64,000 bases of DNA, from assembly GCF_011045215.1 (NCBI RefSeq), contig NZ_CP049201.1; one strand, written 5' to 3'. Positions within the stretch are counted from its first letter, which is position 1; each line of letters opens with the position of its first letter. This stretch comes from Escherichia coli. Lineage in GTDB: Bacteria > Pseudomonadota > Gammaproteobacteria > Enterobacterales > Enterobacteriaceae. The notes beneath the pieces were generated by a model, which worked only from the letters and a program-made list of their open reading frames with translations, was not told the origin of the DNA and did not search any database. Below are positions 1 to 64,000 of this stretch, piece after piece. The translations under genes and the position numbers were made by a program.

Positions 1-10634: not shown

Positions 10635-11617
10635 TATGGAATCAACAGGCTGGAACCTTGCGTCGCCCGGCTTTCCAGAATCTCATGCGCACGCTGCGCA
10701 TCCTTCAGCGGATATTTCTGCTGTTCGGCGACATCGACCTTAATCACACCGCTGGCAATCAAAGAGAACAGTTCATTACTGGCCTCGGTTAATTCCTCCC
10801 GCGTGGTGATATAGCCTTGCAGGGAAGGGCGTGTCACATACAACGAGCCTTTCTGATTGAGAATGCCTAAGTTCACACCGGTAACCGCACCTGATGAGTT
10901 GCCAAAACTCACCATTAAGCCGCGGCGTTGCAGGCAATCCAGCGACCGTTCCCAGGTGTCTCTGCCCACGGAATCGTACACTACGCGCACTTTCTTACCG
11001 CCGGTGATCTCTTTTAACCGCTCGACCAGATTCTCTTCACGATAGTTAATAACCTGCCACGCGCCTGCTTTTAGCGCGCTCTGCGCTTTTTGCGCGGTTC
11101 CTACGGTGCCGATAAGTTTCGCGCCCAGGGCTTTTGCCCACTGGCAGGCAATCAAGCCAACGCCGCCAGCTGCTGCGTGGAACAGGAACTGCTCATCGGG
11201 TTTAATTTCATAGGTTTTGCGCAGCAGATAATAAACCGTTAAGCCTTTCAGGAAGGATGCCGCAGCTTGCTCAAAAGAAATTGCCGCAGGCAGAATCGCC
11301 GCTTTATCCGCAATAATGTTATGCACAGAGCTGTAAGCGCCTAACGCCGACTGCGCATAGACTACACGATCGCCTGCCTTAATATGCTTTACACCACTGC
11401 CGACTTTACTCACGATGCCTGCTGCTTCGGTGCCTAATCCGCTGGGTAGCGATGGCGGCGGGTAAAGGCCGCTGCGGATATACGTGTCGATAAAATTGAT
11501 GCCAATGGCTTTATTTTCGACCTGGATTTCATTCTCCGCCGGATCGGCAGGAGTGAACTCTACGGCTTGAAGTACTTCCGGGCCACCGTGCTTGTGAAAT
11601 TCAATTCGTGTTGCCAT
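10634..11617 (-). CDS. qorA: NADPH:quinone oxidoreductase (zeta-crystallin family)
   Basis: Medium-chain dehydrogenase/reductase sequence with AAGGVG nucleotide-binding motif; start at MATRIEFHKHGGPEV (327 aa), ATG at 11617. Confidence 0.9.
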   Translation of the reverse strand: MATRIEFHKHGGPEVLQAVEFTPADPAENEIQVENKAIGINFIDTYIRSGLYPPPSLPSGLGTEAAGIVSKVGSGVKHIKAGDRVVYAQSALGAYSSVHNIIADKAAILPAAISFEQAAASFLKGLTVYYLLRKTYEIKPDEQFLFHAAAGGVGLIACQWAKALGAKLIGTVGTAQKAQSALKAGAWQVINYREENLVERLKEITGGKKVRVVYDSVGRDTWERSLDCLQRRGLMVSFGNSSGAVTGVNLGILNQKGSLYVTRPSLQGYITTREELTEASNELFSLIASGVIKVDVAEQQKYPLKDAQRAHEILESRATQGSSLLIP

Positions 11618-11699
11618 GTGTCCTCCAGAACGTATCGTCAGGGTCTGCTTCATATGGTAAAGTTTCGACCCATTCTTTATCTCGGTAACTCCATTCACT

Positions 11700-13115
11700 A
11701 TGGCAGGAAATAAACCCTTCAACAAACAGCAGGCTGAACCCCGCGAACGCGATCCACAAGTTGCCGGGCTGAAAGTGCCTCCGCACTCGATCGAAGCGGA
11801 GCAGTCGGTGTTGGGCGGTTTAATGCTGGATAACGAACGCTGGGATGATGTAGCCGAGCGTGTGGTAGCAGACGATTTTTACACCCGCCCACACCGTCAT
11901 ATCTTTACTGAAATGGCGCGTTTGCAGGAAAGCGGTAGTCCTATCGATCTGATTACCCTTGCGGAATCGCTGGAACGCCAGGGGCAACTCGATAGCGTCG
12001 GTGGTTTTGCTTATCTGGCAGAGCTGTCAAAAAATACGCCAAGTGCGGCGAACATCAGTGCCTATGCGGACATCGTGCGTGAACGTGCCGTTGTCCGTGA
12101 GATGATCTCGGTTGCGAATGAGATTGCCGAAGCCGGTTTTGATCCGCAGGGGCGTACCAGCGAAGATCTGCTGGACCTGGCTGAATCCCGCGTCTTTAAA
12201 ATTGCCGAAAGTCGTGCAAACAAAGACGAAGGGCCGAAGAACATCGCCGATGTGCTCGACGCAACCGTGGCGCGTATTGAGCAGTTGTTTCAGCAGCCAC
12301 ACGATGGCGTTACCGGGGTAAACACCGGTTATGACGATCTCAACAAAAAAACCGCTGGCTTGCAGCCGTCGGATTTGATCATCGTCGCCGCGCGTCCGTC
12401 GATGGGTAAAACAACATTTGCGATGAACCTCGTCGAAAACGCGGCGATGTTGCAGGATAAACCGGTACTTATCTTCTCGCTGGAGATGCCATCAGAACAG
12501 ATTATGATGCGTTCTCTGGCGTCGCTGTCGCGCGTTGACCAGACTAAAATCCGTACCGGGCAGCTCGATGATGAAGACTGGGCGCGCATTTCCGGCACCA
12601 TGGGTATTTTGCTCGAAAAACGTAATATCTATATCGATGACTCCTCCGGCCTGACGCCAACGGAAGTGCGTTCCCGCGCGCGCCGTATTGCCCGTGAACA
12701 CGGCGGCATCGGGCTTATCATGATCGACTACCTGCAACTGATGCGCGTACCGGCGCTTTCCGATAACCGTACGCTGGAAATTGCAGAAATCTCCCGCTCG
12801 CTGAAAGCACTGGCGAAAGAACTGAACGTGCCGGTGGTGGCGCTGTCCCAGTTGAACCGTTCTCTGGAACAACGTGCCGACAAACGCCCGGTCAACTCCG
12901 ACCTGCGTGAATCTGGCTCTATCGAGCAGGATGCGGACTTGATCATGTTTATCTATCGTGATGAGGTGTATCACGAAAACAGTGATTTAAAAGGCATCGC
13001 GGAAATTATTATCGGTAAACAACGTAACGGCCCAATCGGGACGGTACGCCTGACCTTTAACGGTCAATGGTCGCGCTTCGACAACTATGCGGGGCCGCAG
13101 TACGACGACGAATAA
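11700..13115 (+). CDS. dnaB: replicative DNA helicase
   Basis: 471-aa ORF with Walker A (ARPSMGKT) and DnaB helicase motifs; recognised as E. coli DnaB. Confidence 0.97.
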   Translation: MAGNKPFNKQQAEPRERDPQVAGLKVPPHSIEAEQSVLGGLMLDNERWDDVAERVVADDFYTRPHRHIFTEMARLQESGSPIDLITLAESLERQGQLDSVGGFAYLAELSKNTPSAANISAYADIVRERAVVREMISVANEIAEAGFDPQGRTSEDLLDLAESRVFKIAESRANKDEGPKNIADVLDATVARIEQLFQQPHDGVTGVNTGYDDLNKKTAGLQPSDLIIVAARPSMGKTTFAMNLVENAAMLQDKPVLIFSLEMPSEQIMMRSLASLSRVDQTKIRTGQLDDEDWARISGTMGILLEKRNIYIDDSSGLTPTEVRSRARRIAREHGGIGLIMIDYLQLMRVPALSDNRTLEIAEISRSLKALAKELNVPVVALSQLNRSLEQRADKRPVNSDLRESGSIEQDADLIMFIYRDEVYHENSDLKGIAEIIIGKQRNGPIGTVRLTFNGQWSRFDNYAGPQYDDE

Positions 13116-13167
13116 TAATTATTTTATGAATTAGGTAATTAAAGCAAACACTTATCAAGGAACACAA

Positions 13168-14247
13168 ATGCAAGCGGCAACTGTTGTGATTAACCGCCGC
13201 GCTCTGCGACACAACCTGCAACGTCTTCGTGAACTGGCACCTGCCAGTAAAATGGTTGCGGTGGTGAAAGCGAACGCTTATGGTCACGGTCTTCTTGAGA
13301 CCGCGCGAACGCTCCCTGATGCTGACGCCTTTGGCGTAGCCCGTCTCGAAGAAGCTCTGCGACTGCGTGCGGGGGGAATCACCAAACCTGTACTGTTACT
13401 CGAAGGCTTTTTTGATGCCAGAGATCTGCCGACGATTTCTGCGCAACATTTTCATACCGCCGTGCATAACGAAGAACAGCTGGCTGCGCTGGAAGAGGCT
13501 AGCCTGGACGAGCCGGTTACCGTCTGGATGAAACTCGATACCGGTATGCACCGTCTGGGCGTAAGGCCGGAACAGGCTGAGGCGTTTTATCATCGCCTGA
13601 CCCAGTGCAAAAACGTTCGTCAGCCGGTGAATATCGTCAGCCATTTTGCGCGCGCGGATGAACCAAAATGTGGCGCAACCGAGAAACAACTCGCTATCTT
13701 TAATACCTTTTGCGAAGGCAAACCAGGTCAACGTTCCATTGCCGCGTCGGGTGGCATTCTGCTGTGGCCACAGTCGCATTTTGACTGGGTGCGCCCGGGC
13801 ATCATTCTTTATGGCGTCTCGCCGCTGGAAGATCGCTCCACCGGTGCCGATTTTGGCTGTCAGCCAGTGATGTCACTAACCTCCAGCCTGATTGCCGTGC
13901 GTGAGCATAAAGTCGGAGAGCCTGTCGGTTATGGTGGAACCTGGATAAGCGAACGTGATACTCGTCTTGGTGTAGTTGCGATGGGCTATGGCGATGGTTA
14001 TCCGCGCGCCGCGCCGTCTGGTACGCCAGTGCTGGTGAACGGTCGCGAAGTGCCGATTGTCGGGCGAGTCGCGATGGATATGATCTGCGTAGACTTAGGT
14101 CCACAGGCACAGGATAAAGCCGGGGACCCGGTCATTTTGTGGGGTGAAGGTTTGCCCGTAGAACGTATCGCTGAAATGACGAAAGTAAGCGCTTACGAAC
14201 TTATTACGCGCCTGACTTCAAGGGTCGCGATGAAATACGTGGATTAA
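13168..14247 (+). CDS. alr: alanine racemase (biosynthetic)
   Basis: 359-aa ORF with PLP-lysine motif ([10 protein letters not shown]). Confidence 0.95.
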
Positions 14248-14273
14248 TCGTTCTGTAATATTTGATTGTCTGT

Positions 14274-14304
14274 GCCGGATGCGGCGTGAATGCCTTATCC
14301 GGCC
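14274..14304. repeat. REP element
   Basis: gccggatgcggcgtgaatgccttatccggcc palindromic unit after alr. Confidence 0.6.
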
Positions 14305-14499
14305 AATAAAATCCTACCAATTCAATAAGTTGATATTCTTTCATGCTCTTATAAAGGTCGTGCCTCTGGCGGATGTACGTTTGTCATGAGTCTCACTCTG
14401 TTGCTAATTGCCGTTCGCCCCTGAACATCCACTCGATCTTCGCCTTCTTCCGGTTTATTGTGTTTTAACCACCTGCCCGTAAACCTGGAGAACCATCGC

Positions 14500-15693
14500 G
14501 TGTTTCAAAAAGTTGACGCCTACGCTGGCGACCCGATTCTTACGCTTATGGAGCGTTTTAAAGAAGACCCTCGCAGCGACAAAGTGAATTTAAGTATCGG
14601 TCTGTACTACAACGAAGACGGAATTATTCCACAATTGAAAGCCGTGGCTGATGCAGAAGCGCGCCTGAATGCGGTGCCTCATGGCGCTTCGCTTTATTTA
14701 CCGATGGAAGGGCTTAACAGCTATCGCCATGCCATTGCGCCGCTGCTGTTTGGTGCCGACCATCCGGTACTGCAACAACAGCGCGTAGCAACCATTCAAA
14801 CCCTTGGCGGCTCAGGGGCATTGAAAGTGGGCGCGGATTTCCTGAAACGCTACTTTCCGGAATCAGGCGTCTGGGTCAGCGATCCTACCTGGGAAAACCA
14901 CGTAGCAATATTCGCCGGGGCTGGATTCGAAGTAAGTACTTACCCCTGGTATGACGAAGCGACTAACGGCGTGCGCTTTAATGACCTGTTGGCGATGCTG
15001 AAAACATTACCTGCCCGCAGTATTGTGTTGCTGCATCCATGTTGCCACAACCCAACGGGTGCCGATCTCACTAATGACCAGTGGGATGCGGTGATTGAAA
15101 TTCTCAAAGCCCGCGAGCTTATCCCATTCCTTGATATTGCCTATCAAGGATTTGGTGCCGGTATGGAAGAGGATGCCTACGCCATTCGCGCCATTGCCAG
15201 CGCTGGATTACCCGCTCTGGTGAGCAATTCGTTCTCGAAAATTTTCTCCCTTTACGGCGAGCGCGTTGGCGGACTTTCTGTTCTGTGTGAAGATGCCGAA
15301 GCTGCAGGCCGCGTACTGGGGCAATTGAAAGCAACAGTTCGCCGCAACTACTCCAGCCCGCCGAATTTTGGTGCGCAGGTGGTGGCTGCGGTGCTGAATG
15401 ACGAGGCATTGAAAGCCAGCTGGCTGGCGGAAGTAGAAGAGATGCGTACTCGCATTCTGGCAATGCGTCAGGAACTGGTGAAGGTATTGAGCACAGAGAT
15501 GCCAGAACGCAATTTCGATTATCTGCTTAATCAGCGCGGCATGTTCAGTTATACAGGTTTAAGTGCCGCTCAGGTTGACCGACTACGTGAGGAGTTTGGT
15601 GTTTATCTCATCGCCAGCGGTCGCATGTGTGTCGCCGGGTTAAATACGGCAAATGTACAACGTGTGGCAAAGGCGTTTGCTGCGGTGATGTAA
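14500..15693 (+). CDS. tyrB: aromatic amino acid aminotransferase
   Basis: Class I aminotransferase sequence; track ORF begins further upstream, but GTG at 14500 preceded by GGAG gives 397 aa [12 protein letters not shown]... Confidence 0.92.
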
Positions 15694-15913
15694 TGCAGGA
15701 AAGCAGGCTGGAGTTACCCAGCCTGCAGTGAAATTAAACTGTCGTCGCTTTCACTCTTTCTTTATAGATGATTTTTTTGATGCCATCGTTCTACGTAAGA
15801 GATAATAAACGTTGTTAGTTCTTTTATTGTTAAGATTATCCTAATTATCTGGAATTCCTTATCCTGTTTTTTGTGTGGGGTAATAATTTCTGCATTTCTA
15901 ATCATTATTAAAC

Positions 15914-16417
15914 TTAATAATAAGTGCCGGGTTTGTTACGATAGTATTCTGCTATATCCTTAAGAATATGCTTTGCCTTATTGCCTGTGACTTTCTGACA
16001 TTCAATTATAGTATCGTTAAATTCTAAAGTTAAAGAGAACTCATCTTTTCCGCTTTGTGTAAGTTTAACCTTATATTGATTACCGATATCAAATGAAAAG
16101 GTCCTGTAATGAGAATAATCACCTTTAACCTCCTCGGCAAAACAGCAAAGCGTACAAATATACATACAATCTTTCTTTCCCCTGATTTTGTTAACTAAAT
16201 CAATAAAAGCGTGAAAAACTGTACTTGCAATAGAACTTGATACTTCTTCTCCAGGTCTACAAAAATCTTTTGCAATTTTTAACTGTATTTCTATGTATAA
16301 AAAGAAATCTTTGGCATAAGAAAAATCTTTGGTATAAGAGATATCTTTATTATTTAGTGCATCTAGCTCAACAGGTAAAGATGTCGTTTTGTTGCTATTC
16401 ACATATGATATATTCAT
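15914..16417 (-). CDS. hypothetical protein, AT-rich orphan ORF (yjbS locus)
   Basis: Minus ORF 15914..16456 (180 aa); internal ATG at 16417 has a strong AAGGAGA RBS 7-13 nt upstream, giving 167 aa; low GC; no recognisable domain. Confidence 0.5.
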   Translation of the reverse strand: MNISYVNSNKTTSLPVELDALNNKDISYTKDFSYAKDFFLYIEIQLKIAKDFCRPGEEVSSSIASTVFHAFIDLVNKIRGKKDCMYICTLCCFAEEVKGDYSHYRTFSFDIGNQYKVKLTQSGKDEFSLTLEFNDTIIECQKVTGNKAKHILKDIAEYYRNKPGTYY

Positions 16418-16555
16418 GTCATCATCTCCTTCGAGAGTAATAAAATTAGTCACCATTGTATGGTAGGGTTCTGGTCAATCAGAAATCATCTTTATAAAAA
16501 TGTTATTTTATAAACTTCGATTGTTTTTGTAATGCTGTATCATTAAGTTCATTAA

Positions 16556-17548
<993 letters not shown>

Positions 17549-17554
17549 CAGAGC

Positions 17555-17591
17555 GGGAGAGCGTGACACTCTCCCGAATGCTGTTTTTTTA
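17555..17591 (+). terminator. rho-independent terminator after aphA
   Basis: hairpin gggagagcgtgacactctccc followed by a run of 7 T. Confidence 0.7.
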
Positions 17592-17658
17592 ATCACACCT
17601 TTATCCTTTCGCTGTCTTGCTGCAAACTGATTAAGAGAGTTTTATCAAGGAGCAGCAC

Positions 17659-18075
17659 ATGTGGTATCAAAAGACGCTCACGCTTAGCGCCAAATCTCGT
17701 GGGTTTCATCTGGTAACGGATGAAATTCTGAATCAGCTGGCTGATATGCCGCGCGTTAACATCGGCTTACTGCATCTGTTGCTGCAACATACCTCCGCCT
17801 CTCTGACACTTAATGAGAACTGCGATCCCACCGTACGCCACGACATGGAGCGTTTTTTCCTCCGCACCGTTCCCGACAACGGAAATTATGAGCATGACTA
17901 TGAGGGAGCAGACGATATGCCTTCTCATATCAAATCCTCAATGCTGGGAACATCGCTTGTATTGCCGGTGCATAAAGGGCGTATTCAGACCGGCACCTGG
18001 CAAGGCATTTGGCTGGGGGAACATCGCATCCACGGCGGATCGCGTCGCATCATCGCGACACTACAAGGGGAGTAA
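17659..18075 (+). CDS. yjbQ: UPF0047-family protein
   Basis: 138-aa ORF recognised as YjbQ. Confidence 0.88.
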
Positions 18076-18078
18076 AAA

Positions 18079-18435
18079 ATGACCATTTCGGAGTTGCTAC
18101 AATATTGCATGGCAAAACCAGGCGCAGAACAGAGCGTGCATAACGACTGGAAAGCGACGCAGATCAAAGTGGAAGATGTACTGTTTGCGATGGTGAAAGA
18201 AGTAGAAAATCGCCCAGCTGTTTCGCTGAAAACCAGCCCGGAGCTGGCGGAGCTGCTACGTCAGCAGCACAGCGATGTGCGTCCAAGCCGCCATCTGAAT
18301 AAAGCGCACTGGAGCACCGTGTATCTCGACGGTTCGCTGCCAGATTCGCAAATCTATTATCTGGTGGATGCGTCTTATCAGCAGGCGGTGAATTTACTGC
18401 CGGAAGAAAAACGTAAATTGCTGGTGCAACTCTGA
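18079..18435 (+). CDS. yjbR: MmcQ/YjbR-family protein
   Basis: 118-aa ORF 3 bp after yjbQ stop. Confidence 0.88.
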   Translation: MTISELLQYCMAKPGAEQSVHNDWKATQIKVEDVLFAMVKEVENRPAVSLKTSPELAELLRQQHSDVRPSRHLNKAHWSTVYLDGSLPDSQIYYLVDASYQQAVNLLPEEKRKLLVQL

Positions 18436-18442
18436 AAGGAAA

Positions 18443-18466
18443 AGGCCGCTCGGAAAGCGGCCTTAA
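18443..18466. terminator. hairpin between convergent yjbR and uvrA
   Basis: aaggccgctcggaaagcggcctt perfect stem-loop. Confidence 0.5.
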
Positions 18467-18469
18467 CGA

Positions 18470-21292
18470 TTACAGCATCGGCTTGAGGAAGCGTGCCGTA
18501 TGCGAAGCTTCGCACTCCGCGACGGTTTCTGGCGTACCGGAGACGAGGATTTCGCCGCCGCCACTGCCGCCTTCTGGTCCCAGGTCGACAATCCAGTCAG
18601 CGGTTTTGATCACGTCGAGATTGTGCTCAATCACCACAATGGTGTTGCCCTGATCGCGCAGTTTATGCAGTACGTCGAGCAGTTGCTGAATATCGGCGAA
18701 GTGCAGACCGGTGGTCGGCTCGTCGAGAATATACAGCGTCTGCCCAGTGCCGCGTTTTGACAGCTCACGCGCCAGCTTCACGCGCTGGGCTTCACCACCA
18801 GAAAGTGTGGTTGCGGACTGCCCCAGGCGAATGTACGTCAGACCAACGTCCATCAACGTTTGCAGCTTACGCGCCAGAGCTGGCACCGCATCAAAGAACT
18901 CACGCGCCTCTTCGATGGTCATATCCAGCACTTCGTGGATGGTTTTGCCTTTGTACTTAATCTCCAGCGTTTCACGGTTATAGCGTTTACCTTTGCACTG
19001 GTCGCACGGCACGTAGATATCCGGCAGGAAGTGCATCTCCACTTTGATCACGCCATCGCCCTGACAGGCCTCGCAGCGTCCGCCACGAACGTTAAAGCTG
19101 AAACGTCCCGGCGTATAGCCGCGCGCACGGGATTCCGGTACGCCCGCAAACAGTTCGCGCACAGGCGTAAACACGCCGGTATAGGTCGCCGGGTTAGAAC
19201 GCGGAGTACGACCAATTGGGCTTTGGTCGATATCGATCACTTTGTCGAAATGCTCCAGTCCCTGAATATCGCGATACGGTGCCGGTTCGGCGATGGTCGC
19301 ACCATTCAACTGGCGTTGGGCAATCGGGAACAGTGTGTCGTTAATCAGCGTCGATTTACCGGAACCTGAAACCCCTGTGATGCAGGTAAACAGACCGACT
19401 GGCAGCGTCAGCGTCACGTCTTTCAGGTTATTACCGCGTGCGCCTGTCAGCTTCAGCACTTTTTCCGGATTCGCCGGAACGCGTTTCTTCGGCACTTCAA
19501 TCTTGCGTTTACCGCTCATGTACTGTCCGGTTAACGACTCCGGCACCGCCATAATCGCTTCCAGTGGACCTTCCGCAACCACTTCACCGCCGTGTACACC
19601 TGCGCCCGGGCCAATGTCGATCACATGGTCAGCGGCGCGAATCGCGTCTTCGTCGTGCTCCACCACAATCACGGTATTACCGAGATCGCGCAGATGGATA
19701 AGCGTACCCAACAGGCGCTCGTTATCGCGCTGGTGCAGGCCGATAGACGGCTCGTCCAGCACGTACATAACGCCAACCAGGCCCGCACCAATCTGGCTCG
19801 CCAGACGAATACGCTGTGCTTCACCGCCAGAAAGCGTTTCTGCCGAGCGGGAAAGCGTCAGGTAATTCAGGCCGACGTTAACGAGGAATTTCAAACGATC
19901 GCCGATCTCTTTAAGAATTTTTTCCGCAATCTTCGCCCGCTGACCTGCGAGTTTGAGATTGTTGAAGAATTCCATCGCATGACCGATGCTCATGTCGGAG
20001 ATAGCGGGCAGCGGCGTATTCTCGACATACACGTGGCGCGCTTCCCGACGCAGACGCGTTCCTTCGCAGCTGGCGCACGGGCGATTGCTGATAAACTTGG
20101 CTAATTCTTCGCGTACCGCGCTGGACTCCGTCTCTTTATAACGGCGCTCCATATTGTGCAGCACGCCTTCGAACGGATGACGACGAATGGAGGTATCGCC
20201 ACGATCGTTCATGTATTTGAATTCAATGTTTTCTTTGCCAGAACCGTACAACACCACTTTATGCACGTTCGCGCTCAGGCTGCCCCACGGCGCTTCGACG
20301 TCGAACTTATAGTGATCTGCCAGCGATTTCAGCATCTGAAAATAATAGAAGTTGCGGCGATCCCAGCCACGGATCGCACCACCTGCCAGCGACAGTTCCG
20401 GATTCTGGATCACGCGGTCAGGATCGAAATATTGCTGTACGCCAAGGCCGTCACAGGTCGGGCAGGCACCTGCCGGGTTGTTAAACGAAAACAGTCGCGG
20501 CTCCAGTTCACGCATACTGTAGCCGCAAATTGGGCAGGCGAAGTTGGCGGAGAACAGCAGCTCTTCCGCTTTCGGGTCGTCCATGTCCGCCACTACCGCG
20601 GTACCACCGGAAAGCTCCAGCGCGGTTTCAAACGACTCGGCCAGACGTTGGGTAAGATCGTCACGCACCTTGAAGCGATCAACCACCACTTCAATGGTAT
20701 GTTTCTTTTGCAGTTCCAGTTTCGGCGGATCGGAAAGATCGCAGACTTCGCCATCAATACGAGCACGGATGTAACCCTGGCTTGCCAGGTTCTCCAGCGT
20801 TTTGGTGTGTTCGCCTTTGCGCTCTTTAATGATTGGCGCGAGCAGCATCAGACGCTTGCCTTCCGGCTGCGACAGCACGTTATCCACCATCTGGCTGACG
20901 GTTTGCGCCGCCAGCGGGACGTCGTGGTCCGGGCAACGCGGTTCGCCGACGCGGGCGAACAACAAACGCAAATAGTCGTGGATTTCGGTGATTGTCCCCA
21001 CCGTAGAACGCGGGTTATGAGACGTCGATTTCTGCTCGATTGAGATGGCAGGAGAAAGCCCCTCAATATGATCGACGTCCGGCTTTTCCATCAGTGACAG
21101 AAACTGCCGCGCGTAGGCGGAAAGGGATTCAACGTAACGGCGCTGCCCTTCGGCATATAAGGTGTCGAAAGCGAGCGAGGATTTGCCAGAACCCGAAAGC
21201 CCGGTCACGACAATGAGCTTGTCGCGGGGGATAACGAGGTTGATGTTTTTGAGATTATGGGTGCGGGCGCCCCGAACTTCGATCTTATCCAT
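18470..21292 (-). CDS. uvrA: excinuclease ABC subunit A
   Basis: 940-aa ORF with two ABC ATPase modules ([20 protein letters not shown]) and zinc-finger Cys clusters. Confidence 0.97.
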
Positions 21293-21377
21293 TCACCTTT
21301 CCCGGATTAAACGCTTTTTTGCCCGGTGGCATGGTGCTACCGGCGATCACAAACGGTTAATTATGACACAAATTGAC

Positions 21378-21393
21378 CTGAATGAATATACAG
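21378..21393. promoter_or_regulatory. LexA operator in the divergent uvrA/ssb promoter region
   Basis: CTGAATGAATATACAG (CTGTATATTCATTCAG on minus strand) matches the SOS box consensus. Confidence 0.8.
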
Positions 21394-21546
21394 TATTGGA
21401 ATGCATTACCCGGAGTGTTGTGTAACAATGTCTGGCCAGGTTTGTTTCCCGGAACCGAGGTCACAACATAGTAAAAGCGCTATTGGTAATGGTACAATCG
21501 CGCGTTTACACTTATTCAGAACGATTTTTTTTCAGGAGACACGAAC

Positions 21547-22083
21547 ATGGCCAGCAGAGGCGTAAACAAGGTTATTCTCGTTGGTAATCTGGGTCAGGAC
21601 CCGGAAGTACGCTACATGCCAAATGGTGGCGCAGTTGCCAACATTACGCTGGCTACTTCCGAATCCTGGCGTGATAAAGCGACCGGCGAGATGAAAGAGC
21701 AGACTGAATGGCACCGCGTTGTGCTGTTCGGCAAACTGGCAGAAGTGGCCAGCGAATATCTGCGTAAAGGTTCTCAGGTTTATATCGAAGGTCAGCTGCG
21801 TACCCGTAAATGGACCGATCAATCCGGTCAGGATCGCTACACCACAGAAGTTGTGGTGAACGTTGGCGGCACTATGCAGATGCTGGGTGGTCGTCAGGGT
21901 GGTGGCGCTCCTGCAGGTGGCAATATCGGTGGTGGTCAGCCGCAGGGCGGTTGGGGTCAGCCTCAGCAGCCGCAGGGTGGCAATCAGTTCAGCGGCGGCG
22001 CGCAGTCTCGCCCGCAGCAGTCCGCTCCGGCAGCGCCGTCTAACGAGCCGCCGATGGACTTTGATGACGATATTCCGTTCTGA
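21547..22083 (+). CDS. ssb: single-stranded DNA-binding protein
   Basis: 178-aa ORF, OB-fold N-terminus, Gly/Gln-rich linker and acidic tail DFDDDIPF. Confidence 0.97.
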
Positions 22084-22140
22084 TTTGTCATTAAAACAAT
22101 AGGTTATATTGTTTTAAGGTGGATGATTAAAGCATCTGCC

Positions 22141-22176
22141 AGCCATAAAAAAGAAGCCTCCGTTATGGAGGCTTCT
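22141..22176 (-). terminator. rho-independent terminator downstream of yjcB
   Basis: hairpin agaagcctccgttatggaggcttct with T-run on the minus strand. Confidence 0.55.
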
Positions 22177-22181
22177 ACGTA

Positions 22182-22463
22182 TCAGGTCAAAATCATTGGC
22201 CATTGTGGCGGTGTCTGATTCATCTCTTCTATCATCACCGACTCGATGTTGTGCCAGATGGCGGTGATGTCCGCCATTGTGATGCCAAGCAACCCCATTG
22301 CGAACCAGCAGGCGGAAACCACGCCCAGACCGCTGCTGATCACTGCAAGTCCGACATAATCAGACCGACGAAAACGGATGTTGAGCGTGCTGGCCAGAAA
22401 CATCATTACGGCACTAAGAAGTTGCCAGCGAAGAAGAACCACGCCAGTGGTGAGGGTAGCCAT
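22182..22463 (-). CDS. yjcB: small inner-membrane protein
   Basis: Start taken at MATLTTGVVLLRW (93 aa) within the 126-aa track ORF; two TM helices. Confidence 0.75.
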   Translation of the reverse strand: MATLTTGVVLLRWQLLSAVMMFLASTLNIRFRRSDYVGLAVISSGLGVVSACWFAMGLLGITMADITAIWHNIESVMIEEMNQTPPQWPMILT

Positions 22464-22891
22464 CAAACAATTCCTCTGAAAAGAGCCGATGCCCTGGACA
22501 GCGCGGCGTTGTTCACGGGAGGCGTGGTACACTCTGGCTATCGCGGGGCTTGCAGAACACAAAAATGAAACACTCTGTTTGTTTCATTAATTTTGTGAAC
22601 TATATCACAATTGATTGTTTGTTAGCCAGATTAGGTCGTGACTTTTATTGCTGTACAGATTATGTGGTTTTTCAGTGGCATTAAGGGTATATCTTCCCGC
22701 CGCCTCTGCATTCCTGTAGAAAATTAATTTTGAATATCAATGAATTATTTTCATCCAGGTGACGATTAGAAAGGTATCAATTTCAAATCAGGCAAAAGTG
22801 CTATTTATACCGTAAGATTTATCTAAAGACGTCGGTACCCAGGGTTTCACCTTGCAATGGCCGGGTATAAACAGGCAGGAAAATGATAGCA

Positions 22892-38931: not shown

Positions 38932-40590
38932 GTGTTGACCCCGTTGACGGCCTTCGCGGGAGTGCGGTTGCGCTGGCCTGCCATGATGCGACTCACTTGC
39001 ATCGGCATTCTGGCACAGTTCGCGCTCCTGCTGCTCGCCTTTGGCGTACTGACGTATTGTTTTCTCATCAGCGATTTCTCGGTCATTTATGTCGCCCAAC
39101 ATAGCTACAGCCTGCTGTCGTGGGAACTCAAACTGGCGGCGGTATGGGGTGGTCATGAAGGTTCGCTGCTGCTTTGGGTTCTGCTGCTTTCCGCCTGGAG
39201 CGCGCTGTTTGCCTGGCATTATCGGCAGCAAACCGATCCGCTATTTCCGCTGACGTTAGCCGTTTTATCTCTCATGCTCGCCGCACTGCTACTGTTTGTA
39301 GTGCTGTGGTCCGATCCCTTCGTGCGGATATTTCCACCAGCAATCGAAGGCCGCGATCTCAATCCGATGCTGCAACATCCCGGTCTTATCTTTCATCCAC
39401 CGCTGCTTTACCTTGGCTATGGCGGTTTGATGGTAGCGGCGAGCGTGGCGCTGGCGAGTCTACTGCGCGGCGAGTTTGATGGTGCCTGCGCCCGAATTTG
39501 CTGGCGCTGGGCGTTACCTGGCTGGAGTGCATTAACTGCGGGGATCATCCTCGGTTCCTGGTGGGCCTATTGCGAACTGGGCTGGGGCGGCTGGTGGTTC
39601 TGGGATCCGGTGGAAAACGCCTCTTTACTACCCTGGCTTTCTGCCACTGCGTTGCTGCACAGTTTATCCCTGACACGCCAGCGGGGGATTTTTCGCCACT
39701 GGTCGCTGTTACTGGCGATAGTTACTCTGATGCTGTCGCTGCTGGGCACCTTAATTGTCCGTTCTGGCATTCTGGTTTCGGTTCATGCGTTCGCGCTGGA
39801 TAACGTCCGCGCCGTGCCGTTGTTCAGTCTGTTTGTACTGATTAGCCTTGCGTCTCTGGCTCTGTATGGCTGGCGAGCGCGGGACGGTGGCCCGGCGGTG
39901 CGTTTTTCGGGGTTATCGCGGGAAATGTTAATCCTCGCTACGCTGTTGCTGTTTTGCGCAGTGCTACTGATCGTGCTGGTGGGAACGCTTTATCCGATGA
40001 TTTACGGCTTGCTGGGCTGGGGACGCCTCTCCGTTGGCGCACCGTATTTTAACCGCGCGACGTTACCGTTTGGTCTGTTGATGTTGGTGGTGATTGTGCT
40101 GGCGACGTTTGTCTCTGGCAAACGCGCGCAGCTTCCGGCGCTGCTGGCGCATGCGGGCATGCTGTTATTTGCCGCGGGGATCGTGGTCTCCAGCGTCAGC
40201 CGTCAGGAGATCAGCCTGAATTTACAGCCGGGCCAGCAGGTGATGCTGGCAGGATACACCTTCCGTTTTGAGCGCCTCGATCTACAAGCCAAAGGCAATT
40301 ACACCAGCGAAAAAGCGATAGTGGCGCTGTTTGACCATCAGCAACGCATTGGTGAATTAACGCCGGAGCGGCGTTTTTACGAAGCACGTCGTCAGCAAAT
40401 GATGGAACCGTCAATTCGCTGGAACGGCATCCATGACTGGTATGCGGTCATGGGTGAAAAAACCGGAGCGGATCGTTACGCTTTTCGTTTGTATGTACAA
40501 AGCGGTGTGCGCTGGATCTGGGGGGGAGGATTGTTGATGATTGCGGGCGCATTGTTAAGCGGATGGCGGGGGAAGAAGCGCGATGTATAA
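38932..40590 (+). CDS. nrfE: haem lyase (CcmF-like) for NrfA
   Basis: Track ORF starts at TTG 38908; probable GTG start at 38932 gives 552 aa; CcmF-like W-rich motif (WGGWWFWDPVEN). Confidence 0.88.
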   Translation: MLTPLTAFAGVRLRWPAMMRLTCIGILAQFALLLLAFGVLTYCFLISDFSVIYVAQHSYSLLSWELKLAAVWGGHEGSLLLWVLLLSAWSALFAWHYRQQTDPLFPLTLAVLSLMLAALLLFVVLWSDPFVRIFPPAIEGRDLNPMLQHPGLIFHPPLLYLGYGGLMVAASVALASLLRGEFDGACARICWRWALPGWSALTAGIILGSWWAYCELGWGGWWFWDPVENASLLPWLSATALLHSLSLTRQRGIFRHWSLLLAIVTLMLSLLGTLIVRSGILVSVHAFALDNVRAVPLFSLFVLISLASLALYGWRARDGGPAVRFSGLSREMLILATLLLFCAVLLIVLVGTLYPMIYGLLGWGRLSVGAPYFNRATLPFGLLMLVVIVLATFVSGKRAQLPALLAHAGMLLFAAGIVVSSVSRQEISLNLQPGQQVMLAGYTFRFERLDLQAKGNYTSEKAIVALFDHQQRIGELTPERRFYEARRQQMMEPSIRWNGIHDWYAVMGEKTGADRYAFRLYVQSGVRWIWGGGLLMIAGALLSGWRGKKRDV

Positions 40591-40966
40591 AGGGCTTCTC
40601 ACGCTACTGCTGTTATTTACCTGTTTTGCGCGCGCTCAGGTTGTAGACACCTGGCAATTCGCCAATCCGCAACAACAGCAACAGGCGTTAAATATTGCCA
40701 GCCAGTTACGTTGTCCGCAGTGCCAGAATCAAAACTTACTGGAATCCAACGCGCCGGTGGCAGTCAGTATGCGCCATCAGGTTTACAGCATGGTGGCGGA
40801 GGGGAAAAGTGAAGTCGAAATCATTGGCTGGATGACCGAACGCTACGGAGATTTTGTTCGCTATAACCCACCGTTAACGGGTCAGACGCTGGTGTTGTGG
40901 GCGCTGCCAGTGGTGTTGTTACTGCTGATGGCACTGATCCTCTGGCGAGTGAGGGCGAAGCGATGA
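40583..40966 (+). CDS. nrfF: CcmH-like thiol-disulfide protein
   Basis: 127-aa ORF with LRCPQC motif; overlaps nrfE stop. Confidence 0.92.
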
Positions 40967-41559
40967 AACAGCCTCAAATACCGGTGAAAATGCTGACAAC
41001 ACTCACGATATTGATGGTATTCCTCTGTGTCGGCAGTTATCTGTTAAGCCCAAAATGGCAGGCGGTACGTGCGGAGTATCAGCGCCAGCGCGATCCGCTA
41101 CATCAGTTTGCCAGCCAGCAAACCCCGGAAGCGCAGCTTCAGGCATTGCAGGATAAAATCCGCGCGAATCCACAAAACAGCGAACAGTGGGCGTTACTGG
41201 GCGAGTACTATCTGTGGCAAAACGATTACAGCAATTCGCTGCTGGCGTACCGTCAGGCGTTGCAACTACGTGGTGAGAACGCTGAACTGTATGCGGCGCT
41301 GGCGACGGTGCTTTATTACCAGGCCAGCCAGCATATGACCGCCCAGACTCGCGCAATGATCGACAAAGCCCTCGCGCTGGACTCTAACGAAATCACCGCT
41401 CTGATGCTGCTGGCTTCCGATGCGTTTATGCAGGCGAATTACGCGCAAGCCATCGAACTATGGCAAAAAGTGATGGATCTCAACTCACCCCGGATCAACC
41501 GGACACAGCTGGTCGAGTCGATTAATATGGCGAAATTGTTGCAGCGGAGATCGGATTAA
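40963..41559 (+). CDS. nrfG: TPR-repeat haem lyase accessory protein
   Basis: 198-aa ORF from [13 protein letters not shown] overlapping nrfF stop (ATGA); TPR-like repeats. Confidence 0.9.
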
Positions 41560-41900
41560 TCATCTGGTGATGAAGATTATGTTATTGAGCTGCATAAAAA
41601 ATAATCGAATGAACATATGCCAAAAATAATCACCAATCAGTATTATTGCAGATTAAACAAATAAAAATCTTTCCATAACAAATGGTTATTCATTAATCCT
41701 GCCATAAACTCGCGTTATTATGCATTAATGCAGCGAAAAGCTCTGTTGTTAAAGGGTTGCGCAACATACCGCGCAAATGATACTGATCATAAGCGTTAAA
41801 AAAATCTACAAACCAACGCAACACAATTCATGCCCTGGCAGTATGTCACGTTCTCGCGTTTCTGAACGGGGAACGGCGCTCCATTGAGGAAGTTATTCTG

Positions 41901-43214
41901 ATGAAAAATATAAAATTCAGCCTGGCCTGGCAGATTCTGTTTGCTATGGTGCTGGGCATTCTCCTGGGAAGCTACCTGCACTACCATAGCGACAGCCGCG
42001 ACTGGCTGGTCGTCAATTTGCTCTCTCCGGCGGGTGATATCTTCATCCATCTGATCAAAATGATTGTTGTGCCGATTGTGATCTCCACGCTGGTGGTGGG
42101 TATCGCGGGTGTTGGTGATGCCAAACAGCTCGGGCGTATTGGCGCGAAAACCATTATCTACTTCGAGGTGATCACCACCGTCGCCATCATTTTGGGGATC
42201 ACTCTGGCGAACGTCTTCCAGCCCGGTGCCGGGGTGGATATGTCGCAGCTGGCGACCGTCGATATCTCGAAATATCAGAGCACTACGGAAGCGGTACAAA
42301 GCAGTTCCCACGGCATTATGGGCACGATTTTGTCGCTGGTGCCGACGAACATTGTGGCGTCGATGGCGAAAGGCGAAATGCTGCCGATCATCTTCTTCTC
42401 GGTGCTGTTTGGTCTGGGGCTTTCCTCCCTGCCCGCGACGCATCGTGAACCGCTGGTGACCGTGTTCCGCTCCATCTCTGAAACCATGTTTAAAGTGACT
42501 CACATGGTGATGCGTTATGCGCCGGTGGGTGTGTTTGCGCTGATTGCGGTGACGGTGGCTAACTTTGGTTTCTCTTCTCTGTGGCCACTGGCGAAACTGG
42601 TGCTGCTGGTGCATTTCGCCATTCTGTTCTTCGCGCTGGTAGTGCTGGGAATTGTGGCGCGCCTGTGCGGGTTAAGCGTCTGGATCCTGATTCGTATTCT
42701 GAAAGATGAGCTGATTCTGGCGTACTCCACTGCCAGCTCTGAAAGCGTACTGCCGCGAATTATTGAGAAGATGGAAGCCTACGGAGCACCGGCGTCGATC
42801 ACCAGCTTCGTGGTGCCGACCGGTTACTCTTTTAACCTTGATGGTTCGACGCTGTATCAAAGTATTGCCGCTATTTTCATCGCTCAGCTGTATGGCATTG
42901 ACCTGTCCATCTGGCAGGAAATCATTCTGGTGCTGACGCTGATGGTGACCTCGAAAGGGATTGCTGGCGTGCCGGGCGTGTCGTTTGTGGTGTTGCTGGC
43001 AACGCTGGGTAGCGTAGGTATTCCGCTGGAAGGTCTGGCGTTTATTGCTGGTGTTGACCGTATCCTCGACATGGCGCGTACTGCGCTGAACGTGGTGGGT
43101 AATGCGCTGGCGGTGCTGGTGATTGCCAAGTGGGAACACAAATTTGACCGCAAAAAGGCGCTGGCTTATGAGCGTGAAGTGCTGGGCAAATTTGATAAAA
43201 CTGCGGATCAATAA
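41901..43214 (+). CDS. gltP: glutamate/aspartate:proton symporter
   Basis: 437-aa ORF of the dicarboxylate/amino acid:cation symporter family. Confidence 0.95.
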   Translation: MKNIKFSLAWQILFAMVLGILLGSYLHYHSDSRDWLVVNLLSPAGDIFIHLIKMIVVPIVISTLVVGIAGVGDAKQLGRIGAKTIIYFEVITTVAIILGITLANVFQPGAGVDMSQLATVDISKYQSTTEAVQSSSHGIMGTILSLVPTNIVASMAKGEMLPIIFFSVLFGLGLSSLPATHREPLVTVFRSISETMFKVTHMVMRYAPVGVFALIAVTVANFGFSSLWPLAKLVLLVHFAILFFALVVLGIVARLCGLSVWILIRILKDELILAYSTASSESVLPRIIEKMEAYGAPASITSFVVPTGYSFNLDGSTLYQSIAAIFIAQLYGIDLSIWQEIILVLTLMVTSKGIAGVPGVSFVVLLATLGSVGIPLEGLAFIAGVDRILDMARTALNVVGNALAVLVIAKWEHKFDRKKALAYEREVLGKFDKTADQ

Positions 43215-43254
43215 TTGAAGATTGCCGGGGATATCCACCCGGCAATGTGTGAAT

Positions 43255-43404
43255 GCCTGATGCGACGCTGGTGCGTCTTATCAGGCCTACGTCAGACAGC
43301 GCAATAGCCTGATTTAGCGTGATTTTGTAGGTCGGATAAGGCGTTTACGCCGCATCCGACATCAACGCCTGCTGCGACGCTTAACGCGTCTTATCAGGCC
43401 TATC
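43255..43404. repeat. REP/BIME cluster between gltP and yjcO
   Basis: at least four REP-like palindromic units in alternating orientation. Confidence 0.7.
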
Positions 43405-44094
43405 TTAACCGTTGGTTAATTTTTCAAACTCTTCACACCCGGTATCAAACCCTTCCATACAGCTCAGGTTCAACCAGTGCAGCGCCTTTTGCTTGTTCTT
43501 CTCGATAAAACCTTCTTCACCGTTTAAGAACATCATTCCCGCCCAGTACTCGGAATAACCGGTTCGGGAAATTGCAGAGCTGCGTTTGAAATACCAGGTT
43601 GCCTTGTCATCGTCGGCCTTAATGCCCACGCCGTTGGCGTAAATCAAACCAAGCAGCATTTGGGCATCGACGGCAGAGTCGTTCTCCAGATCTTCCGAGG
43701 CGTTTTCTAACAGCGAAATCGCCTTTGGATAATCCGGTTTGCCCGCTTGAGTATTTACCAGAATATGCGCCAGCGTTACTTCACCTTCTTTACTGCCCGC
43801 TTGCGCCGCTTTCTCTGCAAGAACTTTTGCTTGTGGATAGTCCAGACTGACCGGATTGGTGATTTTGATCTGCGCCAACAGCGCGCAGGCATCAGCATCA
43901 CCGCTGTCGGCGGCTTTCTGTGCCCAATATTCGGCTTTGCTCAAATCGCCGGAGCTAAACCAGCTGTCGGCAAGAAAATATTGTGCGCGTCGGTCCCCGG
44001 CCTCTGCTGCCTTTAAATACTGGCTGCCAGGCTCGGAGTCGTTGGCGTGGGCAAAGAATGTCAAAAACAACATCAATGCGATAATTTTTTTCAT
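43405..44094 (-). CDS. yjcO: Sel1-repeat protein (secreted)
   Basis: 229-aa ORF with signal peptide and Sel1/TPR-like repeats. Confidence 0.88.
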   Translation of the reverse strand: MKKIIALMLFLTFFAHANDSEPGSQYLKAAEAGDRRAQYFLADSWFSSGDLSKAEYWAQKAADSGDADACALLAQIKITNPVSLDYPQAKVLAEKAAQAGSKEGEVTLAHILVNTQAGKPDYPKAISLLENASEDLENDSAVDAQMLLGLIYANGVGIKADDDKATWYFKRSSAISRTGYSEYWAGMMFLNGEEGFIEKNKQKALHWLNLSCMEGFDTGCEEFEKLTNG

Positions 44095-44146
44095 TTTGAT
44101 AATACGATTGGGTAGGGAGTAACCAGTATAAAGAGTTCGAATGGAT

Positions 44147-44173
44147 AAAAAAACAGCCTCCGAAAGGAGGCTG
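44147..44173 (-). terminator. rho-independent terminator of fdhF
   Basis: hairpin cagcctccgaaaggaggctg followed on the minus strand by 7 T. Confidence 0.7.
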
Positions 44174-44187
44174 TAGAAAGGACTGTA

Positions 44188-46335
44188 TTACGCCAGTGCC
44201 GCTTCGCGCAGGCGAGTTTTCAACTTGTTGTACTCGTCAATCACGTACTGCTCGGCGGCACGCTGATCGGCGATCGGCTCGACGCGCACGGCGCAGTATT
44301 TGTATTCCGGCGTTTTCGTAATCGGGCTTAAGTTTTCGGTAACCAGCTCGTTACAGGCACCAATCCACCACTGGTAGGTCATGTAAATCGCCCCTTTGTT
44401 CGGACGATCGCTGACCTGCGCACGGGTGATAATTTTGCCTTTACGCGAGTGCACCCAAACCAATGCCTCATCTTCAATACCCAGACGTTTGGCGTCTTCG
44501 GTATTGATTTGTGCGTAGCCAGGTTCATCAGCCAGCGCCGCCAGTGCCGCACAGTTACCGGTCATCGAACGGCAAGAGTAGTGACCAACTTCACGCACCG
44601 TTGACAGTACCATCGGGTACTCGTCGGTGAGTTTGTCGATTGGCGCTACCCAGTCGCAGGTGAAGAACTGCGCCAGACCGTTCGGGGTATCAAACTTCTC
44701 TTTAAACAGATAAGAAGTCCCCTGATCGGCATCTGAAGTATCGCGGCAAGGCCACTGAATGAAGCCCAGTTCGCCCATTTTCTCGTAAGTCGCACCGTAG
44801 AAATCCGGGCACAGATGACGCAACTCATCCCAGATCTCCTGGGTGTTGTTGTAGTGCATCGGATAACCCATACGGGTGGCGATTTCACTGATGATTTGCC
44901 AGTCCGTTTTCAGATCCCATTTCGGTTCAACCGCCTTGAAGAAACGCTGGAAGCCACGGTCAGCCGCAGTAAACACGCCTTCATGCTCGCCCCACGACGT
45001 TGACGGTAAAATAACATCCGCCGCCGACGCGGTTTTGGTCATAAAGATGTCCTGAACGATGACCAGTTCCAGATCTTCAAAGGCTTTACGTACTGCCGAC
45101 AGCTCCGCGTCAGTTTGTAGCGGATCTTCGCCCATAATGTACGCGGCACGCACTTCGCCATGCGCTGCGCGGTGCGGCAGCTCGCTGATGCGATAACCGG
45201 TATGAGCAGGCAGGCTTTCCACGCCCCAGGCTTTGGCGAATTTCTCGCGGTTAGCCGGATCTTTCACGTACTGGTATCCCGGATACGTATCCGGCAGCGC
45301 GCCCATATCGCAGGCACCCTGCACGTTGTTCTGACCACGAACCGGGTTTACACCCGCATGCGGCTTACCGAGGTTACCGGTCAGCATCGCGAGGCTGGTC
45401 AGAGAACGCACGGTTTCCACGCCCTGGTAGAACTGGGTTACACCCATGCCCCACAGGATGGCGGCGCTTTTCGCCTGGGCATACATCCGTGCCGCCTGAC
45501 GAATCTCACTGGCGCTGACGCCGGTGATATCTTCAACCGACTCCGGCGTGTAGCCTTCAACGATTTTACGATACTCTTCAAAGCCTTCTGTACGGGAAGC
45601 GACGAACGCTTTGTCGTACAGATTTTCTTCAATAATGACATGGCCCATCGCATTCAACAGCGCGATGTTCGAGCCGTTTTTCAGTGCAATGTGCATGTCA
45701 GCAATGCGCGCGGTTTCAATTTTGCGCGGATCGCAGACGATAATTTTCGCCCCGTTACGTTTAGCGTTAATTACGTGATTCGCCACGATTGGGTGGGAAT
45801 CCGCCGGGTTGTACCCGAAAACGAACACTAAATCGGTATTATCAATTTCGTTAATAGCATTGCTCATTGCGCCATTACCGACCGATTGGTGCAGACCTGC
45901 AACCGATGGGCCGTGTCAGACACGAGCGCAGCAGTCAACGTTATTGGTACCAATAACGGCGCGCGCAAATTTTTGCATTACATAGTTGGTTTCGTTACCC
46001 GTACCACGCGAGGAGCCGGTCGTCTGGATGGCATCCGGACCGTACTTCTCTTTGATGGCGCTCAGGCGCTCGGCAACGTAATTCAGTGCCTCATCCCAGG
46101 AAACAGGTTCGAGTTTGCCGCCACGCTGGCGACGGATCATGGGGGTTTTCAGGCGCGGGGTCAGGATCTGGGTATCGTTAATGAAATCCCAGCCATAATA
46201 ACCCTTCAGACACAGGGTACCCTGGTTGGTTTTCCCCTGCGCTGCCTCCGCCCGGACGATTTTGCCGTTATCGACGACCAGGTTGATTTTGCAACCTGAT
46301 GCGCAATAGGGGCAAACCGTGACGACTTTTTTCAT
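44188..46335 (-). CDS. fdhF: formate dehydrogenase H (selenocysteine-containing, molybdopterin)
   Basis: Two track ORFs (45916..46335 and 44188..45867) are one 715-codon frame interrupted only by an in-frame TGA at 45916-45918; flanking translation ...DCCARV-U-HGPSVAG... matches the FdhF Sec140 context. Confidence 0.95.
45870..45915 (-). other. SECIS stem-loop directing Sec insertion at the fdhF UGA
   Basis: the ~40 nt immediately 3' of the UGA on the mRNA (CACGGCCCATCGGTTGCAGGTCTGCACCAATCGGTCGG) is where bacterial SECIS elements lie. Confidence 0.75.
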
Positions 46336-46384
46336 CGGTCTCGCTCCAGTTAATCAAATCACGCATACGCGCTCTCGACTACAG

Positions 46385-46403
46385 TATGCATCTTTTATGC
46401 CAC
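46385..46403 (-). promoter_or_regulatory. sigma54 (-24/-12) promoter of fdhF
   Basis: minus-strand TGGCATAAAAGATGCAT (GG-N10-GC) ~50 bp upstream of fdhF ATG. Confidence 0.6.
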
Positions 46404-46532
46404 ATTTTATTTGGGGTCATTCCCTGATATTACGGGCACTATTTATTCAAAACTCTGACGAAAAACAGGCTGTCGTCAGTTTTGACGTGACGAAACGAAA
46501 TACCGCGTGACAGCCATCACGCGGCAGACATT

Positions 46533-47999
46533 TTATTTTTTCTCGACGACGGGAGCCGCCTGATACCCGCCGCCCAGCGATTTCATCAACTGAATGCTTT
46601 GGATCACCCGGCGGCTGTCCAGCATCAGTAATGACATCTCTTCGGCAAGTACTGGCAACCGGGCTTCAGTGGCCTGTAAGCGGCTGGTTAAGCCGCGCTG
46701 ATAGGCGGCCTCGGCAGCGCGCTGGGTGAAGCGCGTTGCTTCCACGCGTTCAGCCTGCATCTCTCGCTCGTCGTTGAGCGTTTGCAGACGCGTGCCGTTG
46801 ACGGCAACGTCGCGCACCGCGTTCAGTACTGACTGGTTGTAACGTTCAATCATCATGTTGCTGGCGGCGCGAGTGCCTTCGAGATTGGCATTCAACCGTC
46901 CACCGTCAAACAGCGGCAATTTCAGACCCGGGATGAAGTTGAACTGGCGACTGGTTTTTTTGAATAAGGTATCCAGGTGGATGGCATCAAGGCCGAAAAA
47001 CGCTTTGATATCAAAGCTCGGGTAGAACAACGCCCGCGCGGAATCCACCTGATCTAATGACGCCTGAACATACCAGCGCATGGCTTGCAGATCCGGGCGT
47101 CTGGCGAGCAACTCATAAGAGAGCGTCGCCGGAATGCCGGTCTGTACTTGCGGTAATGCCACCGGTTTGATCTCCGGCATATCGCTGGCTCCCGCGCCAA
47201 TCAATGCACGCAGAGATTCTCGCGTTTCGGTGATTTGCCCTTTAACGGCAGCAATTTGTTTATCGACCGCCAGAATCTGTGCCCGCGCGCCGTGGAAAGG
47301 CACTTGCGCTTCCAGACCGTGCGCCACTTTACTTTGGTGCGCTTTCACCGCGTAATCAATCACATCGCGAGTTTGTTCTAACAGATCGAGCATCTGATAG
47401 CTGGCCTGCATACTGTAATAAAGCTGCGCTACGCCCGTGGTCAGCGATAGCTCTACTGCTGCGGTTTCTGCCAGCGCGGCATTATGCGCGCCAATGGCGG
47501 CGGCAACCGCTGAGCGATGCACACCCCACAAATCAAGATCCAGTCCGGCAAACAAACCTACTGTGGCTTCCGTATAGTACGGCCCGTCCATACCCAGTGC
47601 TGGCGCATCCATCGCATAAGGGCTTAAAAAGCCGTTCGCCGAGACGCGTTGGCGGTTGAGCATCCCTAACGCTGCGACCTGTAATTGTGAACCGGCATCT
47701 AACAAATCGGCCTGGGACTGCGCTTTTTCTTCCCGCAGTTTCGCTTCGGCGATGGTGTGTGAACCACTTAGCGTCCGTTGGATCAGCGCATCCAGCTGCG
47801 GGTCATTGAGTTGTTTCCACCACTGCGCCTGCGGCCAGCCGGAGCTGGCAAGATGAATATCATCGGCCAGTTTGATTTGTTCCGGTTTGAGCTGTTGATG
47901 AGGCGCAGAATCCTTGCGTACCAGGGCACAGCCGGAAATCAGCGTCGTGCTGCCGAGAATGCTGCACAACAGCAGACGTGAAAGTTGACGATTGATCAT
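46533..47999 (-). CDS. mdtP: outer membrane factor lipoprotein of an efflux pump
   Basis: 488-aa ORF with lipoprotein signal (LISGC) and OMF-family features. Confidence 0.93.
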   Translation of the reverse strand: MINRQLSRLLLCSILGSTTLISGCALVRKDSAPHQQLKPEQIKLADDIHLASSGWPQAQWWKQLNDPQLDALIQRTLSGSHTIAEAKLREEKAQSQADLLDAGSQLQVAALGMLNRQRVSANGFLSPYAMDAPALGMDGPYYTEATVGLFAGLDLDLWGVHRSAVAAAIGAHNAALAETAAVELSLTTGVAQLYYSMQASYQMLDLLEQTRDVIDYAVKAHQSKVAHGLEAQVPFHGARAQILAVDKQIAAVKGQITETRESLRALIGAGASDMPEIKPVALPQVQTGIPATLSYELLARRPDLQAMRWYVQASLDQVDSARALFYPSFDIKAFFGLDAIHLDTLFKKTSRQFNFIPGLKLPLFDGGRLNANLEGTRAASNMMIERYNQSVLNAVRDVAVNGTRLQTLNDEREMQAERVEATRFTQRAAEAAYQRGLTSRLQATEARLPVLAEEMSLLMLDSRRVIQSIQLMKSLGGGYQAAPVVEKK

Positions 48000-50047
48000 T
48001 GCGTGGCTCCTTGTGCCTGTTCCGTGGCGGGCGTTAATGCCGGGGCTGTCCAGTCTGGCAAGCGGGCGAAAAGCTGGCAGACGTGTTGCTCCTGTTTTAA
48101 TAAGGTGGGCAGGATGGCCTGCGAGGCGGGTGTCTCTTCAAGCGTTATTTGAGGAGTACGGCTGAGTGCGGTTGCCAGACCGGCAGCGTATTTCTCCAGG
48201 GCGTCGGCAAACTGACCTGCTCTGTCCGGCTGTAGTGCGTTATCCAGCGCCTGCGCCGAGTTCCAGGTGGCATCCCAGGCGTGAAGAAGATCGCGGCCCT
48301 GACGAATAACCGTTTGCGAACGTTCAATCAGTAAGGCGCGTTCTTCGCTGTCCAGTTGACGCTCCAGCGCCACGCGTTGGCACATCTCTTCACAGGCATT
48401 AAACGCCGCATGCAGACCGATACGAATTTGCAGATAAGTGCGCAGAGCCGTGACTTCCTGCTGCCGTGGGATCCGCATTACTTTACTTAACATACCCAGC
48501 GCGCCAGCCAGTTTTTGCGGCAGCGTGCGCGCTTCACTCTCAGGCCAGACAAAGGTGTAAATCACCGCGGACACCACGGTACCAATGATGATACCCAGGG
48601 CGCGATCGCGAATTTCCACCAGGTCGTACACCGGGCCAAAAACGTTTTCGAGCGTGGCGAGCGCGAAGGTGACCACCATCTGTGTGCCGATATAAGAAGA
48701 GCGTTCAGAGCTGGTGGCAATCCATGCGCCCAACAGGAAAATCGGTGCCAGCACAAACAGCAATTCGACAATATTGTCCAGCCAGGGCATGACCAGTAGC
48801 GTGAATAACAGCGCCAGAATCGCGCCGCAAAAGGCCCCGCCAAAACGCAGCACCATCTTCTGGTACGATGAACCGACATTCGGATTAGCGACGATCACGC
48901 AGGTCAGCATACAGGTGTGAATGCCTTCCCAGTCCACGCCGCTGTAGAAGGTGTAACAGATCAAACAGGCGAGCAGCGTTTTTACCGCGTAGCGCATATA
49001 GTCTGGATTGGTAAAAGCATCGGCGACCATTGATGGCGGTTTGGCGGCGGGCGTTGGCGGCGTATTCGGGTCCATCTGACCCAGTTGTAACAACGTCTGG
49101 CAGATATTCTCCAGGTTACATTCCCGTGCCGCCATCGCTTCACTTTCACTGATCCGCCAGTCGCTTTGCCAGCACTGACCTTCGGTAATGGCATGCTGCA
49201 GCTTGTTGATTTCTGAAGCTAATTTTTGTCGGAATTCAATAATTGCCTGAGAATCAGCAAAAGAGGTGGGATCGTAGCGATTCAGTGTCGAGTAAATGTA
49301 GGTTACCGTTGCCATGCAGCTTTGCCACCATGCGCTCTGGGTTCGCCAGTTGGCATCGTCCGCGAGGCAAAAGACATTGAGTTTTTGCAGCGCCAGCGCC
49401 TCTCTTTCAATCCGCGTTTCGGGTAGCGGTGCGAGGCTGTCCGTCAGGTGGCTAATGGCATCATCAAGCCGATCATTAAGCGCTTGATGCATTTGCGAAA
49501 TGGCACGACTGGGAAACCACAGTACGCCGATTAACGTCATTAATAACGTCGGGTAGAGGCCAACAACGATACACCACAGCGTTAAGCGCACGACCACTTC
49601 CGGATAGTCGAGCATGGCGGGGAAGGTTTGCCCATAAATGGCGACAATGGCGACAGCGAAAAAGACCAGTCCCAACCGATGGGTGCGCATCAAAAACATA
49701 CAGCCCATCAGGATCGGCCCGGCTATGATCAATCGGATCAACGGTTCGCCGTAGGACCATTTGTAGATCAAAAACAGGCTGCCGATCTCCAGCACCGTGG
49801 CAACCACAAACAAGATCGCCACAAATTTGGTGTAAAACGCGTTCGACTGAATACCGTAAAACAGCACTGCCAGCGATAACGCCACGAAAGGGATCTCAAA
49901 GGTCATCGAGATCAGAATCACCAGCAGGCAGCCTACCCAGAGTTGCACGGTCTGCGGCACGCGGCCTGGTCGCCGCTCGCTTAACTCTTCATGAAAGAAC
50001 GCCAGCAGCCTGACCAACGGTAATGGCAGGGAGTTGAGCGCGCTCAT
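47996..50047 (-). CDS. mdtO: putative efflux pump membrane subunit (FUSC/AaeB-like)
   Basis: 683-aa polytopic ORF overlapping mdtP start by 4 bp. Confidence 0.93.
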   Translation of the reverse strand: MSALNSLPLPLVRLLAFFHEELSERRPGRVPQTVQLWVGCLLVILISMTFEIPFVALSLAVLFYGIQSNAFYTKFVAILFVVATVLEIGSLFLIYKWSYGEPLIRLIIAGPILMGCMFLMRTHRLGLVFFAVAIVAIYGQTFPAMLDYPEVVVRLTLWCIVVGLYPTLLMTLIGVLWFPSRAISQMHQALNDRLDDAISHLTDSLAPLPETRIEREALALQKLNVFCLADDANWRTQSAWWQSCMATVTYIYSTLNRYDPTSFADSQAIIEFRQKLASEINKLQHAITEGQCWQSDWRISESEAMAARECNLENICQTLLQLGQMDPNTPPTPAAKPPSMVADAFTNPDYMRYAVKTLLACLICYTFYSGVDWEGIHTCMLTCVIVANPNVGSSYQKMVLRFGGAFCGAILALLFTLLVMPWLDNIVELLFVLAPIFLLGAWIATSSERSSYIGTQMVVTFALATLENVFGPVYDLVEIRDRALGIIIGTVVSAVIYTFVWPESEARTLPQKLAGALGMLSKVMRIPRQQEVTALRTYLQIRIGLHAAFNACEEMCQRVALERQLDSEERALLIERSQTVIRQGRDLLHAWDATWNSAQALDNALQPDRAGQFADALEKYAAGLATALSRTPQITLEETPASQAILPTLLKQEQHVCQLFARLPDWTAPALTPATEQAQGATQ

Positions 50048-51078
50048 TATTGCGGCTCAAGATTAGCGACTGCCGAAGCGCCGATGTGGAACATTTCCGG
50101 GTCAGGTTTATCAACCATGATTTTGACCGGAAAACGCTGGGCAACGCGGACCCAGTTAATAGAACGAGAAACTTTCGGCAGGCCGCCCAGCACCAGGCCG
50201 CCGTCATCCGGTAGCACGCCGTAGCCAATTGAATCCACTTTACCCTCGAAAGTTTTGCCGCTGTCACTCATCAGGCGAATCGTTGCGGGTGTACCTGAGC
50301 GAATATTTTTCAGATCGGTTTCGCGGAAGTTGGCGATCACGTACCAGTGACGAGTGTCGATTAGGGTAAAAATAGGGCGCATGGCAGAAGCAAATTGCCC
50401 GACGGAGGTTTTGAGGGAAATGACCCGGCCATCAAACGGCGCGCGAACGGTCGCCATTTCCAGATGCAGTTTGGTCAGGGCAATATCCGCTTCGACCGCC
50501 GCACGTTGCGCCACCAGCGCATCGACGCCGCTGACGGCGCTGGCGGCTGACTGCGCCTGTAACAATACGGCATTAAGATCCGCTTCTGCGGCGCGCTGCG
50601 CAGTTCTTGCACGGTCAACGTCTTCCGCTGAGACAAAACCCTCTTTCAGTAATGGCTCGGTGCGGCGTAATGTATCTGTGGCCTGTTTAGCGGCGGCACG
50701 GGCTTTTTCTACCGTGGCATTAATCGAGTCGGCACCAAACTGTTGCGCGTCAACGCTACGCTGGGTGAGCATAATTTGTTTATCCAGCGCCGCGAGGGAG
50801 GCTTCAGCTTTCGCCAGATTGGCTTCGTACGGGCGCGGGTCGATGCGGAACAGCAAATCGCCCTGTTTCACCGCCTGGTTGTCGGTGACCGCCAGTTCTA
50901 CAATGCGACCGCTGACTTCCGGCACCACATCAATGGTATCTGCTGACGCGTAAGCGTCATTAGTTGATGGCGCACTGTCTACGCGCCAGATAACGAAAAC
51001 AAGGGCAACCAGCGCCAACGCAACCACTAACAGAGCAGGGAATTTACTGCGAGGAGCTTTTTTCGGCGTACTTTCCAT
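50047..51078 (-). CDS. mdtN: membrane fusion protein (HlyD family)
   Basis: 343-aa ORF with N-terminal TM and coiled-coil periplasmic domain. Confidence 0.93.
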   Translation of the reverse strand: MESTPKKAPRSKFPALLVVALALVALVFVIWRVDSAPSTNDAYASADTIDVVPEVSGRIVELAVTDNQAVKQGDLLFRIDPRPYEANLAKAEASLAALDKQIMLTQRSVDAQQFGADSINATVEKARAAAKQATDTLRRTEPLLKEGFVSAEDVDRARTAQRAAEADLNAVLLQAQSAASAVSGVDALVAQRAAVEADIALTKLHLEMATVRAPFDGRVISLKTSVGQFASAMRPIFTLIDTRHWYVIANFRETDLKNIRSGTPATIRLMSDSGKTFEGKVDSIGYGVLPDDGGLVLGGLPKVSRSINWVRVAQRFPVKIMVDKPDPEMFHIGASAVANLEPQ

Positions 51079-51096
51079 GAGCGCGTCTCAAATAGA

Positions 51097-51372
51097 TTAG
51101 AAAAATGCCAGCCAGAACAGCATGGCGTAGAGAGCAAAAAGGGCGGTATAAATAATTCCGACAAATGCCAGATTGATATTTGTCCGCTGAATAACTCGCC
51201 TCGTGATGAGCGTCAAAATAAGGCTGGCAATGGCGCAGAAAAACCAGCTGGGATAATAAGCGCCGATCACCGGGATTGCCGGAGATAATGAGCATCCCGA
51301 AACCATGAAGACGGGAATTATCCAGGCTGTTTTTTTGAGTTGCATCGCCATGTGAGAGAGAACTGTTGGCAT
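51097..51372 (-). CDS. ytcA: small lipoprotein
   Basis: 91-aa protein from MPTVLSHMAM with lipobox (VSGC); track ORF over-extended to 107 aa. Confidence 0.8.
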   Translation of the reverse strand: MPTVLSHMAMQLKKTAWIIPVFMVSGCSLSPAIPVIGAYYPSWFFCAIASLILTLITRRVIQRTNINLAFVGIIYTALFALYAMLFWLAFF

Positions 51373-51580
51373 ATTAAATACATCCTGTCTGCTGCGAACA
51401 ATATCTGTAGTGAATATCACTATCCATTGAAGGCGTCAGTATGGCTATTTTCTTGATGAATAAAAATAGCTTTATTCAGCCACCGCATTCATAACTTATA
51501 TGTTTTATTTATTAATTGGCTGCATATATTTTAAAAGTAAATGCTTTTGGGGGCTTAAGCGCCCCCAAAAGTGAGTGGCA

Positions 51581-53566
51581 TTAATTTGGGGTTACGATAT
51601 TCACCCACAAATCGAAATTATCCAGACAGGCAATAATTTCTTCCAGTTTCGCACCATTGCCAATAATTTTGGCTTTCTTCGCTTTTACCAGATCCGCCAT
51701 TTTGGCTTGTCCGGTCAGCACGGCGTGCAGATCTTCACGACTGATGTAGAAAGAGGCGTCAGCTTGGGATTGCAGAGTTTTACGGTAGTTAAGCACGCTA
51801 TCGTTCAGCGTCAGGTTGAGGTTATCGCCGTTGCTCATATTGAAGTTCAGGCTGATATTTTTACCCGCGGCTTTCGCGCTATCGAGGCGAACGGCCATAA
51901 AGTCGAACAGCATTTCGACCGACATTCCGCGAATGGTGTCCGGGGAACCGGTGGTGCCGTGGCTGAACTTATGCACCCCTTCGCGCAGCTCTTTCGCGCC
52001 GGTCAGGTAGAAACCGCGCCATGTGGCGGACTCGGCCTGATAGCCCAGCTGTTCAAAGTTATTCGCTTGCAGATTCTTCGCGACCTGGTCACCCGGGTTG
52101 GCGGCAATCACCTGTTTCAGCAGTTCTGCCGACCAGCGGTAATCACCTTGCTTGTTCGCTTCTTGCGCCAGGTTGATGACACGGGCAGAACCGCCCAGCG
52201 CTTTCACGTAACGTTTGCCCATCTCTACCTGACCATACGGATGCAGGTTAGCCGGGTTACCGTCGTAATAGCCAAGATAGAAGTTATACACCGCGCGGGC
52301 GTTGTGGCTGACAGAACCGTAATAGCCACGGCTGGCCCAGTTATTGGCAAGTGCAGGCGGCAGCTTAATCATGTCGCCGATTTCATTCATGGTGTAGCCC
52401 TGGTTCGCCAGGTGCAGGGTCTGGTCGTGAATGTACTTGATAGTATCGCGATATTTACCAATATAATCATTGATATGCTTATTGCCCCAGACCGGCCAGG
52501 TATGCGGCATAAACAGTACTTCCGCGTCGTTACCCCACATATCCAGCGTTTCGTTCAGGTACTCGGTCCACTTGCTGGTATCGCGGGTTTTCGCGCCGCG
52601 CAGAGTGTAGAAGTTGTGCAGGGTATGCGTGGCGTTCTCGGCGGTACACAGGGCTTTCAGGGCCGGAATATAGAAGTGCATTTCGGCTGGTGCTTCGCTA
52701 CCTGGGGTCATCAGGAAGTCAAACTCCAGGCCGTCGATAATCATCTTCTCGCCAGTTCTGACGATAGTTTTAGTCGGTGCAATAATGCTCGGGTCGCCCG
52801 TTGCCAGCGTCACGCCAAGGCCATTACCCACGTTGCCTTGCGCGTTGTGTGGCAGTAACAGACCGTAAGAGTAGAGCGCACGGCGGCTCATGATGTTACC
52901 CGCCAGCACGTTTTCGCTGATGGCTTCGTCCATAAAGCCAGCAGGGGCAATCACCTGAACTTTGCCGGATTTAACATCGGCTTCAGAGATAATACCTTTC
53001 ACGCCACCATAGTGGTCAGTGTGGCTGTGAGTGTAAATAACGGCAACAATCGGTTTTTGCGGACGATGCTGGAAGTAAAGGTCAAGTGCGGCTTTTGCGG
53101 CAGGTGGCGTCACCAGTGGGTCAATAACAATAATGCCTTTCTCGCCCTCAACGAACGTAATGTTAGAGATATCCTGGCCGCGCACCTGATACATTTTATC
53201 GGTGACTTTGAACAGGCCAGAAATTCCGTTGATCTGCGACTGACGCCACAGGCTGGGGTTTACGGTTTCCGGCGCTGCGGCATTAATATCAAATTTGTAA
53301 TCGTCCGCGCGGTAGTAAACTTTACCGTTCGCATCACGCAGAATACCTTCATCCAGCAGCGGGGCGATAAATCCACGCTGGGCATCGTCAAAATCCTGAC
53401 GATCGCTAAACGGTAATGATTTGGCGTAATTCTGATTAACCTGTTGGGTATATTGAGTGGCGGCTTTCGCTTCCTCTCTCGCGTTAGCGGTATTTACCAT
53501 CATGCCGCTGGCGGCAGTTAACGCAATAACAATCCTGCTCAAACGGAATAACCGAGAGTTATTCAT
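51581..53566 (-). CDS. yjcS: putative alkyl/aryl-sulfatase (metallo-beta-lactamase fold)
   Basis: 661-aa ORF from MNNSRLF with signal peptide and HxHxDH motif ([10 protein letters not shown]). Confidence 0.92.
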
Positions 53567-53818
53567 ATAAATCTCCATTTATCATTTATGTCGTAAATAT
53601 GTAATCCATGCAAAATACGTCATTTAAAGCTGGCGTTATCATAATTGGGAAATTGCGACTTTAATAAGTGGAAGTGTGAGCAGAACGATCCATTTTATTA
53701 GGCATTTGTGCTGAAGAGGGAAAAGTACGCGAATTTATTATCCCTGTAAATAATATGAGGTGTTTTATATATTTATTATATATATTGTACTTCGGCAAAT
53801 ACTGAGCACAATTAATCA

Positions 53819-54136
53819 ATGCAACCGGTGTTTTTTATTAAAAAACGTACCGGAGCAATGGGCGGTCATGTCGCTGGCACCGCAGGATTCTGTGTTGCTG
53901 TGCCAGCCTTTTATTCATGGTCAATGAGTGAGGGGATTGATAAAGAAACCAGGTCGTCAGAGCGCACTGATTATCCGCATTACGCCAGTGAAGTTGCACT
54001 GGCTTTTGGTTCACGAGTGGTTGGCCTCGAACTGGCAAAAATGATTGTGGATGCGTGGCTGGGCGCACAGTACGAAGGCGGTCGTCATCAACAACGCGTG
54101 GAGGCGATTACGGCAATAGAGCAGCGGAGAAATTGA
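53819..54136 (+). pseudogene. rpiB-like remnant (ribose-5-phosphate isomerase B family) lacking the catalytic core
   Basis: 105-aa ORF with weak translation signals; retains ...SSERTDYPHYAS... and C-terminal ...AFGSRVVGLELAKMIVDAWLGAQYEGGRHQQRVEAITAIEQRRN (RHxxR motif) but has no GxLICGTGxG active-site loop; sits immediately upstream of yjdP where K-12 has rpiB. Confidence 0.5.
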
Positions 54137-54204
54137 GATTCATCCACTACTTGCATGGATGAGTAATGACTAATGTGGATAGAGTTTCTTTTTGAGGTTG
54201 GCTA

Positions 54205-54534
54205 ATGAAACGCTTTCCGCTATTTCTTTTATTCACCCTGCTCACGCTGTCCACCGTTCCGGCCCAGGCCGATATTATCGACGACACCATTGGCAATATT
54301 CAGCAGGCGATTAACGACGCTTATAACCCTGACCGTGGGCGAGACTATGAAGATTCGCGCGACGACGGCTGGCAGCGTGAAGTGAGCGACGATCGGCGCA
54401 GACAATATGACGACCGCCGCCGCCAGTTTGAAGATCGTCGCAGGCAACTGGACGATCGCCAGCGCCAGCTTGATCAGGAGCGTCGGCAGCTGGAGGATGA
54501 AGAGCGGAGAATGGAAGATGAGTATGGGCGATGA
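54205..54534 (+). CDS. yjdP: small secreted low-complexity protein
   Basis: 109-aa ORF with signal peptide (cleavage after AQA) and Arg/Asp/Gln/Glu-rich periodic DDRRRQ-like repeats. Confidence 0.85.
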   Translation: MKRFPLFLLFTLLTLSTVPAQADIIDDTIGNIQQAINDAYNPDRGRDYEDSRDDGWQREVSDDRRRQYDDRRRQFEDRRRQLDDRQRQLDQERRQLEDEERRMEDEYGR

Positions 54535-54576
54535 GGTAGGCTCGGGTGAGGGGGCCAGCGCGCACATTCCCTCTCA

Positions 54577-55335
54577 TCACGCCACCCCAATCTCCATCCC
54601 ATCAAACCCCGCCTCAAACCCCGACGGCAGCGCGTTCTCCATCAGCCATGCATCAAACTGGTGGCTGATGTGCGTCAGAATCACGCGTGGCGAGCGGATA
54701 ACCTCATTCAGCGCCAGTACGGTGTTTAAATCACAGTGGTTACGTGGCGCATCTTCGCGCGGCGGGTGGCTGCAATCAATCACCATAACCTGCGGCTGAT
54801 TATTGCGTAAAAATTTCAGCGTTTTTTCCGGCAGGCCTGCGGTGTCAGACAGCCACGCCGCGCGGCTGTGCGCCGTTTCCAGCAGATAACCGAAGGTCAG
54901 TTTTGAGTGGTTGAGCGGCAGGGGCGTGACCTGTAACCCCTGCAAATCAAACACCACAAACGGTTCCACCGTGTGGCTGAAATCAAGCAGGCCCGGATGT
55001 TTAAACAGATCGTCGCAGCCCTGTTCATCCGGCGGGCCGTAGACCGGGATCGGATCGCCCACGCCCCAGCGCAGCGGAAACAGCCCCTGGACGTGATCCA
55101 TATGGTAGTGCGTCAGCAAAAACTGCTGGAACGATCCTGGCGACCAGCGATCGGCGAGATCGTGCCGCCCGGCGTCGATCAGGGTGATCGCCTCGTTAAA
55201 CTTCACTACGCCGCTGCATGGCTGGCGGCGATACTGCGGTGAGCGCCGCGCTCTGGCGCAGGCCGCGCACTCGCAGCCCCATGCCGGAACGCCCTGTGCG
55301 CCGCCGGTGCCGGTGAGCGTGAGGGACAGGCTCAT
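54577..55335 (-). CDS. phnP: phosphoribosyl 1,2-cyclic phosphate phosphodiesterase (metallo-beta-lactamase fold)
   Basis: 252-aa ORF with HxHxDH motif (THYHMDH); last gene of the phn operon. Confidence 0.93.
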
Positions 55336-55336
55336 G

Positions 55337-55771
55337 TTACAGCGCCTTCGTGAAGCGGAAGTGGCTCTGCTCGTAGCCTTCGCGCAGATAGAAACGGTGT
55401 GCGTCGTGGCGCTTCACGTTGGTCGAAAGCTCGGTCATTTCGGCCCCGGCCTGGCGGGCTTCTTCTTCTGCCCACGCCAGCAACTTGCTACCAACGTTCA
55501 GACCGCGCGCCTGCGGCATCACCACCAGTTCCTGAATTTCGCCGATCCAGTTGACATGATGCAGATGAAACTGCAAATGCAGGCCGATCATGCCGACAAC
55601 TTCGCCATCCAGCAGCGCCAGATGGTAGCGCATGTTTGGGTCATGCAGGTTGGTGTTAAAGCCCACGCGAAACGCGTGATGGTCAAACTCCGCCTGTTTT
55701 AGCTCACAAATCAGCGCGTAAACCGCGTCGGTGTCGTACTGCGTGGCCGGGCGAAGCTCACAAGCAGGCAT
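55337..55771 (-). CDS. phnO: aminoalkylphosphonate N-acetyltransferase (GNAT)
   Basis: 144-aa ORF. Confidence 0.93.
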
Positions 55772-56315
55772 GGTGTTTCTCCTTCTGATGAATCAGCGTC
55801 AGCAGTGTGTCGACCGACTGGCGCAGGCTGCCGTCATTGTTGAGCGTATGGCAATCCTGTGGAGTATAGCGGGCGGCGCGCGCCAGCCGGGCATTAATTT
55901 CACTGGCGTTTTCACGACCACGGTTTTCCAGGCGCTGGCGCAGGATCTCTGGCGACACCTGTAAGCAGATGGGCAGCAGCGCCGATTGATAGCGCGCCCG
56001 CGCCTGCGGCAGATGGGCGCGTGAGCCGTTGACCAGCACGTCGAATCCGGCGTGCAGCCAGAGGTCAATCTCGACGCCGACGCCATAATACAGACCGTTA
56101 GCGTGCCAGCTTAAGGCCAGCAGATTTTGCCCCGCGCGGGTAAAAAACTCCTGCTCGCTCAAGGCGATATGGTTTTCGCTTCCGGCGCTGGCATCGCGCG
56201 TAATGTAGCGATGCGCCACCAGTAGCTGAGTTTGTTCCCGCAGGCGGAGTTCCGCCAGCAGGCTATCTTTCCCGGAGCCGGACGGCCCCATTAACCAAAT
56301 CAGTTTTCCCGTCAT
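55758..56315 (-). CDS. phnN: ribose 1,5-bisphosphate phosphokinase
   Basis: 185-aa ORF with P-loop GPSGSGKDS. Confidence 0.93.
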
Positions 56316-57451
56316 CAGAACACCCTTTTACCCTGACGCCAGACGTGGTCGATATGAATGTGATTGCCCTTGCGATGCGCCAGCACCAGGTCGGCGCGTT
56401 TGCCCTCGCCAATCACCCCGCGATCCTGGAGATTGAGCGCCTGGGCCGGATTTTTAGTCACCAGCTTCACCGCCTGCGGCAGCGTAAAGCGGTTGCTATG
56501 GTCATCGGCGACGCAGAACGCCGCATCCAGCAGGCTGGCGGGGTAGTAGTCAGAAGAGAGGATATCCAGCAGGCCAAGCTGCGCCAGTTCACTGGCCGCC
56601 ACGTTGCCGGAGTGCGAACCGCCGCGCACGATATTTGGCGCGCCCATCAGCACGTTCATGCCATGCTTGCGCGAGGCTTCCGCCGCTTCGAACGTAGTGG
56701 GAAATTCGGCGATCACGCTGCCAAGCTGGTGGGATTCGGCAACGTGGGCGTGCGTGGCGTCATCGTGGCTGGCGAGCGCAATTTTTCGTGCGCGGCACAC
56801 GGCGGCGATGGATTCGCGATTCGGCTGCGACCAGCGTGCGGCAAGCGCCAGCTGTTCCTCTTCGTACTGCTGCATCTGCGCATCGGTGAGCGAGTATTTG
56901 CCCTGATAATATTCGCGATACTTCTCGCGGTTGGCGAACTGGCGCTGGCCTGGTGAGTGATCCATCAGCGATACCAGCGTCACCGGCTCGCGCTGCACCA
57001 GTTTTTCAAACAGTGGCAGCGTGGTGTGATGCGGCAGCTCGCAGCGCAGGTGCAGACGGTGCTCGGCGCGGTTGACGCCGCGTTTCTGCGTCTCTTCGAT
57101 GGCATTGATCATCTTCTCCAGATTCTCCAGCCGATCGCCGCCGTCGCGCACGTCGCCAATCGCCACGGCGTCCAGTACGGTGGTGATGCCGCTCGCCACC
57201 ATCAGCGCGTCGTGGCTGCTCATCGCCGAGTGGGCGGGCCAGTCAACTTTCGGGCGCGGGGTGAAGAATTTATCGAGGTTGTCGGTATGCAGCTCAATCA
57301 GCCCCGGCAGCAGCCAGCCGCCTTCGCCGTCCATCGCCTCCGGCAGGCGGCTCTGGCTTTCGGCAAAGGCGCGGATTTCGCCGTCCTGCATCTCCAGCGA
57401 ACCGTTTACCACTTCGTTTTCCAGCACCAGTTTGACGTTATTGATAATCAT
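56315..57451 (-). CDS. phnM: RPnTP diphosphatase (amidohydrolase family)
   Basis: 378-aa ORF. Confidence 0.93.
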
Positions 57452-58128
57452 GAAGAGGCTCCCATTGGGTGCAGGCGGTCGGCGACGTCATTGCGTACGG
57501 CTTCGTCATGGAAGATGCCGACGATGGCCGCGCCGCGGGCTTTGGCTTCGCGGATCAGTTCGACTACGGCGGCGCTGTTTTTAGCGTCCAGCGAGGCGGT
57601 GGGTTCGTCGAGCAGCAGAATGGGGTAGTCGACGATAAAGCCGCGGGCGATGTTGACGCGCTGCTGTTCGCCGCCGGAGAAGGTCGATGGTGCAAGATGC
57701 CACAGGCGTTCCGGCACGTTCAGGCGGGTGAGCAGACGCGCGGCTTTAGCGGCGCAGGCTTCACGCGGTACGCCGGTATCGAGCAGCGGTTGCATCACCA
57801 CTTCCAGCGCCGAAATGCGCGGGATGACGCGCAGAAACTGGCTCACCCAGCCGACGATGGTTTTGCGGATCTCCACCACTTTGCGCGCTGGCGCGGTGAC
57901 CAGATCGACCCATTCGTCACCGTGTTTGATCTGGATTTGGCCTTCATCGGGCAGATAGTTGGCGTACAGCGAGCGCAGCAGGGTTGATTTCCCGCTGCCG
58001 GAGTGGCCGTGGAGCACCACGCATTCGCCCGCGTTGACGGTGAGCGAGGCGCGTTGTAAGACGGGCAGGCGCACGCCGTTTTGCTGGTGCAGGATGAAGG
58101 TTTTACTGACGTTTTGTACGTTAATCAT
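57448..58128 (-). CDS. phnL: C-P lyase system ABC-type ATPase component
   Basis: start at [11 protein letters not shown] (226 aa); Walker [10 protein letters not shown]; the 264-aa track extension runs into a REP element. Confidence 0.9.
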
Positions 58129-58149
58129 TTTTCGCCTCGTGGTTCGGGT

Positions 58150-58233
<84 letters not shown>

Positions 58234-58238
58234 CCAGC

Positions 58239-58997
58239 TCAATTCTGCAAAACCGATGACACCAGCAGTTGTGTATACGGATGGTGCGGGTCGTCGAGCA
58301 CGCGGTCGGTTAACCCACTCTCCACCACCTGCCCCTGCTTCATCACCAGCAAACGGTCCGCCAGCAGGCGGGCGACGCCCAAATCGTGGGTGACAATCAC
58401 TACCGCGAGGTTCAGCTCCACCACCAGGCCGCGCAGCAGGTCGAGCAGGCGGGCCTGCACCGACACATCCAGCCCGCCGGTCGGTTCATCCATAAACACC
58501 AGCTTCGGATGCGTCACCAGGTTGCGGGCAATCTGCAAACGCTGCTGCATACCGCCGGAAAAGGTGGTCGGCAGGTCGTCGATCCGGTTGGCGGGAATTT
58601 CCACCTCTTCCAGCCACTTCTGCGCGGTGGCGCGAATATCGCCGTAATGACGTGCCCCGGCCGCCATCAGCCGCTCGCCGATATTGCCGCCTGCCGACAC
58701 CTGGCGGCGCAGGCCGTCGAGGGGATGCTGATGCACCACGCCCCATTCGGTGCGCAGCAGGCGACGGCGGTCGGCCTCGCTCATGCCATAGAGGGAACGG
58801 TTTTCATAGTGAATCTCCCCCTGCTGCGGCGTCAGACGCGCGGAGATCGACTTCAGCAGCGTGGTCTTCCCGGAGCCGGATTCCCCGACAATGCCCAGCA
58901 CTTCCCCCGGCCATAAATCAAAAGAGACATCGCTAAAGCCTTTGCCCGGCGCGTAAAGGTGGGTCAGGTTATTGACCGAAAGTAACGGTTGATTCAT
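58239..58997 (-). CDS. phnK: C-P lyase system ABC-type ATPase component
   Basis: start at [10 protein letters not shown] (252 aa); Walker [10 protein letters not shown]; ATG overlaps phnJ stop. Confidence 0.92.
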
Positions 58998-59839
58998 TGG
59001 CTTTTTGCCTCGCTCTGTTGGCGGCAATAATCGGTATCGGAGCAGACAAACATGCGGTTTCCGGCGTCATCCAGCACCACTTCATCAAGATAGCTGTGGG
59101 TCGATCCGCAGATGGCGCATGGTTCATCCCACTGCTGAACGGTGAACGGGTGATCGTCGAAATCGAGGCTTTCCACGCGGGTAAACGGCGGCACCGCATA
59201 GATGCGCTTCTCACGCCCTGCGCCGAACAGTTGCAGGGCGGGCATCATGTCCATTTTCGGGTTATCGAATTTCGGGATCGGCGACGGGTCCATTACGTAG
59301 CGCCCGTTCACCTTCACCGGATAGGCGTAGGTGGTGGCGATATGACCGAAGCGGGCGATATCTTCATACAGCTTCACCTGCATCACGCCGTACTCCTCCA
59401 GCGCGTGCATGGTGCGGGTTTCCGTTTCGCGCGGCTCGATAAAGCGCAGCGGTTCCGGAATCGGCACCTGGAAGATAATTATCTGATCTTCGGTCAGCGG
59501 CGTTTCGGGGATGCGGTGGCGGGTCTGGATAACCGTCGCATCGTCCGTACGTTCCGTGGTGTTTACCCCGGTCACGCGCTTGAAGAAGTTGCGAATCGAC
59601 ACGGCGTTGGTGGTGTCATCCGCGCCCTGGTCAATCACCTTCAACACGTCGCTTTCGCCAATCACGCTGGCGGTGAGCTGTATGCCGCCGGTTCCCCAAC
59701 CGTACGGCATTGGCATCTCGCGCCCGCCAAACGGTACCTGATAACCGGGGATCGCCACCGCTTTTAAGATGGCGCGGCGGATCATGCGTTTGGTCTGCTC
59801 GTCGAGGTAGGCAAAGTTGTAGCCGCTCAGATTAGCCAT
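58994..59839 (-). CDS. phnJ: C-P lyase catalytic subunit (radical SAM-like, CX2CX21CX5C)
   Basis: start at MANLSGYNF (281 aa) with AGGAG RBS; C-terminal Cys cluster CAICGS...CSDTDYC. Confidence 0.93.
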   Translation of the reverse strand: MANLSGYNFAYLDEQTKRMIRRAILKAVAIPGYQVPFGGREMPMPYGWGTGGIQLTASVIGESDVLKVIDQGADDTTNAVSIRNFFKRVTGVNTTERTDDATVIQTRHRIPETPLTEDQIIIFQVPIPEPLRFIEPRETETRTMHALEEYGVMQVKLYEDIARFGHIATTYAYPVKVNGRYVMDPSPIPKFDNPKMDMMPALQLFGAGREKRIYAVPPFTRVESLDFDDHPFTVQQWDEPCAICGSTHSYLDEVVLDDAGNRMFVCSDTDYCRQQSEAKSQ

Positions 59840-60896
59840 GGTTCTGCTCCTGTTGCAGACGTTTGAGTAGCTCCAGTTCGGCCTGGAAATCGACGTAGTG
59901 CGGGAGTTTGAGGTGCGAGACAAAGCCTGCGGCTTCGACATTGTCGGCATGTGCCAGTACGAACTCTTCATCCTGCGCCGGGCCTGTCGCGTGCTCGCCG
60001 TATTCCGGGGCTTGCAGAGCGCGGTCAACCAGCGCCATCGCCATCGCTTTGCGCTCGCTCATGCCGAACACCAGCCCGTAGCCGCGCGTGAAGTGCGGCG
60101 GCTCCTCCGGCGGGTCGATAAAACCGTTGACCATTTCACACTCAGTCATCAGCAATTCGCCGATGTTCACCGCAAATCCCAGCTCTTCCGGCACAATCGA
60201 CACGTCGATGTAACCACTGCGGATTTCACCCGCGAACGGGTGATTGCGCCCGTAACCGCGTTGGGTGGAGTAGGCGAGCGCCAGCAAATAGCCTTCGTCG
60301 CCGCGCATCAACTGCTGCAAACGGGAAGAACGTGAGCAGGGGTAAACCGGCGGCGTGCGGGTGATATCATCCGGCTGTGCGCCGCTATCCTCTTCAAACT
60401 TCGCCAGCCCCTGACGCGCCAGCAGGCTGAAAACGTGCGGCGACGGCTGTTGTTCGCTGTCGGCGGTGGTCAGCGTCGGCGCTTCACCGTTTGCCAGCAG
60501 GGTGAAATCGAGCAGGCGATGGGTGTAGTCGTAGGTTGGGCCAAGCAATTGGCCGCCGGGAATGTCTTTATAAACCGCCGAAATACGCCGTTCGAGACGC
60601 ATCCCGGTGGTGTCGAGCGGCTCGCATACCGCAAGCTTCGCCAGCGTGGTGCGGTAGGCGCGCAGCAGAAAAATCGCTTCGACGTTATCGCCGCTGGCCT
60701 GTTTCAGCGCCAGCGCCGCCAGTTCGCGGTCGGCAATGCCGCCTTCGGTCATCACGCGATCCACCGCAAGGTTAAGCTGCTGTTCAATCTGGGCGACGCT
60801 CAGTTCAGGCAAATCGGTATCGCCCCGGCGTCGGCTCTCTTGCAGGGCGTGGGCGGCGTCGATCGCCTTCTCGCCCCCTTTCACGGCAACGTACAT
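59832..60896 (-). CDS. phnI: C-P lyase core complex subunit
   Basis: start at [10 protein letters not shown] (354 aa); track ORF over-extended upstream. Confidence 0.92.
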   Translation of the reverse strand: MYVAVKGGEKAIDAAHALQESRRRGDTDLPELSVAQIEQQLNLAVDRVMTEGGIADRELAALALKQASGDNVEAIFLLRAYRTTLAKLAVCEPLDTTGMRLERRISAVYKDIPGGQLLGPTYDYTHRLLDFTLLANGEAPTLTTADSEQQPSPHVFSLLARQGLAKFEEDSGAQPDDITRTPPVYPCSRSSRLQQLMRGDEGYLLALAYSTQRGYGRNHPFAGEIRSGYIDVSIVPEELGFAVNIGELLMTECEMVNGFIDPPEEPPHFTRGYGLVFGMSERKAMAMALVDRALQAPEYGEHATGPAQDEEFVLAHADNVEAAGFVSHLKLPHYVDFQAELELLKRLQQEQNHG

Positions 60897-61480
60897 CAGC
60901 ACACCTCCACATGAGTGGTTCGCGGGATAGCCAGCAGGCGCTCGCCGCAGGTCAGGATCAGGTCGATGCCGAGCGGGAACGGGTGCGGGCGCTCGGTGAG
61001 TTCGTGCAGAATGCACTCCGGCAGCTGCGGGGCGATCATCCGTTCTTCGGCAATGCCCGCGCCGGTGAGGCGCAACATGCGCCCGCCGCTCAGGCTGGCG
61101 ACCTGTAAAATCAGCGTCGCGCCCGCTTCCGGCGCAACGACGGTGCCGGTGGAAAGGGCGTTGAGCTGTTCGCGGGAAATCGCCTCATCCGTCACCGCGA
61201 AGGTCGCCTGTTCCGGCTGATTGACCAGCGGCGCGTTGGTATGAAAACGCAGGCTCTGGCTGACGATATCGTTGCTCAATGGCGTGGAAAGCCACACCGG
61301 CGTGTCGTTATCGGCCAGCGTCAGCAGCACGCTGGTGGTGGCGATATTTAGCGGCTGCCAGCCGCGTTTGAGCTGATGTAGGGCGACAATCACGCCCGGC
61401 TCGCTCATGGCCTTTAACAGGCGACGAAAACTGTGCTGGGCATCCTGCACGGGAAGCATAAAAGCGGTTTCCAGGGTCAT
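60896..61480 (-). CDS. phnH: C-P lyase core complex subunit
   Basis: 194-aa ORF. Confidence 0.93.
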
Positions 61481-61929
61481 GCGTTGTCTCCGCGAACCAT
61501 CGTAAAGAAGTCGACCCGGCTGGCGTTCACTTCGGCCTGGCGTGCGGCAATGCGTGCCATACGGTCAGCGTCCAGCGGGGCAATAAGAGTTTCTGATAAG
61601 TTTTGAAAGTGGCGAGATTGCTGCATCAGCGCGTCAATCAGCGCGCAGCGTTCGGCGTGCTGTTTGTCGCGCCCCAGCACCCAGCTGTAGCCGAGCGTGC
61701 CGTCAGTCAGGCGTACGGCGGCGCGGGTCAGCGTGGCGTCGCCGGCAAAAAAGCGTTCGCCGGTGCCGCCCATTCGCGCCTGAATCTGCACCAGGCCGGT
61801 TTCGGCGGCGCGGATCACTTCATAGTCGGCGGTGATGTTCAGCGCGTTCAGGCGGGTTGCCAGCTCAGTCGGTTGGCTGTGCGCCAGTACGGACATCCAG
61901 TGCTGGCGGGTCGCGGTATCTGCGTGCAT
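61477..61929 (-). CDS. phnG: C-P lyase core complex subunit
   Basis: 150-aa ORF overlapping phnH start by 4 bp. Confidence 0.93.

Positions 61930-64000: not shown

Follow-up and report, generated by a model that had tools for sequence, protein, structure and literature searches.

Does an in-frame TGA that cuts a minus-strand gene of Escherichia coli into two open reading frames (ORFs) mark a broken gene, or a codon that is translated into an amino acid? The gene lies in a 64,000-nucleotide stretch of the E. coli contig NZ_CP049201.1 (assembly GCF_011045215.1), hereafter the window. A six-frame ORF list of window positions 43000–47500 contained two minus-strand ORFs. The upstream ORF (45916–46335) comprises 139 amino acids and ends in ...NNVDCCARV followed by TGA; the downstream one (44188–45867) comprises 559 amino acids when counted from its first ATG. 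Both belong to one frame. Translated as a single frame, positions 44188–46335 of the minus strand yield 716 codons including the stop, with two in-frame stop codons in total: the TGA at codon 140 (45918–45916) and the terminal TAA at codon 716. The 48 nt (16 codons) that separate the TGA from the ATG of the second ORF are open in the same frame, and the local translation around codon 140 reads CCARV-*-HGPSVAGLHQSVGNGAMSNAINE. A preliminary description of this DNA had proposed that the two adjacent ORFs share one frame and are split solely by the TGA at 45916–45918, and that the flanking residues, CCARV-U-HGPSVAG, belong to a selenocysteine-containing formate dehydrogenase H (FdhH) encoded by fdhF. 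Straight-through translation bears out the single frame, and the flanking residues are indeed read as CCARV-*-HGPSVAG. The observation is real and was rightly interpreted. It was also already known, and nothing in the feature is new: fdhF was the founding bacterial case of a selenocysteine encoded by UGA, and its biology has been settled for decades.

The strongest evidence on the identity of the gene comes from its full-length product. Protein searches were run with cysteine in place of residue 140. Over residues 1–715, the product was 100% identical to the chain common to the PDB entries 1AA6, 1FDI, 1FDO, 2IV2 and 7Z0T, which is formate dehydrogenase H, and this chain carries an X (a non-standard residue, selenocysteine) exactly at position 140, matching the UGA codon. 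Alignment to a characterised FdhF had been suggested as a check of the FdhH assignment, which thus holds along the entire chain. Because the product is identical to the FdhH of PDB 1AA6 over all 715 residues, the gene is free of frameshifts and other lesions; a further frameshift was one of the two findings that the preliminary description had named as speaking against its reading. The NCBIfam equivalog model TIGR01591 (formate dehydrogenase subunit alpha) scored 1095.7 bits (cutoff 666.25), aligning in one unbroken stretch from residue 6 to residue 685 (profile positions 1–672 of 672). Three Pfam domains were detected: Fe4S4 (PF04879, residues 1–54), Molybdopterin (PF00384, residues 61–487), which runs across the UGA position, and Molydop_binding (PF01568, residues 576–682). 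Cys8, Cys11, Cys15, Cys42, His141 and Arg333 are all present in the product. With the FdhH crystal structure in mind, we take the four cysteines to be those of the [4Fe-4S] cluster, and Sec140–His141 together with Arg333 to form the active site. By sequence identity, the gene is E. coli fdhF and encodes FdhH, the selenopolypeptide of formate hydrogenlyase; oxidation of formate as part of this complex would be expected from the identity to the characterised enzyme, including that of PDB 7Z0T.

E. coli has related proteins in FdnG and FdoG, the alpha subunits of FDH-N and FDH-O, which are likewise molybdopterin formate dehydrogenase alpha subunits and whose genes, too, have an in-frame UGA accompanied by a SECIS element. 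The FDH-N alpha model TIGR01553 gave 249 bits on the fdhF product (cutoff 814), and the product is of the cytoplasmic 715-amino-acid FdhH type. Some RefSeq records name fdhF 'N subunit alpha', which is a naming error.

Decoding of UGA as selenocysteine would call for a SECIS hairpin in the mRNA, and the preliminary description had located one directly 3' of the codon. There, the Rfam family SECIS_2 (RF01988) matched 45923–45869 of the minus strand with 87.1 bits (gathering score 70, E 8.5e-19). The alignment was full-length (model positions 1–55 of 55), and no difference from the family was detected in the fdhF hairpin. The scan covered positions 43800–46800; repeated over the whole window at gathering thresholds, it returned the same SECIS_2 match. 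The related model SECIS_3 (RF01989) matched the segment weakly (35.8 bits vs a gathering score of 63). Minimum free energy (MFE) structures of segments of 17, 40, 52 and 55 nt share one hairpin, which agrees with the helices of the SECIS_2 model. Its upper stem-loop, GGUUGCAGGUCUGCACC, begins 11 nt past the UGA and occupies positions +15 to +31 (U of UGA = +1). The bulged U lies at 45902/45901 (+17/+18) and the apical loop GGUC at 45897–45894, with G23 at 45896 and U24 at 45895. The bulged U (U17) and the loop nucleotides G23/U24 are presumably those contacted by SelB. In location, bulged U and loop G23/U24, the hairpin fits the geometry published for the fdhF SECIS, namely a length of 17 nt, a start 11 nt past the UGA, a U17 bulge and G23/U24 in the loop (PMC8659212, citing Liu et al. 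1998).

The folding of this segment, proposed as a check on the hairpin, was informative only in part. The expected hairpin is the MFE structure, but the test is weak, with 25–27 of 200 dinucleotide shuffles folding equally well or better (z −1.19 to −1.29) and z-scores across the 17-, 40-, 52- and 55-nt segments ranging from −0.67 to −1.29. Extra stability of the hairpin for its composition was not found in the comparison with 200 shuffles, and such stability is not a defining feature of SECIS_2. Because the stability is not significantly above that of dinucleotide shuffles, thermodynamics alone would not identify the hairpin. Folding energy was dropped as a discriminating SECIS test in favour of the Rfam covariance model; it is the covariance-model match and the sequence identity that carry weight.

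The sequence upstream of the gene was compared with the regulatory region mapped in K-12. The preliminary description had placed a sigma-54-type promoter at 46385–46403, where GTGGCATAAAAGATGCATA reads from 46403 to 46385 on the minus strand. This segment contains the exact 17-mer GTGGCATAAAAGATGCA bound by sigma-54 in K-12 ChIP-seq, letter for letter the OS41 motif of MG1655, with correctly spaced −24 (GG) and −12 (GC) elements (TGGCAT-N5-ATGCA, 46402–46387). OS41, upstream of MG1655 fdhF, was reported with a fold-above-threshold of 41, as 'experimentally confirmed in EcoCyc', and with a transcription start predicted 19 bp downstream of the centre of the motif, at a distance of 41 bp to the gene start (PMC4591121). 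The motif centre here (46395) gives a predicted start at ~46376 and a 41-nt leader to the ATG at 46335. An RpoN-holoenzyme gSELEX peak has also been described in the fdhF–mdtP spacer (PMC8743547). From the mdtP stop codon past the SECIS, a single SNP, at 46411, separates the window from MG1655. The predicted sigma-54 promoter is thus supported by identity to a mapped K-12 site, with the experimental evidence transferred from K-12. A consensus scan for sigma-54 promoters (TGGCAC-N5-TTGCA, at most two mismatches) gave 20 matches in the window vs 27.2 expected; it was uninformative as evidence, and exact identity to the ChIP-seq motif was used instead.

Under anaerobiosis, the enhancer-binding protein FhlA activates the sigma-54 promoter of fdhF in response to formate. 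FhlA binding upstream of fdhF and dependence on FhlA and formate are stated in PMC11291172. The candidate FhlA region of the window is identical to MG1655. It contains an inverted repeat (CTGACGA/TCGTCAG at 46455–46461 and 46473–46479) and a direct repeat of TGACGAAA (46456–46463 and 46488–46495). Within it, CGTCAAAACTGACG (46474–46487) deviates by 3 mismatches from the FhlA consensus given in PMC7658346, a consensus that is non-specific at this tolerance, with 110 matches in the window. The consensus scan was set aside as a means of pinpointing the site, and the region was kept as a candidate. Past the 3' end of the gene, the predicted terminator is strong, with a 9-pair stem containing 6 GC pairs followed by TTTTTTAT. 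The features of the locus are compiled in Table 1.

Table 1. Coordinates of the fdhF locus in the window, with the observation on which each feature rests.
Feature	Position	Strand	Basis and remarks
fdhF coding sequence	44188..46335	-	715 codons + TAA; straight-through translation, PDB identity, TIGR01591, Pfam, RefSeq
UGA codon 140, predicted to be decoded as selenocysteine	45916..45918	-	Aligns to X140 of the PDB FdhH chain; next base C (UGAC)
SECIS element, full Rfam-defined hairpin	45869..45923	-	Starts 5 nt before the UGA; codons 139-156
Minimal SelB-binding upper stem-loop (predicted), GGUUGCAGGUCUGCACC	45888..45904	-	17 nt; fold (((.(((....))))))
Shine-Dalgarno sequence (putative), GGAG	46344..46347	-	8 nt upstream of the ATG; read from the sequence
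Sigma-54 (-24/-12) promoter (predicted), GTGGCATAAAAGATGCA	46387..46403	-	Same 17-mer as ChIP-seq site OS41
Candidate FhlA upstream activating region	46455..46500	-	~80-125 bp upstream of the predicted start; putative
Intrinsic terminator (predicted), ACAGCCTCC-TTTC-GGAGGCTGT then T7	44153..44174	-	Terminator scan; 14 nt past the stop codon

Recoding would further depend on the selenocysteine machinery. The window contains 0 tRNA genes and hence no selC, and selA, selB and selD also lie outside it. We used the MG1655 loci as queries against 5426 complete E. coli genomes: selC (tRNA-Sec) was matched in 5424/5426, and selB-selA and selD in 5425/5426 each. Given this frequency in the population, the source strain very likely has selABCD.

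Taken as a whole, the locus is almost certainly E. coli fdhF, transcribed from a sigma-54 promoter and carrying a UGA at codon 140 that is recoded as selenocysteine via SECIS and SelB. Transcription would start ~41 nt upstream of the ATG, under the control by FhlA and formate known from the literature. The UGA would not be read as a stop, the mRNA directly 3' of it being predicted to form a bacterial SECIS hairpin. As described in the literature, SelB with GTP and Sec-tRNA(Sec) would bind the apical stem-loop through the bulged U and G23/U24, and, competing with RF2, bring selenocysteine to the ribosomal A site. Sec140 would then become a ligand of the molybdenum centre, with the catalytic role that the literature assigns to it, in a molybdopterin/[4Fe-4S] selenoenzyme expected to be the subunit of formate hydrogenlyase that oxidises formate. 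In vivo, SelB-mediated recoding of an fdhF fragment comprising UGA140 and the SECIS (codons 130–179) was 30–40%, and both the dependence on SelB and controls without SECIS are described (PMC4513850).

Three other readings of the TGA were weighed against this one. A nonsense mutation that truncates fdhF after 139 residues and leaves the downstream 575 codons silent would explain the split of the gene by a plain ORF finder, and the majority of ribosomes terminate at the fdhF UGA even in the wild type (PMC4513850). However, the 55-mer comprising the UGA and the hairpin is 100% identical in 5411 of the 5420 complete E. coli records; because of this identity, the TGA-split frame is not a chance event. 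The 575 codons beyond it run on without a stop or frameshift and match the crystallised full-length enzyme with 100% identity, the SECIS model match exceeds its gathering score, and the RefSeq coding sequence is intact. We regard a pseudogene as extremely unlikely, and as refuted by the conservation together with the identity to a solved full-length selenoprotein. The few deviations from the conserved 55-mer include a rare variant in strain 14EC007 with two changes, both synonymous: one converts a U-G to a C-G pair at the base of the helix, the second sits within the unpaired UAAU.

The ATG at the start of the second ORF (45867) would also be consistent with two separate genes, one for a 139-amino-acid Fe-S protein and one for a 559-amino-acid molybdopterin protein translated from this internal start. 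Yet the Pfam Molybdopterin domain crosses the UGA, the TIGR01591 alignment passes over it without a break, and the solved structures consist of one 715-residue chain. Nor was a Shine-Dalgarno-like motif seen just upstream of the ATG at 45867, in the 3' flank of the SECIS. The probability of two genes is accordingly close to nil. Equally improbable is a decoding of the UGA by a standard near-cognate tRNA (Trp or Cys), or a Cys-type enzyme, in either case with no selenium involved. E. coli is known to read through UGA at a low level independently of Sec, and Cys-containing formate dehydrogenases were among the PDB homologues found. Against this, the codon is TGA and not TGC or TGT, the hairpin that follows it has every published SelB determinant in place, practically every E. 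coli genome carries the sel genes, and the controls without SECIS are available for comparison (PMC4513850). Recoding of UGA140 as selenocysteine in an intact fdhF is the reading retained.

Beyond this recoding, the UGA and SECIS might have a second, regulatory role, in that ribosomes stalled at UGA140 under low selenium would uncouple transcription from translation and thereby set the level of fdhF mRNA, or the SNP at 46411 might alter promoter strength; we consider either very unlikely. A study on Treponema primitia reports such an uncoupling by stalling at the UGA for an fdhF of that species (PMC3892789). Nothing unusual in the sequence of the window points to an additional role of the UGA and SECIS or to an effect of the SNP (A here, C in MG1655), located 8 nt ahead of the −24 element.

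Compared with K-12, the locus is an ordinary fdhF. The protein is identical to K-12 FdhH (fdhF, b4079) over 715 residues, and its gene shares with K-12 the exact sequence of SECIS, 5' leader and sigma-54 promoter. Across the 5' 536 nt of the coding sequence (45800–46335), MG1655 fdhF differs by one synonymous change (GAT vs GAC). The gene context yjcO-fdhF-mdtP is that of K-12. The wider window differs from K-12 in that the als/rpiR region is absent here, whereas the fdhF feature itself shows no difference. Of the 5426 complete E. coli genomes, 5419 contain the 2.5-kb fdhF segment with an identity of ≥95%; to that of strain TB06052 it is 100% identical.

The value of the observation is practical and concerns annotation. 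The preliminary description had expected naive annotation to call fdhF a pseudogene. This holds for plain ORF finders, which do split the gene, but not for RefSeq/PGAP, which gives a single intact fdhF coding sequence between yjcO and mdtP in both TB06052 and K-12 MG1655 (b4079). Since plain ORF callers cut selenoprotein genes in two at the UGA, a scan ought to spot an in-frame TGA followed by a SECIS hairpin and merge the two halves. The enzyme has been crystallised, its hairpin forms a curated Rfam family, and the current RefSeq annotation of the gene is correct. fdhF can serve as a positive control in the recognition of recoded genes.

Across the entire regulatory region of fdhF, the gene for formate dehydrogenase H (FDH-H), the window differs from K-12 by a single SNP (A at 46411, C in strain MG1655), which, relative to the gene's sigma-54 promoter, sits 8 nt upstream of the -24 element. 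Beside this promoter, the window carries what is, judged by its match to a mapped motif, a second known sigma-54 promoter, of the pspG type. The matched motif, OS40 (TTGGCATGATTCTTGTA), was identified by sigma-54 ChIP-seq upstream of pspG in K-12 (PMC4591121).

A sequence search found fdhF to be absent altogether from 7 of 5426 complete E. coli genomes, and 4 of the 5420 matching records were labelled as plasmids. Product naming varies among RefSeq annotations: NZ_CP038300.1 and NZ_AP041112.1 list fdhF as 'formate dehydrogenase N subunit alpha, selenocysteine-containing', a name inconsistent with an FDH-H product.

Features located in the window
Feature	Position	Strand	Remark
pspG-type sigma-54 promoter	10175-10190	+	TGGCATGATTCTTGTA, matches OS40
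sraL (RF01408), Hfq-binding sRNA	25347-25487	-	Rfam, 153.3 bits (gathering score 39)
549-aa ORF	27400-29049	+	
430-aa ORF	29203-30495	-	position and length correspond to espX5 of TB06052
549-aa ORF	30672-32321	-	
naRNA4 (RF02564)	32724-32795	+	Rfam
naRNA4 (RF02564)	43330-43400	+	Rfam; between gltP and yjcO
yjcS	51581-53578	-	
yjcS-phnP gap	53579-54576		~1 kb
phnP	54577-55335	-	
naRNA4 (RF02564)	63474-63554	+	Rfam

Rfam matches included the small RNA sraL, in a region assigned to soxR/soxS-ghxP by synteny with the RefSeq-annotated E. coli strain TB06052, and three naRNA4 elements (69-77 bits, gathering score 59.5), which are REP-type repeats. The middle naRNA4 match lies immediately downstream of the fdhF neighbourhood. 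In TB06052, espX5, annotated as a type III secretion system (T3SS) effector pentapeptide repeat protein, is situated between yjcE and actP, and the 430-aa ORF flanked by two 549-aa ORFs corresponds to it in position and length.

The region between yjcS and phnP differs in content. K-12 carries the als operon and rpiR here, whereas the corresponding gap in the window spans only ~1 kb, and both are therefore absent; the junction instead contains an rpiB-family remnant and yjdP. Of the 5426 complete E. coli genomes, 1568 have this junction in contiguous form, the best of them matching at only 98.5% identity. TB06052, whose fdhF is 100% identical, has a different island here, which serves sugar utilisation and includes a hybrid sensor kinase; it is not the strain from which the window comes. 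The yjcS-phnP spot is a variable insertion hotspot.

Follow-up and report, generated by a model that had tools for sequence, protein, structure and literature searches.

The locus between yjcS and yjdP raises the question of whether a short stretch of Escherichia coli DNA is the scar of a lost als-rpiB module or a site that the module never reached, and what the single sizeable open reading frame (ORF) lying in it represents. It was studied in a window of 64 kb (64,000 nucleotides, contig NZ_CP049201.1), to which all coordinates refer unless another locus is named. The gap between both genes, put at about 640 bp in an initial annotation, measures 638 bp (53567-54204): yjcS, a minus-strand gene, has its RefSeq start (MNNSRLF...) at 53566, and the ATG of yjdP is at 54205. 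In K-12 MG1655 the same interval spans 7,270 bp, and its locus annotation bears out the gene order that had been given, yjcS-alsK-alsE-alsC-alsA-alsB-alsR-rpiB-yjdP, in which all six als genes are encoded on the minus strand and rpiB alone on the plus strand. The als operon was said to be absent, and indeed blastn of the K-12 stretch (L002 3162-10138) against the whole window returned only two rpiB fragments; neither als genes nor a second rpiB were found anywhere in the 64 kb. The interval showed no match to the O157:H7 island (L003 10389-19676), the OI167 genes lmvR, lmuKAIZYX and lmvK not being present, and an Rfam scan of 53300-54500 at E values up to 1 found no family. The features of the locus are the following.

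51581-53566, minus strand: yjcS (alkyl sulfatase), left anchor gene, from the ORF and the RefSeq annotation of the collinear locus.
53567-53790, no strand: AT-rich upstream region of yjcS (G+C about 31%), common to all locus states, from alignment.
53791-53867, no strand: relic-specific 77-bp segment with its own hairpin (about 53825-53853), a gap in the alignment of the others.
53819-54136, plus strand: 105-codon ORF, read here as a chance fusion, the sole sizeable ORF of the interval.
About 53868-53920, minus strand: 3' remnant of alsK with terminator hairpin, stop and last codon, from blastn and alignment.
53921-53928, no strand: 8-bp junction of the large deletion, TCAATGAG, unassignable bases, from direct reading of the sequence and blastn.
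53929-53998, plus strand: rpiB middle fragment, rpiB nt 84-153, residues 29-51, from blastn.
53999-54008, plus strand: lone remaining copy of the direct repeat CTGGCT(G/T)TTG, where the blastn segments overlap by 10 nt.
54009-54136, plus strand: rpiB 3' end, residues 108-149 and stop, with Arg133 and Arg137, from identity and Pfam.
54137-54204, plus strand: native rpiB-yjdP intergenic region of 68 bp, with 1 difference from K-12 in the alignment.
54205-54534, plus strand: yjdP (DDRRRQL repeat protein), right anchor gene, from the ORF and annotation.

Both flanks of the interval are ordinary E. coli sequence. The yjcS gene is 98-99% identical to that of K-12 across most of its length, and the stretch 53400-53790, which comprises its 5' end and the AT-rich upstream region, corresponds to L002 2770-3161 with 95% identity. 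The upstream region by itself (53567-53790) aligns with L002 2937-3161 of K-12, and with the O157:H7 locus (L003) as far as 53786; near-identity to K-12 was seen over 53565-53731, with a hypervariable block at about 53729-53757. On the other side, 53999-54400, holding rpiB nt 313-450, the spacer and yjdP, equals L002 10001-10402 with 99.5% identity. The 240 bp upstream of the ORF (53579-53818), described as extremely AT-rich, contain 31.2% G+C against 52.6% in the 64-kb window. Judged by these alignments, the AT-richness is mostly that of the normal yjcS upstream region, also found in K-12 and O157:H7, and no property of a scar.

Between these flanks, the remnants of the module are separated by two lesions. 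The 77-bp segment at the left has no counterpart in K-12, in a second als-positive strain (L004) or in the O157:H7 island, and among 5,426 complete E. coli genomes it was found in relic-bearing genomes only. Its hairpin has a free energy of -15.2 kcal/mol (z -4.0). The alsK remnant that follows is 77% identical to L002 3163-3214 of K-12 and consists of the terminator hairpin (about 53873-53907; -19.1 kcal/mol in the window, z -3.1), the stop codon (53915-53917) and the last codon (53918-53920). The stem of this hairpin carries a compensatory pair, K-12 GUUGGCAC/GUGCCAAC being replaced by GCUGGCAC/GUGCCAGC in the window. A deletion of ~6.56 kb (~6,557 bp) comes next, equivalent to L002 3215-9771 and reaching from alsK to alsR plus rpiB codons 1-28. 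Beyond its junction, rpiB resumes: 53929-54008 represents rpiB nt 84-163 (L002 9772-9851), identical to K-12 at 71/80 nt (88.8%), and the middle fragment, which holds Arg40 and the TDYPHYA motif, shows 90.7% identity to the second allele, that of L004. In K-12 the 10-bp repeat is present as CTGGCTGTTG at rpiB nt 154-163 (L002 9842-9851) and as CTGGCTTTTG at nt 313-322 (L002 10001-10010), while the window has one copy. The copies match at 9/10 positions, and these 10 nt are precisely what the two blastn segments have in common. The second lesion is thus a 159-bp (53-codon) in-frame deletion between the repeats, by which Cys66-Gly-Thr68-Gly and His99/Asn100 were lost. From the repeat copy onwards, the 3' piece (53999-54136) is identical to rpiB nt 313-450 of K-12 at 138/138 nt.

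The micro-homology that was to be looked for at the deletion borders was seen at one lesion of the two. It is present at the 159-bp deletion, in the form of the 9/10 repeat CTGGCT(G/T)TTG, and was not established at the ~6.56-kb deletion, where no clear repeat was seen and 8 unassignable bases stand between the two sides. A terminator scan yielded one terminator-like hairpin (53984-54003) arising at the junction, and such hairpins occur with the frequency that chance predicts.

All the remnants, the terminator and stop of alsK followed by rpiB nt 84-163 and 313-450, stand in K-12 order and orientation, and the likeness to K-12 rpiB, at 71/80 and 138/138 nt, is far above chance. Because internal pieces of alsK and rpiB occur in the right order and orientation, the locus points to loss and not to a site that was never occupied. 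The interval is therefore best read, with a probability of about 0.9, as a non-functional and enzymatically inert deletion relic of the als-rpiB module, shaped by two lesions. According to this reading, an ancestor would have carried alsK-alsE-alsC-alsA-alsB-alsR-rpiB between yjcS and yjdP. One lesion would have removed ~6.56 kb, beginning just inside the 3' end of the alsK coding sequence and ending at rpiB codon 28, so that the als genes were all lost together with the start of rpiB and the promoter region between alsR and rpiB; the other, the 159-bp in-frame deletion between the 10-bp direct repeats, bears the signature of replication slippage or short-homology recombination. Besides the terminator hairpin of alsK, the leftovers would be two pieces of rpiB, 70-80 nt for residues 29-53 and the final 138 nt of the gene, and a frame that happened to be open across 37 non-coding codons up to an ATG would have produced the 105-codon ORF. 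The relic now segregates at ~29% beside the intact als-rpiB module (~63%) and OI167 (~8%).

The composition of the ORF agrees with such an origin. Codons 1-37 are non-coding read-through, derived from the 77-bp segment, within which the ATG at 53819 falls, and from the antisense of the alsK terminator; codons 38-62 represent RpiB residues 29-53, and codons 63-105 residues 107-149. A run of 37 codons without a stop would arise by chance with a probability of about 0.17, so that the open upstream frame needs no special cause. The kinship with RpiB, proposed from motifs, was recovered by phmmer against PDB sequences, with E. coli RpiB (1NN4/2VVR) as the match at E about 3e-33, in blocks joining ORF 38-65 to RpiB 29-56 and ORF 60-105 to RpiB 104-149. 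By using Pfam, the LacAB_rpiB model (PF02502; length 138) was matched at model positions 102-138 (E 6e-9) and, weakly, at 27-49 (E 1.7), and the ORF does not contain a full-length domain (about 138-150 residues).

Both end motifs that had been pointed out, TDYPHYA and GGRHQQRVEAITAIEQ, are found in the translation, and the C-terminal phosphate-binding arginines (RHxxR: Arg133, Arg137) are kept in a GGRHQQRVEA stretch identical to K-12. The central CGTG loop, noted as lacking, is missing: ILICGTGVG does not occur in the translation, and RpiB residues 54-106 are deleted. Residues 1-28, with Asp9/His10, are also missing, and rpiB nt 1-83 and 164-312 have no counterpart in the window. The catalytic and binding roles of these residues are presumed here from E. 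coli RpiB structures, their positions having been read from the K-12 sequence. As regards expression, the translation signals are as poor as had been described, with no Shine-Dalgarno-like sequence ahead of the ATG at 53819 (cacaattaatcaATG). A promoter scan of 53400-54400 gave no sigma-70-like site, and the native alsR-rpiB intergenic region, with the promoter region, is deleted in the window. With the catalytic residues gone, no start signals and a substitution pattern near neutral (see below), the description of the ORF as a non-functional rpiB fragment is upheld, and we conclude that the ORF is a pseudogene. In RefSeq it is named RpiB/LacA/LacB family sugar-phosphate isomerase (WP_001183282.1), a name that is misleading. 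The error is systematic, since WP_001183282.1, WP_001183287.1, WP_001182929.1, WP_001183290.1 and WP_001522249.1 are all called sugar-phosphate isomerases, and none of the five proteins has any catalytic residue of RpiB.

The distribution of the locus states was evaluated in 5,426 complete E. coli genomes. The relic state, taken as a match to at least 80% of 53787-54010, was counted in 1,569 genomes (29%), matches to the intact-rpiB part of the query only in 3,410 (63%), and the OI167 island, by an lmvR query, in 411 (7.6%); other states account for a few dozen genomes (<1%) and include an IS1-mediated deletion that runs from yjcS through the 5' end of yjdP. Each relic-bearing complete genome among those listed has one rpiB-like place. 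Two rpiB matches of low identity (H26, H27) were considered as divergent als alleles and set aside, their low identity being only yjdP repeat-number variation. For closer comparison, a set of 15 relic sequences was assembled from the window, the enteroaggregative strain EAEC 042 and 13 genomes chosen to span the range of identities. All 15 measure 638 bp, are free of indels, have both junctions in common and keep the 318-bp ORF intact, and the 14 genomes differ from the window at 2-16 positions of the interval. The diversity within the relic is 2-3%, about 2% in the interior, and is arranged in two main haplogroups. A chimeric query for the large deletion combined with an undeleted rpiB core was matched in 0/5,426 genomes. 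Since the junctions are the same in all 15 sequences, with no indels, the lesion pair has a single origin, without a sampled intermediate, and it is old.

The interior of the relic deviates from the intact gene in a manner that raises the matter of its ancestry. Over the 75 nt of the middle fragment, 7-9 positions, about 10%, separate the relic alleles from every intact E. coli rpiB that was examined. The relic differs from K-12 at 8/75 positions in this fragment and at 0/138 in the 3' fragment (Fisher p 1.8e-4), and the switch in divergence coincides exactly with the internal junction. Escherichia whittamii, a different species, has only 2 differences from K-12 in the middle fragment and 13 in the 138-nt 3' fragment. 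A parental-allele scan, carried out with a degenerate pattern coding for SERTDYPHYA against species-representative genomes, led to two loci only, that of L013, a cryptic Escherichia labelled E. coli and only 91.7% identical to K-12, and that of E. whittamii (L014). Three of the relic differences, GAG29, CGC40 and Gln49 to Glu, are also present in L013, and the variable sites of relic and L013 overlap at 4 positions against 0.5 expected (hypergeometric p 3e-4, on short sequences). The relic-type allele outright occurs in neither L013 nor L014, both of which loci stop short of the yjcS-alsK junction, and an intact allele with the 77-bp segment was found in none of the 5,426 E. coli genomes.

We infer from these comparisons that the interior of the relic may go back to a lineage of als-rpiB alleles other than the one that E. 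coli carries intact today. Exchange with als-positive strains would have homogenised the flanks up to the indel boundaries and not across them, leaving the interior as an isolated, drifting block. A further step, put forward here tentatively and with less than even odds, is that the ~210 bp of 53791-53998 could be the last trace of a vanished als-rpiB lineage, the site being an old three-state polymorphism across phylogroups. The bases shared with L013, the compensated alsK terminator, the extra 77-bp hairpin segment and an interior shielded by indel boundaries are the observations that go with it. If true, the yjcS/yjdP site would hold an als-rpiB / relic / OI167 polymorphism and not a simple loss.

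One alternative is that an ordinary E. coli allele simply decayed neutrally after the deletion, and that neither introgression nor a separate lineage had a part in the divergence of the interior. Two of the relic-specific changes are non-conservative (G34E, W36R), which fits inactivation, and the relic is old enough to have accumulated its 2-3% of internal diversity. However, decay of this kind has to contend with the three K-12 differences that match L013, and with an overlap of 4 sites against 0.5 expected in these short sequences. The compensatory pair of the alsK hairpin suggests divergence while the terminator was still functional, and decay is altogether missing from the 3' fragment (0/138). 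Purely neutral decay is possible but less likely than not.

A different explanation would see in the 105-aa ORF a genuine gene, whose small product, based on the C-terminal helices of RpiB, has been neo-functionalised and kept by selection. In 15/15 sequences the ORF is uninterrupted and equally long, its 3' part is of low diversity, and the NCBI pipeline annotates a protein for it under several WP accessions. Against this, the ORF has neither a Shine-Dalgarno sequence nor a promoter-like site, the promoter native to rpiB has been deleted, and the first 37 residues come from non-coding DNA and terminator antisense. The segregating sites in the 15 sequences comprise 9 non-synonymous and 5 synonymous changes, over 241 non-synonymous and 74 synonymous sites, giving an omega of about 0.56 that in this small sample does not differ from neutrality (p 0.22). 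Compared with intact RpiB, the relic alleles carry Gly34Glu/Asp and Trp36Arg, and one variant (strain 1579, L015, and 042) has Gly87Cys in the conserved GGRH motif (GGRH to CGRH), so that conserved RpiB positions are hit by non-conservative changes. Only about 70/149 residues of the Rossmann-like fold are left, and folding is unlikely. A selected gene at this position is thus highly improbable, and the pseudogene reading is retained.

Some observations count against the relic reading. No frameshifts or stops were seen in the ORF in 15/15 sequences, and the intactness of all of them, with no indel in 638 bp despite 2-3% substitution diversity, could hint at constraint, in a sample that is small and with an omega not significantly below 1. 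The 8 unassignable bases at the large junction and the failure to find an intact allele with the 77-bp segment are further points of this kind. The pi value of the 3' rpiB piece is 0.005, compared with about 0.02 in the interior of the 15 relic sequences. This low 3' diversity may be due to selection and not to recombination, the expression signals of yjdP being one conceivable target.

Deletion and non-acquisition had initially been offered side by side. The first stands, by virtue of the alsK and rpiB remnants in K-12 order, and the second is excluded by the same remnants. A lineage that never had the als-rpiB module, its interval being the ancestral empty site, would match the shortness of the interval and the lack of the als module in many strains, and OI167, which can sit at the same site, suggests an insertion hotspot. 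An empty site is nevertheless hardly credible in the presence of the alsK terminator, stop and last codon together with two rpiB fragments that are 89-100% identical to K-12. Finally, a deletion that took place recently, in this strain only and from an als-rpiB locus like that of K-12, for which the identical 3' rpiB fragment and the 99.5% identical yjdP stretch might be invoked, has a probability close to nil, as the relic is present in 1,569 genomes, including the phylogroup D strain 042, has diversified by 2-3% into two main haplogroups, and differs from K-12 by about 10% in an interior that also contains the 77-bp segment K-12 is without.

In terms of meaning, the relic is an ordinary, widespread and already sequenced pseudogene at a known variable site, and the als-negative state and its phenotype have been published. 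What is mildly novel is the two-lesion anatomy with its slippage signature, the single old origin, the ancestry discontinuity and the RefSeq mis-annotation. Relic strains should be D-allose-negative and without the RpiB back-up for RpiA. The predicted loss of D-allose use and RpiB in this strain and in ~29% of complete genomes bears on metabolic models and on rpiA-knockout designs in non-K-12 hosts. With its two fixed junctions, the relic is also a clean single-origin marker by which recombination in the neighbourhood of the yjcS/yjdP hotspot can be followed. Its practical value is modest.

Among known systems, the closest is K-12 rpiB itself, the alsI/alsB-linked gene of ribose-5-phosphate / allose-6-phosphate isomerase B (PDB 1NN4, 2VVR), which occupies the same site in the same orientation and is separated from the downstream yjdP by 68 bp, as in the relic. 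The relic keeps Arg40, Arg133, Arg137 and TDYPHYA from it, while residues 1-28 and 54-106, the promoter and the ribosome-binding site are gone and 37 unrelated N-terminal codons have been added. Another example is EAEC 042, for which Chaudhuri and others described that D-allose is not metabolised and that the als operon, including rpiB, is completely absent (Chaudhuri et al., 2010; PMC2808357). This strain shares with the window the 638-bp interval, both junctions and the 318-bp ORF, with 16 differing positions; the remnant goes unmentioned in that paper.

In EHEC O157:H7, the OI167 island (lmvR-lmuKAIZYX-lmvK) is found between yjcS and yjdP instead of the allose genes (PMC10128022). Its left boundary lies within a few bases of the point at which K-12 and the relic diverge (53786 vs 53790), and its right boundary is inside the signal-peptide codons of yjdP. 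Unlike the relic, OI167 is a functional 9.3-kb island for sugar utilisation (lyxose/mannose) with a two-component system, and it holds no rpiB or alsK remnant. Lastly, the relic resembles pseudogene deletions formed between short direct repeats by slippage, as 159 bp were lost exactly between 10-bp repeats and one copy was kept. What sets it apart is that its deletion is in frame and lies beside a much larger one, at whose junction no clear repeat is seen.

When 5,426 complete E. coli genomes were compared over 42000-64000 of the window, the top match was the baboon isolate PapM-32-1, with 98.7% identity, and all other matches reached at most 98.0%; on this basis, the source strain has no close representative in that collection. 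Strain YZLc23-1 (L009) also bears the relic, the 638-bp yjcS-yjdP interval with the als operon deleted and rpiB gutted. In the 5' half of yjcS (window 52820-53400), this strain has just 83.5%-87.5% identity to the window, while over the remainder of the gene the identity is 98%-99%. Judged from these alignments, yjcS is strongly mosaic within E. coli, and since such deep alleles adjoin the variable site, introgression or a very old polymorphism is suggested.

Within the relic, the junction of the internal deletion, an in-frame loss of 159 bp inside rpiB at the direct repeat 53999-54008, forms a terminator-like hairpin at 53984-54003 (GCCAGTGAAGTTGCACTGGC followed by TTTTGGTT), where one such site was expected by chance in the scanned stretch.

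Strain SCPM-O-B-8794 (L013, NZ_JAATUR010000012.1), labelled E. coli, has just 91.7% identity to K-12 over alsA-yjdP, and for this reason it probably belongs to a cryptic Escherichia lineage. Both in this locus and in that of E. whittamii (L014), similarity to K-12 ends directly after yjdP, so the phn operon does not come next in either.

The length of yjdP is itself variable, with 330, 348 and 357 bp in the window (54205-54534), in a second als-positive E. coli (L004, 10207-10554) and in locus L005 (10207-10563), respectively. These differences stem from changes in repeat number, and in strain DETEC-E480 the signal-peptide region carries tandem copies of the CTGTTCACG unit. Downstream, only 42 bp separate yjdP from phnP in the window (54535-54576), versus 146 bp in K-12 (L002, 10537-10682) and in several other strains. 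The K-12 surplus of ~104 bp holds inverted repeats of the GGGGAGAGGG/CCCCTCACCCC type and on that account resembles a small extragenic repeat element.

A fourth state of the yjcS/yjdP locus is found in strain LF4-1, which has lost yjcS and the entire als-rpiB region and carries an IS1 copy between ytcA and a 5'-truncated yjdP (L006, 11249-12227). In O157:H7, the right boundary of OI167, the EHEC lyxose/mannose island between yjcS and yjdP, is not intergenic and lies within the first ~9 codons of yjdP, in the signal peptide (L003, 19562-19752 versus window 54137-54260). Despite this boundary inside yjdP, K-12, the relic and O157 all have the same 68-bp spacing between the stop codon of the upstream gene and the ATG of yjdP.

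Follow-up and report, generated by a model that had tools for sequence, protein, structure and literature searches.

The window, by which we mean the whole 64-kb stretch of Escherichia coli DNA analysed here, carries yjdP at 54205-54534 on the plus strand, an open reading frame of 109 codons and a stop that specifies a protein of 109 aa. This assignment draws on the list of open reading frames, a profile match, identity to K-12 and codon-position entropy. A Shine-Dalgarno sequence, GAGG (54194-54197, +), can be read directly from the letters 7 nt 5' of the ATG, and its GAG core is kept in the leaders of yjdP orthologues. The name given to the gene in an earlier note on this DNA, made from the sequence alone, is correct: the encoded protein is 100% identical to K-12 YjdP (b4487), the two genes differing by four synonymous and no non-synonymous changes, and it scores 147.9 bits against the NCBIfam profile NF041443 ('DDRRRQL repeat protein YjdP'; curated cutoff, 90), with residues 1-103 of 109 covered. 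Pfam PF28054 (YjdP) is the precomputed assignment of all close homologues. The position is also orthologous to that of b4487, as yjdP lies convergent with phnP in K-12 and in approximately 70 of 80 species loci. The sequence at 54205-54534 is thus the already annotated E. coli yjdP, a member of a named family without assigned function, and one of the genes of E. coli that lack a known function; with both gene and repeat family already catalogued, finding yjdP itself adds nothing new. Searches of the literature under the locus tag b4487 and the motif DDRRRQL returned nothing relevant.

Codon-position data show that the reading frame is real. Across 68 orthologues, column entropy is 49.3 at third positions compared with 25.7 at first and 16.3 at second positions, and over the codons of the N-terminal helix described below the corresponding values are 20.8, 5.2, and 3.0. 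That the repeat within the gene is a feature of the DNA only, and the open reading frame spurious, might be argued from the long open reading frames which also occur in another frame and, antisense to yjdP, at 54229-54567 and 54311-54580; these are by-products of a repeat rich in CGN and GAY codons. Against this reading, third positions are 2-7 times as variable as positions 1 and 2, the differences from K-12 are all silent, and 80 species keep both the signal peptide and the architecture of the protein; together these observations refute it. Purifying selection acts on yjdP in this reading frame.

The gene is carried by 5404 of 5426 complete E. coli genomes. The YjdP family is small: HMMER, run exhaustively against 1.84 billion cluster representatives, yielded only 53 matches, 27 of them below 1e-10. 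Of 88 loci returned by a survey of one genome per species, 80 were kept, and all 80 belong to Enterobacteriaceae, including Escherichia, Citrobacter, Enterobacter, the Klebsiella oxytoca group, Raoultella, Kosakonia, Kluyvera, Leclercia, Buttiauxella, Cedecea, and others. A few remote members derive from soil metagenomes, and yjdP is otherwise confined almost entirely to Enterobacteriaceae. A scan of a local copy of Pfam-A at E <= 1 returned only the sub-threshold, unrelated families DUF7900, Arm-DNA-bind_5, and DUF4140. An NCBIfam match to FlbB (17.5 bits; cutoff, 110) was rejected as compositional. Some homologues bear the automatic labels 'RNase H-like nuclease' or 'Skp family chaperone'; these were also rejected, their sole backing being a weak Skp-like match to a charged helix (E = 0.087).

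Genes around yjdP are ordered yjcS, a 105-aa remnant of rpiB, yjdP, and the convergent phnP, beyond which the phn operon continues as phnO/N/M. A functional link to phn was set aside on account of the convergent orientation, the occurrence of several species with yjdP and without phn, and the conserved promoter that yjdP possesses in its own right. The convergent neighbor of yjdP, phnP, is the same as in K-12; the window lacks the als operon, retains rpiB only as a remnant, and lacks a REP-type element between yjdP and phnP. The remnant is a 105-aa open reading frame at 53819-54136 (+; context 53579-54204), which is annotated as an 'RpiB/LacA/LacB family sugar-phosphate isomerase' in RefSeq relatives. 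Relative to K-12, an alsK-alsR block of approximately 6.6 kb and the 5' end of rpiB are missing from the window; codons ~28-54 (53929-54008, 89% identity) and the 3' end (53999-54136) of rpiB persist, with an internal deletion of approximately 150 nt. This yjcS-rpiB'-yjdP arrangement is common to 1569 of 5409 complete E. coli genomes, and in O157 the island OI-167 occupies the position of the remnant. On the other side, the stop-to-stop gap between yjdP and phnP (54535-54576) is only 42 nt in the window; K-12 and many other strains carry there a REP-type insertion of ~104 nt, which has been listed as a G-quadruplex/hairpin element (PMC5100583). A scan 3' of yjdP found no terminator. The downstream hairpin is no stabler than its shuffled counterparts (z = -0.79) and is followed by no U tract, and there is thus no obvious terminator between the convergent genes.

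The N-terminus of YjdP has the features of a Sec-type signal peptide (residues 1-22, MKRFPLFLLFTLLTLSTVPAQA; 54205-54270, +), recognised from its sequence features and from conservation of the cleavage motif. K2 and R3 form a charged n-region that is KR and not a twin-arginine, residues 4-18 form a hydrophobic core with a mean Kyte-Doolittle score of +2.06, and A-Q-A at residues 20-22, followed by D23, provides a signal peptidase site with small residues at -3 and -1. No Cys occurs in YjdP, and hence there is no lipobox. This pattern, which is that expected of Sec substrates cleaved by signal peptidase I, bears out the classical signal peptide proposed in the earlier note, as does the retention of a cleavage motif throughout the family: AxA before D is found in 79 of 79 distinct orthologues (in the form VxA before D in 4 of them), ending at residue 22 in 68 of the 79. 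No proteomic or fusion data on cleavage or periplasmic location were found in the publications that mention yjdP. Judged by these sequence features, YjdP is very probably exported to the periplasm by Sec.

The signal peptide is itself subject to repeat expansion in some E. coli. Within its hydrophobic core, a 9-nt tandem repeat (TTCACGCTG x 5.6; L083, positions 178-227, and L084) encodes FTL repeats and gives rise to YjdP alleles of 112 and 118 aa. It was found in approximately 5 of 60 evenly sampled E. coli genomes, while the window holds only ~2.6 imperfect copies (54232-54255).

The mature protein comprises 87 aa with a net charge of -8 and a mean Kyte-Doolittle score of -2.28; 67% of its residues are R, D, Q, or E, rising to 82% over residues 61-109. 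It is built of three modules. The first, delimited by conservation, 3/4 spacing and structure prediction, is an amphipathic N-terminal helix at residues 23-41 (DIIDDTIGNIQQAINDAYN; 54271-54327, +), which is non-repetitive, is better conserved within the family than any other block, and has its hydrophobic residues I25, I29, I32, I36, and A39 spaced at intervals of three or four. The second is an acidic linker at residues 42-61 (54328-54387, +), recognised by low model confidence, charge and variability, which differs in both length and sequence between genera. The part of the protein that precedes the heptads has a mean net charge of -6.3 among orthologues. The third module, defined by periodicity, conservation and structure prediction, consists of six heptads at residues 62-103 (54388-54513, +), which read DDRRRQY DDRRRQF EDRRRQL DDRQRQL DQERRQL EDEERRM.

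The claim that the protein is dominated by periodic Arg/Asp/Gln/Glu repeats is well founded in this region. Identity at lag 7 over residues 61-109 is 0.62, compared with 0.18 in shuffled sequences (z = 8.0; a value that none of 2000 shuffles reached), lags 14 and 21 give secondary peaks, and a matching 21/42-nt tandem repeat underlies heptads 1-4 in the DNA (54388-54473, +). Tandem Repeats Finder describes the latter as 21 nt x 3.5 copies (54388-54460) and 42 nt x 2.0 copies (54391-54473), and a repeat search finds three 42-nt copies at 21-nt spacing. Two parts of the original description require correction. The near-repeats of ~21 bp exist, but are detectable only to ~54473 and not to 54520, the period of the protein extending to M103 (nt 54513); and a protein made 'almost entirely' of repeats is an overstatement, as residues 62-103 account for approximately half of the mature protein, the helix at 23-41 and the linker at 42-61 being free of heptads.

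Conservation of the period across homologues, on which the earlier note had staked its reading, is clear. Exactly six hydrophobic residues in register, as YLLLLL or YFLLLM, are found in 77 of 79 distinct orthologues. Lettered as a family, the successive heptads carry R, R, R, Q, R, and E at position a, R at b, Q at c, Y or L (also F or M) at d, D or E at e, D or Q at f, and R, R, R, E, D, and D at g. Each heptad keeps an identity of its own; heptad 4, for instance, has Q at 'a' and D at 'e' in 100% of sequences, and L89 and L96 are invariant in the family. Mean net charge among orthologues runs from +0.5, +1, and +1 in heptads 1-3, through 0 and 0, to -1.6 in heptad 6, such that a basic N-terminal end gives way to an acidic C-terminal end.

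Repeat number was compared among strains, as the earlier note had suggested. Most E. coli encode the 109-aa form, and in an even sample of 60 from 5405 matching records the gene is 330 nt long in 47 and 309 nt long in one. A 102-aa E. coli allele (P0039, L086) has one heptad fewer through a 21-nt deletion, and a 123-aa E. albertii allele (P0038) has two more through a 42-nt gain, so that natural alleles of five and eight heptads exist. Slippage is limited to heptads 1-3, which resemble one another most closely in their DNA.

An AlphaFold2 monomer, modeled from an alignment of 14 sequences, contains one straight, continuous helix over residues 54-108 (pLDDT 88-97). The linker is of low confidence at residues 41-53, falling below 50 at residues 46-49, and residues 23-41 are helical with a pLDDT of only ~58-66. 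Opposite charges are paired at i+3 or i+4 on 36 occasions in the sequence, compared with 21.1 +/- 3.3 in shuffles, none of 5000 of which reached 36 (z = 4.5). Based on this model the heptads probably form a helical rod of ~55 residues and ~8 nm, although, Asp being a poor helix former, the helicity of the rod on its own in solution might be incomplete. The earlier note had suggested a protein that is disordered or coiled-coil, and neither term fits the repeats as written: they are predicted to be helical and not disordered, and they do not make a canonical coiled coil because position 'a' is polar. Predicted disorder survives in the linker.

How such a rod would be used admits several readings. 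In the first, the heptads associate into a coiled coil, homodimeric or of higher order, packed around the Leu seam, making YjdP an oligomeric fiber or clamp. Conservation of the Leu seam speaks for an interface that is buried, and position d is Y, L, F, or M in 77 of the 79 orthologues. With R, Q, or E throughout at 'a', however, each heptad would contribute a single hydrophobic core residue in place of the canonical pair at a and d. Interhelical charge scores are weak and not decisive in either topology (+2.1 parallel, +0.4 antiparallel), and a linked-dimer model (pTM 0.45; pLDDT 81-92 in the helices and below 50 in the N-terminal helices) did not raise confidence, though its linker biases the model towards an antiparallel hairpin. 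We regard this reading as possible, with a less than even chance of being right.

Other observations would suit a monomeric single alpha-helix (SAH) of the ER/K type, acting as a rigid spacer with a fixed length of ~8 nm. The excess of i/i+3 and i/i+4 opposite-charge pairs is what is looked for in SAH domains, no hydrophobic residue occupies 'a', the monomer model is a single straight and confident helix, and six heptads are held across genera. Yet SAH domains have no conserved hydrophobic seam and no need of one, while L89 and L96 are invariant here; the acidic residue is mostly Asp and not Glu; the charge gradient opposes the helix dipole; and natural alleles of five and eight heptads sit poorly with a fixed length. 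This interpretation is a doubtful one, and the likeness to known SAH/ER-K domains and to trichohyalin-like rods is to be read alongside the differences. YjdP shares with them the i/i+3 and i/i+4 pairs, very high charge and absence of a hydrophobic 'a', but its predicted rod is bacterial, periplasmic and short, is composed of Asp, Arg, and Gln in place of Glu and Lys, and bears a Leu every seven residues.

A third reading dispenses with the rod, and treats mature YjdP as a disordered polyampholyte, either a protectant resembling hydrophilins and LEA proteins or a sponge for cations or cationic peptides, which would become helical only on binding or dehydration. Extreme hydrophilicity and a net charge of -8 are consistent with this, as are the disordered linker of variable length and the induction of yjdP together with osmotic and desiccation genes. 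High model confidence over the repeats is not, and conservation of the heptads position by position would be atypical for a purely compositional function. Hydrophilins are defined by a Gly content above 6% in addition to high hydrophilicity, whereas Gly makes up 4 of the 87 residues of mature YjdP (4.6%). We consider a disordered protectant or sponge unlikely.

Comparison with proteins of known structure adds context. The best match in the PDB by sequence, albeit a weak one (E = 0.0067), is to the streptococcal M protein (M6; PDB 9mmx), which likewise has polar heptads with one Leu in every seven residues; the match is compositional and periodic, implies no homology, and involves a protein that is a long Gram-positive surface fibril. 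Closer in general character are the LTXXQ proteins CpxP, Spy, and ZraP, which are small, exported, helical, non-enzymatic, and induced by envelope stress, as YjdP would also be to judge from its sequence. In its manner of working YjdP would resemble the small helical proteins of the periplasm that are induced through Rcs, Cpx, or Bae. Their architecture differs from that of YjdP, which has no LTXXQ or CpxP-like Pfam match at E <= 1.

Upstream of yjdP lies a site that resembles the binding box of the response regulator RcsB (TGAGATTCATCCAC; 54134-54147, +). The RcsB homodimer box has been defined, structurally and by EMSA, as TN(G/A)GAN4TC(T/C)NA (PMC7913699). The site agrees with this consensus at 7 of 8 specified positions, and does so at 81 of 81 loci; the exception is the last, position 14, which is never A and in the window is C. 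Positions T1, G4, A5, T10, and C11 are invariant, and such variation as occurs is compatible with the consensus, with A or G at position 3, C or T at position 12, and a free N4 spacer. The site is embedded in a conserved 18-nt block, aTTTGAGATTCCTCCGCTAC, with the core TGAGATTCCTCCGC, that is present in all 81 loci and is flanked by unconserved DNA, and it is situated 71-75 nt 5' of the ATG at 81 of 81 orthologous loci, whatever the upstream gene. In the window the 18-mer TTGAGATTCNTCCNCTAC is unique among 64 kb, with 0.02 chance matches expected. Exact matches to the RcsB consensus, by comparison, number 2 in the window where 2.0 are expected, and a single match to so loose a consensus means little; because single matches arise at the rate of chance, the weight of the RcsB argument falls on positional conservation. 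The two exact matches are at 8389-8402 and 22813-22826 (+).

The geometry of the putative promoter is likewise conserved. In an ungapped, anchored alignment of the loci, a -10-like hexamer (TAATGT in the window, 54171-54176, +; TAnnnT in the family) follows the box at a fixed distance of 23 nt. If TAATGT serves as the -10 element, transcription would be predicted to start at ~54182-54183. A generic sigma-70 scan found no promoter upstream of yjdP. In the RcsB-activated promoter of rprA, the box lies at -49 to -36 and the -10 hexamer TACTAT at -12 to -7, with 23 nt between them, and the spacing at yjdP is identical. As in promoters of the rprA type, the yjdP box is pseudo-palindromic and directly 5' of the -35 region; it departs from them in ending with C and not A, and the link to RcsB is drawn here from sequence. 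The upstream neighbor varies across genera and within E. coli, being rpiB, yjcS, the hybrid histidine kinase of OI-167 (O157), or others, and as box and gene stay together regardless, yjdP is an autonomous unit. The first three bases of the box are also the TGA stop of the rpiB remnant (54134-54136), and of intact rpiB in K-12, such that the yjdP promoter overlaps the end of the upstream gene.

This conserved promoter site suggests that yjdP may belong to the Rcs envelope-stress response, and the taxonomic range of the Rcs system fits a family limited to Enterobacteriaceae. Published expression data point in a similar direction. On chemical inhibition of LolCDE, yjdP RNA is up 9.5- and 10.6-fold, within a list that is headed by the Rcs targets osmB, bdm, wca/wz genes, rcsA, ivy, mliC, and yjbEFGH, and that also includes RpoS and Cpx genes, spy being another of its members (PMC5105897). 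Thus yjdP is induced together with genes whose promoters, like that of rprA, are activated by RcsB (osmB, bdm, osmC, ivy, and mliC), but induction by LolCDE inhibition does not tell a contribution of Rcs apart from one of RpoS or Cpx. The supplementary tables of the other transcriptome studies examined do not list yjdP.

The mixture of Rcs, RpoS, and Cpx genes in that list leaves room for an alternative, namely that the box is the site of another factor or part of a sigma-S promoter, with LolCDE inhibition acting through RpoS or Cpx. Deviation at position 14 in all species would favor this, as would the report of a ChIP peak for CsiR at yjdP and 3.5-fold repression of the gene on CsiR induction (PMC5217608). 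On the other hand, from position 1 to position 12 the division into fixed and variable bases is exactly that of the RcsB consensus, and the 23-nt spacing to the -10 hexamer equals that of rprA, which makes the alternative rather improbable. To our knowledge, moreover, the box is unlike the consensus of CpxR, BaeR, PhoP, OmpR, EvgA, NarL, or sigma-E. On the strength of the conserved box and its spacing, direct control of yjdP by RcsB seems reasonably likely.

Taken together, these features suggest an exported, acidic protein with a helical rod, induced by RcsB and acting by binding, a composite picture towards which we lean only slightly. Damage to the envelope would give rise to phosphorylated RcsB, which may bind the candidate box abutting the -35 region and activate transcription of yjdP. 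The precursor would then be exported by Sec and cut after AQA, to release an amphipathic helix on a flexible, acidic tether joined to a salt-bridged rod of 8 nm. Dense Asp/Glu-Arg salt bridges at i/i+3 and i/i+4 would stabilise the rod, along which run a single Leu seam and a gradient of charge. Mature YjdP has no catalytic features, and because it contains neither a catalytic motif nor Cys, we infer a binding role, in which the protein most likely binds itself or an envelope partner through its N-terminal helix and Leu seam. What is new in this proposal is the hypothesis of a conserved RcsB-type promoter, periplasmic export and a fixed, six-heptad, salt-bridged helix. If it is confirmed, the Rcs envelope-stress regulon would gain one more effector, and YjdP would offer a small model protein for the behavior of highly charged helices in the periplasm.

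A more specific version, which we regard as a long shot, has Rcs deploying YjdP as a periplasmic single-alpha-helix rod that serves as a length spacer, an electrostatic decoy or a feedback element in Rcs signaling. The Lpp trimer is comparable in length to a rod of ~8 nm, and the targets of a decoy might be cationic antimicrobial peptides or lysozyme. If true, an SAH rod in the Rcs response would bring to the bacterial periplasm a structural principle that has yet to be described there.

Lastly, the leader of yjdP was examined for RNA structure, and RNAalifold found no consensus structure in the leader alignment. In leaders from outside Escherichia (L004 and others), an 8-bp hairpin, AAAGCCAG...CTGGCTTT, can form between -28 and -2, ending just 5' of the AUG; it is possible in most genera, with the Shine-Dalgarno sequence in its loop or 3' arm. 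The leader in the window does not fold in this way. Covariation lends this hairpin modest support outside Escherichia (28 of 500 shuffles), and when its pairing is specified by hand, 77% of alignment cells are paired (alignment A3, columns 13-44), compared with 19-45% in slid controls.
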